This document shows, piece by piece, positions 1 to 64,000 of a stretch of DNA of 64,000 nt. Made by a program: the position numbers and the translations under genes. Every line of letters begins with the position of its first letter. Position 1 is the stretch's first letter. This stretch comes from Kiritimatiellia bacterium. Its GTDB lineage: Bacteria > Verrucomicrobiota > Kiritimatiellia > RFP12 > JBMNHG01. The DNA lies in assembly GCA_050950285.1 (NCBI GenBank), contig JBMNHG010000011.1, positions 248,001 to 312,000 of the forward strand, given 5' to 3'. The notes beneath the pieces are model-generated. The model was given only the letters and a program-made list of their open reading frames with translations, did no database searches and was not told the DNA's origin.

Positions 1-306
1 GGCGTCGGTCGCGCGCACGAGGCACTGCGTGCACCCTTCGGTGGTGGTGGGGAGGAAGGCGAGATCCGGTGCGCCGAAGGATTCGTAGTGCGCGAGATCC
101 GTGCTTCCCTGCAGGCGGCATCCCGGGGCGAGATGCAGTTCGACATGGCTTCGGAGGGTGAGGGTGCCGGTGAGGAAGACGCCTGCGGGGCACGCCACGC
201 GGCCGCCGCCCGCTGCGGACACGGCGTCGATCGCGGCCTGGAGGGCCTTCGTGCAGAGCGTCTTGCCGTCTGCGACGGCGCCGAAGTCGAGGGGGGAAAC
301 GTCCAT
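1..306 (-). CDS. Glycoside hydrolase family 28 / pectin lyase-fold protein, N-terminal part (runs off window edge)
   Basis: Manual translation from ATG 306: MDVSPLDFGAVADGKTLCTKALQAAIDAVSAAGGGRVACPAGVFLTGTLTLRSHVELHL, the typical GH28/Pectate_lyase_3 N-terminus. AGGAG RBS upstream. Confidence 0.8.
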   Translation of the reverse strand, partial: MDVSPLDFGAVADGKTLCTKALQAAIDAVSAAGGGRVACPAGVFLTGTLTLRSHVELHLAPGCRLQGSTDLAHYESFGAPDLAFLPTTTEGCTQCLVRATDA

Positions 307-353
307 GGTGAATTCTCCTGGAGGGGGCGGATGGGAAGGTTCCGTGCGGCGGC

Positions 354-1553
354 TCACGCGGGATCGTCCCGGGAGGGAGGCAGGGTGTCCGCCCGGCGGA
401 GGCTGTCGGGGCCGAGCCGCTTCCGGATGTCGTCGATGGCGTGGGAGAGGGTTTCCTGCCGTTCACGGTCCGGGGCGGGGTCGTCGAAGAGGGTCATTTG
501 CTCGCACCGGTCGTCCACGAGACCGGCGACGCCGAAGCCGATCAACCGCACGGGTTTCGGCTTGGGTTCCGCGTCGAAGAGGGCGAAGGCCGCTTCGCGC
601 AGGGAATGGTCGTCGCAGGCTGGCGGGGAGAGCGGGCATTGCCGGGTGATGGTTTTGAAATCGGCCCAGCGGAGTTTGATGCGTGCGAGTCCGGCATAGC
701 GTCCGTCGTTGCGGAGGCGCGCGCCCACGCTGTCCACGAGCGCGGCGAGGGCGCGCCGCACGCGGGCGATGTCGGAGACGTCGCGGAGGAAGGTGTGTTC
801 GCGGGAAAGGCTTTGTTCGACGGTGTCGGGGGCGAGTTCGCGGGGGTCGTCGCCGAAGGCCAGCTTGAGGAGGTGGCCGGCCGTGTGGGCGCCCACCTGG
901 GAGGCGAGGCGGACGGCGTCGGCGCGCTGGAGGTCGCCGATGGTCCGGTAGCCGTGCCTGTGGAGCGACTCTTGGAGGACGCGCCCCACGCCCCAGATCT
1001 TGCCGGCCGGGAGGGGGGCCAGGAAGGCGGCGATGGCGGCCCGCCCTTCGGGGACGACGGTGAGGCCGTCCGGTTTGTCGAGCTCGCTGGCGAGTTTCGC
1101 GAGGAACATGTTGCAGGCGACGCCGATGGACGCCGTGAGGCGGAGTTCGTCCCGGATCGCGGCGCGGATGCGCCGGGCGATTTCGGGACCGTCGCCGAAG
1201 AGCCGCCCTGCGCCGGACACATCCAGGAAGGCTTCGTCCACGGACACCTGTTCCACGAGCGGCGTGAAGCGTTCGAGGATTTCCATCACCTGGCGCGAGA
1301 CGGCGGCATAGCGCGCCATGTCCGGCGGGAGGAAGATGCCGTGCGGGCAGCGGGCATAGGCTTCGCGCGAAGGCATGGCGGAGCGCACGCCGAACGCCCG
1401 CGCCTCGTAGGAGCAGGTCGAGACCACGCCACGCTGGTCGGGCGGAGCCCCTACGATCACGGGCTTCCCGCGAAGTCCGGGACGGTCGCGTTGCTCCACG
1501 GCCGCGAAGAATGCGTCCATGTCCACGTGCAGGATGATCCGTCTGGAATCCAT
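354..1553 (-). CDS. dinB: DNA polymerase IV (Y-family)
   Basis: ILHVDMDAFFAAVEQ, CSYEARAFGVRSAMP, SVDEAFLD and KLASELDKPDG motifs. Start trimmed to MDSRRII. Confidence 0.95.
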   Translation of the reverse strand: MDSRRIILHVDMDAFFAAVEQRDRPGLRGKPVIVGAPPDQRGVVSTCSYEARAFGVRSAMPSREAYARCPHGIFLPPDMARYAAVSRQVMEILERFTPLVEQVSVDEAFLDVSGAGRLFGDGPEIARRIRAAIRDELRLTASIGVACNMFLAKLASELDKPDGLTVVPEGRAAIAAFLAPLPAGKIWGVGRVLQESLHRHGYRTIGDLQRADAVRLASQVGAHTAGHLLKLAFGDDPRELAPDTVEQSLSREHTFLRDVSDIARVRRALAALVDSVGARLRNDGRYAGLARIKLRWADFKTITRQCPLSPPACDDHSLREAAFALFDAEPKPKPVRLIGFGVAGLVDDRCEQMTLFDDPAPDRERQETLSHAIDDIRKRLGPDSLRRADTLPPSRDDPA

Positions 1554-1624
1554 GTTGGAAGGGGCGGCGGAGGCGAAGGGAACGGTGGAAGGCGCGGCGC
1601 GCCGCGGAAGAGCCGGGCGTCGGC

Positions 1625-2659
1625 CTAGTCCGTCTCGCTCGGCGGGACGGCGGGCGGCGGCGGCGGGGCGGGCGGTCCGGCGGCGTCCGACCAGTCGACG
1701 CGCCAGGCGGGGCGGCGGCGGAAGGGCGCATGGAAGGTGTTTTCGACGGCTCCGCGCGCCTCCATGGCCATCATGCAGGCGCGGGTGCACCCGCGCGCGC
1801 CGCACACGGCCTGCCCGGTGTTGTAGAGGTTGCGCGGCTTCTTGAAGAAGGGGCTCCACCAGCCGGGCTTGGTGCGATGGCCGAGGCAGAGGTTGTCCGT
1901 GTAGTCGGGCCGGCCGTCGTCGGCCGTCTTGAAATCGGCTCCGCGGAAGCAGACGTCGCAGCGCTCCATGTCCACATCCGCCCATTCCACGTCGTAGCCG
2001 CCGAGCTTCACCTTCACGGACTTGTCTGCGGGGATGGCATGGGCGGGGCAGGCGTTCACGCAGGCCATGCACCGGTTGCAGAGGGTTCCGGGTTTCATCA
2101 CGGGATCGGGTTCAAGCGGGGCTTCGGTGATGATGATGCCCACGCGCTGGCGGGGGCCGAAGCGTTTCGTGAGGAACATCTTGCTCCAGCCGATTTCGCC
2201 GATGCCGCAGAGGTATCCGGCAATCCGCAGGTTCACCATCACGTCCGGATGGGCGCGGCCCGGGGCCACGGGAACGCTGTAGCGGTCGCGCAGGCGTCCC
2301 ACCTGGTCGATGGCGCGCCAGTCGCTTTGGTGGCCGTAGGGGATGGCTTCGTAGCCGAAGTCTTCGATGGCCTTCGCGATGTTGATGACCGTCATCGGCA
2401 TGTAGAGGTAGGTGATGCCGCCGTAGCCCATTGCGGAGTAGTTGCTGAAGAAGGTGCCTTCCTCGACGCCGCGGAGGCTGCCGCGCATCACGCGGAAGGC
2501 GACGGCGACGATGCTTTTCGCCTCGGGCATGATCTGCCGGGGATCCTGCTGGACGGGCGCGCCTTCCCAGCGGTCGATGCTTCCGATGCCGACGAGATCG
2601 GCGCCGCATTCGAGCGCCTTGCGCTTGACCCTTTCGGCGGTGAGTTCCTGTGCGGGCAT
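1625..2659 (-). CDS. 4Fe-4S dicluster protein, epoxyqueuosine reductase (QueG)/reductive dehalogenase-like family
   Basis: GADLVGIG N-terminus, GIGEIGWSKMFLTKRFGPRQR, ferredoxin motif CNRCMACVNACP and a second Cys cluster CGARGCTRAC. Confidence 0.75.
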   Translation of the reverse strand: MPAQELTAERVKRKALECGADLVGIGSIDRWEGAPVQQDPRQIMPEAKSIVAVAFRVMRGSLRGVEEGTFFSNYSAMGYGGITYLYMPMTVINIAKAIEDFGYEAIPYGHQSDWRAIDQVGRLRDRYSVPVAPGRAHPDVMVNLRIAGYLCGIGEIGWSKMFLTKRFGPRQRVGIIITEAPLEPDPVMKPGTLCNRCMACVNACPAHAIPADKSVKVKLGGYDVEWADVDMERCDVCFRGADFKTADDGRPDYTDNLCLGHRTKPGWWSPFFKKPRNLYNTGQAVCGARGCTRACMMAMEARGAVENTFHAPFRRRPAWRVDWSDAAGPPAPPPPPAVPPSETD

Positions 2660-2661
2660 GG

Positions 2662-3492
2662 TCAACTTCCTTTCAGATGGCGGAGAAGGGCTTCGTGGAG
2701 GAGGCCGTTCGAGGCGACGGACACCCCCGTGTGTACGTCCGGTGCGCCGGAGAGGTCGCTGAAGCGGCCGCCCGCCTCGCGCACGATGCAGGCGGCGGCG
2801 GCGCAGTCCCACGGCTTGTCCGAGGTCGAAACGACGGCGTCGAGGCGACCCGACGCGACGAGCGCGTAGCTGTAGGCGTCCATGAAGCCATAGGCGTAGT
2901 CGGCGGCGTCGAGGAGCTTCCGCAGGTTCGCGGCCGTCTTTCCGCCGCCTGTCCTGGGGCCGAGGCCGGCGAGCATGGCACGGTCGAGCGACGGGGTCCG
3001 GGAGACGCGGATCCGCCGCCCGTCGCGGAAGGCGCCGCGGCCTTTGGCGGCGGTGTAGCATTCGCCGGACACCGGGAAGAACATGCAGCCCACGACCATC
3101 TCGCCGGCCTCTTCGAGGGCGACGAGCACGCTGTAGGTGGGGATGCCGCGCAGGAACGGGCGCGTGCCGTCGAGGGGATCGACGATCCACCGGCGCCCGC
3201 TGGAGCCGGCCACCTCGCCGCACTCCTCGCCGAGCAGCCCGTCCGAGGGGAAGGCGTCCAGCAGCAGGCGGGAAAGGATCGCCTCGCTTTCGCGGTCGAG
3301 GCGGGTGACGGGCGAACGGTCGCCCTTGAGTTCCACGGCGGGGAGTTTGCGGCTGCCGTCGAGCAGGTGGCGTCCAGCCGCGCGGGCGGCGGCTTCGGCG
3401 GTCTCCAGCTCGCGGCGATAACGGGACGACGGGCGGGAGGGGGCGCTCTCGCGTCGCGGCTTGGCGGGTCGTGGCGTTGGATCGGTCTTCAT
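2662..3492 (-). CDS. Inositol monophosphatase family protein (possibly HisN-type histidinol-phosphatase)
   Basis: GEE, WIVDPLDGT and KPWDCAA motifs. Confidence 0.9.
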   Translation of the reverse strand: MKTDPTPRPAKPRRESAPSRPSSRYRRELETAEAAARAAGRHLLDGSRKLPAVELKGDRSPVTRLDRESEAILSRLLLDAFPSDGLLGEECGEVAGSSGRRWIVDPLDGTRPFLRGIPTYSVLVALEEAGEMVVGCMFFPVSGECYTAAKGRGAFRDGRRIRVSRTPSLDRAMLAGLGPRTGGGKTAANLRKLLDAADYAYGFMDAYSYALVASGRLDAVVSTSDKPWDCAAAACIVREAGGRFSDLSGAPDVHTGVSVASNGLLHEALLRHLKGS

Positions 3493-3494
3493 TC

Positions 3495-3539
3495 GGGGCG
3501 GGGCGGGGTGGGGTGGGGTGGGGTGGGGTGGGGTGGGGG
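3495..3539 (+). repeat. (GGGGC)2(GGGGT)6GGGGG pentanucleotide tandem repeat with G-quadruplex potential
   Basis: Read directly; nine G-tracts of four or more G. Confidence 0.9.
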
Positions 3540-3546
3540 AGGCGGG

Positions 3547-4728
3547 TCATTCGCGGAACAGGAGGTCCATCAGGCCACTGCCGGAAAGGCGTCCGAGCGA
3601 ACCGCCGAGGCAGGCGAACTCATCGAAGGTCTGCACGGGATCGGGTGCCCAGCCGGGACGTCGCACGGATACGGGGACGGGCGTGCGGGTGTGGCGTCCG
3701 AGCGCGACCGGAACGGGGTGGTCGGGAAGCACGGCGTAGGTGATGTCGTCGCCTGCGCCGGCCATCGTGCGCCCCACCAGCCGGCGGTCGAAATCCTCGA
3801 TGGCCCGGAGCTTCAGCTTCAGGTTCCTGGCGTGCGAGACCTCGTCGATGGCCTCGACGTGCAGGTACACGAAGTCGTATTCCCGGATGGCTTCGATGGC
3901 GGCATCCGCCTTGGCTTCGTAGTCGGTGTCGATGTAGCCGGTTGCACCGGGCACGCGGATGACATCCATGCCCAGCGAACGGCCGAGGCCGTTGATGACG
4001 TCCACGGCGGAGATCACCGCGGCGCGGATGCCGTAGCGCTTCGCGAGGGAATGGATGGCGCCGGCCCTCCCGCCGCTCCACGGCCAAATGCCGTTCGCGG
4101 TCCGTCCGTTCAGCACCACGAACGCGCGGGCGACGAGGTCGCGGAGAGTCGCGGCAGTCCGTTCGCCCGCCGGCGCGGTGGCGTGCGGGAGATTCGCCGC
4201 CACGAGATCGCCGGCGTGGTCGTCCGGCTTTTCACACTTCACGTCCGCGGTGAACCCGGCGCCGCGCAACACCAGGAGACAGCGATAGCTCACGCCCGGA
4301 TAGAAGCGGACGACATCGCTGGCGAGGGCCTGGTTCAGCAGCGCGACGGTTTCCGCGGCGTCCTCCTGGGAGATGTGGCCGCCCGAGAAATCGGCCAGCC
4401 GCCCATCGGGGGAGACGCTCACGAGGTTCACGCGGAAGCAGAGGGAGTCGGCGGGCAGCGAAAGGGCCTGGCCGGCGGCCTCGAGCGGGCCGCGCCCACA
4501 GAACTCGGTGGAGAGGTCGCAACCGAGCACGGACATGTTGGCGACATCGCTGGAGGTGGGGAAGCCTTCCGGAAGGGTGACCATCGTGCCGCTGCGCCCT
4601 TCGCGGGCGATCCGGTCGATCGACGGCGTGGCGGCGGCCTGGAGCGGCGTGCGCCCGCCCAGTTCGGGGATGGGTTCGTCGGCCATGCCATCGCCGAGGA
4701 ACAAGAGGGTCTTTCGAGTTGCGTCCAT
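3547..4728 (-). CDS. apgM: Cofactor-independent phosphoglycerate mutase (ApgM type)
   Basis: GDGMADEP..LGGRTPLQAA.TP, SDVANMSVLG, GRGPLEAAG, HVEAIDEVSH and PDHPVP motifs. Confidence 0.9.
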   Translation of the reverse strand: MDATRKTLLFLGDGMADEPIPELGGRTPLQAAATPSIDRIAREGRSGTMVTLPEGFPTSSDVANMSVLGCDLSTEFCGRGPLEAAGQALSLPADSLCFRVNLVSVSPDGRLADFSGGHISQEDAAETVALLNQALASDVVRFYPGVSYRCLLVLRGAGFTADVKCEKPDDHAGDLVAANLPHATAPAGERTAATLRDLVARAFVVLNGRTANGIWPWSGGRAGAIHSLAKRYGIRAAVISAVDVINGLGRSLGMDVIRVPGATGYIDTDYEAKADAAIEAIREYDFVYLHVEAIDEVSHARNLKLKLRAIEDFDRRLVGRTMAGAGDDITYAVLPDHPVPVALGRHTRTPVPVSVRRPGWAPDPVQTFDEFACLGGSLGRLSGSGLMDLLFRE

Positions 4729-4736
4729 ATCGCGGA

Positions 4737-4810
4737 AGGGTACCACGCCCCGCGATGCGGGGTCAATTCCGGGATGGCGGATTGCCGTGACCGGACCATC
4801 CTGCTATAGT
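4737..4810. promoter_or_regulatory. Divergent sigma70-like promoters for apgM and recJ
   Basis: Plus strand TTGCCG(4782)-17 nt-TATAGT(4805). Minus strand TTGACC(4766)-18 nt-TACCCT(4742). Confidence 0.55.
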
Positions 4811-4818
4811 GCGCGGCA

Positions 4819-6606
4819 ATGGATTGGAATTCGACATCCCTCGATGCCTCGCGCTGCAACTGGACGACCGTGCCGTGCGACCGGGAGGCGGCGCGCCGTC
4901 TTTCGGATGCGCTGCCCATCCCGGAACACATCGCGGGTCTCCTCGTCTCGCGCGGGGTCGCGGAGCCGGAAGCGGCGCGCCGTTTTCTTCGGCCCTCGCT
5001 GTCCCAGTTGGGCGACCCGCTCCTCTTCCCCGGGATGGACGAGGCCGCGCGACGGATCGCCCGCGCCATCGCCGCCGGGGAGCGGATCGTCGTGTTCGGC
5101 GATTTCGACGCGGACGGCGTGGGCGCCTGCGCCATCCTGGGCGGCGTGCTCTCGGAGCTGGGCGCGAAGGCGGACATCTTCCTCCCCGACCGCCTCTCCG
5201 AAGGATACGGCCTCACCGCCGCCGCCTGGGAGCGCTGCCGGGCGGCCTCCCCGGACGTCCGACTGCTGGTCACGGTGGATTGCGGCATCACCAGCGCCGG
5301 CCAGATCGACGCCATCCGCGCCGAAGGCGTGGACGTGGTGGTGACCGACCACCACATGCCGGGCGACGACCTCCCGCGCGGCTGCATCCTCGTGAACCCC
5401 CATCTTGGCGCGACGCCCGGCTCGGAACACCTTTGCGGGGCCGGCGTGGCCTTCAAGCTCGCGCACGCCCTCGTGAAGCGCGACAAGCTCGAACGCGGCC
5501 TCGACCGGCCCGCCACCGACCTGCGCGAATACCTGGACGTCGTGGCCGTGTCGACCATCGCGGACGTCGTGCCGCTCGTCGGCGAAAACCGTCTCCTCGC
5601 CTGCGCGGGGCTGAACCGCCTCCGCACCCGTCCCTCCCAGGGGATGTTCGCGCTGATGGACAAGGCGGGGCTCGCCTCCGAAGAGGTCGGTGGCGTGAAC
5701 GTGGCCTTCCGTCTCTGCCCGCGTATCAACGCCGCCGGGCGGATGGGGTCCGCCCTCGCCGCCTACGAGCTGCTCACCGCCACCGATCCCGACCGCGCCC
5801 GCGAACTCGCCGTGCGCCTCGACCATCGCAACGCCGAACGCCATTCGATCGAGCAGGACGTGCTCGATGCCGCCCGTGAAAGCCTCCGCGCGCGCGGATT
5901 CGATCCCGACCGCGAAGGCGCCGTGGTGGCCGACGGCGGCGCCGACTGGCATCCCGGGGTGCTGGGCATCGTCGCGTCCCGCTTGTCGGAGGAGTTCCAG
6001 CGGCCTGCCGCCGTCATCGCCTTCGATGCCGAGGGAAACGGGCGTGGCTCCCTCCGCGCCGGAGATGCGGGTGATTATGACATCCTCGCGGCGCTCTCCG
6101 GCTGCGAGGCATTCCTCGAACGCTTCGGCGGCCACCGCCGCGCCGGCGGCTTCGGCCTCCGACGCGGACAGCTCGACGGATTCCGCGAGGCCTTTTCCGC
6201 GGCGTGCCGCGACCAGGCGGGCGGCGCCGCGTGGGCGCAAGCCACCCTGTCCATCGACGGATGGCTTGATCCTTCCGAGGTTTCGCTCGAGTGGATCGAC
6301 CCCCTTTCCTCCCTGGAGCCCTTCGGCGAGGGCAATCCCGAACCCGTCTGGGGATTCCGGGGGCTTTCGTTCGCCTCCCCTCCCCGCGCCGTGGGCGCCG
6401 ACGGCGCGCACCTGCAGGCGAACTTCCGGAAGGACGGCGCCACCCTCCCCGCGATCGGCTTCGGGATGGGCTCGCTCTTGCCCGCATCGCTGGACGCGGC
6501 CGCGGCGGGCCGCACCGTCGATGTCGTCGCCGTGGTCCAGGCCAACGCCTTCAACGGAAGCGTCTTCCCCCAGCTCAACCTCCGCGATCTCCGCATCTCC
6601 TCCTGA
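4819..6606 (+). CDS. recJ: Single-stranded DNA exonuclease RecJ
   Basis: GDFDADG, TVDCG, TDHH, TIADVVPL..ENR, PRINAAGR, FGGH and LEPFGEGNPEP motifs. Confidence 0.95.
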   Translation: MDWNSTSLDASRCNWTTVPCDREAARRLSDALPIPEHIAGLLVSRGVAEPEAARRFLRPSLSQLGDPLLFPGMDEAARRIARAIAAGERIVVFGDFDADGVGACAILGGVLSELGAKADIFLPDRLSEGYGLTAAAWERCRAASPDVRLLVTVDCGITSAGQIDAIRAEGVDVVVTDHHMPGDDLPRGCILVNPHLGATPGSEHLCGAGVAFKLAHALVKRDKLERGLDRPATDLREYLDVVAVSTIADVVPLVGENRLLACAGLNRLRTRPSQGMFALMDKAGLASEEVGGVNVAFRLCPRINAAGRMGSALAAYELLTATDPDRARELAVRLDHRNAERHSIEQDVLDAARESLRARGFDPDREGAVVADGGADWHPGVLGIVASRLSEEFQRPAAVIAFDAEGNGRGSLRAGDAGDYDILAALSGCEAFLERFGGHRRAGGFGLRRGQLDGFREAFSAACRDQAGGAAWAQATLSIDGWLDPSEVSLEWIDPLSSLEPFGEGNPEPVWGFRGLSFASPPRAVGADGAHLQANFRKDGATLPAIGFGMGSLLPASLDAAAAGRTVDVVAVVQANAFNGSVFPQLNLRDLRISS

Positions 6607-6687
6607 CGCTTCGGCGAGCCCCCCCCCGCAGCGGATCGAAGGCGAGGCGCCCCCGCCGCATTTTCCCGAGAAAAGTGCCGCCCCGGC

Positions 6688-6717
6688 TTGAAGTCCGGCC
6701 GGCGTCTTCGGTATAGT
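6688..6717 (+). promoter_or_regulatory. Sigma70-like promoter upstream of the GH2 gene
   Basis: TTGAAG-18 nt-TATAGT. Confidence 0.45.
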
Positions 6718-6799
6718 ACCTCCCGACGGGGCGGCCGCACGGGATGCGCGCGCCCCCGAGAGCCGTCTTCCCTTTCGCCCACACCATCCTGGAGCCCCC

Positions 6800-9289
6800 A
6801 TGATCAAGACCTTCGACCTTTCCGGAACCTGGCTCGCCCGCTGGAACGACGGGCAGCGCAACCGCCCCGACTACGCCCGCCGCGACGTCACGGACACCCG
6901 CCGCTACATCGAAGCGCAGGTCCCCGGCGAAATCCACCTCGATCTCGAACGCGCCGGCCTCATCGGCGACGTGCACGTGGGCACGAACGCCCTCTCCGCC
7001 CGCTGGGTGGAAGAGTGCTTCTGGAACTACCGGCGCGAATTCGCCGCCCCCGCCGGAGCCCTGGAGGCGAAGCACGTCTGGCTGCACTTCGAACAGCTCG
7101 ACCTCGTCGCCTCGATCTTCCTGAACGGCGTCGAGATCGGCCGCCACGAGAATGTCTTCTACCCCTGCCGCATCGATGTCGCCGGAAAGCTGCGAAGCGG
7201 GAAGAACGTCCTCGCCGTAACCCTCGACAGCGGCCTCTTCTCCGTGGCCGAGAAAACCGCCGACGGGATGGGCGTGGGCGACGACGCGAAGCTCCACAAG
7301 CGCATCTGGCTCCGCAAGCCCCAGTGCCAGTTCAACTGGGACTGGAGCATCCGCCTCGTGAACGTCGGCATCACCGGCGGCGTCCGCCTCGAATGGTGCG
7401 ACGACCCCGTCCGCCTCGACCAGTTCGTGCCGCTCGCCTCCCTCTCCCCGGACCTCGGGACCGGCCATGTCCGCGCCCGCCTCTTCGTCGAGGGCCTCGG
7501 CGCCGGCGACGTCCCCGCCACGCTGGTCGTTTCCCTCCCGGACCGGAAGCTCCGGGTGGAGAAGGAGGTCGTGGTGAAGCCCGGACTCGCCGCCGTGGAA
7601 GCCGGGTTCGACGTGCCCGATCCCGAACTCTGGTGGCCTGCGGGCCACGGCGCCCAGCCCCTCTGCGAGGTGCAGGCCGCGCTGGAGGTCGCCGGCAAGG
7701 AAATCGGCCGCGCCTCGAAGCGCGTCGGCTTCCGCCGCGTGGTGGTCGACCAGTCGCCCCGCGCCATCGGAGGCCGCCATTTCATCCTCGAGGTAAACGG
7801 CCGCCGCATCTTCGCCAAGGGCGGCAATTTCGTCCCGGCCGACATGATCCTGATGCTCGCCGGCCGCAAGCGCATGGACACGCTCACCGATCTCGCCCTC
7901 GAGCAGAATTTCAACATCCTGCGCGTCTGGGGCGGCGGCCGGTACGAAAGCGACGACTTCTACGACCTCTGCGACGAGAAGGGCCTGATGGTCTGGCAGG
8001 ATTTCATCTTCGCCTGCGGGAAGTTCCCCGACTACGACCGCGCCTTCCATCGGAATGTCGTGGCCGAGGCCCGCTGGAACATCCGCCGCCTCGCCCCCCA
8101 CGCCAGCCTCGTGGTGTGGTGCGGCAACAACGAAATGGAGTGGGGCACCTGGCACTGGGGCTACGAGGATTCGGGCTTCACGTCCACCGACTACCGCCTC
8201 TTCCACCTCACCCTCCCCCGGCTGCTCAAGGAAGACGACCCGGATCGCTACTACCAGCCGTCCTCCCCCTATTCGCCCGGCATCGAAGAGCCCAACTCCG
8301 ACACCTCCGGCGACCAGCACCCCTGGTTCATCGGATTCCACGACGTGGACTTCCGCAAGTACCGCGACAAGGATTCCACCTTCCCGAACGAAGGCGGCAT
8401 GCTCGGCCCCTGCTCGCTGCCCACCATCCGCGCCTGCCTGCCGGAGGGCCAGCGGTTCCCCCACTCGTTTGCCTGGGAGTTCCACGACAATTCCATCGCC
8501 ACAAGCGAAGAGCCGTGCCCCTCCGACCGGATGACCTCCTTCTGGCTCGGCAAATCCGTCGACGCGATGTCGCTGGAGGAGTACGCCTACTGGGCCGGCC
8601 TCGTCCACGGCGAGGCGCTCCGCGAGTACTGCGACAACTTCCACCGCCGCCTCTTCGACACCGCCGCCGCCATCTTCTGGATGTACAACGACAATTGGCC
8701 GATGGTGCGCAGCTGGACCACGGTCGACTACTACTGCCGCCGAACGCCGGCCTTCCACCCCGTGCGGCGCGCCATGGCCCCCGTGTGCGTCGTGCTCGTG
8801 GAGCAGGAGGGGGAAATCCGCGTCTACGGCATCAACGAGACCCCGAAGCCCGTCGAAGGCGAACTCGACTATGGCGTGGTCGCCCTCGCCGGCTCCTACC
8901 CGCTTCGGAAGCGGGAGCCGGTCGTGTTGCCCCCCAACGCCTCCACCGTGATCGCGGCCTTCCCCGCCGCGAAGTGGACGAAGCGTACCGCCACCATCGC
9001 CTTCGCCATGCTCTGGAAGGGCGACAGGCTCGTCGCGCGCAACCGTCTCTTCAACCCGACGTTCCGCGAGATGGCCTGGTCAAAGCCCGTCCTCGCGGTA
9101 CGCCTGGAGAAGGGCGAAGCGGTCTTCGAAAGCGATGTTTTCGTCTGGGGCGTGTGCCTCGACCTGGACGGGGAAACGAAGCTCGCGGACAACTTCTTCG
9201 ATGTCTTCCCGGGCGTGCCCTATCGCATGAAGTGGACGCGCAAACGCCCTCCGGAGGTGCTGTACGTCGGCAACCTCGTGAAACGGTAG
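6800..9289 (+). CDS. Glycoside hydrolase family 2, beta-mannosidase-like
   Basis: RKPQCQFNWDW, FAKGGNFVPAD, LRVWGGG, WQDFIFAC, WCGNNE and FWMYNDNWP motifs. Confidence 0.9.
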   Translation: MIKTFDLSGTWLARWNDGQRNRPDYARRDVTDTRRYIEAQVPGEIHLDLERAGLIGDVHVGTNALSARWVEECFWNYRREFAAPAGALEAKHVWLHFEQLDLVASIFLNGVEIGRHENVFYPCRIDVAGKLRSGKNVLAVTLDSGLFSVAEKTADGMGVGDDAKLHKRIWLRKPQCQFNWDWSIRLVNVGITGGVRLEWCDDPVRLDQFVPLASLSPDLGTGHVRARLFVEGLGAGDVPATLVVSLPDRKLRVEKEVVVKPGLAAVEAGFDVPDPELWWPAGHGAQPLCEVQAALEVAGKEIGRASKRVGFRRVVVDQSPRAIGGRHFILEVNGRRIFAKGGNFVPADMILMLAGRKRMDTLTDLALEQNFNILRVWGGGRYESDDFYDLCDEKGLMVWQDFIFACGKFPDYDRAFHRNVVAEARWNIRRLAPHASLVVWCGNNEMEWGTWHWGYEDSGFTSTDYRLFHLTLPRLLKEDDPDRYYQPSSPYSPGIEEPNSDTSGDQHPWFIGFHDVDFRKYRDKDSTFPNEGGMLGPCSLPTIRACLPEGQRFPHSFAWEFHDNSIATSEEPCPSDRMTSFWLGKSVDAMSLEEYAYWAGLVHGEALREYCDNFHRRLFDTAAAIFWMYNDNWPMVRSWTTVDYYCRRTPAFHPVRRAMAPVCVVLVEQEGEIRVYGINETPKPVEGELDYGVVALAGSYPLRKREPVVLPPNASTVIAAFPAAKWTKRTATIAFAMLWKGDRLVARNRLFNPTFREMAWSKPVLAVRLEKGEAVFESDVFVWGVCLDLDGETKLADNFFDVFPGVPYRMKWTRKRPPEVLYVGNLVKR

Positions 9290-9307
9290 CCGATCCGCCG
9301 CCCCGCC

Positions 9308-10417
9308 ATGAGCAGCCCTCTCCCTCCCGGGGAACGCCTCGTCCGCTGTCTGACCGGAGGGGATGTCGACCGCGTCCCCTTCGGCGTCAACCTCGGCTGG
9401 GTGCCGTGGGGTGACACCGAAGCCCGATGGAAGGAGCAGGGCGCGCCTGCGGACCTCCGTCTCGCCGCGTACTTCCAGTACGACCTCGGCTTCCTCTGTC
9501 CCGACCGCATCGAATGCGGCATGTTCCCCCACTTCGAGGAGAAGATCCTCGGGGAGAACGACGAGGAGATCGTCGCGCAGGATTGGCGCGGCGTCGTCTG
9601 CCGCAGCCGCAAGGATGGCAACAGCATCCCGCATTTCGAGGGGTGGCCCGTCGCCACGGCGGACGACTGGGAGCGCGTGAAGCGCGAGCGGCTGCGCATC
9701 GAGGACGCCGACCGGCGCGTCGCGGCACAGGACTGGGACGCCTTCCGGACTCGCCTCCGCGCCACCGGCGAAGCCGTGCAGGTGGGCAACTTCCCCTGGG
9801 GCGTCTTCGGCACGCCGCGCGATATCCTGGGCCTCGAGACGCTGATGGTTTCCTTCTACGAGCAACCGGAGGTCGTCCGCGACATCATGGAACACATGAC
9901 CTCGCTTTGGCTTGCGGTGTGGGAACGCGTCGCCGCGCACGTGCGCATCGACCACATCCACATCTGGGAGGACATGTCCGGCAAGCACGGCTCGCTCGTC
10001 TCCCCCGCGATGGTCGGCGAGTTCATGATGCCCTGCTACGACCGCATCCGCGACTTCGCCGCAGCCCACGACGTGCGCGTGATGTCGGTGGACACCGACG
10101 GCGACTGCTCGCAACTGGTCGAGATCATGACGCGCCACGGCGTGAACATGTTCTTCCCCTTCGAGGTGCAGGCGGGCAACGACATCCTCGCCTACCGCTC
10201 CCGATACCCCGAACTGGGCATCCAGTGCGGCCTCGACAAACGCTGTCTCGCCGGCACCGCGGAAGACGTCGACCGCGAAGTCGCACGATGCGAGGCCATG
10301 CTTGCGCACGGTCGCTATGTCCCCGGCTTCGACCACCTCATCCCGCCCGACGCGCGCTGGGAACGCTTCGAACAGGCCGCCAGCGCCATCCGCGCCCTTT
10401 GCCTCCGTCCGCGGTGA
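9308..10417 (+). CDS. Uroporphyrinogen decarboxylase / MtaA-CmuA methyltransferase-like family protein
   Basis: [27 protein letters not shown] and [12 protein letters not shown] motifs. Confidence 0.8.
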
Positions 10418-13400
10418 CCGAATTCGCGGCATGCCGCGCGGCGCATGGCGCCCGCAGGGTCGACGGCGGCGCCGTACGCCCAGCTGCGCCCCTTGAACAA
10501 GGCCTGCTTGTGCCAGACATAGCGGTGCATGTTTGGCGCGACGGGCGGCCTGGTCCATTCCCAGTCCCATTCAAGACCTGCGGTTAGGTCGATGCCGTCG
10601 GCATCCTCCGCGATTTCCAGCACCTCGTCGCCGGACGACCAGAAGTTGTAGAGGACGGGGGCGGCGTCGGCGAAGCGCCCGCGCCAGGCGAGCCCGGCGC
10701 GGTCGTCGTCGGGGAAGGCCGCGGAGTTCGTGAAAAGCTGGCAATAGTTGGCCGACCAGGTGCGGGGCAGGTAGCCGCGCCAGTCGGGGTGCAGCAGGCG
10801 GTTGAGGGCGTTGGTGCGCTCGTCGACCATCGCGGCGTCGAAGGCCTCGGCGGGCACCGCGCCGTTGAGGGCGAAGAACTTGTCGGCCTGCATCCCGTGG
10901 TCGGCGATCGCGGCGGAGGTGAGCATGCAGCCGAGGCTGTGCGCCATCACGACGACCTGCGACTGGTTCGCCGCCTTGACCGCGTTGACGCGAGCGGCGT
11001 AGCCGGCGGCGGTCGCGAAGGCGTTGTTGACGTTGCCCGCGTAGGCGATCCTCGACCCCGTGTCGGAACTCCAGGTCACGGAGTGGAAGCGCGCGCGGCC
11101 GCCTTCCTGCCACAGCCGCTTGAAGAACTCCGCCCCCCACGCCCGCGCATCGTTCTCCGACACCCGGAAGCCGTGCGCCATGAAAACGTCAACGTTGGCG
11201 AGTTCCGAATCGGGCAGGCCGGACGGCTCATGCAGACGGTTCGGGAATGAAGGGCGCGCCCGGAAGTTGTGCCAGCGGTACATGTCCTCGACGCAGGAGA
11301 CGCGCAGGGGCAGGGACTTCTCCAGGATCTTCCTGCCGTCCCGCCAGATTTCAAGGACGAGGGGCTCGGTGGTCTCGGCGCGGCCCTCGACGAGGATGAC
11401 GCCCTTGGACGGGTCGGCGCGGACGGCATCGACGAAGGTGCCGGGGAGCGTCACGCCGCCGGCGGTGATCTTGCGGATGACGGCGGAGGCGAGGCCCGCG
11501 ACGTCCGAAACGAGGAAGGCGCCGGCGTCGTTGGTGGAGAGCGCGGTCGGGACATAGGCGAGCGCAGTGTTTTTCTGGCTCAGCCTGACCTCGATCTCGC
11601 CGCCGGGCGTCGCGTCGAGGTGGGCGAGGGCTTCGCCGATGTCCAGCCACACGGGGAAGAAGTCCGGCAGGTCGGCGCGGCCGTTGACGCGCCTGTCCCC
11701 GAAGTTGGCCTTGGACAGCCAGCCGGAGGACTGGCCGGGCAGGTCGCTTCCGCCTTCCGCGACGTCGCCCTTGTCCGCGTCGTCGTTGAGCCAGAGGCGG
11801 AAGGTGGCCCCGGACGCTTCGGCGGAGGAGATCGTCCGGTCGCGGTTGTAGTCGGGGACGAGGCCGGCGCGGACGACGGTGAGCCGGGCGGTCTTGCCGT
11901 CGGCGTGGAAGGTGTCGCTTTCTTCATGGAAGCCAAGGATGCCGCCGGGGTCGTCGGCGAGGACGGCCATGCCGGGGACGGAGGCGTCCGGGGAGAACTC
12001 GAGCGTGTAGTCGTAGTCGGGGCGGGGGGCGCCGTCGTAGTCGGGGTCGGTGGCGGCGTGCCCGAGCGCGACCTCGTAGGTCGCCCCGGCGGCAAGCCTG
12101 ACGGTGAGCGGGTCGGGCTGGCCGAACGCGCGGTTCACCAGCGTCCAGCCGGGGCGGGTGTCGCCGGATACCGGGGTGACCGTCAGGCGGTATTTTTCGG
12201 AGTGGCTGCCGCTCTCGTCGCCGAAGAGGATCGTGAAGGGGACGACCTCGCGGGGCTGGCTGTCCAAGTCGTCGAGCGGGTCGGAGCCCTGGCCGATCTC
12301 GTCGCCGTCCCGGACGCCGTCGCCGTCGGTGTCGGGGTTGAAGGGGTCGGTGCCGTCGGTCTCCTCCCCGGCGTTGGTGCGCCCGTCGCCGTCGGGGTCT
12401 TCGTCCGCGCCGTTGCCGGCGATGCCGTCGGTGTCGTTGTGGACGAACGGGCTCATGCCGCTGGCGAGCTCGAAGGCGTCGGAGAGGCCGTCGCCGTCGG
12501 TGTCCGAGGCGAGAGGGTCGAGCCCGGCGGCGGTCTCGTCGGCGTCGCCGATCCCGTCGCCGTCGCTGTCGGCGCGGAGCGGGTCGGTGCCGGTGCCGAA
12601 ATGGTAGGCGATGGAGAGGCCGGGGAAGACGGCGGGCTGGTGCCTGGAATAGGCGAGCGTGGTGTACGGGGCTCGGGCCTCCAGCCGTGCGTTGCGCCCG
12701 TCGCCGCGCCCGGCGGCGGCGGGGAAGACGACGTCGGCGCGGTCCGGGACGCCCTCCTGGAAAATGACCTGGAACGAGACGAGGTGGTTCGTGGTCGCGC
12801 CGCCGGAATGGAACCCCATGTTTTTGTATTCAACGACGCAGTACCGCGCGCCGTTGGTCGCGATGTCCGCGAGCGTGACCGATGAGCCGAGCCCGGCGGG
12901 ATAGGCCTTCAGGTTGTCGCGGAAGGCATCCAGTTGAAGGACGCTGTCCGAAAGGTATCCGTATGCGGCCGACCGGCCCAGTTCGACGAAGCCGTCGATC
13001 CCGACGCAGACGTTGGAGCAGACGGTGCCGTGGATCTCGACCGGGAAGGGCAGCGGCAGGACGGCCTGGCCGGAGTCGGGGTCGTCCATCAGCGCGAGGA
13101 CGTTCGTGCCGCCGGGGACGGCCAGCGGCGGCAGCCCCGCGCCGATCCACCCCGCTTCCCCGTGGTCGCCGAGGCCGTCGCCGTCGGTGTCCGCCAAGTG
13201 CGGGGAGGTGCCCAGCGCGGCCTCGCGCAGGTTGGGGATGTGGTCGCCGTCGGGGTCGGCGCCGGGGTCGGGGTCGGCGGCGTCGAGCGGGTCGAAGCCA
13301 TGCACGTCCTCCCACCCGTCCTTCATGCCGTCGCCGTCCGTGTCTTGTTTCCGGGGATTGGTCCCGCGCGCGATCTCCTCGCCGTCGTTCAGCCCGTCGC

Positions 13401-15930
13401 CGTCCGTGTCGGGGTCCAGCGGGTCGGAAGTCGGGGAGCCGCCGACCTCCGCGCCGTCCGTGCGCCCGTCGCCGTCGGTGTCGGGGTCGCGCGGGTCGGT
13501 GCCTTTATAACGCTCGTTTTTGTTGGACAGCCCGTCTCCGTCGGCGTCGGCGGGGCCGTCGGACGGGTCGGACGGGTCGAAGCCGTGCGCGGCCTCCCAC
13601 CCGTCCGGCATGCCGTCGTTGTCGGTGTCGGCCTTCAGCGGATTCGTTCCGGCGGGAATCTCGTCATGGTCGTCCAGCCCGTCCCGGTCCGAATCGCGGT
13701 GGTAGGGATCGGTCCCGAGCGCGGCCTCCGCGCCGTCCGAGAGGCCGTCGCCGTCCGTGTCCCAGTCGTTGGGATTCGAGGCGTGCCCGCGAGTCCCGAG
13801 ATATTCCTCCGCGAAGGAGAGGCCGTCGCCGTCGCAGTCCGAGAGGCCGTCGGACGGGTCGAGCGGGTCGAACTCCGGCATCCGCCGGAACTCCCAGCCG
13901 TCGCCCAGCCCGTCGCCGTCGGTGTCGGGGTCGAGCGGGTCGGTGCCGGCATCCGCCTCGTCGCCGTCCGCAAGGCCGTCGCCGTCGGTGTCGTAACCAA
14001 ACGGGTCGGTGCCGAGGGCAAGCTCCGCGCCGTCGTCCAGCCCGTCGGCGTCGGTATCGGGGTCGAGCGGGCCGGTGCCGATCCCGAAGCGGTATTCCAG
14101 CGCGAGGCCGTCCGCGACGGACGCCGTGTCGCGTGAAAACTGGAGCGCCTGCGGGACCGTCCGCGCCCCCAGCGTGGCCGAGCGCCCGTCGCCGCGGCCG
14201 TTGGCGTCCCGGTAGAACACGCGGAAGCGGTTCGAGACGCCCTCCTCGAAGACCAGCTGGAACGAGACGAGGTTGTTCGTGGTCGCACCGCCGGAATGGA
14301 AGCCCGCGTTTTTGTATTCGACGACGCAGTGGAGGTGGCCGTTTGTCACGACATCCGCCAGCGTGACGGCGGAACCCAGCGCGGGGTAGAGGCGCAGGTC
14401 GTCCCAGAACCCGGCGGCGAGCAAGCCGCAGCCGGACGGCATGTGCGCACGGCCCATGTCGCCATTGGCGTACCGCCCGGTGCCGATCGTCCCGGCCCCC
14501 GGGAAGAATCCGGCGATCCCGTTGGCGTTGGCCGACAGGCTGGTCAGGACCCGCCCCCCGAAGAAGAGCGGGAACGGGAGCGCCCCCTCCGCGCAGCCAT
14601 TGTCCATGTCGGACGCGAACCGCGCGGTCAGGTCCGTCCCGCCCGACGCGTCGAACCACCGGAAAGCCGTCGCCGCGACCGACGGCGGGCCGTATTCCTC
14701 CCCGTCCGTGAGGCCGTCGTCGTCGCTGTCGCTATCGCGCGGATCCGTCCCCAGCGCGGCCTCCAGGGCGTTCGGAAGCCCGTCGCCGTCGGGGTCGGCG
14801 CCGGGGCCGTCGCTCCCGTCGAGCGGATCCAGCCCCAGCGCGATCTCCGCGCCGTCGGGGCGGCCGTCGTCGTCCGTGTCGGCGTCGTCCGGGTCGGTGA
14901 GATGGACCCAGGTCTCCAGCGCGTCGGAAAGGCCGTCGCCGTCCGCGTCGACGAGCGAGGCGGCGCGGAAGAACGCGGAGGCGGACGCCTCCGCATCGAA
15001 CGGCGCGGCGACGTTGGTGTAGGCCACGCCGGAGACATAGAGGGAGTCCGCCGTGTTCGTGACGGCCGGCCCGTCGGGATCCGCCTGCTGCGCGGGCGGG
15101 AGCAGGTTCAAGGGGATCGAGTTGGACGCGGAGCCCCCGGACGGCTCGACCGGGATCTGCGCCAGCGGATGCCACGCGGTGCCGCCCGCCGCGTTCGTCG
15201 CGTCGAGGCGCGGCGCGCAGAGGATGTCCAGCCGGTTCCCCGGCAGCGGATGGTTCTCCGGCCACGCCAGGGCGAGCTGCACGGAGTTGGAGTCCACCCG
15301 GATGCCCGTGAACCGCAGCCCGTTCGTCCCGCCCGTCCCGCCTCCGCCCGGCGGGTTCCAGAAGCTCCGCCGCGCCTCCGCGTAGGCGCCGAGGTTGGTC
15401 GCGTCGACGAAATGCCACTCCATCTCGACGTGCGACGGCAGCAGCAGCAGGCGCGTGAAGTCCAGCGCGGACTGGGAGAGGCCGTTCGTCGGCGCGTCCG
15501 GCACGCCGTGCAGCTCCGCGATCCAGTCCGGGGCGTAGCCCGCGCCGGACAGCGGCGGCAGCGCGTCGAACGGGGAGCCGCCCGCGTCGTGGAAGCCGAT
15601 GACGCCGCTCGCGTCGTCCGTGCGCAGCGTGACGGGGAAGATCTCGACCCCGCCGAAATTCGTCGCCGCGAGCCCGTCCAGGAACCCCGCGCCGAATCCG
15701 TTCGTGGCGGCCGCCGTCCGGTCGACCGTCCCGCCCCACACCGTGAGGGCGCGGTTCGTCACGGGGAAGAACAGCCCGACGCCCGACGCCTGCCCCCGTT
15801 CGTACGCCAGCGCCAGATCCGTCTTGTTGTGCGGCTCGCCCGCAAATCCCGGAGAGGGGAAGCCCGCCTGCGCCTGCAGGGACGCCACCGGCACAAGAGC
15901 CGCCGCGACGATCGCGATGCGCTTGTTCAT
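10315..15930 (-). CDS. Large secreted protein: signal peptide, 21 DxDxDG Ca-binding (TSP3-like) repeats, two nidogen-like domains, PAD-like Ig domain and C-terminal alpha/beta hydrolase (DUF900-like); 3' end probably truncated
   Basis: Starts [22 protein letters not shown]. Repeated DTDGDGLxDGxE units; [18 protein letters not shown]...FHSVTW...MAHSLG nucleophile elbow. The ORF tail overlaps the convergent gene by 103 bp. Confidence 0.8.
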
Positions 15931-16104
15931 ATCCACTGCCATCCCATGGGGCAGGCCGGCGACCCGCCGGATCCCATGGCGACACACAGTATGCGGGGCG
16001 GGGGGAAAAAAGTCAGCCCTGAAATTCGGAAAAAAGCGCCGGCGTCGGAGGCGTCCGCCTCGCTTCGACAAGCGAGGGGGAGGCGCGCCGCTCTTCGGGA
16101 TCGC

Positions 16105-16133
16105 TTGACTTGCCTGCGATCCCGATGTACTCT
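16105..16133 (+). promoter_or_regulatory. Sigma70-like promoter for rnr
   Basis: TTGACT-17 nt-TACTCT. Confidence 0.55.
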
Positions 16134-16341
16134 TTCCGCATCCTTTCTGCCGACGTCATATCTTATTGGGCGACAAGGCTAGGGGACGTGCCGCAATCCG
16201 CGGGCCGACGATGTGCGCCCTGTCTTCTGCGACATCCCGGTCCTTTTCGAGTGGAAGGGTCCATCCCGCCCCTTTCTGAATTCCTCCAGGCAGAATTCCC
16301 TCCCTGCGACATCGTGCTCTCGGGGCATCCTACCACACGCC

Positions 16342-18603
16342 ATGCAACATACTCCTTCTGCGTCCGCCGAAACGGACGCCCTGCGCTATCTTTTCGAGAG
16401 CGACCCGGAACACGTCTGGGCCGTGGATGAAATCGGCGCCATCCTCGGGTATCGCGGCAAGCGCCGCTCCCGTCTCGTGAAACTTCTCAAGGGACTGGTC
16501 GCGGAAGGCGCCGTCCAAGAACGCGCATCCGGACATTTCGCGCTGGGGAAGGGTGCCGGGTTGATCACGGGGCGCCTTTCCGCCGTGCGAAGCGGGAACG
16601 CCTACCTGGACGACCCCGCGTCCGGCCGTTCCTACCGGATTTCCGCGGAGGATCTCGCTACCGCGCTCCATGGCGACACCGTGGAGATCCGCCCCGTGGT
16701 CGGCGCCGCCGCCCGCGGCCACGCTTCCGCCGCCAAGGTCGTGCGCGTGGTGCGGCGCGCCGCCCGCGACATCGTGGGCACGCTTGTCAAGGCGGGCCGC
16801 ACCCTGTACGTGCTTCCGCTCGACCCCATCTACCGCCGGGACTTCCGGGTGAAGGACGCCCATGGCGCGAAAGAGGGCGACCGCGTGGTCATCCGTTTCC
16901 AGGAGTGGGCCCATCGCGACGCCGATCCCGAGGCGGAGATCGTGGACGTGATCGGGCCTGCGTACAAGCCGTCCCTCGACACCGAGGCCGTCTGCCGCCA
17001 GTACGGACTTCCCGGCGACTTCCCCGCCAAGGCCGTGCGCGAGGCCGAGACCGTCTCCGGTCTCCTTGCCTCGCCCGGCAGGCGCGAGGACCTCCGCGAC
17101 CTGTACACCCTCACCATCGACCCGCCCACCGCGCGCGATTTCGACGACGCCATCTCGATGACGCGCGACAAGCGCGGCCGCCGCGTGCTCGGCGTGCACA
17201 TCGCGGACGTCGCGCACTTCGTCCGGAAGGGCGGGGCGCTCGATGCCGAGGCCCGCGAGCGCGGAACCAGCGTGTACCTCGTGGACCGCGTGATCCCGAT
17301 GCTCCCCGAGCAGCTTTCCAACGGCGTGTGCAGCCTGCGCCCCGGCGAGGACCGCCTCTGCCTTTCCGCCTTCCTCGCCTTCGACGACGCCGGGAAGCAG
17401 GTGGCCTGCCGCTTCGCGAAGACCGTCATCCGGTCGCGCCTCCGCCTGGACTACGGGCAGGCCCTCGACATGATCGAAGGGCGCGCCGTGGCGGATCTTC
17501 CCGACCCGCCCGCCGAGGCGCTTGCCACCGTGCGCGCCGCCGACGCCCTCGCGCGCCAGCTTCGCGAAGCCCGCATGCGCGCCGGCGCCCTCGACCTCGA
17601 GGTGCCCGAGTGCGAGATCGTGCTGGATGCCGAAGGCCGCATGACGGGCGTGCGCCTCACGCCCTCCGACCCCTCCCACCAGCTCATCGAGGAGTGCATG
17701 GTGGCCGCCAACGAGGCCGTTGCCTCCGCATTGCAGTCGCGTGGCATCCGCATCCTCTCCCGCCTGCACGAGCCGCCGGACCCCGAAAAGATGGAGGAAC
17801 TCTCCGCATCGCTCGCCGCTCTCGGCTTCCGTGCCGGGAGCCTCAAGGATCCGCGCATCCTCTCGCGCTTCCTCGCCTCCACTGCAGGCCACCCGCTGCG
17901 GGACCAGGCGCACACCCTCACCTTGCGCAGCCTGAAGCGCGCGGTCTACTCCGCGGACGCTTCCGGCCATTTCGGCCTCGCCAAGAAACACTACGCGCAC
18001 TTCACGTCGCCGATCCGCCGCTATCCCGACCTCGTGCTGCACCGCCAGTTGGCCGGGCTCCTCTCCGGCGGCCCTTCGCGCGCCTCGCTGCCCGTTCCGC
18101 AGCTCGCCTCCCTCGCCGAACTCGCGACGGATCGCGAGCAGCGCGCCGACGACGCCGAGCGCGCCCTTCTTGAAATCAAGAAGTTCCGCTTCCTCCAGCA
18201 GCAGATCGATGATCGCTCCCTCGACACCTACGAGGCCGCCATCTCCCGCGTCACGAACTTCGGAATCTTCGTGGACGTCCGCGTGTTGCAGCTTGGCGGG
18301 CTCGTTCACGTCGGCGGTCTCTCCCGCCGCGCCCTCCGCTACGACCGCCTGAAGGAAACCCTCTCCGACGGCCGAACCACCTTCCGCGTTGGCGACGTCG
18401 TGCGGGTGCAGGTCGAGCGGGTGGACTTCGACCAGCGCCGCGTCGATTTCTCCTTGGCGGCCGAGGAGAAGCCTTCCCCGGGCCGGAAGCCTTCGCGCCG
18501 GAAGACTCCATCGAGGTCGTCGAAGGGGACGCCGCCGAAGAAACCCCCGAAGAAGATGCCTCGCAAGGGCGCCGTGAGGGGCAAGCGCCGTCCTGCGCGA
18601 TAG
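16342..18603 (+). CDS. rnr: Ribonuclease R
   Basis: TIDPPTARDFDDA, HIADV, RGTSVY, CSLRP, IEECMVAANE, HFTSPIRRYPDL motifs, S1 domain and basic tail. Confidence 0.95.
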   Translation: MQHTPSASAETDALRYLFESDPEHVWAVDEIGAILGYRGKRRSRLVKLLKGLVAEGAVQERASGHFALGKGAGLITGRLSAVRSGNAYLDDPASGRSYRISAEDLATALHGDTVEIRPVVGAAARGHASAAKVVRVVRRAARDIVGTLVKAGRTLYVLPLDPIYRRDFRVKDAHGAKEGDRVVIRFQEWAHRDADPEAEIVDVIGPAYKPSLDTEAVCRQYGLPGDFPAKAVREAETVSGLLASPGRREDLRDLYTLTIDPPTARDFDDAISMTRDKRGRRVLGVHIADVAHFVRKGGALDAEARERGTSVYLVDRVIPMLPEQLSNGVCSLRPGEDRLCLSAFLAFDDAGKQVACRFAKTVIRSRLRLDYGQALDMIEGRAVADLPDPPAEALATVRAADALARQLREARMRAGALDLEVPECEIVLDAEGRMTGVRLTPSDPSHQLIEECMVAANEAVASALQSRGIRILSRLHEPPDPEKMEELSASLAALGFRAGSLKDPRILSRFLASTAGHPLRDQAHTLTLRSLKRAVYSADASGHFGLAKKHYAHFTSPIRRYPDLVLHRQLAGLLSGGPSRASLPVPQLASLAELATDREQRADDAERALLEIKKFRFLQQQIDDRSLDTYEAAISRVTNFGIFVDVRVLQLGGLVHVGGLSRRALRYDRLKETLSDGRTTFRVGDVVRVQVERVDFDQRRVDFSLAAEEKPSPGRKPSRRKTPSRSSKGTPPKKPPKKMPRKGAVRGKRRPAR

Positions 18604-18628
18604 GGCGGCGGCGGTTCGCGGGCGGGGC

Positions 18629-19774
18629 TCAGGCGCCGTCCGGCGCGGTTTCGCCTGCGTTGGCGCGCGAAACCGGGATCGTGAAAAGCCAGTCGTCGCC
18701 CAGGCGGCGCGCGGCGGGCGTCTCCAGCGCGAGGGCGTCCGCGAGGAGCAGGTCGAGCCCGGCGATTCCGGGGCGCGCCCTGGCGTCGCCCAGGAGTTTT
18801 GGCGCGTAGAAGAGGGCCAGTTCGTCCACCAGGCCGCTGCGCAGGAGCGAGCCGGCGAGAACCCCGCCGCCTTCGCAGAGCACGTGGAGCAGGCCTTCGT
18901 CGCCCAATCGGCGCAAGAGTGCGGGCAGGTCGATCTGTCGGGGCGCGTTGGGATCCGGCATCGTCCAGACGCGCGCGCCGCGGGCGGTCCATTCGCGCAG
19001 GCGATCGTGGGAAGGGGCAGACGCGGTGGCCACGACCGTGCGTGCCGCGGCGGCATCGCCGAGCACCCGGGCATGGGGAGGGATGCGCCCGCGGCCGTCC
19101 ACGACCACGCGCCAGGCGTCGCGCGGCGCGCCGCGAAGCCGGCAAAGGAGGGAGGGGTCGTCCGCCCTCACCGTGCCGGCGCCGACCATCACGGCGTCGC
19201 AGCGGCGGCGGAGCCTCTGCACCCAGGCGCGGGCCTTGGGGCCGGTGATCCAGCGCGAGGAGCCGTCGCGGTCCGCGATGCGGCCGTCGAGCGTCATGGC
19301 GAGCTTGAGGGTGAGGAAGGGGCGTCCGCGCAAGAGGCGGGTGGCGAAGGGCCGGACCAGGGCTTCCGCTTCGGCGCGGCAGAGTCCGACCTCGACCGCC
19401 ACCCCCGCCGCGCGGAGCAGGTCGAAGCCGCGCCCGGCGTGGTCCGGGTTCGGGTCGGGGCAGGCCGCCACCACCCGGCGGATGCCGGAACGCAGGATCA
19501 AGTCCGTGCACGGGGGAGTGCGGCCCGCCGTGCTGCACGGTTCGAGCGTGACATAGAGCGTGGCGTCGGGGGAGGGGGGGCGCGGACAGGCGGCGAAGGC
19601 CTCCACCTCCGCGTGCGGCTGCCCTGCCGCACGATGCCAGCCCTCGCCGAGCGGCGCGCCGTTTTCCACGACCACGGCGCCGACGGGAGGGTTGGGTCGC
19701 GTGAAGCCTTCGCCGCGGCGCGCCAGCGAAAGCGCACGGCGCATCCAGCGAAGGTCGTCGCGCGGGTGGCTCAT
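18629..19774 (-). CDS. ribD: Riboflavin biosynthesis deaminase/reductase RibD
   Basis: PNPPVGAV, HAEV, TLEPC....TPPC, KLAMTLDG and VLCEGG motifs. ATGA overlap with the nusB stop. Confidence 0.95.
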   Translation of the reverse strand: MSHPRDDLRWMRRALSLARRGEGFTRPNPPVGAVVVENGAPLGEGWHRAAGQPHAEVEAFAACPRPPSPDATLYVTLEPCSTAGRTPPCTDLILRSGIRRVVAACPDPNPDHAGRGFDLLRAAGVAVEVGLCRAEAEALVRPFATRLLRGRPFLTLKLAMTLDGRIADRDGSSRWITGPKARAWVQRLRRRCDAVMVGAGTVRADDPSLLCRLRGAPRDAWRVVVDGRGRIPPHARVLGDAAAARTVVATASAPSHDRLREWTARGARVWTMPDPNAPRQIDLPALLRRLGDEGLLHVLCEGGGVLAGSLLRSGLVDELALFYAPKLLGDARARPGIAGLDLLLADALALETPAARRLGDDWLFTIPVSRANAGETAPDGA

Positions 19775-20439
19775 GGTGCGGGCGTCCATGTCTCCGGCGT
19801 GCGCGCGGGCTTCCGGGGCCTGGCGTCCCTGGCGCTGCGGGGGGGGGTGGGTTTGCGGGGGCGGGCGGGTTTCACGGGAGTGCGGTCGTGACGCGTCACG
19901 TCGCGCTTCGCCCGGTCGAGGATGCCGTTGACGAAACTGCCGGAATGGGAGTTCGAGAAGAACTTGGCCAGGTCGATGGCCTCGTTGATGCAGACCACCG
20001 GCGGCGTCTCTTCCGCATGGAACATCTCGAACATCGCGAGACGGAGCACATTGCGGTCCACGGCGCCCATGCGGTAGACCGGCCAGTCGATCGAATAGGA
20101 CTCGATCCGCGCGTCGATGTCGTTCCGGTTCGCCCATGTTCCGCGCACCAGGGACTCGGAAAAGCGGCGGAGGCCGGGGGAGGCGACGATGTCCGGACCG
20201 GAATAGGGTTTGCCGGACGGCGCCCGTTCCCGCGGCGCGATCGCCATGGCGAAGGGGTTCCGGGCGAGCATGGCGGGTTCGGGAGGCGCGTCGTCCTCCT
20301 CCTTTTCAAGGATGAGGCGGACCTGCTGCTCCCAGAACGCCGCGAACACCGAGTCGAGGTCGGCGTCGGCGACGGGATTGAAGTCCAACTGGAAAAGCAA
20401 TTGAAGCGCCCATTCGCGGGCTTCGCGCCGGGTGGCCAT
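19771..20439 (-). CDS. nusB: Transcription antitermination factor NusB
   Basis: RREAREWALQLLFQ, VDRNVLRLA, INEAIDLAK and FVNGILD motifs. Confidence 0.92.
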   Translation of the reverse strand: MATRREAREWALQLLFQLDFNPVADADLDSVFAAFWEQQVRLILEKEEDDAPPEPAMLARNPFAMAIAPRERAPSGKPYSGPDIVASPGLRRFSESLVRGTWANRNDIDARIESYSIDWPVYRMGAVDRNVLRLAMFEMFHAEETPPVVCINEAIDLAKFFSNSHSGSFVNGILDRAKRDVTRHDRTPVKPARPRKPTPPRSARDARPRKPARTPETWTPAP

Positions 20440-20463
20440 GGGAAGCGGCTCCAACGGGGCGCA

Positions 20464-20931
20464 TCAGGGGAGGGCGCGGAAGAGCGAGGCCATCTCGATG
20501 GCGGCCTGCATGGCGTCCCAGCCCTTGTTCCCGGCCTTGGTGCCGGCGCGTTCCACGGCCTGCTCCAGGGTGTCGGCGCAGATGATGCCGTTCAGCACGG
20601 GCACGCCGGACTCGAGGCCGATGGCGGCGAGCGAGCGCGAGACCTGGTGGTTGATGAGGTCGGCGTGCGGCGTGGCCCCGCGGATCACCGCGCCCACGGC
20701 GGCAATGGCGTCATAACCTTTTCCGGCTTTGACGAGCCGGGCGACGGCAAGGGGGATCTCGCTGGCGCCGGGGACGCGCACGAGGGCCAGGTCCGCCTCG
20801 CTGCCGCCATGGCGCACGAAGCAGTCCGCGGCGCCTTTGACCAGCTGTTCGGTGAGGAAGCTGTTGAAGCGGCTGGCGACGATGGCGATCTTCAATCCGG
20901 AGGCGTCGAGGTTGCCGGAAAACTCTTTCAT
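20464..20931 (-). CDS. ribH: 6,7-dimethyl-8-ribityllumazine synthase
   Basis: IVASRFN, VPGASEIP, GAVIRGATPH and ERAGTKAGNKG motifs. Confidence 0.97.
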   Translation of the reverse strand: MKEFSGNLDASGLKIAIVASRFNSFLTEQLVKGAADCFVRHGGSEADLALVRVPGASEIPLAVARLVKAGKGYDAIAAVGAVIRGATPHADLINHQVSRSLAAIGLESGVPVLNGIICADTLEQAVERAGTKAGNKGWDAMQAAIEMASLFRALP

Positions 20932-21115
20932 GGGGAACTCCTCGGTGGGGTGTTGGGCGTCATCATAACACACCCCAAGCCAGAGGGGAAACACAAACGG
21001 GCGAGGGGGAAAGCGGGGGAATCCGATTGAAGACTGCGGGGGCTTCCGATAAAATTCCCTTTCCTTTTCCCCGTTCCCCATTTTCCTCCCTTTCCCTTTT
21101 CTGGAGATTCCCACC

Positions 21116-22717
21116 ATGCAGGAAACCACGTGGCAGGCCGTCCTCGACGAGTTCGAGCTTTCCAGGAACCGTACGATCCGCGACCTCTTCGCCGCCGACC
21201 CCGGGCGTGCGGAGCGCTTCACCGCGTCCGCCGCCGGCTGGACGCTCGACTATTCGAAAAACCGCATCACCGAGCCGCTGTTCTACCGCCTCGTCGATCT
21301 TGCGGAAGCCTCCGACCTCAAAGCGTGGATGGAAGCGATGTTCACGGGCGGGCACATCAACAACACGGAAGACCGGGCCGTGTTGCACGTCGCGCTCCGC
21401 AACAAGGCCGATGCGCCGATCCGGGTGGATGGGAAGGATGTGATGCCGGACGTGGCCTCCGTCCTGGAGCGCATGTCCGCCTTCGCCGACCACGTGCGCC
21501 GGGGCGTATGGACCGGCTACACCGGGAAGACCATCCGGTCCGTCGTGAACATCGGCATCGGCGGTTCCGACCTCGGCCCTGCGATGGCGTATGAGGCGTT
21601 GAAGCCTTACTCCAAGCGTTCCATCAAGGCCTACTTCGTGTCGAACATCGACGGGACTGCCTTGGCCGAGGTTCTTCGCCAGGTGAAGGCCGAGCGGACG
21701 CTCTTCATCGTGGCTTCGAAGACCTTCACGACGCAGGAGACCATGACCAACGCGCAGACGGCCCGCGCGTGGCTGGTCGAGCGGCTTGGAAGCGAGGCCG
21801 CCGTGGCGAAGCACTTCGTGGCGGTCTCCACCAATGCCGGGAAGGTCGCCGCCTTCGGCATCGACCCCGCGAACATGTTCGGCTTCTGGAATTGGGTGGG
21901 CGGCCGGTACTCGTTGCCCTCCGCCATCGGCCTTTCGCTGATGATTTCGATCGGGCCGAAGAATTTCCGGCGCATGCTGAGGGGCTATCGTGCGATGGAT
22001 CGCCACTTCCGCACCGCGCCGTTTCGCCGGAACCTTCCCGTGATCCTGGCGCTTCTCGGCATTTTGTACAACAACGCCTATGGCGCCGAATCCTACGCCG
22101 TGCTTCCCTACGACCAGTATCTCGCGCGTTTCCCCGCCTACCTCCAGCAGCTCGACATGGAGTCGAACGGCAAGTCCGTGGGCCGCGACGGGAGGCCTGT
22201 TTCGTGCGCGACCGGCCCGATCGTCTGGGGCGAGCCGGGAACCAACGGACAGCACGCCTTCTACCAGCTCATCCATCAGGGCACGCGTCTGATCCCCTGC
22301 GATTTCATCGGCTTCTGCAAGTCGCACAATCCCATGGGCGACCATCACGACAAACTGATGGCCAACTTTTTCGCGCAGACCAAGGCTCTCGCCTTCGGAC
22401 GCACCGCCGACGAATGCCGTGCGATGGGCGTTCCCGAAGAGCTGGTCCCCCACAAGACCTTCGAGGGCAACCGCCCCACCAACACCCTGCTTGCCGACAA
22501 GCTTACGCCCGACACCTTCGGCGCGCTCGTGGCCCTCTACGAGCACAAGATTTTCACGCAGGGCGTCATCTGGGGGATCAACTCCTTCGACCAATGGGGC
22601 GTGGAGCTTGGCAAGACCCTTGCCGGGCAGATTCTGCCCGACCTTTCGTCCGACAGCGAACTCCTTTACGATGCGTCGACGAACGCCCTCATCGCCCGCT
22701 ACCGTGCATCCCGGTAA
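21116..22717 (+). CDS. pgi: Glucose-6-phosphate isomerase
   Basis: [36 protein letters not shown] and [10 protein letters not shown] motifs. Confidence 0.97.
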
Positions 22718-22861
22718 TCGGCGGCGGCAGGGGATTCGGGCGCCATGGCGTGCCGGCGTCCTTCAATTCCCCCCTTTCCGCCTTGCCCCGCCACTCGTCC
22801 GGACGGCTTGCACGGGGGAATCCGTCCCCCGCACCGTGCATTTTTCCCCTTCCCCAACGGC

Positions 22862-22891
22862 TTGACTTGCCTGGGGAGGGTCGAGTATGCT
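22862..22891 (+). promoter_or_regulatory. Sigma70-like promoter at the head of the envelope/mre gene run
   Basis: TTGACT-18 nt-TATGCT. Confidence 0.55.
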
Positions 22892-22959
22892 GTCAAAAAC
22901 GGCGGGCGACGGAGTTGTCCGCTCCGATTTTCAGATTGCATGCAGTGAGGAAACGGCCA

Positions 22960-23943
22960 ATGAAGCATCGTTTTTCGATTTCCCTGGCGTCGCTGGCGCT
23001 GGCGGCGTCCGTGTCTTTCGGCGCGGGTTTCGGGTATTTGTTCCAGGTGGAGGGCTTGAAGGGGACCTGCCAGGTGCGCGAGCCTGGCGCGGTCGAATTC
23101 AAGAGCGCCATCAAGGGCAAAGCCTATCCGTATGGAACGACGGTGCGCACGCTTGAAAACAGCGCGGCCGCACTTCGCCTGAGCGAGGATTACTCCTTGG
23201 ACATCGCCGCCGGCACCACGCTTGTCCCCATGCGGTGCGAGGACTCCCCGGACACCCGCCACCTCAACCTCCAGGCGGGCCGGATGACGCTCTTCACGAC
23301 GGCCGATGGCGGCGACAGCCTCGTCGTGCAGACGCCGGTGGTGGACTGCACCGACTTCAAGGGCCGCAGCGAGTTTTCGCTCGCGGTGCTTCCCGATTCC
23401 TATGATCTTTCCGTGCAAGTGGCATCCGGCGGCACGGCGACCCTCCTGGGCCCGCAGTTCTCGATCCCGGATCTCAAGTCCGGCTATCGCGTGCGCATCC
23501 GCACCCTCAAAGACCGTTCCTACACCCGCATCCTCAACACCCTCGGCGACTACGCGGTACTGATCGACAATGGGAACCCCGAGCCGGTCTCCATCGCCAC
23601 GGTCACGCGCAGCGCGATTAAGATCTGGCGGGAGCACGCCCCCGTGGGCGGCCGCGAGATCGTCTCCGTGCTGGCGATCGGGCCGGACGGCAAGGGCCGC
23701 GAGCGCTTCGCCTTCGCGGTGGGCCAGCCTCTGGTGGCGTCCCTGGCCCCGCAGACGTGGGTCGAGGAGGCCGAGGGAGCCGGGGAAGAGCCGGACCAGC
23801 CGGAGGAAGCCGATGCCGAAGACGGCGAAACCGTGGATTTCGACGCGGCTTTCGGAACCGATGGCGACGACGAGGCGGCGGCCGAGGGCGGCGAAGAGGC
23901 CGCCGGCGACGACGGCCTGTTCAGCGACGATTTCTCCTGGTAG
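22960..23943 (+). CDS. Exported protein with FecR-like beta domain and acidic C-terminal tail
   Basis: Signal peptide MKHRFSISLASLALAASVSFG. GTTVRT..NSAA.L, LNLQAGR and VVQTP pattern resembles FecR. Tail is rich in D/E. Confidence 0.55.
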   Translation: MKHRFSISLASLALAASVSFGAGFGYLFQVEGLKGTCQVREPGAVEFKSAIKGKAYPYGTTVRTLENSAAALRLSEDYSLDIAAGTTLVPMRCEDSPDTRHLNLQAGRMTLFTTADGGDSLVVQTPVVDCTDFKGRSEFSLAVLPDSYDLSVQVASGGTATLLGPQFSIPDLKSGYRVRIRTLKDRSYTRILNTLGDYAVLIDNGNPEPVSIATVTRSAIKIWREHAPVGGREIVSVLAIGPDGKGRERFAFAVGQPLVASLAPQTWVEEAEGAGEEPDQPEEADAEDGETVDFDAAFGTDGDDEAAAEGGEEAAGDDGLFSDDFSW

Positions 23944-24054
23944 AAAATCCCCGGATTCGGAAAGCGTTTTCCGGCGGCGGCGTCCGAACCGCGCGTTTCC
24001 CGCGCAGCCGCGACTCCTACACTTATTCCACACGCGCTCATTCGAGGCCACAGA

Positions 24055-25704
24055 GTGTTCATCTATCATTTCAACCGGATGATCCGCAGCAAATTGCTTT
24101 GGCTGGTGATCGCCATCCTGACGGTCTTCGCCTTCGTGTTCGCGGACATCTTCACGAGGGGCGGCGGCGACGGCGAATCGGGCCCCTCCGTCGCGACGAT
24201 CGGCGGCAAGCCCGTCACGGAAACCGAAGTGGGCCGCGCCATGCTCTTCGCCCGCGGCCTGAACCGTTCCGCCGACATTTCCGAAGAGGATCTCCGCAAA
24301 CAGGCGTTGGAGCGCATCGCCCTCCTGCGCGTCGCGAAGCAGTTCGGGCTGGCCGCCTCCCACGACGAAGTGTTCCACGCCATCCGGGTCGGACTCTTCC
24401 CAGACGGCCAGTTCGACGAAATGGCCTACCGCACCTTCGTGCAGCGCCAGTTCGGCTGGAGCACCGACATCTACGAGGAGTTCATGGCCGAATGGATTGC
24501 CCTGCAGAAGGTCGGCATCGTGCTCGATTCCGCCTCGTGGGTCTCCCCGATGGACCTCCAGGGCGGGAGCGACGCCATCACCGACTCGTTCGTCACCCGC
24601 ATGGTGGTGTTGACCAATTCGATCGACGCGGCGACCATCGAGGTCTCCACGGAAGAGCTCCAGGACTTCTACGAAGCCGACCCCGCGCGCTACGACCAGC
24701 CCGCCCGCGTGCAGGTGCGCTACGTCGAGAAAGACCTCGCCCCGCTTCTCCCGCTCGTGGAGATTGCCGACAGCGACATCGAGGACTACTACGACGCGCA
24801 CGACCGGGACTACACCCGCTGGACGACCAACGGCATGGAGACCCTGCCGCTGGAGGAGGTTTCGGACGAGATCCGGGAGATCCTCGCGAAAGAGGAGGCG
24901 TGCTACATCGCCTCCACGAACGCCACCCGCGACTTCCTCGCCTATGTCCGGGGGAAGAGCGAGGGCATCTTCGACAAGTACATCGCGGACAACGGCTACA
25001 CGGTCGTCCACACCTCGGCGCTTTTCTCCGCGGAGGAGGCCGTCGAATCCCTCGAGGGGATCGATCCGGGCGCGATGGAGGAATTCATCGGGGCCGCGTT
25101 CGACCTGGATGCCGCCCGCAGCGACTCCCGCTTTGGCGTGGTCGCGGGCGGATCGCATCTCTACCTCCTTTCCGCCATCACCAACTTCGACGCCAAGACG
25201 CCGGAGTTCGACGAGGCGTTCCTCGACGTGCTCCGCGACGCCCGGGAAGAGGCGTGCGACAAGGCCTTCCGCGAGATGGCCGGCGCCAAGGCCGCCGGAA
25301 TCCGCGCGGCGCTGGCCGAGGGCAAGGACTTCGCCGAGGCTGCGGAGGACGCGATGGTCGAGCAGCGCACCTTCTCGTGGTACGCGCAGCAGTACGGGAT
25401 GACGGGCGACGAGCGCGCCATCATGGCCGGCATCGCCTCCCTGGTCCCCGGCGAGGTTTCCGACCCCATCGAGACCTCCAGGGGAATGGTGCTGGCCTAC
25501 CTGGTCTCCCGCGAGCCGGGCGAAGCCTCCGCGGAGGACATCGCCCAGCTTCGCGACGATGTCCGCGAAAGCCTGGCCGCCGAGCGCAAGGCGTTGCTCG
25601 CCAGCGCGTGGGCGGACAGCCTCCAGGAGACGCCCCCCGTCATCGGCGACGACCCAGAGGGAGTCGACGGTGAGATGGACGACGACACCGAAGACGACGA
25701 ATAA
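24055..25704 (+). CDS. PpiD/SurA N-terminal-domain periplasmic chaperone
   Basis: GTG start, N-terminal TM helix, VATIGG, EELQDFYE and GEVSDPIETSRG, typical of PpiD-like proteins. Confidence 0.7.
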   Translation: MFIYHFNRMIRSKLLWLVIAILTVFAFVFADIFTRGGGDGESGPSVATIGGKPVTETEVGRAMLFARGLNRSADISEEDLRKQALERIALLRVAKQFGLAASHDEVFHAIRVGLFPDGQFDEMAYRTFVQRQFGWSTDIYEEFMAEWIALQKVGIVLDSASWVSPMDLQGGSDAITDSFVTRMVVLTNSIDAATIEVSTEELQDFYEADPARYDQPARVQVRYVEKDLAPLLPLVEIADSDIEDYYDAHDRDYTRWTTNGMETLPLEEVSDEIREILAKEEACYIASTNATRDFLAYVRGKSEGIFDKYIADNGYTVVHTSALFSAEEAVESLEGIDPGAMEEFIGAAFDLDAARSDSRFGVVAGGSHLYLLSAITNFDAKTPEFDEAFLDVLRDAREEACDKAFREMAGAKAAGIRAALAEGKDFAEAAEDAMVEQRTFSWYAQQYGMTGDERAIMAGIASLVPGEVSDPIETSRGMVLAYLVSREPGEASAEDIAQLRDDVRESLAAERKALLASAWADSLQETPPVIGDDPEGVDGEMDDDTEDDE

Positions 25705-25748
25705 ACCTTTTTTCCTCCCCGTTGCCGGGGAGTGCTGGGATCACCGCG

Positions 25749-26765
25749 ATGTGGAACAAGTTTCATAACCTCTTCACCAACGACATTGGCATTGACCTTG
25801 GCACGGCCAACACCCTGGTCTACGTGAAGGATCGTGGCATCGTGCTCCGCGAACCGTCCGTCGTGGCGCTCCAGCAAGGCACCCGCAACATCCTGGCCGT
25901 CGGCAAGTCGGCGTGGGACATGCTCGGGCGCACCCCCGGCAACATCACGGCCATCCGTCCGATGAAATCGGGCGTGATCGCCGACTACGACATCACCGAG
26001 GCGATGATCCGCCACTTCATCAAGGCGGTGAAGGAACACAAGCTGGTGAACCCCCGCGTGCTCATCGCGGTTCCCAGCGACATCAACGAGGTCGAACGCC
26101 GTGCGGTGCTGGACGCCGCCAGCCATGCAGGGGCGAGCCGGGTGTTCCTGATCGAGGAACCGATGGCCGCCGCGATCGGCGTGGGCCTCCCCGTGCAGGA
26201 ACCGGCCGCCAACATGATCATCGACATCGGCGGCGGAACCTGCGAGGTGGCCATCATCTCCCTGGCGGGCATCGTGTTTTCGAAGAGCGTGCGCGTGGGC
26301 GGCGACGTGATGGACGAGTCCATCATGCAGTACATGCGCCGCAACTACAATTTGATGATCGGAGAACGGACCGCAGAGAACATCAAGATCACGATCGGTT
26401 CGGCCTTCCCTCTTGCGGAGGAAGGCCACGTGGAGGTCAAGGGGCGGGGTCTTGAAACCGGCCTGCCCAAGACGCTTTCGGTCTCGTCGGAAGAGATCCG
26501 CGAGGCCCTCCAGGATCCTGTTTCGCAGATCGTCGAGGTCGTACGCACGGCCTTGGAGAAGTGCCCCCCCGAACTTTCGGCCGATCTGGTCGACCGCGGC
26601 ATGGTGCTGGCGGGCGGCGGTTCGATGCTGCGGGGGCTGGACAAGCTGATCTCGGAACAGACCGGGCTGCCCGTGCACATGGCGGAAGATCCCCTGACCG
26701 CCGTGGCGGAGGGCACCGGCATTGTGCTGAACGAGTTGAACCTGCTTGCGAGAAAGTCGCGGTAG
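25749..26765 (+). CDS. mreB: Rod shape-determining protein MreB
   Basis: IGIDLGTANT, IEEPMAAAIG, DIGGGT, IGERTAE and LAGGG motifs. Confidence 0.97.
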   Translation: MWNKFHNLFTNDIGIDLGTANTLVYVKDRGIVLREPSVVALQQGTRNILAVGKSAWDMLGRTPGNITAIRPMKSGVIADYDITEAMIRHFIKAVKEHKLVNPRVLIAVPSDINEVERRAVLDAASHAGASRVFLIEEPMAAAIGVGLPVQEPAANMIIDIGGGTCEVAIISLAGIVFSKSVRVGGDVMDESIMQYMRRNYNLMIGERTAENIKITIGSAFPLAEEGHVEVKGRGLETGLPKTLSVSSEEIREALQDPVSQIVEVVRTALEKCPPELSADLVDRGMVLAGGGSMLRGLDKLISEQTGLPVHMAEDPLTAVAEGTGIVLNELNLLARKSR

Positions 26766-26844
26766 GGGCCCGACGTCGTGAAAAAGATGGTTTGCGCGCC
26801 CGATGCTCCGCCGAGGCCCAGAGGGGCCTCCGGAGAACCTGTTG

Positions 26845-27699
26845 GTGCGAGTTTCTAAAATCTGGGGCCTCGTGCTTGGGCTGCTGTTGCTGGCCCTGGC
26901 CGTGGGAATCCTGCGAAAAGGCGCCGCGACCGTCGCCCGGGAGTGTTTTTATCCCTTCCAGAACGCGGCGTGCCGCGTACGGTCGGGATTGCTTCCGCGT
27001 CTTTCCGGCCTCTTCCGGGGAGCCTCCGCAACGGCGCGCGCGATCGCGCTCGAGGAGGATCGCGACCTTCTCCTCGCCCAGATCGCGCAGCTGGAGAGCG
27101 TCGCGGCCGAGAACAGGGAGCTGCGCCGCCAGCTCGGCTTCGCCCGGGCCTCGGGGCATCGTCTCGTGGCGTGCCCGGTGATCCCGGGAAACGGCGGCGG
27201 CTGGTGGACCTCCATCCGCCTCGGCAGGGGGGCCTCGGACGGCCTGGCGGTGGGGCAGGTGGCGCTGAACGCGGACGGCCTGGTGGGGCGGGTGGTCGCG
27301 GTGACCCCGTCGACGGCCGACGTGATGCTGCTGACGGATCCGAACTTCCGGCTGTCCTGCGAGATTCCCGCGGCGCACGGCGCGCCGCCTGCCCGCGGCA
27401 TCCTGTACGGGGCCGGCGTGCGCTCCTCCGCGGGGGTCCCGGAGCTCCTCCACGTGGTCGAGCCGCTCGCGCTTCGCTACCTCGGCCGGGACAGCACCCC
27501 GCTTTCCCCGCCGCCGCGCACGCCCGTGCGCACCACCGGCGAGGGCGGGCACGTGCCCGCCGGCCTGCTTGTGGGCTACCTGCTGGATTCCCGGCCCGAC
27601 TTCGACGGCCTCTGCCGCGTGGGCGAGGTGGCGCCGGCGGTCGACTTCGCGCATCTGCCGCTGGTCTTCGTGCGGGTGGCCGGAGGGAGCGCCCGATGA
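26845..27699 (+). CDS. mreC: Rod shape-determining protein MreC
   Basis: TM helix, coiled coil ENRELRRQL, GLVGRV, PAGLLVG and PAVDF; synteny. Start codon uncertain. Confidence 0.85.
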   Translation: MRVSKIWGLVLGLLLLALAVGILRKGAATVARECFYPFQNAACRVRSGLLPRLSGLFRGASATARAIALEEDRDLLLAQIAQLESVAAENRELRRQLGFARASGHRLVACPVIPGNGGGWWTSIRLGRGASDGLAVGQVALNADGLVGRVVAVTPSTADVMLLTDPNFRLSCEIPAAHGAPPARGILYGAGVRSSAGVPELLHVVEPLALRYLGRDSTPLSPPPRTPVRTTGEGGHVPAGLLVGYLLDSRPDFDGLCRVGEVAPAVDFAHLPLVFVRVAGGSAR

Positions 27700-28226
27700 A
27701 ACTCGACCTCCCCGTGCTGCTCCTGCTGCTTTCGCTGGCGGCCTGCCTCGAAGAGTTCCTGCCCGGACTCCCGCTCCCGGCGCCGTGGCTTGCCGGCGTC
27801 TCGATCTACTATTCCCTGCGGCGCACCTTCCCGATGTCCGGGGTGGTGGCGGTGGTGGCGGGCGTGCTCCACGACTCCCTGGGCGGCGTGCCGCTTCCGG
27901 CGACGTCGCTGTCGCTGCTGGCGCTGGCGGTGTCGGCGTCCGGGCTCCGCACCGTCCTGGCGCGCGACTCCGTCCGGCTCGCGGCCATTGCCGGCGCGGG
28001 TTCCGGACTGCTGCTCCCGCTGGTGCAGCGCCTCTTCCTGGGCGCCACGATGGTTTCGCCGCGCGGCTTTGCGTGGCTTGCCGCCGCCCTGTCCGGATCG
28101 GCGGCGTCCGGCGCCATCGCCGCCGCCCTCTTCTTCCTCCTCGGGCGCCGGCTCGACACGCTGGCCGGGAACATCCAACCGCGAAAGGAGATCGATGGCC
28201 GGGAGTGGCCCCAATCTTCCGGCTAG
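27696..28226 (+). CDS. mreD: Rod shape-determining protein MreD-like membrane protein
   Basis: Hydrophobic 176 aa with G.LHDSL motif; lies between mreC and mrdA with ATGA overlap. Confidence 0.7.
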   Translation: MKLDLPVLLLLLSLAACLEEFLPGLPLPAPWLAGVSIYYSLRRTFPMSGVVAVVAGVLHDSLGGVPLPATSLSLLALAVSASGLRTVLARDSVRLAAIAGAGSGLLLPLVQRLFLGATMVSPRGFAWLAAALSGSAASGAIAAALFFLLGRRLDTLAGNIQPRKEIDGREWPQSSG

Positions 28227-30102
28227 GTGGCGCCTGGCCGTGATCGGCCTCGTGATCCTCGCCGCCTTCGCCGCCCTCGCCTCGCGCCTTCACCGCGTGC
28301 AGGTCGTGGAGTCGCGCACGTTCGCCGACCGCGCCGTCCGGCAGAGCGTGCGCCGGGTGCTGCTGCCCGCCACCCGCGGACGGATCTTCGACCGTTCGGG
28401 CGTGTGCCTGGCGGACATCCGGCCCAATTACTGCCTGGCCTTCTACATCGAGGAACTCCGCCGCCCCGGCCCCTGGAGCCGCACCATCGATGCCGTGGAC
28501 GAGGAGATCGACCGCCTCGCCCGCGTGATCGGCCGCCCCCGCGAGACCACGCGCGACGACATCGCGACCCACGTCCGCAAGCGGCTCCCCATGCCCTTCC
28601 TCGCGTGGGAGGGGATCGACTATCGGTCCCTGGCGCGCTTCGCCGAGCACGTCGAACCCTCCTTCCCGGGGGTGGACATCCACGTCCAGTCCGAGCGGGT
28701 CTACCCGCATGGAAGCCTCGCCGCGCACCTTCTGGGGTACGTGGGACGGGACAAGCCCGCCATCACCAACTTCGCCCCGCACTTCTACGTCCCGGACTTG
28801 CGCGGCCGCGCCGGCATCGAGGCCACATGCGACGACATCCTCGCGGGACAGCCGGGAAGCACGCTCCTGCGCGTGGACGCCGCCGGCTACAAGCACGACG
28901 TCTGGGAGACCCGTCCGCCGCTCGCCGGGCGCGACGTCACGCTCACGATCGACGCCTCCCTCCAGGCGACGGGCGAACGCCTGCTCGCGGGCCGCCGCGG
29001 CGCCATCGTGGCGGTCGACCCCCGGAACGGCGAGGTGCTGGCGCTCGTGAGCATGCCCGGGTTCGACCTGAACGCGATGTCGCCCGCCCCTTCCGCCGCT
29101 TACTGGAAGAAACTCAATTCCGACCCCGACACCCCGCTCCTGAACCGGGCGATCGGCGGCGTGTATCCGCCCGGAAGCACCTTCAAGCCCTGCGTGGCCC
29201 TTGCCGCCGCAACCTGCGGGATTTCGCCCGGCCTCGCGTACGACTGCACGGGAAGCTTCACGCTGGGCGCGGCGCGCCTCCACTGCTGGAACCGCAGCGG
29301 CCACGGCGAGATCAGCCTGCGCAAGGCCATCGAGCAATCCTGCAACCCCTACTTCTGCCACCTCGGGATCCTTGCGGGCTGGCCCGCCGTGTACGATGCC
29401 GCCGCCGCCCTCGGCTTCGGCGAACGCACCGGCATCCCGCTTCCCGGCGAGCGCGCGGGACTCCTGCCGGACGATGCCTGGAAGCGAAAGGCACGCCGCG
29501 ACGCCTGGCGCTCCGGCGACACCGCGAACGCGTCCGTCGGCCAGGGCGCGCTGCTCGCCACGCCGCTGCAGCTGGCCGTCTACGCCGGCGTCCTCGCGAA
29601 TGGAGGCACGCTGCGTCCGCCCCGCCTCCTGCTGGGGCCTCCCGACGCCGTGGACAACCCGCTCCCGGTGCGCTCCCTCTCCTGGCCGGGCGAGACGATG
29701 GAGACCGTCCGCAACGGGATGTACGACGTGGTCAACGCCCCGTACGGTACCGGACGCCTCGCGAAGGTCCCCGGCGTGGCCGTGGCGGGCAAGACCGGAA
29801 CGGCCGAGTACGGCCCGCGCGCCAACCGCCGCAAGCACGCGTGGATGATCGCCTTCGCCCCGTTCGAAGCCCCTGAAATCGCGCTCGCCGTGCTCGTCGA
29901 GGACGGTGATTCCGGCGGGAAGACGGCAGCTCCCATCGTCCGGGCGATGATCGCCGCGCACTTCGGCATCGAGATCGAGGCACCCTCCGAAAACGGGAAC
30001 GAGGCGCGGTCCGGCGAGGCCTCCGGCCCGGCGCCCGCCGCGGCGCCCGCCCGCTCCGGACGGGCCTTCCCCCGCCCGCTCCGGGAAGGGAGGGCCTCAT
30101 GA
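28195..30102 (+). CDS. mrdA: Penicillin-binding protein 2
   Basis: RGRIFDR, YPPGSTFK (SxxK), SCN (SxN) and KTGTAE motifs. Confidence 0.93.
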   Translation: MAGSGPNLPARWRLAVIGLVILAAFAALASRLHRVQVVESRTFADRAVRQSVRRVLLPATRGRIFDRSGVCLADIRPNYCLAFYIEELRRPGPWSRTIDAVDEEIDRLARVIGRPRETTRDDIATHVRKRLPMPFLAWEGIDYRSLARFAEHVEPSFPGVDIHVQSERVYPHGSLAAHLLGYVGRDKPAITNFAPHFYVPDLRGRAGIEATCDDILAGQPGSTLLRVDAAGYKHDVWETRPPLAGRDVTLTIDASLQATGERLLAGRRGAIVAVDPRNGEVLALVSMPGFDLNAMSPAPSAAYWKKLNSDPDTPLLNRAIGGVYPPGSTFKPCVALAAATCGISPGLAYDCTGSFTLGAARLHCWNRSGHGEISLRKAIEQSCNPYFCHLGILAGWPAVYDAAAALGFGERTGIPLPGERAGLLPDDAWKRKARRDAWRSGDTANASVGQGALLATPLQLAVYAGVLANGGTLRPPRLLLGPPDAVDNPLPVRSLSWPGETMETVRNGMYDVVNAPYGTGRLAKVPGVAVAGKTGTAEYGPRANRRKHAWMIAFAPFEAPEIALAVLVEDGDSGGKTAAPIVRAMIAAHFGIEIEAPSENGNEARSGEASGPAPAAAPARSGRAFPRPLREGRAS

Positions 30103-31286
30103 ACCGCTTCCTCCGATCGCTTGCGCCGCTTCGGCGGATCAGTTGGACGATGCTCGTCGCGATGCTGTTGCTCACGGCCATCGGGGTGGCGTTCGTGTAC
30201 AGCGCCTGCTTGATCCGCGAGGAGGCGAGCCTGCAACGCCTCTACCTGCAACACGCCCAGCTCGCCGCCGTCGCCCTCGTCGGACTCCTGGCGCTCGCGT
30301 GCATCGACTTCAGGAGCGTGCTGCGCTGGAGCCCCCTTTTCTACCTCGCTTCGATCCTCCTGCTCGTGGCCGTGCTGGCGAAGGGCGAGGAGCGCCTGGG
30401 CGCGCAGCGATGGATCTTCGGCATACAGCCCTCCGAACTCGCGAAGATCGCCACCATCCTGCTGCTCGCCCGCTTCCTCGGCCGCAAGGACGCCACGCGC
30501 GGGCCGGGCGAACTCCTGCTGGCCGGCCTCTTCGTGGCGATTCCCGCCGGACTGATCCTGCTGCAACCGGATATCGGCACCGCGCTGGTGATGGCCCCGG
30601 TGCTCCTTGCGATGCTCTTCGCGGCCGGCACCGCGCCGAAGACGCTCCTGTGCTGCGTGCTGGCGGCCCTGCTCCTCGCCGGCGGCGTGCTGGGGTCGAT
30701 CGCGGCCCTCGAAAAACCGGACCTGGACCCGGCGCTCCGCAAGCCTCTTTCCGCCGCCACCTCCTTCCTGGACGACTACCAGCGGAAACGCCTCCTGGTC
30801 TACCTCTACCCCGAACGCGACCCCCACGGCATGGCCTGGAACAAGCGCCAGTCGGAAATCGCCGTCGGCTCCGGCGGCAGGACGGGGAAGGGGTTCCTCA
30901 AAGGAGACCAGAACCTGCTGGGCTACCTCCCCCAGCAGGTCTCCTTCAACGATTTCATCTTCTCGGTGCTCGCCGAGGAGACGGGGTTCCGCGGCGCCGC
31001 CGTCGTGCTCCTGCTCTTCCTCTGCATCCTCTTGCCAGGGCTCTGGACGGCGGCGCGCAGCAAGGACGCGGCCGGACGGCTCCTGTGCGTCGGCGTGGTC
31101 GCGCTCATCGCCAGCCACGTCTTCGTGAACATCGCGATGACCGTCGGGATGGTGCCGATCACGGGACTCCCCCTTCCTTTCATCAGTTACGGCAGGACCT
31201 TCCTGCTTTCCATGTACATCGCCCTCGGGCTGGTCCAAAGCGTGGCCGCCCACCGGGACCGGGAGGATGACGCCAGAAACGCCTGA
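30099..31286 (+). CDS. rodA: SEDS peptidoglycan glycosyltransferase RodA
   Basis: GAQRWI, QPSELAK, QPDIGT, DFIFSVLAEE and GLPLPFISYG motifs. Confidence 0.93.
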   Translation: MNRFLRSLAPLRRISWTMLVAMLLLTAIGVAFVYSACLIREEASLQRLYLQHAQLAAVALVGLLALACIDFRSVLRWSPLFYLASILLLVAVLAKGEERLGAQRWIFGIQPSELAKIATILLLARFLGRKDATRGPGELLLAGLFVAIPAGLILLQPDIGTALVMAPVLLAMLFAAGTAPKTLLCCVLAALLLAGGVLGSIAALEKPDLDPALRKPLSAATSFLDDYQRKRLLVYLYPERDPHGMAWNKRQSEIAVGSGGRTGKGFLKGDQNLLGYLPQQVSFNDFIFSVLAEETGFRGAAVVLLLFLCILLPGLWTAARSKDAAGRLLCVGVVALIASHVFVNIAMTVGMVPITGLPLPFISYGRTFLLSMYIALGLVQSVAAHRDREDDARNA

Positions 31287-31325
31287 CCCTTCCTCCGCTC
31301 AACACCAGGATAGGAGAACACCATC

Positions 31326-32933
31326 ATGTTCGAATTCGTCCACAAGCTGCTACCGCGCAAATCGACGAACCGCGAGATCATCATCAACGTCGAAAAACTC
31401 GAGTCGCGCGTCGCCCTCGTCGAAAACGGCCGCCTCGAAGAGTTCCAGGTGGAGCACCCCTGCCAGGAACGACTTGTCGGGTCGATCTTCAAAGGACGCA
31501 TCCAGAACCTCGAGAACGACCTCCAGGCGGCCTTCGTGGACATCGGCCTCAAGAAGAACGCCTTCCTCCACTACTGGGACATGTTCCCCGACGACGAAAG
31601 CCGCCTCGACGACGAGAACGACTCCGACGAAGGCAGCTCCAGCCGCCGTCCGTCCAAGCGCCGCCGCATCTCGAACGAAGAGGTCGCCAAGCGCTTCCCC
31701 CCCGGATCCGAAATCATCGTGCAGATCACCAAGGGCCCCATCTCCACGAAAGGCCCGCGCGTCACCGCCTCCCTCTCCATCCCCGGCCGCCACCTCGTGA
31801 TGATGCCCGGATGCCGCCTGCGCGGCGTCTCCCGCAAGATCGGCGACGGCAAGGAACGCGCGCGCCTCAAGAAGATCCTCGACCGGCTGCCCTTGCCCGA
31901 CGACACCGGGCTCATCGTCCGAACCGTCGGCGCCGGCGCCAGCAAGCGTTCCTTCGTGCGCGACGTCCGCAACCTGTGGTCCATCTGGGACGACCTCCAG
32001 GACAACATCCGCACGAAGAGGGCCCCCTGCTGCGTCTACCAGGAACCCGACCTGGTCGAACGGGTCGTGCGCGACCGGTTCACCGAGGAAATCGACCGCG
32101 TGATCATCGACGACACCGAGTCCTACGAACGCATCCGCGCCATCGCCGCCCGCATCTCGCGCCGCGCGAAGTCCATGATCCACCACTACGACGGCCCGGC
32201 CGCCATCTTCGAGCACTACGGCATCGAGCGCCAGCTCGAAGAGGCCTTCCGCCGCAAGGTGCCCCTCAAGAGCGGCGGCTACATCGTGATCGACGAGACC
32301 GAAGCCCTCATCGCCGTGGACGTGAACACCGGCCGCCACAAGGGCAAGGGAACCCAGGAGGAGGCCATCCTCGAGGTGAACCTCGACGCCGTGGAGGAGG
32401 TCGCCCGCCAACTCCGCCTCCGCAACATCGGCGGACTCGTCGTGCTCGATCTCATCGACATGAAGAGCCGCAAGCACCAGGCCACCGTCTACAAGGCCAT
32501 GAAGGCCGCCCTCAAGCGGGACAAGGTCCGCACCAACGTCCTGCCCATCTCCGACCTCGGCCTGATGGAGATGACCCGCCAGCGACAGGAGGAAAGCCTC
32601 CTTTCGCAGGTATACGCCGACTGCCCCTACTGCCGCGGCCACGGCCTGATCCGTTCCCCGCTGTCCTTGAGCATCGACATCCAGCGCCAGATCGGCACGC
32701 TCCAGCGCAAGCTCCAGAACGAACACCGCTCCGTCGACGTGCAAGTGCTCGTGGCCCCCTCCGTCCTCGACCGCCTGCGCCGCGAGGACGAGGCCATGTT
32801 CGTGGAACTCCAGCGCAACTTCCCCGGACGCATCGTCTTCAGGTCCGAGCCCCAGCGCCACCCCGAGTCGTTTTCCATCATCGACAACAACGGGAATACC
32901 CTGTATTCTGCCGGTGAATCGAAATCGCTGTAG
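31326..32933 (+). CDS. rng: Ribonuclease G/E family
   Basis: QAAFVDIG, KGPRVT, AVDVNTG, QLRLRNIGG and CPYCRG motifs. Confidence 0.92.
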   Translation: MFEFVHKLLPRKSTNREIIINVEKLESRVALVENGRLEEFQVEHPCQERLVGSIFKGRIQNLENDLQAAFVDIGLKKNAFLHYWDMFPDDESRLDDENDSDEGSSSRRPSKRRRISNEEVAKRFPPGSEIIVQITKGPISTKGPRVTASLSIPGRHLVMMPGCRLRGVSRKIGDGKERARLKKILDRLPLPDDTGLIVRTVGAGASKRSFVRDVRNLWSIWDDLQDNIRTKRAPCCVYQEPDLVERVVRDRFTEEIDRVIIDDTESYERIRAIAARISRRAKSMIHHYDGPAAIFEHYGIERQLEEAFRRKVPLKSGGYIVIDETEALIAVDVNTGRHKGKGTQEEAILEVNLDAVEEVARQLRLRNIGGLVVLDLIDMKSRKHQATVYKAMKAALKRDKVRTNVLPISDLGLMEMTRQRQEESLLSQVYADCPYCRGHGLIRSPLSLSIDIQRQIGTLQRKLQNEHRSVDVQVLVAPSVLDRLRREDEAMFVELQRNFPGRIVFRSEPQRHPESFSIIDNNGNTLYSAGESKSL

Positions 32934-33003
32934 ACGGAATCCGCCGGGGTGCCTCCGCCTTGCGCGCGAGATGCCCCGGCGGCTTTTCCTCCCGAGGACT
33001 TCC

Positions 33004-35302
33004 ATGCGCCCGACCTGTCGCTTCCGCCTCTCCGCCGCGCTGCTGGCGGCGTGCCTGTCCGCTCCAGCCGGAGCCCTCTTCGCCCTTCCTGCCGTGGACC
33101 GCTTCCTCCCGTCGATGGACGATGCCGAGGACGCCGTGCCGGACATCACGGCGGCCTCCATCCACTTCGACAGGGAATCGGGCTGGTACACCGCCTCCGG
33201 AAACGTCCGCATCGTGTACGGGAACAACGAACTCCATGCCGAAGAGGTCCGCCTGGATCCCGAATCGGGCGAAGTCCGGGCCTCCGGAAACGTCCGGCTC
33301 ATCCGCAAGGACCAAAGCACCTGGACGGGCGACAACATCGCCTACAACTACAAGACCGGGGCCGGCCTCGCCTCCGTGCTCGACGTCCGAAGCGACCCCT
33401 TCACCGTCCACGCCGAGGAAAGCTCCCGCCAGGCCGACGGCACCTTCCTGCTCGACCGCGTGCAGGTGACCACCTGCACCAACGAACTCGGCGCCTTCCA
33501 CTACCACGTCAGCGGCAGGGAGACCGAATTCAAGCCGGGCGGATACTTCAAAGCCCGCCACGCCGTCCTCCGCCTCGGCCGGGTCCCCATCTTCTACGTC
33601 CCCTACTGGTACCGCGATTTCGAACACCACTACGGCTTCCGCTTCGTCCCCGGCTACTCCTCCCGCTGGGGCGCCTACCTCCTCTCCGCCTACACCTTCA
33701 AGATGGTCGACTTCGGCAAGGACGACCTCGGCAAGGACATGTCGCTCAACTCGAAGACCCACCTCGACCTCCGCTCGAAGCGCGGCGTGGCCGTCGGGCA
33801 GGACTTCTCGTGGGCTCTCGGCGGCGGCGGACGAGGCTTCCTCTCCGGCTACCTGCTGGACGACGACGACCCCGGCACGCGCTGCGTCTCCCCGTATGAC
33901 GAACTCGACCCCGAACGCTACCGCGTCCGGGCCGAGCACGACCTCCTCTTCTCGCCCTACGACCGCATCCGCCTCCAGGCCACCTACCTCAGCGACAACG
34001 ACGTGCTCAGGGACTTCTTCGAGGACGACTACCGCGTCTCCCCCCAGCCCGCAAACTACCTCGCCTACTCGCACAACGCCGATTCGTACACCTTCGGCGT
34101 CGGCGCCTACGGCCGCTTGAACGACTTCTACGGCAGCGTCAACCGCCTCCCCGAGGCGTGGATGGAGACCTACCGCCGGGAGATCTTCGACACGGGCCTC
34201 TACTACCAAGGGGAAACGCGCGGCGGCTGGCTCCAGCGCGAATTCGCCGACTTCTCCGACGTCGACCCCTCCCTCGCCGCCGCCGATGCATACGACACCG
34301 TCCGCGTCGACACCCACCACATGGTCTATCTGCCGAAGAAGTTCTTCCGCTTCCTCCAGGTGGTCCCCCGCGCCGGCTTCCGCGCCACCTACTACGGCGA
34401 CACCCTCCGCAACGAGACCGCCGTCCTGCCCGCCACCACCACCATCGAGACGAACGATCTGGGGCAGGCCGTGACCGTCCTCCATCCCGAGGAAAACCGT
34501 CACCGTCCAGTCCCCCGACGGCTCCGGAATCCGCTTCTGTCCCGAATTGGGCATGGAGGTCTCCTTCCAGGCCTTCGGCTGGTACGAAGACGCCGCCGGA
34601 AAGCCGTGGCGCCACGTCGTCGAACCCTACCTGAACTACACCTTCATCCCCGAGCCGTCGCTCGTCCCCGGCGAACTTCTCCAGTTCGATTCCGTGGATC
34701 GCCTGGATCTCACCCACCGGCTGAAGCTCGGAAACCGCCACCTGCTGCAGACGAAGGGCGCCGACGGGCGCGTCACCACGCCCCTGGACATCGACCTCTA
34801 CGGCATTTTCGACATCGACGGCCCCGGCGAGAATCCGGAGACCGGCCTTCGTTCGATCCGCCACGGACGGCAGGCTCCGCCCCCGCCCGCTGGCTTCGCG
34901 TGGACTTCGATGCGCTGTACGACGCCGACGAATCGGAAGTCGCCGTGGCCGACGGCCGGCTCTGGCTCCTGGACACCCCCCTCTGGAACGCCTATGGCGA
35001 AGTGAACTACCGCGTGGACCGCTCCACGCTCTACACGGGCGGCATCGTCTTCTCCATGAGCGACGCGTGGTCGGTAAACGCCTACAGCCGTTTCGAAGCC
35101 GAGGAATCGGAGGTCGAGGAGATCGGCGGCTACATCCAGTATCAGACCGACTGCCTCATCTTCCGCCTGAAGGGCCGCTACCTGCCAGGCTACACCCGCT
35201 CCGACGGCCACGAGGAGGAGGACGACTACCGGATCTCCCTCAACGTCTGGCTTCGCGCCTTCCCGCCGGACGACATCGAGGCCCCGACCCCCATGGAACT
35301 GA
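33004..35302 (+). CDS. lptD: LPS-assembly protein LptD with three apparent +1 indels (near 34495, 34859 and 34882); end uncertain
   Basis: OstA-like N-terminus (ASGNVRI), TTC and VPIFYVPY motifs, beta-barrel pattern. The segment 34500-34860 reads sensibly only in another frame (ORF 34547..35005). Confidence 0.75.
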
Positions 35303-35733
35303 GCGTGCGAAAAGAAGGTTTCTCCCTCGTCGAACTGCTGGTCGCGGTCGCCATCATGGTGATCCTCGCCGGCGTGGTGGGGCTGAAGCTCGTGAACGTC
35401 CCGGGCAAGGCCCGCGTCGCCCGCGCCAAGACGGAGGTGGCGCTCTTCAAGACCGCCCTTCAGATGTACGTGAACGACAACCGCGCGCTGCCGACCGCGC
35501 GCCAGGGGCTCTCCGCGCTCGTTGAAAAACCGACCCTCCCGCCCATTCCCGAAAACTACCCTCCGGGCGGCTACCTCGACCGCCCCACGCTTCCGCTCGA
35601 CCCCTGGGGCAACGACTACCTCTACCTCGTCCCCGGCTCCCGGGGAGAAGCGTTCGAAGTCCTCAGCTACGGCGCCGACGCCCAGCCGGGCGGCGAGGGC
35701 GAGGCCGCCGACATCTCCAGTTCCGATCTCTGA
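35293..35733 (+). CDS. gspG: Type II secretion major pseudopilin GspG
   Basis: Prepilin motif GFSLVELLVAVAI, then GLSALVEKP, DPWGNDY and SYGADAQPGGEGEAADI. Confidence 0.92.
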   Translation: MELSVRKEGFSLVELLVAVAIMVILAGVVGLKLVNVPGKARVARAKTEVALFKTALQMYVNDNRALPTARQGLSALVEKPTLPPIPENYPPGGYLDRPTLPLDPWGNDYLYLVPGSRGEAFEVLSYGADAQPGGEGEAADISSSDL

Positions 35734-35819
35734 AACCCATCCGTCCCGTCGAAGCCGACACCGCCCGATCCGGCGGCGACTTCCATCCCTGCAGAATCCC
35801 CGCCACGGAAAACCACGCC

Positions 35820-37399
35820 ATGCGCCTTTCCCATGCTTCGCTGCTCGCCGGAGCCCTGCTGACGGCCGCCGCGCGCCTCCCGGCCGCCGAACTTTCGATT
35901 TCGCCGCTCTTCGCCGACCACGCCGTGCTCCAGCGTGACTGCGATGTGCCCGTCTGGGGGACGTGCGACCCCGGAGCCAAGGTCGTCGTGTCGTTCGCCG
36001 GGAGCGACGCCGCCGCGACGGCGGACGCCGGAGGCCGCTGGAAGGCCGTCCTCCCCCCGATGGAGGCGAGCGACGAGCCGCGCGAGATGACCGTCTCCAC
36101 CGACGGCGCCGGACCCCTCGTCGTCCGGGACGTGCTCGTGGGCGAGGTGTGGGTCTGCTCGGGCCAGTCGAACATGCAGTTCGAACTCGACCGCGCCGAC
36201 GGCGCCGACGGGCTGATCGCCGCTTCGGACAATCCGCGCATCCGCCTTTTCCAGGTGCAGGGCGCGATCGAGTTCGAGCCGCAGCGCGACCTGCGCGGCA
36301 CGTGGATGCGGTGCACCCCCGAAACCTCCCCGAAGTTCTCGGCCCTGGCGTACCTCTTCGGGCGCGAGATCGAATCGCGCCTCCACGTGCCCGTCGGGCT
36401 GGTGCATGCTTCGCAGGGATGGACCCCCGGCGAGGCGTGGATGAGCCGCGAGTCGCTGATGGGCGAGCCGTCGCTCCGCTACCTCGTCGAGGCCTGGGAC
36501 AAGGTCACGGAAGAGTTCCCGCGCCTCTCCGGGAGCATGCCGCGAAGATGGACGAGTGGCGGAAGGCCGCCGACGCCGCGAAGGAGAAGGGCGCCGAACC
36601 GCCGCCCCAGCCGCGCGGCCCGATGGATCCCCGCTTCCTCCACCGCGCGAGCGGCTTCTACAACGGCTGCATCGCGCCGATGGCCGGCCTCGCCATGCGC
36701 GGGGTGATCTGGTACCAGGGCGAGACCAACGAAGTGCGCGGCCACGAATACCGCGTGCTCTTCCCCGCCCTCATCCAAGGGTGGCGCAAGGCGTGGGCGC
36801 GCGACTTCCCCTTCCTCTTCGTGCAGGTCGCGGCCGTCCTCCCGCCCGACCCCGAGCCCGTCCCGAGCGAATGGGCGGAACTGCGCGAGTCGCAGGCGCT
36901 GGCGCTCCGCCTCCCGCAAACCGGCATGGCCTGCACCATCGACATCGGCGACCGCGACGACGTCCATCCCCGGAACAAGCTGGAGGCCGCCCGCCGCCTC
37001 GCCCTCGTCGCCCGCGCAAAGGTCTACGGCGAAACGGACCTCGTCTTCTCCGGACCCGTCTTCAAGAAGGCCGTCTTCGAGGACGGGAAGGCGCGGGTCG
37101 CCTTCGACCACATCGGAGGAGGCCTCGTCGCAAAGGATGGGCCGCCCGCCACCTTCCAGCTCGCCGGGGAGGACCGGAAGTTCGTCTACGCGCAGGCGGA
37201 GATCGACGGCGACTCCGTCGTCGTCTCCAGCGAGGCGGTCCCCAACCCCGTCGCCGTGCGCTATGCGTGGAACAACAATCCCGAGGGATGCAACCTCTAC
37301 AACGCCGAGGGACTCCCCTGCGTGCCCTTCCGGAGCGACGACTGGCCGTGCAAGACCCTCGATTCGCGCGATGCGATGGTCCTCCAGCAGGCCCCTTGA
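35820..37399 (+). CDS. Sialate O-acetylesterase family (SASA), with one apparent frameshift near 36525
   Basis: GEVWVCSGQSNM in ORF 35820; GVIWYQGE, DVHPRNK and VRYAW in ORF 35963..37399. Confidence 0.85.
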
Positions 37400-37424
37400 C
37401 CCGTGAGACAAGCCGCGACTCGCC

Positions 37425-37745
37425 ATGGACGACTGGATTGACATCCGGAAGGACGACGCCCACGTGGCCCGCGAACGAGCCCGTGCGCGCGAGCTTCGCA
37501 AGTCCGCCTGGTGGAAGGCGCAAGTGCGGCGCGGCGTCTGCCGCTACTGCGGGCGGGAGGTCCCGCCCGGAGAACTCACGATGGATCACGTGGTCCCCGT
37601 GTCTCGCGGAGGACGCAGCACGCGCGGCAACGTCGTGCCCTGCTGCCCCGCATGCAACAAGGCCAAGAGCGCCCGGACCCCGGCCGAAACGCTCCTCGAC
37701 TCCCTTTTCGAACCCGGCCCCGCCGACGATTCCAACGGGTCGTAG
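37425..37745 (+). CDS. Small HNH endonuclease
   Basis: CRYC, TMDHVVPVSRGG and NVVPCCPACNKAK motifs. Confidence 0.9.
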   Translation: MDDWIDIRKDDAHVARERARARELRKSAWWKAQVRRGVCRYCGREVPPGELTMDHVVPVSRGGRSTRGNVVPCCPACNKAKSARTPAETLLDSLFEPGPADDSNGS

Positions 37746-37799
37746 CGCGGGAACCCGCGACACCCCCATCCCGAAACCTCGAAACCAAGGAAACCCCCC

Positions 37800-39782
37800 A
37801 TGTACATTGGAGCCGATTACTATCCGGAACACTGGGACAGGCGCCGCTGGCGCAAGGACGCCGAGCTGATGCAAAAGGCCGGATTCAACGTGGTGCGCAT
37901 GGCCGAGTTCGCCTGGGTCTTCCTCGAGCCCGAAGAAGGACGCTTCGAATTCGATTGGCTCGACGAGGCGATCGGCGTGCTCCATGCCCGCGGCATTTCC
38001 ACCATCCTGGGCACGCCCACCGCCGTGATGCCCGCGTGGCTCGCGCGCCACTATCCCGAAACCCTCTCCGTGGACGCCAAGGGCCACCGCGTCGAATGGG
38101 GCGTCCGCAAGAACAACTGCTTCTCCAGCGGCGCCTACCGCCTCCTCTCCGAGCGGATCACCCGCGCCATGGCCGGGCACTTCCACGACAATCCCGCCGT
38201 AATCGGCTGGCAGACGGACAACGAGTTCGGCGGCCCCGAATGCTTCTGCGACAGCTGCCGCGCCGAGTGGCATGCGTGGCTGCGCCGCCGCTATGGCGCC
38301 ATCGACGCGCTGAACAAGGCGTGGGGCACGCACTTCTGGGGCCACGTCTTCCGCGAGTGGGACGAGATCGCCCTCCCGGTCGATCCGGCCTCCCACAACC
38401 CCTCCGCCTGCCTCGATTGGAAGCGCTTCCACTCCTGGATCCAGGTGCGCTTCCAGCACGACCAGGTCGCCATCCTGCGCGAGGTCTGCCCGAAGCACTT
38501 CATCACCCACAACTTCATGGGCCTCTACTCGGGCCTCGACTACTACGACCTCGCCCGCGACCTCGACTTCGTGAGCTGGGACAACTACCCCGTATGGGGC
38601 GCGCCTCCCGCCCAGCTGGACATGTCCGCCTTCGCCGCGGACGTGATGCGCGGCCTCAAGCGCAAGAATTTCTGGATCATGGAACAGACCGCCGGGCCCG
38701 GCGGCTGGAGCCACTTCGGGCGCAACCCGCGCCCCGGCGAAATCCGCAGCGTGGCCTACCAGCAGCTCGCCCGCGGCGCCGACGGCCAAGTCTGGTTCCG
38801 CTGGCGCACCTGCACCGCCGGCCGCGAACAGTACTGGCACGGCCTGCTCCAGCACGACGGCCGCCCCCTCCGCCGCTACAAGGAGGCCGCGCAGGTCGCC
38901 TCCGAGTACCGCCGCCTCGCCCCCGAACTCGCCGGCACCACCGTGAAGGCCGAGGTCGCGATGGTCTATGACTACGAAACCATCTGGGCCACGGACATCC
39001 AGCCGGGCTACGAAGGCCACTCCTATCAGGAAGCGGCGCGCCGCTTTTATGCCGCGCTGCACCGGCTCGGCGTCAACGTGGACATCATCCCTCCGTCCGC
39101 CGATTTCTCCGCCTACAAGTTCGTCCTCGCCCCGGACCTCTACCTCCTCCCCGACGCGCTCGCGAAGCGGCTCGATGCCTATGTGAAGGCCGGCGGCGTC
39201 CTGCTGGCGGACTGCCGCCTCGGCGTGAAGGACGAGACTTCGCTCTGCCACGAACGCACGCTCCCCGGCCTCCTCTCCGACGTCCTCGGCATCGCCATCG
39301 AGGAATACAGCACCATCCCCGAGGCCGAAGGCACGCCCGTCGCCGGCGGCAAGGACTTCCCCGGCCGCTTCACCGCCGAACGCTACGCCGACTACGTGAA
39401 GCCGCGCGCCGCTTCCGCCCTCGCTTCGTTCGAAGCCTGGTACCTGAAGTGCTTCGCCGCGCTCACCCGCAACGCCTACGGCAAAGGTGTCGCCTGGTAC
39501 GTCGGCACCGTCGTCCGCGAACCGGAGTTCTACGACCGGCTGATGGCCGAGGCCATTGCCTCCGCCGGCGTAAAACCGCTCCTTCCCGCAACCGCGCCGC
39601 TCGGCGTGGAGGTCTCCTGCCGCGAAGGCGGGGGCCGCAAGCTCCTCTTCGTGGTGAACCATACGCAGGAGCCCGTCGAGGTCGCCGTGCCCGCCGGAAA
39701 AACGGACCTTCTCTCCGGCGGGAAGACGGGCGAGACCCTCGCGCTCGACCGCTACGGCGTCGCCGTGCTCAAAATGAAGTAG
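37800..39782 (+). CDS. Beta-galactosidase, GH42
   Basis: GADYYPEHW, MAEFAW, WQTDNE, SWDNYP, FWIMEQ and EQYWHG motifs. Confidence 0.93.
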   Translation: MYIGADYYPEHWDRRRWRKDAELMQKAGFNVVRMAEFAWVFLEPEEGRFEFDWLDEAIGVLHARGISTILGTPTAVMPAWLARHYPETLSVDAKGHRVEWGVRKNNCFSSGAYRLLSERITRAMAGHFHDNPAVIGWQTDNEFGGPECFCDSCRAEWHAWLRRRYGAIDALNKAWGTHFWGHVFREWDEIALPVDPASHNPSACLDWKRFHSWIQVRFQHDQVAILREVCPKHFITHNFMGLYSGLDYYDLARDLDFVSWDNYPVWGAPPAQLDMSAFAADVMRGLKRKNFWIMEQTAGPGGWSHFGRNPRPGEIRSVAYQQLARGADGQVWFRWRTCTAGREQYWHGLLQHDGRPLRRYKEAAQVASEYRRLAPELAGTTVKAEVAMVYDYETIWATDIQPGYEGHSYQEAARRFYAALHRLGVNVDIIPPSADFSAYKFVLAPDLYLLPDALAKRLDAYVKAGGVLLADCRLGVKDETSLCHERTLPGLLSDVLGIAIEEYSTIPEAEGTPVAGGKDFPGRFTAERYADYVKPRAASALASFEAWYLKCFAALTRNAYGKGVAWYVGTVVREPEFYDRLMAEAIASAGVKPLLPATAPLGVEVSCREGGGRKLLFVVNHTQEPVEVAVPAGKTDLLSGGKTGETLALDRYGVAVLKMK

Positions 39783-39807
39783 CCCCGCAAAAGGCAGGAG
39801 AAACGCC

Positions 39808-41010
39808 ATGGCCGTCACGGAAGTCACCGACATCAAGAATCCCGACTGGATGGAACGCCTCGGCTCGTCCTTCAAGGGGATCCTCTTCGGGCTCCTCCTC
39901 TTCGTCCTCGGATTCCCGCTCCTCTTCTGGAACGAAGGACGCGCAGTCAAAACGGCACGCCGCCTTTCGGAAGGCGCCGGCGCCGTGGCGAGCGTCCCGG
40001 CGGACGCCATCGAGCCCGCCAACGAAGGCCGGCTGGTGCATGTGTCCGGAATGGCCTCCGTGGACGGCGCGATCGCGGATGACGCCTTCGGAGTGTCCGC
40101 GCGCGCTATCCGCCTGGATCGCCAGGTCGAAATCTTCCAGTGGGTCGAGCACGCCGAGACCCGGGTGGAAAGGGAAGGGGACGCAGAGAAGAAGATCACC
40201 ACGTACACCTACTCCCGGGAATGGTGCGACGCCCCCGTCGACTCCTCGCGCTTCAAGGAGGAAGGACACGAGAATTCCACCACGCCGGCCTTCGGCCACG
40301 CGCAATGGCTCGCCCCTGCCGTGAAACTCGGCGCCTTCTCCCTCTCCCCGTCGAACATCCGGAGGATCGGGGGAGCGCGGCCTTTCGCGCTGCCGCAGGA
40401 CTACGCGCTTCCCGGGGCCTTGGTGGACGCGGGCGCCCAAGTCGTCGGGAACGCAGTGCTGGTGCCCGTCGCCCCGCCGCCGCAGGCCGCCCCATCCACG
40501 AACGGCGCGCCCGCCGCGGGGGCGGCGCCCCGTTCGGTGGCGGCAACCCCCGAAATCGGGGATCTGCGGGTGACCTTCCGCGTGATCGATCCGCACGAAA
40601 TCTCCCTCGTGGGGAAGCAGGCGGGAAATCGCTTCGAGCCGTGGACGGGGAAGGACGGCAAGAGCCTGTCGCTCCAGTGCGACGGAATCGCCGACGCCGC
40701 AACGATGTTCGCAGCGGCGCAATCCGCCGGCAAGAACGTCGCGTGGCTTCTTCGCCTTGCGGGCTTCCTGCTGATGTTCGTGGGCCTGCGGATGGTCTTC
40801 AGGCCGCTGGCGGTGCTGGTGGACGTGATTCCCGTCGTCCGCGCGCTCGTCTCGGGCGGCGTCGCGCTGGCCGCCTTCGTCCTCGCGCTGGCCTGCGCGC
40901 TCGTGACGATTTCCATAGCCTGGATCGCGTACCGCCCCCTTCTGGCGATTCCCCTGCTGGTCGTCGCGGTCGCGCTGGTCGTCTTCGCCTTCCGCCGCAA
41001 GCGCGCATGA
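39808..41010 (+). CDS. TMEM43/DUF1625 family membrane protein
   Basis: LLFWNEGRAV, NEGRLVHVSG, VEIFQWVE and IGDLRV motifs; C-terminal TM helices with IAWIAYRP. Confidence 0.85.
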   Translation: MAVTEVTDIKNPDWMERLGSSFKGILFGLLLFVLGFPLLFWNEGRAVKTARRLSEGAGAVASVPADAIEPANEGRLVHVSGMASVDGAIADDAFGVSARAIRLDRQVEIFQWVEHAETRVEREGDAEKKITTYTYSREWCDAPVDSSRFKEEGHENSTTPAFGHAQWLAPAVKLGAFSLSPSNIRRIGGARPFALPQDYALPGALVDAGAQVVGNAVLVPVAPPPQAAPSTNGAPAAGAAPRSVAATPEIGDLRVTFRVIDPHEISLVGKQAGNRFEPWTGKDGKSLSLQCDGIADAATMFAAAQSAGKNVAWLLRLAGFLLMFVGLRMVFRPLAVLVDVIPVVRALVSGGVALAAFVLALACALVTISIAWIAYRPLLAIPLLVVAVALVVFAFRRKRA

Positions 41011-41166
41011 CGGCCTTCCCCCGGACCGCCCGCCCGAGGGGCCCGTTGCAGGGCGTTTCCCGCGTTCGCGTGGTTGCGCCTTGCCCGTTCCTTCCGCCTT
41101 CGGTATGATGGGTCAAATATGCGCCTTGCCGATGATGGCGCGGTGCGTCACTGGAGAGTTTCCGTC

Positions 41167-42504
41167 ATGGCAGGTTCCCTTTCCGATTTCTTCGCCCGTC
41201 ACCGCTTCACCCCCGAAGGCCCGGATGCCGGGCGATTGCTCGCCGCCTTCCGCCGCGAAATGTCCGCCGGCCTCGCCGGGAGGCCCAGTTCGCTCCAGAT
41301 GATCCCCGCCTTCGTGCGCGCGGACGGCCGGGTGCCCGCCAACACGCCGGTCGTGGTGCTCGATGCGGGCGGCACGAACCTGCGCGTGACCACCGTCTCC
41401 TTCGGCGAAGACGGCGCCGCGAAGGTCGCCCCCTTCCAGAAGGCGCCGATGCCCGGCACCCGCGGGCGCCTCTCCGCCACCGCCTTCTTCGAAGCCCTCG
41501 CGGACGCGATGATGCCCGTTCTCCGGAAGGCGGAGAAGCCCGCCAAGGGCAAGCTCGACGTGGGCTTCTGCTTCTCCTACCCCGCCACCATCACCCCCGG
41601 GCTGGACGCCGTGCTCCTGCACTGGAGCAAGGAGGTCGACGCCCCCGCGGTCATCGGCAAGGCCATCGGCGCATCGCTGGCGAAGGTGCTGCGCAAACGT
41701 GGGTACGACGTGCGCTTCATCGTGTTGAACGACACCGTGGCCACGCTCCTCTCCGGGAAATCCGCCGGCAAAGGCAAGGACTACGCCGGCTACGTGGGCT
41801 TCATCCTCGGCACCGGCACGAACACCGCCTACGTGGAGCGGGTGTCGAAGATCGGCAAGCTGAAGGATGCCGGGGTGGCGGTGGACGCAGACACGATGAT
41901 CGTCAACGTCGAGTCCGGCAACTTCTCGAAGGCCCCCACAAGCGACTTCGACGACCTCTTCGACGCCACCACCAAGACCGCCGGCGTCTATCGCTTCGAG
42001 AAGATGATCTCCGGCGGCTACCTTGGCGGTCTCGGCGAAACCACCCTCAAACTCGCCGCCCGGGAGGGACTCTTCTCCGCCGCCGGCGCCGCGAAGATCG
42101 CCTCGCTCTCGAATCTCCCGAACATGGATTTGGACAACTTCGCGGCCGACCCCGCGAACGGCGGCGCCCTCGCCGCGCTCGGCCTTTCGCCGGCGGATGC
42201 CCGCCTCGTGGCCCGCATCGCCAAGGCCCTCTACACGCGCGCCGCGCACCTCGCCGCCATCAACATCGCCGCCGGAGCCCTCGCCAGCTGCAACTGGCGC
42301 GCCGCGGAAAAACCCGTGCTCGTGGACATCGACGGCTCGACCTACTACCTCACCCGCTCCGTCCCCTTCGCGAAGATCGTCCGCAAGGACCTCTCCGCCA
42401 TCCTCGGCCCCAAGGGCGTGAAGGTCGAACTCGTGAACGTGGACGACGCCCCCATCATCGGCGCCGCCGTGGCCGGACTGACCTGCCCCCCGCTTCCATC
42501 GTAG
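41167..42504 (+). CDS. Hexokinase (Hexokinase_1/Hexokinase_2 family)
   Basis: LDAGGTNLR, GFCFSYP, WSKE, LNDTVATL, ILGTGTNTAY and FEKMISGGYLG motifs. Confidence 0.9.
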   Translation: MAGSLSDFFARHRFTPEGPDAGRLLAAFRREMSAGLAGRPSSLQMIPAFVRADGRVPANTPVVVLDAGGTNLRVTTVSFGEDGAAKVAPFQKAPMPGTRGRLSATAFFEALADAMMPVLRKAEKPAKGKLDVGFCFSYPATITPGLDAVLLHWSKEVDAPAVIGKAIGASLAKVLRKRGYDVRFIVLNDTVATLLSGKSAGKGKDYAGYVGFILGTGTNTAYVERVSKIGKLKDAGVAVDADTMIVNVESGNFSKAPTSDFDDLFDATTKTAGVYRFEKMISGGYLGGLGETTLKLAAREGLFSAAGAAKIASLSNLPNMDLDNFAADPANGGALAALGLSPADARLVARIAKALYTRAAHLAAINIAAGALASCNWRAAEKPVLVDIDGSTYYLTRSVPFAKIVRKDLSAILGPKGVKVELVNVDDAPIIGAAVAGLTCPPLPS

Positions 42505-42513
42505 AGGACCCCC

Positions 42514-43248
42514 ATGCGCATTCCCACGCTCGACGACACCGCAATCCTCACGCAGGCCCACGTCTTCGTCGGCCCGGACGGCTCGCGCCTCCCGTACCGC
42601 CGGTACCTGCCCGTGTGCCACCCAGACCAGCGAATCCCCCTCGTGCTCTTCCTGCACGGCGCGGGCGAACGCGGGACCGACAACCGGAGGCAGCTGATAC
42701 ACGGCGTCCCGGCGCTCCTCGGCTACCTGCGCGACCGGCGCCTGCCGGCCGCCGTGATCGCCCCGCAATGCCCCGACGACCCCGCCCGGTGGGTGGATGT
42801 CGACTGGAGCCTCGAAAAACACGCGATGCCGGCCGAACCCTCGAAGCCGATGGCCCTCGTCCACGGCTTGCTCGACGAGACCATCGCGACGCTGCCCGTC
42901 GATCCCGACCGCGTGTACGTCACCGGCATCTCGATGGGCGGCTACGGCACGTGGGACATCCTCCAGCGGCGCGCCGCGACCTTCGCGGCCGCCATGGTCC
43001 TGTGCGGCGGCGGCGACGAATCCCTCGCCGCGAACCTCGTGTCTCTGCCGCTCCGCGTCTTCCATGGAGAGAAGGACGAGGCCGTCCCCGTCTGCCGCTC
43101 GCGCGCCATGGTGGCCGCCATCCAGGCCGCCGGCGGGAAGAAGGTGCTCTACCGGGAAACGCCTTCCGTCGGCCACGACATCTGGACCGCCGCCTACTCC
43201 GACCCCGGGAACTGGGATTGGCTCTTCGCGCAAAAACGCGGCAGTTGA
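42514..43248 (+). CDS. Alpha/beta hydrolase (phospholipase/peptidase-like esterase)
   Basis: LFLHGAGERG, GISMGGYG, FHGEKD and GHDIW motifs. Confidence 0.88.
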   Translation: MRIPTLDDTAILTQAHVFVGPDGSRLPYRRYLPVCHPDQRIPLVLFLHGAGERGTDNRRQLIHGVPALLGYLRDRRLPAAVIAPQCPDDPARWVDVDWSLEKHAMPAEPSKPMALVHGLLDETIATLPVDPDRVYVTGISMGGYGTWDILQRRAATFAAAMVLCGGGDESLAANLVSLPLRVFHGEKDEAVPVCRSRAMVAAIQAAGGKKVLYRETPSVGHDIWTAAYSDPGNWDWLFAQKRGS

Positions 43249-43259
43249 GGAATTCCCGC

Positions 43260-43766
43260 ATGGCAGGCGACTCCGTCCTTCCCCCCGGCGAGCAGCCGGG
43301 CGTCATCGAGACCATCGTGCGCGGCGTGTTCGTGCGTGGCGGGCGCATCCTGCTCTGCCGCTCCAAGGGCTCGCCGCTCGCCTACCTCCCCGGCGGACAC
43401 ATCGAGTTCCGCGAACAGGCCGCCCACGCCCTCGCCCGCGAGGTGCGGGAGGAACTGGGCCAGCGTTGCGTGGTGGGCGACTTCCTCGGATGCTGCGAAA
43501 ACACCTTCCTCCAGAAGGGCGAGTGGCACGCGGAAATCTTCCTCGCCTTCGCGATGGTCCTTCCGGACCTGCCCCCCGGACCCGCCCCGAGCCGCGAGGA
43601 CTGGATCGAGTTCCTGTGGTGGCCGGTCGACCGGCTCTGGAACTCCCGCCTCGAACCCGCCATCCTCCGGACGCGCCTGGCCGGATGGCTGGAACCCGGC
43701 AGCCTCGCCCGCAACGCCTTCGCCACGACGCCGTCCGGCTGGGAGGACGTCCCGGCCGGACAGTGA
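43260..43766 (+). CDS. NUDIX hydrolase
   Basis: LPGGHIEFREQAAHALAREVREELG Nudix box. Confidence 0.88.
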   Translation: MAGDSVLPPGEQPGVIETIVRGVFVRGGRILLCRSKGSPLAYLPGGHIEFREQAAHALAREVREELGQRCVVGDFLGCCENTFLQKGEWHAEIFLAFAMVLPDLPPGPAPSREDWIEFLWWPVDRLWNSRLEPAILRTRLAGWLEPGSLARNAFATTPSGWEDVPAGQ

Positions 43767-43798
43767 CCCCATCCGCACCCGTCCCCAGGAACCCCGCC

Positions 43799-44620
43799 AT
43801 GCCCGCATCCGCTTCCGTCCCCCACCGCACGAAGGTCGTCGCCATCGCCAACCAAAAGGGCGGCGTCGGCAAGACCACCACCGTCGTGAACCTCGCCGCC
43901 TGCCTCGCCGAACTCGGCAGGACGGTGCTCGTGATCGACCTCGATCCCCAGGCCAACGCCACGAGCGGGCTCGGCCTCGCCCCCGCCGCCGGCGTGAGCC
44001 TCTACCCCGTGCTCACGGGCGGCGCCGACGTGGCCGACATCATCCAGGCCACCCCCTTCGAGAACATCAACATCATCCCCGCCGAGGTCGACCTCGCCGG
44101 CGCCGAAGTGGAAATCGCCCGGCAGCCCGACCACCTCGCCGCCGTGCGCACCGTCCTCGCCCGCGTGCTCGAAGCGTCCGTCTTCGATTTCATCCTCATG
44201 GACTGCCCGCCCTCGCTCGGCATCCTGATGACCTCCTCGCTCGCCGCCGCCGATTCGGTGGTGGTGACCATGCAGTGCGAATATTACGCCATGGAGGGCC
44301 TGAAGGTGATTACCGACCTCATCCGGCGCCTGCGCGACAACGGCGCCAACCCCACGCTGGAGATCGAGGGCATCCTGATGACCCTCTTCGACGGCCGCAC
44401 CCGGCTCGCCCAGGACGTCGTGGGCGAGGTGCGCGCCCACTTCGGCGACCTCGTCTACACCACCGTGATCCCGCGCAGCGTCCGCCTCGGCGAAGCCCCG
44501 AGCTTCGGCCTTCCCATCACCGCCTACGCCCCCGCCTCCAAGGGCGCGGAGGCCTACCGCTCGTTCGCGGAGGAATTCCTCCGGCGCGCCGCCCGGAACC
44601 CCCGCCACCGAGTCCGATAG
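43799..44620 (+). CDS. parA: ParA/Soj family ATPase
   Basis: NQKGGVGKTTT, DLDPQANAT, DCPPSLG, QCEYYAMEG and EAPSFG motifs. Confidence 0.92.
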   Translation: MPASASVPHRTKVVAIANQKGGVGKTTTVVNLAACLAELGRTVLVIDLDPQANATSGLGLAPAAGVSLYPVLTGGADVADIIQATPFENINIIPAEVDLAGAEVEIARQPDHLAAVRTVLARVLEASVFDFILMDCPPSLGILMTSSLAAADSVVVTMQCEYYAMEGLKVITDLIRRLRDNGANPTLEIEGILMTLFDGRTRLAQDVVGEVRAHFGDLVYTTVIPRSVRLGEAPSFGLPITAYAPASKGAEAYRSFAEEFLRRAARNPRHRVR

Positions 44621-44680
44621 CCCGTCCGGTTGCAGGCGCCGAAGCGGCGCGCCGCGAAATCGGACCGAAAGGATCCCGCC

Positions 44681-45445
44681 ATGCGTGGAAACGACCACGA
44701 CCCCACCCGCTCCGAATCCGCCGCCCTGCACATCCACGGCGCCCCCGGCGAACGGGCGCGCCATGCGGGCGTGGCCCGCGCGATCCGCCCCTTGCTCGTC
44801 GCCATGTTCGTCGCGGGCGTGCTGGTGGGGAACGTCCTCCCCTGGCATGGCGCGGGCGTGCCCGGCGTCGTCCTGCTGGTGGCGGCCGTCGCCACGCTCT
44901 ACGCCACGCTGGTCCTGGGCCGCCGCCGCGTGGCGTCTTTCTTCCTCGGAGCGGCCGGCGAACAGGCCGTCGGCGCCGAGCTGGCCCGGCTTCCCGGCGG
45001 ACGGGACCTCTTCCACGGCGTCGATCTCGGGGCGGCGGATCCCGCCATGCGGAAGGGCTCGGACCTCGACCATGTGGTGGTGGGGCCCGAAGGCGTGTGC
45101 GTGGTGGAGACGAAGGCGTGGAGCGGGCGCGTCACCCTCGAGGACGGCCGCTTCCTGGTGGACGGCCGCGCCCCGACCCGCCCGCCGCTGATGCAGATCC
45201 GCACGTCCACGCGCATGCTTTCCGATTGGCTCGCCCGGCACGGCGAGCCGGACGTCCCCGTCCGCGCGATCGTCTGCTTCGCCGGAACGGGCGGCCGCGA
45301 CCTCCATTGCAGGGTGGACGAAGTCGCGGTCTGCGGTCTCCCGTACCTCCGCGAGACCATCCTCCGGCCGCAGGGCGAGGTCTCGCTCTCCGCCGGGCGC
45401 CAATCCCGCATCGCCGCCCTTCTCGACGGGTGCGTGAAGCTGTAG
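44681..45445 (+). CDS. Membrane-anchored NERD (nuclease-related) domain protein
   Basis: Two TM helices followed by GAAGEQAV, DLDHVVVGPEGVCVVETK and P..Q motifs. Confidence 0.8.
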   Translation: MRGNDHDPTRSESAALHIHGAPGERARHAGVARAIRPLLVAMFVAGVLVGNVLPWHGAGVPGVVLLVAAVATLYATLVLGRRRVASFFLGAAGEQAVGAELARLPGGRDLFHGVDLGAADPAMRKGSDLDHVVVGPEGVCVVETKAWSGRVTLEDGRFLVDGRAPTRPPLMQIRTSTRMLSDWLARHGEPDVPVRAIVCFAGTGGRDLHCRVDEVAVCGLPYLRETILRPQGEVSLSAGRQSRIAALLDGCVKL

Positions 45446-45462
45446 GGCGCGCCCGGGCGGGG

Positions 45463-45487
45463 CGCGGCGGCACAGGCCGCCGCCGCG
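45463..45487. terminator. GC hairpin between the convergent NERD gene and rlmN
   Basis: CGCGGCGGC / GCCGCCGCG 9-bp stem with 7-nt loop; no U-tract. Confidence 0.35.
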
Positions 45488-46666
45488 TCAGTTCCAGGGG
45501 CTGCGCGGGTTTCGCCTCGAAGGGCGGGAGGAGCGGCCCCCGGCCTTGTCCGGCGCAGTTGCTCCGGGTCTGCGGCCCGCTTGCGGCCCGCTTCCGGCGC
45601 GCTTGCGGAGCTGGCCGCAGGCGGCGGCGAGCTTCCCCCCGCGGGAACGGCGGACGGTCGCGTGGATGCGGGCGGCTTCGAGGATCCGCTGGAACTCGTC
45701 GCATTCGCGAGGGGAGGGGACCCTTCCGTCGAATTCTTCCACGGGGCTCAACGGGATGAGGTTCACGCGGCACTTGTGCCCGCGCAGCAGCGCCGCAAGC
45801 CGGCGCGCATGCTCCGGCGTGGCGTTGAGTCCCCCCACAAGCGTGTATTCGAAGGTGATGATGCGCCCGGTCGCCTCGGTGTACTCGCGGCACGCCGGAA
45901 GGAGCTCCTCCAGCGGCCAGCGGCGGTTCACGGGCATGAGGCGGGACCGAAGCCCGTTGTCCGGCGCGTGGAGGGAGACGGAAAGCTCGAACTGGAGCCC
46001 CTCCTCCGCCAGCCGCCGGATGCCGGGCACCACGCCGCAGGTGCTGAGGGTGATGCGGCGCGCCCCGATGGACAGCCCGTCCGGATCGTTCAGCGTGCGA
46101 AGGGCGGCGAGAACGGCGTCGTAGTTCGCCATCGGCTCGCCCATGCCCATCACCACGACGTTCGAGATGCGTTCGTTCGCGGGCGCGAGCAGGCGCGCGA
46201 CCGCGATCGCCTGCGCGACGATTTCGCCAGACTCCAGGCTGCGGACGCAACCGCCCTGCCCGCTCGCGCAAAAGGCGCACCCGAAGGCGCACCCCACCTG
46301 CGAGGACACACACACCGTGCGGCGTCCGTCGCGCGCGGGGATGAGGACGGTCTCGATGCGCTGCCCGTCCCGGCAGGCCAGAAGAAGTTTCCGCACGCCG
46401 TCGGAGGACTCCGCCTCCTCCTCCACGCGCAAGGCCTCCAGGTCAAAGTCCGCCGCCAGCTTTTCGCGGAGCCAGATGGGGAGGGTGGCCATGTCGCCCC
46501 ACGTCGCGGCGCGCCGCACGTAAAGCTCGTGCCAAAGCTGCTTCGCGCGGAACCTGGGAATGTCCTTCTCCGCAAGCCAGGCAGTCCAATCGGCCGGCGT
46601 CTGGGAATACGCCAGACGCTTTCCCGCTTCCGGCGCGGGCGATGTCGAAGGGGCGGGTTCGCACAT
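45488..46666 (-). CDS. rlmN: 23S rRNA A2503 C2-methyltransferase RlmN
   Basis: CVSSQVGCAFGCAFC, MGMGEP, SLHAP and AACGQL motifs. Confidence 0.95.
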   Translation of the reverse strand: MCEPAPSTSPAPEAGKRLAYSQTPADWTAWLAEKDIPRFRAKQLWHELYVRRAATWGDMATLPIWLREKLAADFDLEALRVEEEAESSDGVRKLLLACRDGQRIETVLIPARDGRRTVCVSSQVGCAFGCAFCASGQGGCVRSLESGEIVAQAIAVARLLAPANERISNVVVMGMGEPMANYDAVLAALRTLNDPDGLSIGARRITLSTCGVVPGIRRLAEEGLQFELSVSLHAPDNGLRSRLMPVNRRWPLEELLPACREYTEATGRIITFEYTLVGGLNATPEHARRLAALLRGHKCRVNLIPLSPVEEFDGRVPSPRECDEFQRILEAARIHATVRRSRGGKLAAACGQLRKRAGSGPQAGRRPGATAPDKAGGRSSRPSRRNPRSPWN

Positions 46667-46839
46667 GGCCGCCAGTATACGCCATCTGCACGCGGGAACA
46701 AGACGGAAGAGCCAGTCCAACCGCCGCCAGGCCGACGCCGCGGCGCTGTTTTGCCTTGCCCGTTCCGCGTTGCGCATTTACTTTGACAAGCGACCCTTTT
46801 CGACTAGAACCCCGGTTCGTTCCCGATTATGATCCGACC

Positions 46840-47976
46840 ATGCATTCGGCCCGCCCAACCTTGATGACGCTCGTCTTCGCCGGCATGGCGATCGTCCTTG
46901 TGCTGCAGCTTAGGGGAAATCGCCGACGCGACGCCGCGTACCGGCGTCTTCTGGAGGAGATGCCGCAGACGCACCAAACCGCGGCAACGAACGATCTGCC
47001 GCCGCAAGCCCGCGCGCCGGCCGACGCCACGTCGATTTACAGGCAGGTTTCGCCCTCGGTCGTCGCGGTGGCGAACCATGCCCTGGTGCGCCGGGGCTTT
47101 TTCGGGTTCCAGCTGGTCGAAGTGCCGCAAGGCGCCGGCTCGGGCTTTGTCTGGGACAAGGAAGGGCATATCGTCAGCAATTATCATGTGATCCATCAGG
47201 CCAACACCCTGGCCGTCACCTTCCCGGATGGCACGCGCCACGAAGCGCGGTTGGTCGGCATCGCGCCGGACTATGACCTCGCGGTGCTCAAGGTCGACGC
47301 ACCGCCGGATCTCCTCGTGCCGGTTGTCCTGGCCCGCTCGCGCGAACTGGAGGTCGGCCAGGACGTCTTCGCCATCGGAAACCCCTTCGGCCTCGACGCC
47401 ACCCTGTCGGCAGGCATCGTCAGCGCCCTCGGGCGAACGATCACCTCCATGACCGGCCGGCGCATCACCGATGTGATCCAGACCGACGCAGCGATCAATC
47501 CCGGCAACTCGGGCGGTCCCCTGCTGGACGCGCGCGGCCGGGTGATCGGCGTCAACACCGCCATCCTCAGCCCCAGCGGCGCCTATGCAGGCATCGGCTT
47601 CGCGGTGCCGTCCGACACCGTGGCCCGTGTCATCCCGCAACTGATTGAAAAAGGCCATGTCACGCGCGCCGGTCTGGGCTTGGAATTGGTTCCGGATCAC
47701 GTGACAGCCCGCGCGGGCATCGCAGGCGTGGCGATATACGCCGTTTACGAGCAGACGCCCGCCGCCCGCGCCGGTCTGGAAGGCATCGGCATCGACCACA
47801 TCGGAACCTTGGTCTTCGGCGATGTCATCACGGCTGTCGACGGCACGCCCGTGCGCACGGTCGAGGACCTGCGTTCGGCGCTGGATCCCCGCCAGCCCGG
47901 CGAATCGGTCGCCCTGTCGCTGCAACGTTCCGGCAAGACCCGCGAGGTGGCGGTCACGCTGATCGAGGAGCAATAA
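46840..47976 (+). CDS. HtrA/DegP-like trypsin protease with PDZ domain
   Basis: GSGFVW, SNYHVI, DLAVLK, IQTDAAINPGNSGGP and a C-terminal PDZ domain. Confidence 0.93.
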   Translation: MHSARPTLMTLVFAGMAIVLVLQLRGNRRRDAAYRRLLEEMPQTHQTAATNDLPPQARAPADATSIYRQVSPSVVAVANHALVRRGFFGFQLVEVPQGAGSGFVWDKEGHIVSNYHVIHQANTLAVTFPDGTRHEARLVGIAPDYDLAVLKVDAPPDLLVPVVLARSRELEVGQDVFAIGNPFGLDATLSAGIVSALGRTITSMTGRRITDVIQTDAAINPGNSGGPLLDARGRVIGVNTAILSPSGAYAGIGFAVPSDTVARVIPQLIEKGHVTRAGLGLELVPDHVTARAGIAGVAIYAVYEQTPAARAGLEGIGIDHIGTLVFGDVITAVDGTPVRTVEDLRSALDPRQPGESVALSLQRSGKTREVAVTLIEEQ

Positions 47977-48367
47977 AGCGCATCGTCAACCGAAGTGCGC
48001 GGCATCGTTCACCCGCGTTCGTGCCTCCCGTCTACGGCCTCCCCGTCCGCTTGCCTTGAAGGCCCTTCGTGCATGCATGCCGCGCGGCGTTTTGCGTTTT
48101 GGCAATGAATCCTGTCGCCCCGCCCCGCATCCCCGTCGCCGGCCGATGGCGTTTTGGGCTTGACGCCTTTCCACCTCCTTCGCATCATGGCGGCATGGAT
48201 GGGGGTCGGCTCGTCCCGCCGCCCCCCGGCATGCGGCAACGGTCTTTGCGGGAGTCTCCATGGCGGGTTGTTTCCGAAAGTTGCACACGCTCCGCTCCGC
48301 GCGGCTCGCCGCGGAAAGGCTCCACGACCCCTTCGACGACGACCAGCGAAACGGACGCCCCCGATTC

Positions 48368-48467
48368 CCGCATGGCAAGCCCGTCCATCCCGACATCACG
48401 CTCCATTGGGAGGCGGGGAACCCGCTCGCCCTGCTCGGGGGAACCACGGTTTACACGGACAAAATCG
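48368..48467 (+). repeat. 100-bp direct repeat, copy 1
   Basis: CCGCATGGCAAGCCCGTCC...ACGGACAAAATCG; two mismatches to the copy at 53618-53717. Confidence 0.95.
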
Positions 48468-49800
48468 AGATCGACGCCGGGGAGGTCGACTGGCCCCTGG
48501 ATTACGCCGTCATCCCGCGTCATTCGGCCATTTCCTTCGCCATCGCCGCCGAGGGCCAGGCCGCCGAGGGCGGCAAGGCGGTGGACATCGTCCACGGGCG
48601 CATCGTCGACGTGGACATCGATGTGGACGCCAACCACGACGGCAAAATCGACGACGCCGACGAGCCCCTGGAGGAGGACCCCGGCGGACTAGGCCTGCGT
48701 CTGCACGAACCAGCTGACGCCGATCAAGCTGACGCTGGCAGCCCGCCGGCCTGCCCGGCAGGCTGACCCTCTCGGCGACGATGGGCGGCCAGCGCATTAG
48801 AGTCTGGCGGAACGCCAACCGCACCGGCCAGATCGATCTGACCAAACAAGGCAATGTGGTTCCCGGCACGCTCTATGTCGAAGGTGTCGCCCCCAGCGCG
48901 ACCGCCCGCGACGTGGAACTCCGCCTCGAGTACGACGAGAACCCGCCGGGCCAGAATAACAGCCTCTTCAAGTGCGAAGACAGGGTAAGGCTGACGGTGA
49001 TTAAGGTGGAGACTATTAAATTTCGTATCGGCACTGCCTCTGAATGGAAAGATTTCGCGAAACCGCAGAAAATACTTTTGGGAAAGGTCTCACACCTTCG
49101 AGCGATGGACATCCAGCCTCCGGGTGTTGCTCTGCCCAGTGGATTTCCGGCATGGCAGGGAACCTATGGAGTCACGGCATCAGGCATCGAGGTAACCCAT
49201 ACATACAGCGGCGCGCCATCGGCGAGCGATGCAGACACAAAGACTGTCACCACAGAGGGCGGCCCCGCCGCACCGGAAGAGTTTTTGGTTTGCACGAAAG
49301 TACTTGGGATCCATTCAAATGTTGATCCTGATGCGGGCTTCACTTCTGGCCATGCGTGGGTGTCGGTTACTGACTATTCATATGGTTCTCCTGTGACTAC
49401 CACATATGGTTTATGGCCAGATGCACATCCCAATGTCCCCGACAACGGACCTGACTCGGATGTTCGTATAGGGTTGGAGCCTGCCACTGGTCTGCACAAC
49501 CGCTTTTTCCTGCTCTCCCCATCGCAGTACAATGCTTTTGTAACCTTTCGCCAATCTCATGCCGAATGGAGCTATATATACACATGTGCAAATTGGGCGG
49601 AAGATGCGTATCGCGCAGGCACTGCTGAAACAGTCGATTCGTCCGATAATGTGCTCTTCGGCACGCCTAGGAAAATATCTGCCAGCATTGTTGTACTAGA
49701 AACTGACAATCCGACGACCAGTGATATGCCGTTCGAAGGCGGCGAAGACGCATCCTCTTCCTCTAGCGGTTCATCTTGGGGCGGAAGTAGTTTCACATAA
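48368..49800 (+). pseudogene. Toxin-like cassette 1: head-less stalk fragment, conserved module (two +1 indels near 48692 and 48738) and permuted papain-like C-terminal domain; ORF 48781..49800 is intact
   Basis: DVDANHDGKIDDAD, a module homologous to 51134-51468, and a CT with GHAW...YGLWPD...TCANWA...GTP. Base composition becomes AT-richer after 49010. Confidence 0.65.
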
Positions 49801-49823
49801 ATCAAGGCCGGAAAGGATTAGCG

Positions 49824-50828
49824 ATGAAAATGATTCTGATGATGTCCGTTGTTTCGATGGCAACTCTTGCGTCGGGTGAAGAAACCCCAAGGACGCTTTT
49901 TGATGCCATTAAAAGCGACGATCTTTCGGAGGTTCGGCAAATGGCAGTTTCGAGGGAGCACGTCAACGCTCGAGACGCGCAGAATTTTACGCCGCTCATG
50001 GTGGCATCGAGACAGGCAAGCGTGGAAACCGTTAAGATTCTGGTGGAGGCCGGGGCCGATATTGATGCCAAGGTCGATGGTTTCACCGTTATTGACCAAG
50101 TTGAAAGCTACTTGAGGCGAACAGGCGACAACAAAAAGCGAACGATAGAAATGATGAAACGAGACGGGTTTAGCGAACAACTCATCAAGGCGGTAGAGGA
50201 GGACGCTCGCGGGCTAAACGAAAGCCCCGAGCGGATTCAAAAATGGCAGACTATTCTCGATTATTTGAAAGAGGTTAAGGACTGTGCTAGAGCTGATAAT
50301 AATCCGGCAACGAATGACATGCCTTTTGATGGTGGTGAAACAGTCTTGAGCGTTGATACTGCTGCCAAAAGTATTCTCGACGCTGTAAGAAACGGCAATT
50401 TACATGAGGTAAAACAAATGGTAAGGGACAAGGCGTTGCTGGATAAAAGAGATGCTCACGGCCGTTCGCCCTTGATGCTTGCCGCCGAACAAGGGAATGT
50501 TGAAATCACAAAAGTTCTTATCGAGGCAGGTGCCGATGTAAACGCGAGAGATCGGTTTGGCTTCACCGCCGTCGATTTGATCGAAAGTATTCTGCGACGC
50601 GTTCATTTTAATTCTCCTGAATTTTTGCGGGAGCGAGCAGAAAGGATGCGACGGGAGGGGTTCAGCGAAGATGTGGTTGAGAAGGAGCTGAAGTTGCTCA
50701 AAGGTTCTGCCGTGCCGGGACCACAACGAACAGCAAATGATATTCAGAACCTAGAGGAAGTTCTGCGGTGTTTGAAAAAAGCTGTCGAAACGAGAACAGA
50801 AGATGCGGGTGGGCAAAATGGGAAATAG
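49824..50828 (+). CDS. Ankyrin-repeat protein with two paralogous halves and a signal-like N-terminus; candidate immunity protein
   Basis: TPLMVAS..VETVKILVEAGADIDA and SPLMLAA..VEITKVLIEAGADVNA. AT-rich; starts 23 nt after the cassette 1 stop. Confidence 0.8.
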   Translation: MKMILMMSVVSMATLASGEETPRTLFDAIKSDDLSEVRQMAVSREHVNARDAQNFTPLMVASRQASVETVKILVEAGADIDAKVDGFTVIDQVESYLRRTGDNKKRTIEMMKRDGFSEQLIKAVEEDARGLNESPERIQKWQTILDYLKEVKDCARADNNPATNDMPFDGGETVLSVDTAAKSILDAVRNGNLHEVKQMVRDKALLDKRDAHGRSPLMLAAEQGNVEITKVLIEAGADVNARDRFGFTAVDLIESILRRVHFNSPEFLRERAERMRREGFSEDVVEKELKLLKGSAVPGPQRTANDIQNLEEVLRCLKKAVETRTEDAGGQNGK

Positions 50829-50830
50829 CC

Positions 50831-52699
50831 ATGTGTCCCGCAAACCCCATTGAATTTCACCGTAAAGTTGGCCGATGGAATGGCTCCGTCTGGGACGGCG
50901 ACGGCATACATGGCGCGGCGGACGATCCGGACCGCGACGGGCTTGACAATCTCGGGGAGTTCATCAACGGCACGGATCCGTTCAACGCGGACACGGACGG
51001 CGACGGCAGGCCTGATGGGTGGGAGGTCGGGCAGGGGTTCGATCCGGTCGAAATTGACACCGACGGCGACGGCATGTCCGACTGGTGGGAACGGCGGCAC
51101 GGCATCACCGCCGCCGACGAGCTGAAGGAGATGGACCCCGGCGGCTATGTGTGCGTCTGCACGAACCACCTGACGCCAATCAAGCTGACGCTGAAGCCTG
51201 CCGGTTTGCCCGGCAAACTGACCCTCTCGGCGACGATGGGTGGGGACCGCATCCGCATCTGGAAAGACGCCGGGCGCGCGGTCGAGGTGGTATTGACCAA
51301 TGGCTGCGCCCAGGTGGCGCCCGGCACGCTCTACGTCGAGGGGGTCACCAACAGCGCCGCCCTCCGCGACGTGGAGCTGCGCCTCGAGTACGACGAGAAC
51401 CCGCAAGGCCAAAGCAATCCCCTCTTCAAGTGCGAGGACAGGATAAGGCTGACGGTGATTAAGGTGGACTTGGACATATGGAATGGGGGGAGCGATCTGG
51501 ACAACGGACAGAGCGCCGGAAGCCAGGGTGCGCAGGTTCCCGAAGGCAGCGAGGTTTTGATCGGGGCTTATGTCTTGGTCAACTGGGACGATGACGACGC
51601 CGACGGAACGATGAACGCCGATGGCACATGGTCGGCGCTGCCCGTGCCGGACTTGACAGAAAACTCGGTTGCCAATGAAGACAATCTCGCCAAACTGAAA
51701 CCTACCGTTGAACCGTTGTTAGACATCGGCAGCATAGAGTTGGAGGTGTCCGGCGCAGACGCGGACAAGGTCAAGCTGTGGACGCAGAGCACCAAGGGAA
51801 CAGATGTTGCGCTAGCCTCCGGCAAGAGGACGTGGAATCTCGCCAGTCCAACGGAGAAGGCTGACTTCCAAACCTTTATGAGCGGTGGCTATTGGATCGA
51901 GGGCGTGGATGCCGGAACGGTTGAACGCGGGGTTACTTATACCCTGCGCTACAAGAACAGCGGCGGGACGGAAATCTGCAAGGACGAGAACAAGGCGACC
52001 GTTGTCATGATCAATCTGGCCAACGCGGTCTATCGTGACAACATGATTTGGTCACAGGGTTCGCGAGGTCATGGAGCCTTGGTTTGGCGTTACGCCGGAA
52101 CCTGCACAAGGCCTGACCTTACCAATGACGTCAATTTCATTCTTATCGAAATGGATGGACCAACAGATTACCGAACCCTTGCCACAATTACGCAACAGGC
52201 GGGCTATCCGGCTTACGGATGTTTCAGGAATCCATCGATAACACACGTGCAACGACTTAGAATTATCCAAGCGGCACGCGCATTGGCAGCGCGCGCCCCA
52301 ATCACATATACCGCGACAGATGCGGTACAACCCTACGACTGGGACGGCGCGCTTAACTCCATCACAGCACTGCGTTGCGATAGTTTGATTGAGGTGTGCT
52401 ATGAGATCAACGGCGTGAACGTGTGGGGCATGGAGAGAGATGCGGATAGCCACACTGTTCACTATCCCATCAACGATCAAGCTGACAATTGGAGCTACAA
52501 CGCCACATGGGGTACATGGACAGTGGGCGCAAACAATCGGCCGGACAACCTTGAGGAGCACAATGACTTTGGCGCTATTGGTTGGGACGACACCTTCATG
52601 CCAGCAACTCAATGTGGAAATGTTGCCCCAGTCGAAGCAGACACACGTTTTCAGGCTCAGAATCTTTGCCAACCCGTTGGCAGCACCGGAGGTAATTGA
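50831..52699 (+). CDS. Toxin-like cassette 2: DxDxDG repeats, conserved module, PAD-like Ig domain and permuted papain-like (YiiX-like) C-terminal domain; no signal peptide
   Basis: DPDRDGLDNLGEF.NGTDP, LVNWDDDDADG, and a CT with GHGALV...IEMDG...RCDSLIEVCYE...MPATQ. Confidence 0.7.
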   Translation: MCPANPIEFHRKVGRWNGSVWDGDGIHGAADDPDRDGLDNLGEFINGTDPFNADTDGDGRPDGWEVGQGFDPVEIDTDGDGMSDWWERRHGITAADELKEMDPGGYVCVCTNHLTPIKLTLKPAGLPGKLTLSATMGGDRIRIWKDAGRAVEVVLTNGCAQVAPGTLYVEGVTNSAALRDVELRLEYDENPQGQSNPLFKCEDRIRLTVIKVDLDIWNGGSDLDNGQSAGSQGAQVPEGSEVLIGAYVLVNWDDDDADGTMNADGTWSALPVPDLTENSVANEDNLAKLKPTVEPLLDIGSIELEVSGADADKVKLWTQSTKGTDVALASGKRTWNLASPTEKADFQTFMSGGYWIEGVDAGTVERGVTYTLRYKNSGGTEICKDENKATVVMINLANAVYRDNMIWSQGSRGHGALVWRYAGTCTRPDLTNDVNFILIEMDGPTDYRTLATITQQAGYPAYGCFRNPSITHVQRLRIIQAARALAARAPITYTATDAVQPYDWDGALNSITALRCDSLIEVCYEINGVNVWGMERDADSHTVHYPINDQADNWSYNATWGTWTVGANNRPDNLEEHNDFGAIGWDDTFMPATQCGNVAPVEADTRFQAQNLCQPVGSTGGN

Positions 52700-52700
52700 C

Positions 52701-53495
52701 ATGAAAGATACCGAATTGTTGGCAGGCATATTCCTTGCGGCCCAGCTACTCGTTTATGGCGCAGACCACCACTGGAATCATATCCAACGACTTGTAAAAG
52801 AACATGACTCTCCACAGGGCAATCCACAGTTGGAAACGTACCTAAAAAGTCTCACGCCCGACCAAATGATTCAAGCTGCTCGTGAATATTCCCAGTACGC
52901 AGCCAACAAGTTCCCTGCGGACAATTGGGCCGAGGCCGTTATGGATGTCGGACTTGCCTTGACCTTTTATGGAACTGATCAGGGTGGCCTGACGAATGAC
53001 AGGCTGTGCGTGTTGCTTCAATGTATAGCCGATAAAAACGAAAATGATTTTTTCAGGGAAGCGCTCGTTCGACTTGTTCGGCAGCGGTATTGGGAGCAAA
53101 TGACCGATGACCAACGTCGGCGGAGCAGGCTGTCTTTTCTTGAGGTATTATCGGACAAGAACGCGCCTGGGCGATTGAGGGTCTTGAGTTGTCGGGAACT
53201 CACGCAGGCGCTGGCCGAGAGGCATCGTCGCATTATAATCTCGGACAGGAATATCCGTCCGCTCAGAAGCGACAGGTCGAAATGGCAAAACGTCAATGGT
53301 CTTGTCCGCAATGGCGAGATCCGCCTTGAACCCGAGACACGAAGTGCTCTGAAAACACTTCGGGCCGAGATCGCCGACATCACGCCGGCACTCACCAAGC
53401 TATCACAGAGCGCAGACGAGCCGCCGGAAGTGAAGGACTGTGCGCGTTCGGCTCTGAAGACCCTTGCCGACCTGCCGGTTGCACCTGAACAATGA
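52701..53495 (+). CDS. Helical exported hypothetical protein; candidate immunity protein
   Basis: Starts 1 nt after the cassette 2 stop. Signal-like MKDTELLAGIFLAAQLLVYGA, AT-richer, with a HEAT-like end EVKDCARSALKTL. Confidence 0.65.
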   Translation: MKDTELLAGIFLAAQLLVYGADHHWNHIQRLVKEHDSPQGNPQLETYLKSLTPDQMIQAAREYSQYAANKFPADNWAEAVMDVGLALTFYGTDQGGLTNDRLCVLLQCIADKNENDFFREALVRLVRQRYWEQMTDDQRRRSRLSFLEVLSDKNAPGRLRVLSCRELTQALAERHRRIIISDRNIRPLRSDRSKWQNVNGLVRNGEIRLEPETRSALKTLRAEIADITPALTKLSQSADEPPEVKDCARSALKTLADLPVAPEQ

Positions 53496-53617
53496 CTGTT
53501 GCCAGCAACTTATGGACAAGGCGTATGGACAGTGTGCGAGCCCTCAGCACGCCCTGTCACCAACCGATTACCACACGCAAACACCGCGCTTGCCGACGCG
53601 TCCCGATCATACTCCTT

Positions 53618-53717
53618 CCGCATGGCAAGCCCGTCCATCCCGACATCACGCTCCATTGGGAGGCGGGGAACTCGCTCGCCCTGCTCGGGGGCACCACGGT
53701 TTACACGGACAAAATCG
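53618..53717 (+). repeat. 100-bp direct repeat, copy 2
   Basis: 98/100 identical to 48368-48467, offset 5250 bp. Confidence 0.95.
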
Positions 53718-53879
53718 GGATCACTTGACACTTGGGCCCGACGGCAAGCCCGGAACGGCTACCATCGATGACGACGGCGACGGCGTTATTGATGAAGAGA
53801 ACGATCTTATTAACCCGGCCACAAATAGCGCTGCGCACGGAGATTCAGGCATGGGGAGCTGGAATTTGGAGTTGGGAAA

Positions 53880-53928
53880 GGGGCACGGACATTCCTGTCC
53901 GTGTCACGGGTTGGAAAACCCGTGCCCC
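53880..53928. repeat. REP-like inverted doublet of hairpins
   Basis: GGGG-CACGGACA-TTCC-TGTCCGTG T CACGGGTT-GGAA-AACCCGTG-CCCC. Confidence 0.7.
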
Positions 53929-54096
53929 TGTTTTGCAATATGAATTATGGCCGAGTTAGTAAGAATGCACGATTGTCGGGAAAGGAAGCCGAGAAGTTGT
54001 GGCGTAAGAATAGGTAGAACGATTGTGGCGGCAGTTGTGCCGCCGCACCTCATTTTTCCATGTCCTTCCCCGCGATTCTTCCGTATACTTTCCGAC

Positions 54097-57000
54097 ATGA
54101 AAATCAAGAACATCCTTTTGGCCGTCGGCTGTCTGCTGGCGGCGACGCTCCCCGCCACCGAGACGCAGAACACGTCGATTCGCGTCCTGCCCGCACCCGG
54201 TGCCGTGGAAATCGACGGACGGTTCGACGACTGGGACCTCCGCGGCGGCGTCTTCGCCTGCGGCGAGCTCGAAAACTTGCGGGACCAGTACGCCGTGTGG
54301 ATGCACCTCATGCACGACGCCGAGTATTTCTATGTGCTCGCACGATGGCGTGATTCCACCCCGCTCAACAATACCGAGACCTTCGGAGGCCACGGCTTCA
54401 ATGCCGACTGCCTCCAGTTCCGCACCATCCTCTTCACCGACACCCCGGACGAAACCGCCCTCTGGTGGATGTTCTGGCGCGATGCCGCCGGCACCGACGT
54501 CGCCGACCGCTCCAGCCCCGGCCCCGAAAACGGCCATCCGGACAACGTGCTCGAACCGCTCCCCCGAGCCGCCGGGCACGGCGTGAAGCAGGCCTTCCTC
54601 GTGGATGGGGACGGCAAGGGCTACTCCCAGGAAATCGCCATCCCCTGGAAGCTCATGAGCGCCTCCGGCCGCGTGCCCGCCATCGGCGACACCTTCCGGT
54701 TCACCGTCGAGCCGAACTTCACCGCCGGCTCTTTCGGACGCATCACCATCAAGGACATCTTCGACGAGCGCATCGCCACGCCCGACCGCATCTTCACCTT
54801 CACCGCCTGGCGCCACTGGGGCTGGGCGACGATGGTCGGCCCCGATGCCGAAATCGCCCCGCAACCCGTCAAGACCGCCGACGGCCGCTCGTTCCCCGTC
54901 ACCATGGAGGACGGACTCCCCGTCGTAAACTGGGCCGGCCTGATCCGCCGCTTCGAATGGCCCGGCTTCAAGGAAATCGCCTTCGACATGCCCTTCGACG
55001 GCCGCGTCTCGCTCAACATCCTCGACGGGGAAGGCCACGTCGCCCGCCACCTCCTCAACTGGGAACGTCGCGGGAAAGGCCCGCAAACGACGAAGTGGGA
55101 CGGACTCGACGACGCCGTCTTCCGCACCCCCGGCCATCCCGTCTCCGCCGGCAGCTACGCCTGGAAGGCCATCGCCCATCCCGGCGCGCGCCTCACCTTC
55201 CGCGGGTACGCCTGCTACGGCGGAGCCGCTCCATGGTCCGGCAAGCCCACCGACACCTGGCTCGGCGACCACGGCGTCCCCTCCGACGCCGCCACCGACG
55301 GCACCCGCATGATCCTCGCCTGCAACGGCGCGGAAGGCGGCCGCCACCTCCTCGCCTGCGACTTCGAAGGCCGCGTCGAATGGTCCACCCAAAACACCAC
55401 CGGCATGGGCGACCCCGAATACATCGCCGTCGACGACTCCGCCGTCTACGTGCTCCACGTCTCCTGGAACCCCTCCCAGCCCTTCGCCATCGCGAAGGTC
55501 GACTCCTCCAACGGCGGCTACACCTCCTGGGAAGGCCGCGGCTCCCACCTCCTCTCGCTGGCCGACTGCTGGAGCGACGGCGTCCAGGGCGGACCCCGCG
55601 CCAACGGCATCGCCGCCGGCGGCGGCAAGGTTTTCCTCAGCTACGCCGCCGGAAACGCCCGGGGTGTCGCGATGCTCGACGCCGCCACCGGCAACGCCCT
55701 CGCCTCGTGGCCCCTTCCCGGCGCCCACGCCCTCCACTTCGCGGGCGCCGCCGGCCACGTGCTCGTCGCCACCGCCGACGGCATCTCCACCCTCGATCCC
55801 GCCACCGGCACCATCGCCCCGCTGGTGGAGGGCGTCGACAACATCCGCGGCGTCACCGCCTCCGCCGACGGCTCCACCCTCTACGCCTCCCTCGGCGACC
55901 CCGACATGCAGGTCGCCGCCTACGACGCCGCCACCGGCCGCGAGCTCCGCCGCTACGGCGTCCCCGGCGGCCACCCCCGCGTGGGCAAGTGGAACCCGGA
56001 CGGCATGATCGACCCCGCCGGCCTCGCCGTGGACAAGACGGGCCAGCTCTGGGTCATGGAGCATTACGCCATCCCGAAACGCGTGAGCGTCTGGAAGCTC
56101 GGCGACGGCTCGCTCGTCCGCGACTTCTTCGGCCCCGCCCACTACGGCGCGTCCGGCGCCGCGATCAACCCCCGCGACAAGAACCTCATGGTGGGGGAAG
56201 GCTGCGAATGGCGCCTCGATCCCGAAACCGGCAAGTCCGTCTGCCTCGGTGCCTTCGACACCTCCCTCCACGGCTTCGCCGCTTTCCGGGAAGGCCCCGG
56301 CAACCGCCAGTTCCTCTACCTCGTGAAGATGGGCTACGGAACCGGCGCCATCGAAATCCATGAACGCCTCGGCGATGCCGACTACCGCCTCCTCGCCGTG
56401 ATTCGAAACGATCGCGAAGCCGACGACGGCGGACAGCGCGTGCGCTTCACCGACATCTGGATCGACCGGAATGGCGACGGCCGGGAGCAGCCCGGCGAGG
56501 TCGAAAGCCGCCGCGGCCCCATCAACTTCTCCGGCTCGAACAGCTGGTCCCTCAACCTCGGCCCCGACCTGTCTCTCTACGGCTACTCGCGCGACGAAGG
56601 CATCCTCTGGCGCTTCGCCCCCGGCGGCTTCGCCGAAAACGGCGCGCCGCTCTACTCCTTCGCAACCGCCACCGAAATGCCCCGGGCCATGTCCCACGGC
56701 TACCAGGACAACTACTCCAGCGCCCTCCCGGACTGCGAGAACAAGGTTATCCTCGTGAACCTCCGCGTGGAAGACCACCCCGCCGGCTTTGTCTGGCACG
56801 GCTTCGACCTCGCCAGCGGCGAGCTGCTGTGGACCTACCCGAACCCCTTCTTCCAAGTCCACGGCTCCCACAACGCCCCCGCCTCCGAACCCGGGCTCTT
56901 CCGCGGCGCGTACGGCCCCGTCGGCGCCCTCGCCACCGACGCCACCGGCCCCTTCTGGACCATCAACGGAAACCTCGGCGAATGGTACGCACTCTCCTCG

Positions 57001-58008
57001 GAAGGCTTTTTCCTCACCCAGCTCTTCAGCGGAAACGTCTTCGAATGGGTCTGGCCCGACACCCCCGCCCCCGGCGCCGACATGATGCGCCTGCCCTGCG
57101 GCGGCGGCGGCGAGGACTTCGGCGGCTCCGCCACCCTCGTGAAGGAGGCCGACGGCTCCCTCACTCCCATGATCCAATCCGGAAAGATCGGCATCTGGAA
57201 CATCGAACTCGAAGGACTCGACCAGACCGTCGTAGTGGGCGAGGGGACCCTCGAACTCACGGAGGAGGACACCGCGAAGGCCGCCGAAATGCGCGACCGC
57301 GCCCTCCAGGCCGCCACCGGCGAAAAACGCATCTCCGTCAAGTCCGGCGACATCGCCTTCACCGGAAACCTCTCCGCGGACTTCGCCGGCCGCGACATCG
57401 TCGAGTTCAAGAAGTCCGACGACGCCTCCGTCCGCGCCGCCGCCGCCTATTCCGACACCACCCTCTACCTCGGATGGGAGGTGCGCGACGCCACCCCCTG
57501 GGTCAACGGCGCCTCCGACTACGCCCAGCTCTATGCCTTCGGAGACACCGTCGACTTCCAGCTCGGAACCGATCCCGACGCCCCGGCCGACCGCTCCGGC
57601 GCCGCGAAGGGCGACCTCCGCCTCTCCATCGGCAACCTCCAGGGCACCGCCACCGCCGTCCTCTACCGCTTCGTCTGCGACGAGAAGAAACCCCGCACCT
57701 TCTCTTCCGGCGTCATCCAAGGCTACGAGGTCGATTTCGTCGACATCGTCCGCGACGCGGTCGTCCGCGCCTACCCGATGGGCGACCGCACCGTCGTCGA
57801 AGCCGCCATCCCCCAGGCCGCCCTCGGCGTGGAACTCGCCCCCGGCCTGACACTCCGCGGCGACTTCGGCGCCACCCACGGCACCCCCGCCGGCGACGAC
57901 ACCCGCCTCCGCACCCACTGGGCCAACCAGCAGACGGGCCTCACCGACGACGTGGTCTTCGAACTCCAAATCACCCCCAAGAACTGGGGCACCCTCTCGT
58001 TCGAATAG
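54097..58008 (+). CDS. Large secreted protein with CBM9/DOMON-like ends, FlgD-like Ig domain and NHL-like beta-propeller
   Basis: Signal peptide; IDGRFDDW, VSLNILDGEG..RHL..KWDGLDD, PAGLAVD.TGQLWV and LYLGWEVRD motifs. Confidence 0.7.
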   Translation: MKIKNILLAVGCLLAATLPATETQNTSIRVLPAPGAVEIDGRFDDWDLRGGVFACGELENLRDQYAVWMHLMHDAEYFYVLARWRDSTPLNNTETFGGHGFNADCLQFRTILFTDTPDETALWWMFWRDAAGTDVADRSSPGPENGHPDNVLEPLPRAAGHGVKQAFLVDGDGKGYSQEIAIPWKLMSASGRVPAIGDTFRFTVEPNFTAGSFGRITIKDIFDERIATPDRIFTFTAWRHWGWATMVGPDAEIAPQPVKTADGRSFPVTMEDGLPVVNWAGLIRRFEWPGFKEIAFDMPFDGRVSLNILDGEGHVARHLLNWERRGKGPQTTKWDGLDDAVFRTPGHPVSAGSYAWKAIAHPGARLTFRGYACYGGAAPWSGKPTDTWLGDHGVPSDAATDGTRMILACNGAEGGRHLLACDFEGRVEWSTQNTTGMGDPEYIAVDDSAVYVLHVSWNPSQPFAIAKVDSSNGGYTSWEGRGSHLLSLADCWSDGVQGGPRANGIAAGGGKVFLSYAAGNARGVAMLDAATGNALASWPLPGAHALHFAGAAGHVLVATADGISTLDPATGTIAPLVEGVDNIRGVTASADGSTLYASLGDPDMQVAAYDAATGRELRRYGVPGGHPRVGKWNPDGMIDPAGLAVDKTGQLWVMEHYAIPKRVSVWKLGDGSLVRDFFGPAHYGASGAAINPRDKNLMVGEGCEWRLDPETGKSVCLGAFDTSLHGFAAFREGPGNRQFLYLVKMGYGTGAIEIHERLGDADYRLLAVIRNDREADDGGQRVRFTDIWIDRNGDGREQPGEVESRRGPINFSGSNSWSLNLGPDLSLYGYSRDEGILWRFAPGGFAENGAPLYSFATATEMPRAMSHGYQDNYSSALPDCENKVILVNLRVEDHPAGFVWHGFDLASGELLWTYPNPFFQVHGSHNAPASEPGLFRGAYGPVGALATDATGPFWTINGNLGEWYALSSEGFFLTQLFSGNVFEWVWPDTPAPGADMMRLPCGGGGEDFGGSATLVKEADGSLTPMIQSGKIGIWNIELEGLDQTVVVGEGTLELTEEDTAKAAEMRDRALQAATGEKRISVKSGDIAFTGNLSADFAGRDIVEFKKSDDASVRAAAAYSDTTLYLGWEVRDATPWVNGASDYAQLYAFGDTVDFQLGTDPDAPADRSGAAKGDLRLSIGNLQGTATAVLYRFVCDEKKPRTFSSGVIQGYEVDFVDIVRDAVVRAYPMGDRTVVEAAIPQAALGVELAPGLTLRGDFGATHGTPAGDDTRLRTHWANQQTGLTDDVVFELQITPKNWGTLSFE

Positions 58009-58047
58009 AAAACGCCACGCGCGCGCCCTTCAACGAACCCGTCCCCG

Positions 58048-58083
58048 GCGGCGCGCCGCCCCAAAAACGGCGCGCCGCTTTTT
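58048..58083 (+). terminator. Rho-independent terminator
   Basis: GCGGCGCGCCG / CGGCGCGCCGC 11-bp stem followed by TTTTT. Confidence 0.75.
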
Positions 58084-58117
58084 CCAGCCAAACCCCAGCC
58101 CCATCCTGCCGCAGGGT

Positions 58118-58186
58118 GATCCAGGACAAACGAAGGAACAGATCCAGGACAAACGAGGGAACAGATTTGGGACAAACGAAGGAACA
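58118..58186 (+). repeat. Three tandem copies of a 23-bp unit (GATCCAGGACAAACGAAGGAACA)
   Basis: Units at 58118, 58141 and 58164 with 1-3 substitutions. Confidence 0.92.
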
Positions 58187-58225
58187 GCCTTGTTTTCGAG
58201 GGCTCGTTCCGTTACGATTCTTCGC

Positions 58226-59502
58226 ATGAAAGCATACAAGGCGCGAGTGGTCGATTCACTTCTTCAACGCAAACTTGAAGGGACGGGGGCCGTCCTGATC
58301 GAGGGGCCCAAGTGGTGTGGGAAGACAACAACCGCCGAACAAGTCGCCCAGAGCGTGATCTACATGGCGGAGCCCCGGAAGCGAGACGACAATATCGCCA
58401 TGGCGCGGATGGATCCCGGGCGCATCCTGTCGGGTGCCCGGCCGCGACTGATCGACGAATGGCAAATCGCCCCCGTCCTTTGGGATGCCGTCCGGCATGA
58501 TGTAGATCACGCGGAAGATTTCGGCCGTTTCATCCTCACAGGATCTTCCGTCCCAGCAAACGAAGACGAAATCAAGCATTCGGGCACGGGCCGGTTTTCC
58601 TGGCTCAAAATGCGCCCATGTCGCTATGGGAGTCCGAAGAATCCTCCGGTGAAATTTCCTTTCAAGAATTGTTCTCCGGCGCGGATATCCAAACCGGTTC
58701 GGCAAAATCGTTTGAGCTGGAAGAAATCGCCCGAATCGTCTGCCGCGGAGGATGGCCGCAAGCCATCTCTCTTTCTGGAAATGCCGCCCTTGATCAGGCC
58801 TACAACTATGTCGATGCGGTAGCGAAGAAGGACATTTCGCGCGTTGACGGCACCACGCGCGACGAAGATCGGGCACGTCGCCTGATGCGATCGTATGCCC
58901 GGCTTCAAGGCACGCAGGCATCCGCAAGTGTCATCAAAGAAGATCTGGCCACGAATGAAATGACGTCCATTGACAACGGCACCATCTACTCCTACCTCAA
59001 TGCCTTGAAACGCTTGTTCGTTGTAGAGGACATGCCTGCCTGGAACCCCAATCTTCGTGCGAAGGATTCCATCCGAACTTCCGATGCACGTTATTTTGTC
59101 GATCCGTCGATTGCCGCGGCCGCCTTGGAAATCGGCCCGGAAGACCTGATGAACGACCTCGCGACGTTCGGCCTCTTGTTTGAGACGATGGCCGTCCGCG
59201 ACCTGAGAGCCTATGCCGACGCCCTCGGCGGAACGGTGCGCCACTATCGCGACCGTCACGGTCTGGAATGCGATGCCGTGATGCACCTGAGCAATGGAGC
59301 CTACGGCCTGATCGAAATCAAGCTCGGCGGCGACAAGCTGCTGCAGGCAGGCACGGAAACGCTGACGAAACTTGCGCGCCTGATTGATTCCAAGAAGGTG
59401 CGCAGGCCCGCCTTCAAAATGCTCCTGACCGCCGTGGGCGGTTTTGCCTACCGGCGCGACGACGGCATCCTCGTCTGTCCCCTGTCGGCACTCCGCCCTT
59501 AA
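58226..59502 (+). CDS. AAA+ ATPase with DUF4143 domain, with an apparent -1 frameshift near 58616
   Basis: GPKWCGKTT, LIDEWQ, FILTGS, MRP/MSLWE, GGWP, FVDPS, ECDAV and IEIKLG motifs. Confidence 0.88.
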
Positions 59503-59578
59503 GATTTATGGTGTTCAAAACCAGGGAAAGCTAACACAATGCAAACAATCCTGCGGTAAGATGAGTTGCACGTACGCG

Positions 59579-61180
59579 ATGAAAAGGACCAACACCAGCA
59601 ACACGGCGGAAGCCGCGGCACCGCCACCCATGTTCGCCGTCATCGACATCGGCGCGACCTTCATACGGATGCTGATCGCCGAGAAGCACGGCGCCAGGGA
59701 GGCCTGTATCCTCGAGAAGGCCGTGCAGTCGGTGCCCATCGGGCGCGACATCGTCGCCGGGCGCCGCATCTCCAATGCCACCGTGGAGCAGTGCGCGCAG
59801 ATTCTCACGTCGTTCCGCAAGTTGCTCGACGAGTACGGCATCCCGCTGGAGTCGGTCACCGCCGTGGCCACGCCGACGCTCGGCAGGGCCGACAACAGCG
59901 CGGTCTTCCTCGACCGGCTGGCGAACACCTCGCAGATCGTCTTCCGCCTGCTCGATCCGGGGCAGATCGGCTACTACTACCATCTGGCGTTCCACACGCT
60001 CGGCAGGGGCAGGGGCGGCGACAGCTACGACAAGGGCGAGGCCGTGGTGCTCGAGATCGGCGGCCTGGCGTGCAGCATGCTGTGCCGCAAGGAGGGCGAG
60101 ATCCGCTTCGTGCAGACCTACAGCCTGGGCACGCTGCAGATGCGCCAGCAGATGGAGCAGGGCGATTTCCGGCCGCGGCAGCTCGTCGCGCTCGCCGACG
60201 GGCGCACGCACGAGATCGCCGAGCAGTTGCGCAACAACGTGGAGGACGTGAAGTCGTTCAAGCTGTTCCTCATGGGGCGCGAGATGCGCTTCGCGGGCGC
60301 GCGCCTGCGTCCCGGCAGGAACAACGCCGTCGAGCTCGATCCGGCTACCGGCGTCATCTCGGTCGCCGTGGACGAGCTCAACGCGCTGCTCAAGCAGATC
60401 GAGCAGGCTTCCACGGAGGAGATCGTGCGCGAGTGGCGCGTGACCTATCCGGACGCCGAACTGATCGCGCCGGCGCTGAGCATCGCCATCTCCGTGGCGC
60501 GCGCCGTGGGGCTCAAGTCGGTCTACATCAGCAGCCTCTCCTTCTGCCACGGACTGCTCGAGGAGGCCGTGGACGGCACGCCGTGGACCAGCACGATGCG
60601 CAAGCACGTGTTGCGCGTCGCCAGGGCCACGGGCCGGAAATACCAGCACGACGCCAACCACGCGGAACAGGTGACGAAGCTCGCGCTCCAGCTTTTCGAC
60701 ATGCTGCAGGAGGAGCACGGCTGCACGCAGCGCCACCGCCTGATCCTCGAGGTGGCCGCGCTACTGCACGACATCGGCATTTTCGTGAGCGCGAATTCCC
60801 ACCACATCCACACGATGTACCTGATCCGCAACACCGAGTTCGCGGGGCTCTCCTCGGAGGAGATCGAACTCATCGCCATTGTCGCGCGCTACCACCGCAA
60901 GTCCATGCCCAAGTCCAGCCATCCGGAGTACGCCGCGCTCCCGCCCGCGGACAGGCTGGTCGTCAGCAAGCTCGCCGCCATCCTGCGCGTGGCCGACGCG
61001 CTCGACCGCGTGCACGACCAGAGCCTCGGCAGGATCCGGTTCAAGCTCGACGAGACCTCGCTCGTCTGCATCCCCTCGCGCCGCGTGGCCACCAGCGCGG
61101 AGCAGGCGGCCCTGGCCGAGAAGGGCGACCTGTTCGAGGTGATGTACGGACGCCATTGCTACCTTTACAATCCGGAATAA
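59579..61180 (+). CDS. ppx: Ppx/GppA exopolyphosphatase with HD domain
   Basis: AVIDIG, EIGG, LLHDIG, ARYHRK and LRVADALD motifs; adjacent to ppk. Confidence 0.85.
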   Translation: MKRTNTSNTAEAAAPPPMFAVIDIGATFIRMLIAEKHGAREACILEKAVQSVPIGRDIVAGRRISNATVEQCAQILTSFRKLLDEYGIPLESVTAVATPTLGRADNSAVFLDRLANTSQIVFRLLDPGQIGYYYHLAFHTLGRGRGGDSYDKGEAVVLEIGGLACSMLCRKEGEIRFVQTYSLGTLQMRQQMEQGDFRPRQLVALADGRTHEIAEQLRNNVEDVKSFKLFLMGREMRFAGARLRPGRNNAVELDPATGVISVAVDELNALLKQIEQASTEEIVREWRVTYPDAELIAPALSIAISVARAVGLKSVYISSLSFCHGLLEEAVDGTPWTSTMRKHVLRVARATGRKYQHDANHAEQVTKLALQLFDMLQEEHGCTQRHRLILEVAALLHDIGIFVSANSHHIHTMYLIRNTEFAGLSSEEIELIAIVARYHRKSMPKSSHPEYAALPPADRLVVSKLAAILRVADALDRVHDQSLGRIRFKLDETSLVCIPSRRVATSAEQAALAEKGDLFEVMYGRHCYLYNPE

Positions 61181-61195
61181 CCTGACGGTGCCGCG

Positions 61196-63355
61196 ATGAA
61201 GACCAGGAAAAAGAAGAAATCCACGCCCACGCCGCCGGCCCCCCATGAGTTCCTGAACCGGGAACTCAGCTGGCTCGAGTTCAACCAGCGCGTGTTCCTC
61301 GAGGCCTGCAATCCGGCGGTGCCGCTGCTCGAGCGCCTCAAGTTCCTCTCCATCACCGGCTCGAACCTGGACGAGTTCTGCATGGTGCGCGTCGGCGGGC
61401 TCAAGCTGCTGGTGGCGGCCAACGTGCGCCGCACCGACCCCTCCGGCATGACGCCGCGCCAGCAGCTCGCCGCCGTCACGCGCCGCATGCGCACGATGGT
61501 GGCGGACCAGTACGGGCAGCTCGCCATCCTCTCGGGGGAGCTGGCCAAGCACGGCTTCGTCATCCAGGAGAGCGTGGCGGCCCTCGCCGACGAGCAGCGC
61601 GCATGGCTCGAGCGCGAGTTCACGGACAACATCTTCCCGCTCCTCTCGCCCGTCGCCGTGGGCGGGGAGCGTCCCTTCCGCCCGGCCGGGCTGCTGCTGC
61701 ACTGCGTGGCCATGCTCGCCCCCGCCGCGCCGGACGAGGCGCCGCGCATGGTCTTCATCCCGCTGGGGCCGAAACTCCCGCGCTTCATCCGGATCCCCGC
61801 CGCCGACGGCCGCGCCGTCTTCGTCCCCATCGAGCAGGTCGTGGCGTGGCAGATCTCCACGGTCGTGGAGGGCCAGCCGGTGCTCGAATGCGTGCCGTTC
61901 AGGGTCACGCGCAACGCCGATATCGAGCTGCGCGAGGATTTGTCGTCCGACCTGCTCGCAGGCATGCAGGAGCTGCTCGACGACCGCCGCGAGACGGAGT
62001 GCATCCGCCTCGAGATCCACAGCCGCGCCTCCCGCGCGCTCGTGGGCGCGATGAAACGGCAGCTTGACCTCGACCAGGCGGACGTCTATCTCGTGGACGG
62101 CCCCGTCGAGCTGCGCAGCCTCATGTCGATCGCCCAGACCGACGGTTTCGAAGACCTGCGCGACGAGCCGTGGGAGCCGGTCCCCTCGCCGGACGTGGAC
62201 ATCAAGGAGCCCATGTTCGAGCAGATCGCGAAGGGCGACATCCTGCTCGTACACCCTTATGAATCATTCGACCCCGTCGTGAAGTTCCTCAACGACGCCG
62301 CCGACGACCAGCAGGTGCTGGCGATCAAGCAGGTGCTCTACCGCACCGCCCCGCAGAGCGCGATCATCGAGGCGCTCATCCGCGCCGCGCAGGTCGGCAA
62401 GCACGTCACCGTGCTCATCGAGCTGAAGGCGCGCTTCGACGAGGCGCGCAACATCACGCAGGCGCGCCGGCTCGAGCTCGCGGGCGCGCACGTCGTCTAC
62501 GGCGTTCGCTCGCTCAAGACCCACGCGAAGATCTGCCTCGTCGTCCGGCGCGAGCCGCAGGGCATCGTGCGCTACGTGCATTTCGGCACCGGCAACTACA
62601 ACGAGAAAACCGCCACGCTCTACAGCGACGTCGGCCTCTTCACCTGCCGCAACGACTTCGGTGCCGATGCCTCGGACGTCTTCAACGCCATCACCGGCTA
62701 CTCCCAGCCGCAATCGCTGCGCCGCCTCGAGGTGGCCCCCTTCTCGATCCGCTCCGCCATCCTGGCCCTCATCGCCAACGAGGTCGAGCGCGCCCGCAAC
62801 CGCGAGAAGGCCGAGATCACGATGAAGATGAATTCGCTCAGCGACAAGGGCATCATCGCCGCCCTCTACGACGCCTCCCAGGCCGGCGTGAAGATCCGGC
62901 TCAACGTCCGCGGCATCTGCTGCCTCAAGCCGGGCGTCCCCGGCATGAGCGAGAACATCACCGTCGTGAGCATCGTGGACTACTACCTCGAGCACGCCCG
63001 CATCTTCCGCTTCCGCAACGGTGGCCGGAACGACCTCTACATCTCCAGCGCCGACATGATGACGCGCAACCTCGACAAGCGCATCGAGCTCATGATCCCC
63101 GTGCTCGCCCCCGGCCCGCGGAAAAAACTTCTCGCCACCCTCGATGTTTACTTTACCGACGGCGTGAAAGCGCGTACTCTTTGCGCGGACGGCGAGTACC
63201 GCCCTGTCGCCGCGCGCGGCAGGGAGAAACCTGTCAGGGCACAGGAAGAGCTCTACAGGCGGGCCAAAGCCGCCGCCAGCCTCAAGGAACAGACCAAACC
63301 CACGATGCTGGAACCCCACCGGAAACGCAACCCGCAAACGGACGTAAAACTTTGA
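61196..63355 (+). CDS. ppk1: Polyphosphate kinase 1
   Basis: [35 protein letters not shown] and [10 protein letters not shown] motifs. Confidence 0.97.
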
Positions 63356-64000
63356 GCAACGACAACAAGAGACAAAACGGAAAAACGGTGCGCAGCATCG
63401 GCATCCTGACCGCAGGCGGAGACAGCCCGGGCCTCAACGCCGCCATCCGGGCGGTGGCCAAATCGGCCATGCACTACGGCATCCAGGCCGTCGGCTTCCT
63501 CGACGGCTTCCGCGGCCTCGTCGAAAACCGCTACATAGCGCTCGACGACCGCACCGTGAGCGGCATCATCACGCTGGGTGGCACGATTCTCGGCTCCAAC
63601 CGCGACAAGCCGCACAAGATGGACATGGGCGGCACCATCATGGACATGACCGACGTCGCCGTCGCCAACGCAAAAAAGCTCAACCTCGACTGCCTCGTCT
63701 GCCTCGGAGGCAACGGCACGCAGAAGAACGCCTACCGCCTCTCGCAAAAGGGCCTCGACGTCATCACGCTGCCGAAGACGATCGACAACGACGTCGCCCT
63801 CACCGACACCTGCTTCGGCTACGACACCGCCAAGTCCATCGCCACCGAGGCGATCGACCGCCTGCACACCACCGCCAGCAGCCACCACCGCATCATCGCC
63901 GTGGAAATCATGGGCCATTCCGCCGGCTGGCTGGCGCTTGGCGCCGGCATCGCGGGCGGCGCCGACGTCGATCCTGATCCCGGAAATCCCCTACGACATC
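63352..64000 (+). CDS. pfkA: 6-phosphofructokinase (PfkA family), partial at window edge; possible +1 indel near 63970
   Basis: TTG start overlapping the ppk stop. [38 protein letters not shown] and EIMGH motifs. Confidence 0.93.

Follow-up and report, generated by a model that had tools for sequence, protein, structure and literature searches.

Does the low-GC island at 48.1-54.0 kb of the window, by which we mean the whole 64,000-nt stretch of DNA analysed here, encode a polymorphic toxin system, and if so, what carries the toxins? The island holds two cassettes and a third, truncated copy, all on the forward strand. Each cassette consists of a conserved 111-aa module, a unique C-terminal domain (CT), and a gene with a signal-like N-terminus. 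Cassette 1 comprises the ORFs 48260-48766 and 48781-49800, and cassette 2 the ORF 50768-52699; the downstream genes are 49824-50828 and 52701-53495. The GC content is 0.65 in both module copies, 0.52 and 0.55 in the CTs, and 0.49 and 0.53 in the downstream genes, in comparison with 0.661 for the whole genome. The two module copies form a direct repeat (48680-49010 and 51136-51468, 73-85% DNA identity), with profile E-values of 1e-65 to 1e-47. A crude hydrophobic-stretch rule detected a signal-like segment in both downstream genes and none in the N-termini of cassettes 1 and 2. These ORFs, GC values, and repeats agree with the original prediction of two units, each with a GC-rich module, an AT-richer CT, and an AT-richer downstream gene, and its description of cassettes lacking their own signal peptide held for both under this rule. 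Our comparisons indicate that the locus probably consists of orphan cassettes, belonging to a polymorphic toxin-immunity system that is Sec-dependent and whose carrier has not been described before.

Structure models give the module and the Ig domains next to it a fold resembling the N-terminal domains of peptidylarginine deiminase (PAD). The pre-module domain, the module, and a further domain of CT2 (Ig2) superpose on the N-terminal domains of PAD1-4/PADI6 (Foldseek E 6e-11 to 1e-6), and the PADI6 N-terminal domains match residues 1-295 of the cassette 1 model (Z 11.5) and residues 69-425 of the cassette 2 model (Z 11.1) in VIA-align. A Pfam search relaxed to E <= 10 still gave no PAD_N or PAD_M match in the module. 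The earlier label of a "PAD-like Ig" module is borne out at the level of the fold.

We detected 15 module copies in the genome at E <= 1e-8, or 18 when one diverged copy and two remnants are counted. They lie in five loci, each composed of GC-rich modules, low-GC CTs, and low-GC downstream genes; the step down in GC from the module to the CT and downstream gene was present in 12/12 cassettes measured genome-wide. The original prediction spoke of head-less cassettes, which does not hold for the genome as a whole, since full-length carriers exist on contigs C4 (intact) and C2 (frameshifted). The intact carrier (C4:142674-147053) contains a signal peptide, about 700 aa of TPR, Ig domains, the module, and a CT. 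Its frame spans 1459 aa from Met, has a signal-like N-terminus, and matches TPR_16 (E 8e-15), with sub-threshold matches to YbgF/BamD-type TPR. The C2 carrier likewise joins a Sec-type signal to about 700 aa of TPR. As anticipated, the carriers contain no Rhs, FHA, LXG, MuF, or VgrG domains detectable by Pfam. No T6SS sheath gene was found in the genome, which is 99.35% complete, and the neighbourhoods of the heads contain no secretion genes. The carrier family is large and previously undescribed, and its constant part is antibody-like and resembles the front end of an arginine deiminase. Sec-dependent polymorphic toxins with TPR repeats as such are already listed in Table 1 of Zhang et al. 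2012 (PMC3482391), in which MAFB-N and TPR/Sel1 repeats appear in the "T2SS/signal peptide only" class.

Cassette 1 opens with a copy of the head gene 5' region (48116-48315), comprising upstream DNA and the first 18 codons (start codon 48260, MAGCFRKLHTLRSARLAA). This copy shows 95-99% DNA identity with the head 5' ends at C2:106625, C4:142551, and C2:287987, lacks the hydrophobic core of the signal peptide, and has no signal-like stretch by the crude rule. Its fusion with the pre-module Ig domain lies at 48309-48315 and coincides with a CCGCGG(G)A microhomology. The statement that both cassettes start mid-domain needs correction for cassette 1, which retains the head upstream region and 18 codons ahead of its Ig domain. 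The pre-module Ig-like domain and acidic DxDxDxNxDG linker (48309-48679, 86-97% DNA identity with the same region in eight other copies) were delimited by DNA identity and the structure model, in which residues 45-122 form a beta-sandwich (model m37ac84f20ffc). Module copy 1, a PAD-like Ig domain (48680-49010; direct repeats D1, D4, and D6; profile E 2e-47), carries two 1-nt insertions, near 48690 and 48741, as revealed by three-frame translation and DNA alignment with four copies; they create a TAG and two frame shifts. An intact 512-aa version of cassette 1 from another sample (P0072) has a 100% identical CT1.

CT1 itself begins with a beta subdomain (49012-49293; strands at residues 251-344 of model m37ac84f20ffc) that is specific to the CT1 family and conserved in 17 CT1 homologs. 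The predicted catalytic domain (49294-49800) ends in a conserved Ser/Gly-rich tail and has no match in Pfam or NCBIfam. VIA-align superposed it on TseH (6v98; Z 8.4, rmsd 4.0, 125 aligned), DeSI-1 (2wp7; Z 7.1), and YiiX (2if6; Z 6.3). Furthermore, H101, H114, and C192 are invariant in 18/18 sequences of the family, and the coordinates of the His (GHAW, 49351-49353) and Cys (TCANW, 49585-49587) codons were checked. As modelled, CT1 is a permuted papain-like (NlpC/P60-superfamily) cysteine hydrolase fold of the TseH/PPPDE/YiiX-like kind.

Cassette 2 starts with bacterial TSP3 (DxDxDG-type) repeats and an acidic linker (50831-51136; alternative GTG start at 50768). The match to Pfam TSP3_bac is below the cut-off (E 1.4e-4), and the fragment shows 71-82% DNA identity with the giant LamG/TSP3 genes of the genome. 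Residues 1-69 of the model have a pLDDT below 50, and the intact module copy 2 that follows, again a PAD-like Ig domain (51137-51469; profile E 1.2e-65 and alignment), has a pLDDT of 81-96. The first domain of CT2, Ig2 (51470-52006, with a VNWDDDDADG motif), was assigned as a second, diverged module-like Ig domain because the module HMM gives a second match, ending at residue 394 of the cassette protein (P0001). Model residues 210-392 yielded many Ig-fold matches (Z 6-7), and Ig2 is common to CT2 and five other CTs in the same genome. The predicted catalytic domain (52007-52699) has no match in Pfam or NCBIfam. Its nearest structures are YiiX (2if6; Z 10.8, rmsd 4.7, 152 aligned), the Cys peptidase 3kw0 (Z 9.5), TseH (Z 6.9), and PLAAT4 (Z 6.3), all by VIA-align. 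The His (RGH, 52070-52072) and Cys (LRCD, 52376-52378), coordinates checked, correspond to H201 and C303, which are invariant in 25/25 sequences. CT2 is therefore modelled as a permuted papain-like, YiiX-like cysteine hydrolase fold of the NlpC/P60 superfamily.

If the CTs are toxins, each type should be tied to its own downstream gene, and this linkage was observed for CT2 and close CT1 loci. The CT2 family is followed by the downstream family of the window in 18/18 testable loci of other genomes, which span Kiritimatiellia, Verrucomicrobiota, Lentisphaerae, Planctomycetota, Nitrospirota, and Bacteroidota MAGs; three of these 18 matches are weak (E 3e-5 to 4e-7), and the HMM was built from the stronger ones. 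Several of the linked CT2 proteins elsewhere have their own signal peptide and an N-terminus of an unrelated kind. The candidate CT2 immunity gene (52701-53495) starts with an ATG 2 nt past the CT2 stop codon and encodes 264 aa with a signal-like N-terminus and no family match in Pfam or NCBIfam; its family is new, with members of about 270 aa that look entirely helical. A CT2 paralog in the same genome (C2:295470, 51% identity) is followed by a gene with no detectable likeness to this family. An ankyrin gene comes next in 6/6 loci of close CT1 homologs. Among ten more distant CT1 loci, one has an ankyrin gene (L071), eight have members of two other small families (3 + 5), and one has a singleton.

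The candidate CT1 immunity gene (49824-50828; Pfam Ank_2 E 1e-18) encodes a signal-like N-terminus and two tandem ankyrin units of about 150 aa each. Both halves match the single-unit ankyrin genes beside the six close CT1 homologs (6/6, E 1e-27 to 5e-53), and the scar that joins them, NNPATNDMPFDGGE, is left over from a CT1-type gene that was lost except for its 3' end. The gap between CT gene and downstream gene is 2-25 nt. In this genome, 15/17 downstream proteins have signal-like N-termini by the crude hydrophobic-stretch rule, and several are HEAT or Ank proteins, both of which are among the immunity proteins listed in PMC3482391. From these sequences, we infer that the downstream proteins are candidate immunity proteins for their CTs.

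The constancy of the module is matched by the diversity of what follows it. We sorted the 14 CTs of this genome into about 10-11 types, and BLAST grouped 176 database tails, counting those with at least 120 aa after the module, into 56 clusters; a C-terminus that is always the same is thus not what we found. By this clustering, the module appears to stand before at least 56 unrelated tails across databases. No Pfam family at all was found in 48/64 representative module proteins, and the CTs of this genome matched no curated toxin families; their sole Pfam match was that of one CT to DUF7689 (23.0 bits, cut-off 22.6). The module also precedes a true PAD catalytic domain (P0214, E 6e-60), transglutaminases, an Rhs region, and the Pfam enzymes Peptidase_M15_3 and C39_2, and giant proteins contain as many as 11 copies of it. 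Judging from these contexts, it is a general Ig scaffold without restriction to toxins. Its distribution in the class is patchy (17/301 genomes), with more than four copies only in this genome.

The array bears several marks of decay and recombination. A third, truncated unit (53618-53806), recognised by translation, contains a 105-nt pre-module fragment, a frameshift, and a TSP3-like DDDGDG remnant; the fragment (53618-53722) repeats 48368-48472 directly with 97% identity and is 97-99% identical to nine other copies. A 155-nt MITE-like repeat with a hairpin (53807-53961, inverted repeat I5) ends the array; it has 97 HSPs genome-wide, 55 of at least 140 nt, and no Rfam family, and it is also present at two module/CT junctions (C2:118349 and C2:122162). 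Truncated units, the fused double-immunity gene with its CT scar, a mosaic module, and the junction MITEs are typical for such arrays. Frameshifts affect cassette 1, the C2 head, C4:148194, and C2:288000-289988, and so much of the family may be inactive here, or the assembly may contain indel errors in repeats. Some short forms keep the head promoter and start codon and have lost the signal core. Two intact short forms without a signal peptide (C8:160477 and P0072) do not fit a simple Sec-export model.

We propose that the working form is a full-length carrier elsewhere in the genome, such as the intact one on C4. It would begin with a Sec-type signal peptide and continue with TPR of the periplasmic type (about 700 aa), a middle part of beta-sandwich and PAD-N/M-like Ig domains connected by acidic DxDxD(N)xDG linkers, the 111-aa module, and a variable enzyme CT. 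After presumed export across the outer membrane, CT1 and CT2 would act in the periplasm of the target cell, where they would attack the peptides of peptidoglycan or, possibly, a lipid or acyl substrate. In the periplasm of the producer, each downstream protein would bind and block its own CT. Spanning about 700 nt and 80-97% identical from copy to copy, the GC-rich pre-module region and module could serve as a homology arm through which a low-GC CT-immunity cassette is swapped into a head, as in Rhs/CdiA/MafB orphans. The lack of a signal peptide in either cassette and the two frameshifts in cassette 1 point to a reserve that is partly decayed, in which the immunity genes may still protect.

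The module-CT proteins could alternatively be secreted hydrolases rather than interbacterial toxins, self-directed or nutritional enzymes that remodel the cell wall or degrade substrates and are kept safe by dedicated periplasmic inhibitors, as staphopain is by staphostatin; the arrays would then reflect ordinary gene-family expansion, and the Ig module would serve enzymes in general as a stalk, as it does in PADs and transglutaminases. Bona fide enzymes do stand behind the module (PAD, E 6e-60; a transglutaminase core; Peptidase_M15_3; C39_2), the CT2 pair in other phyla is a single pair with its own signal peptide and no arrays, and delivery machinery was not found, neither a T6SS sheath gene genome-wide nor secretion genes beside the heads. 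We nevertheless consider this unlikely. Signal-less, truncated cassettes keeping only the last constant domains, low-GC CTs and partners behind a constant region of genomic GC (12/12), fused immunity genes with toxin scars, and one constant region shared by about 10-11 unrelated CT types are all unexpected for housekeeping enzymes. Additionally, the distribution is patchy and extends across phyla at 37-95% identity, and the nearest solved fold to CT1 is an antibacterial effector.

It is less probable still that the island is inert debris, a graveyard of recombination fragments from a once-active family with downstream genes as hitch-hiking remnants. The missing export signals of both cassettes, the two 1-nt insertions and in-frame TAG of cassette 1, the truncated third unit with a MITE at the array end, the chimeric (TSP3) N-terminus of cassette 2, and the frameshifts in other genome copies would all suit such a graveyard. 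However, the frames of CT1, CT2, and the two downstream genes are long and open, with all family-invariant residues kept, CT1 is 100% identical to that of the intact 512-aa gene from another sample, and the CT and immunity sequences recur unchanged in contigs from several bioreactor and digester runs. Contigs of a metatranscriptome run are 94-98% identical over CT2 and both CT/immunity junctions, which we regard as no more than a weak hint, since carried-over DNA could account for it. Immunity genes, moreover, are useful alone when retained. The Ig-like stalk, TSP3, and Ca-binding-type linkers, typical for adhesins, the up to 11 modules per giant protein, and a silent-cassette layout compatible with antigenic variation might instead suggest a variable surface protein that displays exchangeable binding tips as a means of escape from phages or predators, with the downstream genes encoding chaperones or anchors. 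This seems very improbable to us: the tips that we examined adopt enzyme folds in which the catalytic His/Cys do not vary, others show HExxH and GxSxG motifs by eye, one has alpha/beta-hydrolase structural neighbours (a lead only), and the downstream proteins are diverse and CT-specific, unlike a common chaperone. The polymorphic toxin reading of the original prediction was upheld as far as comparative genomics allows.

Among known systems, the Sec-dependent polymorphic toxins, such as MafB/MafI of Neisseria, offer the closest parallel in layout: an N-terminal signal peptide, a conserved constant region, variable CT toxin domains, an immunity gene directly 3', 5'-truncated orphan arrays sharing only the end of the constant region, and the absence of dedicated secretion genes beside the toxin gene. 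Unlike MafB, the constant region here consists of TPR and PAD-like Ig domains with no DUF1020/MAFB-N (Pfam), some short forms keep the head promoter and start codon without the signal core, the host phylum is PVC, and the candidate immunity proteins appear to be exported, which implies periplasm-acting toxins. The Rhs elements of E. coli have a GC-rich core and AT-rich tips. The same sharp boundary, located here just past ...LTV(I/V)KVD, and orphan arrays recall the Rhs/YD-repeat orphans (rhs-CT/rhsI), as would recombination via a conserved arm. Heads and cassettes differ in having no RHS repeats, PAAR, VgrG, or Rhs core motif (Pfam), the genome in having no T6SS sheath gene, and the constant arm in being a single Ig domain, not a shell.

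TseH of the Vibrio cholerae T6SS pair TseH-TsiH (6v98) is the best non-Ig fold match of CT1 (Z 8.4; CT2, Z 6.9). According to PMC4453574, TseH has to be in the periplasm to kill E. coli, and the product of the next gene neutralises it; the gene order is alike here, and the action would presumably be so too. TseH is a small stand-alone T6SS cargo with 14% sequence identity and no Pfam model in common, whereas CT1 is the tip of Sec-type carriers or orphan cassettes, and its candidate immunity protein, unlike TsiH, is an ankyrin-repeat protein. The last 230 residues of CT2 have the fold of YiiX (DUF1105, 2if6; Z 10.8), 3kw0 (Z 9.5), and PPPDE/DeSI-1, with His likewise preceding Cys. CT2 lies outside these sequence families (Pfam, NCBIfam) and differs from them in that Ig2 always stands in front of it and a gene for a cognate exported partner always accompanies it; the YiiX, 3kw0, and PPPDE/DeSI-1 proteins are not known as toxins. 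Animal PADs were reportedly acquired from cyanobacteria (PMC8826395). The module, although missed by Pfam PAD_N/PAD_M, shares with the N-terminal and middle Ig domains of PADs the Ig superposition (VIA Z 11.1 and 11.5) and acidic Ca-site-like loops, and the database member P0214 has a true PAD catalytic domain behind it. The catalytic partner, fixed in PAD, is exchangeable here.

The window covers C11:248001-312000 of a host genome of 4.05 Mb (12 contigs, GC 0.661), and its GC content drops from ~0.68 to ~0.50 between about 48.8 and 54.2 kb. Two cassettes were located here on the forward strand. Cassette 1 (48260-48766 and 48781-49800) is directly followed by an ankyrin gene (49824-50828), and cassette 2 (50768/50831-52699, with two alternative starts) by a gene for a 264-aa protein (52701-53495), whose ATG lies 2 nt past the CT2 stop codon. 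Both downstream genes have the same orientation, as does a truncated third unit (53618-53806), which abuts a MITE-like repeat element of 155 nt with a 25-nt hairpin (53807-53961). The cassettes have about 330 nt in common (73-85% identity), encoding a conserved 111-aa module that runs from PGG(Y/L)xCVCTN.LTPIKLTL to KCEDRxRLTVIKVD. Past ...KVD, the two sequences are at once unrelated and the GC content falls; we refer to these unique C-terminal domains as CT1 and CT2. Therefore, the two-unit layout of the original prediction, a shared GC-rich module with unrelated lower-GC sequence right after it, is correct.

The original prediction also had cassette 1 starting mid-domain. Instead, it opens with a piece of the full-length carrier gene (head) found elsewhere in this genome: positions 48116-48315 correspond to the head's upstream region and its first 18 codons, and this 5' piece joins the pre-module Ig domain at a CCGCGG(G)A microhomology, so that the signal-peptide core, TPR region, and beta domain are deleted. 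An intact 548-aa frame at C8:160477 (contig C8 of the same genome) shares this junction, and so does the database protein P0072, an uninterrupted 512-aa version of cassette 1 from a different sample (17.5-kb contig) that is 100% identical over the 339-aa CT1 ORF. Neither of these head-deleted short forms has a signal peptide, yet both are intact ORFs. A second, different deletion from the same 5' point on contig C2 suggests a deletion hotspot. Short head-deleted genes retaining the head promoter region and 18 codons were seen at window positions 48260-48330, G000:C8:160529, and G000:C2:287987 (G000 being this genome).

Compared with four other copies, cassette 1 carries two apparent 1-nt insertions, near 48690 and 48741, which introduce one TAG and two frame changes. 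Programmed frameshifting was rejected, as the insertions lie outside slippery or homopolymer runs and the other copies do not have them. Contigs of three DNA runs and one RNA run (one metatranscriptome, its contigs at 94-98% identity) were compared with the window. Some other-run contigs are without the base at 48691 and 48740; they may derive from paralogous modules, because paralogs map to the same place. A contig joint from 51453 to 53811 represents the module-MITE arrangement of the C2 paralogs and not a variant of the window locus. No cassette-head recombinants were seen in the contigs of these four runs, in which short contigs break at repeats.

The N-terminus of cassette 2 consists of TSP3 repeats, the DNA of which is 71-82% identical to the giant LamG/TSP3 genes of this genome. 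A giant TSP3-rich frame (1946 aa open), from which the TSP3 fragment probably derives, lies within the window on the reverse strand (12271-14952; G000:C11:260271-262952) and has near-identical paralogs on contig C3. The MITE-like element gave 97 blastn HSPs genome-wide on both strands, 55 of them at least 140 nt long, with some copies in tandem runs (C6:189004-189762, C2:967490-968164). It is also found exactly at the module/CT junction of two C2 cassettes. An Rfam search of 47900-54300 returned no credible RNA family, the element included.

A module profile search of the genome identified 15 copies at E <= 1e-8, and tblastn gave 18, counting one diverged copy and two remnants. They are distributed over five loci: C2:109.7-122 kb, C2:290-296 kb (C2b), C8:161-171 kb, C4:145.6-148.3 kb, and the window. 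The mean GC of the 12 cassettes measured was 0.66 for the module, 0.54 for the CT, and 0.52 for the downstream gene, the fall being present in all 12. The cassettes had been described as head-less; however, full-length heads do exist elsewhere, one intact (C4:142674-147053, 1459 aa) and one with a frameshift near its module end (C2:106770). The C4 head has a signal-like N-terminus, MADCFRRLHTLRSARPAADPAILVVLAAAPLLHA/AEAP, as judged by eye and with a crude hydrophobic-stretch rule. This is followed by ~700 aa of TPR (Pfam TPR_16, E 8e-15; YbgF- and BamD-type matches sub-threshold), a beta region, the pre-module Ig, the module, and a 346-aa CT. A copy at C2:288000 contains internal deletions. 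Besides the truncated cassettes behind both heads, as expected of orphan modules, others are located in the window, at C8, and at C2b. Over its central ~40 residues, the module occurs as two variants (alignment A4), GDRIRIWKDAGRAVEVVLTNGCAQ...VTNSAALRD and GQRIRVWRNANRTGQIDLTKQGN...IAPSATARD, which are shuffled among the copies, some being hybrid. This pattern matches what gene conversion would be expected to produce.

The 14 CTs attached to this one module in the genome represent about 10-11 types. CT2 and the CT at C2:295470 are related (51% identity), two Cys-motif CTs show a weak likeness (E 3e-4), and several are alike only in their N-terminal Ig2 domain. None matched Pfam or NCBIfam, apart from one marginal DUF7689 match, and PDB sequence searches with the lipase-like CT, the HEMLH CT, and the C4 head CT gave a best E of 0.28. 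The neighbours of the C4 head CT in the ESM Atlas were all of Ig type and weak (at most 0.79). One CT, marked by a GYSHGG motif, is present in two copies, 98.8% identical (G000:C2:118485-119504 and 122298-123068, the second truncated), both separated from their module by the MITE-like element. Structural comparison in the ESM Atlas places it near alpha/beta hydrolases of the thioesterase, VirJ, cutinase, and lipase types (TM 0.44-0.50), making a lipase-type tip possible. The 17 downstream proteins of the genome include only one pair alike, and 15 have signal-like N-termini by the crude rule. Several are HEAT or Ank proteins; beyond this likeness, NCBIfam named no CT or immunity protein.

To place the module beyond this genome, we searched 1.84 billion representatives with a profile 720 positions long, covering the module and its flanking constant region, and obtained 1305 proteins at E <= 1e-3, 549 at 1e-10, and 100 at 1e-30. 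The profile had reached this length because long rows entered it; therefore, the module was re-located with a 113-position HMM, which matched 217 of the 281 proteins examined. The tails behind the last module (176 of at least 120 aa) formed 56 BLAST clusters, the biggest being the CT2 family with 59 members, a size inflated by the first query. Thus the module does not always carry the same C-terminus, within the genome or outside it, in keeping with the variable CTs originally predicted. A Pfam search of 64 representatives, a set from which four very long proteins were left out, found nothing in 48. Domains recognised behind the module elsewhere were the PAD catalytic domain (Pfam PAD, E 6e-60), transglutaminase, RHS repeats, Peptidase_M15_3, Peptidase_C39_2, DUF6973 (twice), DUF7689, and DUF6345. 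In the database proteins P0214, P0264, P0220, and P0223, a module-family Ig precedes a PAD catalytic domain, transglutaminase cores, or an RHS-repeat region; P0223, a distant protein, is the one combining the module with RHS repeats. The module was present in 17 of 301 genomes of the class, with more than four matches only in the present one. On this distribution, the module is a widespread Ig scaffold. Within the set of genomes searched, multi-cassette arrays are confined to this organism and its close relatives, the latter seen only as metagenome proteins.

The downstream genes were found to be tied to CT type, as the original prediction proposed. CT2 relatives were recovered at 20 loci in a scan of one genome per species, 19 near full length and one cut by a contig end. 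A homolog of the window 264-aa gene lies directly downstream in 18/18 testable loci. It was detected by phmmer in eight (E 5e-13 to 8e-94), by an HMM built from those matches in four more (8e-11, 4e-7, 9e-6, 3e-5), and by six-frame search in the remaining six (one frameshift-split, one a tandem duplicate); the linkage HMMs were made iteratively from their own matches. The N-termini of the CT2 proteins at these loci are unrelated, and many of the proteins carry a signal peptide themselves; the MAGs concerned are labelled Kiritimatiellia, Verrucomicrobiota (including Akkermansia), Lentisphaerae, Pirellulales, Phycisphaerae, Planctomycetaceae, Nitrospirota, and Chitinophagales. Close relatives of the window CT genes are from MAGs labelled Kiritimatiellia, Verrucomicrobiota, and Lentisphaerae. 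The CT2 paralog at C2:295470 is an exception: its downstream gene is unrelated to the CT2-linked family, which counts against a strict CT-partner linkage.

A metagenome scan gave 16 loci with CT1 relatives. At all six close ones (44-73% identity), the next gene encodes a single-unit ankyrin protein of ~190 aa with a signal-like start. Among the distant loci, one has an ankyrin gene, and the other nine carry two small lipoprotein-like families (three and five loci) and a singleton. The window ankyrin protein itself matches Ank_2 (68.1 bits) and Ank (66.5 bits) in Pfam. The single-unit genes match both of its halves (E 1e-27 to 5e-53); thus the window gene at 49824-50828 is a fusion of two single-unit candidate immunity genes. 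Its unit A is nearest to the type at CT1 locus L060 and unit B to that at L058, both diverged, and the joint, NNPATNDMPFDGGE, repeats the 3' terminus of a gene of the CT1 type. By position, the fused gene lies directly downstream of the candidate toxin domain, as Imm-Ank genes do. In position and co-occurrence, the downstream genes of both CTs behave as the cognate genes of polymorphic toxins would. A complex prediction of CT2 (residues 1-409) with its downstream protein (residues 22-264) scored 0.00 in two runs, a value that speaks neither for nor against an interaction.

The folds of the module and CTs were examined in two predicted structures: AlphaFold models, made with alignments, of cassette 2 (622 aa, mean pLDDT 85.8) and P0072 (512 aa, 78.9). 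The top Foldseek matches of both were human and mouse PAD enzymes over ~280-350 aligned columns (E 6e-11 for cassette 2 and 2e-9 for P0072), and VIA-align against PADI6 gave Z 11.1 (cassette 2 residues 69-425) and 11.5 (P0072 residues 1-295). In these models, the pre-module, module, and Ig2 domains therefore resemble the N-terminal and middle domains of PADs, which bears out the fold likeness in the proposed "PAD-like Ig" module. At the sequence level, the Pfam PAD_N and PAD_M models (PF08526/PF08527, E <= 10) matched nothing in the window module region, P0072, or the head Ig region; PAD_M was matched by the database protein P0267 only, at 21.1 bits versus a cut-off of 24.8.

The last domain of CT2 (model residues 393-622) matched YiiX (2if6, Z 10.8), 3kw0 (Z 9.5), TseH (6v98, Z 6.9), and PLAAT4 (Z 6.3), and that of CT1 (P0072 residues 345-488) matched TseH (6v98, Z 8.4), DeSI-1 (2wp7, Z 7.1), and YiiX (Z 6.3), moderate values in the range where common arrangements are warned of. 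These matches span most of each domain and rank above unrelated rows. Furthermore, an invariant His followed by a Cys was observed in RGH/LRCD of 25/25 CT2 homologs and in GHAW/TCANW of 18/18 CT1 homologs. By fold, both domains are thus permuted papain-like hydrolases of the YiiX/PPPDE/TseH-like branch of the NlpC/P60 superfamily. No curated family matched CT1 or CT2 at E <= 0.05 (Pfam) or E <= 0.01 (NCBIfam). TseH kills E. coli only if sent to the periplasm and is neutralised by the product of the next gene (PMC4453574). From the TseH/NlpC-P60-type fold likeness and the conserved His/Cys, the CTs are candidates for toxicity and for such neutralisation. The end of CT1 (window 49700-49797) is a Ser/Gly-rich tail, ...P..GGEDA.STSSGSSWGGSSF(P), conserved in 18/18 CT1-family proteins (alignment A6), and looks like a C-terminal tag.

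Besides the architecture, folds, conserved dyads, and linkage, we observed marks of recombination and decay: a mosaic module, MITE insertions at the junction, truncated units, and the fused candidate immunity gene. In the mechanism we propose, the full-length head, the N-termini of heads being signal-like by eye and by the crude rule, would be exported by Sec. Its CT would then act against a neighbouring cell at the periplasmic layer, in the producer the CT would be blocked by the exported partner protein, and orphan cassettes would recombine into heads through a GC-rich arm of roughly 700 nt. The alternative that the proteins are T6SS cargo was rejected, as no T6SS sheath gene was found in the genome (99.35% complete). 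Among the ORFs flanking the heads, viewed by eye, no secretion genes were found. The route of a Sec-exported protein to a neighbour's periplasm without T6SS or T5SS is thereby raised as a puzzle.

Knowledge of polymorphic toxins is good for Proteobacteria, Firmicutes, and Bacteroidota and poor for PVC bacteria, a dominant group in some digesters and sediments. New here are the constant region (TPR plus PAD-like Ig), a putative swap point sharply set at the end of an Ig domain, and at least two candidate toxin-immunity families without a Pfam or NCBIfam model, whose pairing is kept across phyla. This one genome has about ten more tips without a name, and a list of candidate antibacterial enzymes and inhibitors is ready. 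A possible evolutionary context for PAD N-terminal domains is also offered. On a broader reading, which we consider rather improbable, the PAD-like Ig module would mark a large, so far unrecognised class of exchangeable effectors that depend on Sec but not on T6SS. In this class, one Ig scaffold would present dozens of mostly unnamed periplasm-acting tips, each with its own exported antidote, and the three-domain PADs, perhaps also Ig-fronted transglutaminases, would be single frozen members. The profile of the module and flanking constant region detected 1305 or more protein clusters at 50% identity. If true, the class would extend over PVC bacteria, Planctomycetota, Bacteroidota, Nitrospirota, and others. 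The citrullinating enzymes of animals were reportedly acquired from bacteria; on the same reading, they would descend from an interbacterial weapon family.

Literature searches returned nothing joining polymorphic toxins with Kiritimatiellae, no relevant account of polymorphic toxin orphans and immunity in Verrucomicrobia, and, for Planctomycetes polymorphic toxins combined with an immunity protein and a signal peptide, Zhang et al. 2012 as the one relevant account. DUF6973, DUF7689, and DUF6345 had in effect no mention in the literature searched, which contained no description of the present carrier. Among Sec-dependent polymorphic toxins, Zhang et al. 2012 (PMC3482391) includes those with TPR/Sel1 repeats and with MAFB-N. 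The immunity proteins described there include HEAT and ankyrin proteins, with a named Imm-Ank class, and the toxin tips include NlpC/P60 and other papain-like domains; 'arginine deiminase' and 'PPPDE' are absent from the text.

Like these toxins, the system combines one constant region with many unrelated CTs. The carrier had been said to be neither Rhs nor FHA, and this is consistent with its domain content: Pfam detected no RHS_repeat, PAAR, or DUF6531 of the Rhs/YD type and no TPS/FHA domains of CdiA or two-partner secretion in the head or window cassettes. Nor was there a porin-like neighbour, for CdiB, among the head-flanking ORFs viewed by eye. MAFB-N (DUF1020) is not in the 1459-aa head, where the Pfam matches are TPR families only. 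The system would work like the orphan-cassette systems of MafB and Rhs but, having neither DUF1020 nor RHS repeats, lies outside both by membership. It is best read as a probable polymorphic toxin system with new CT and candidate immunity families.
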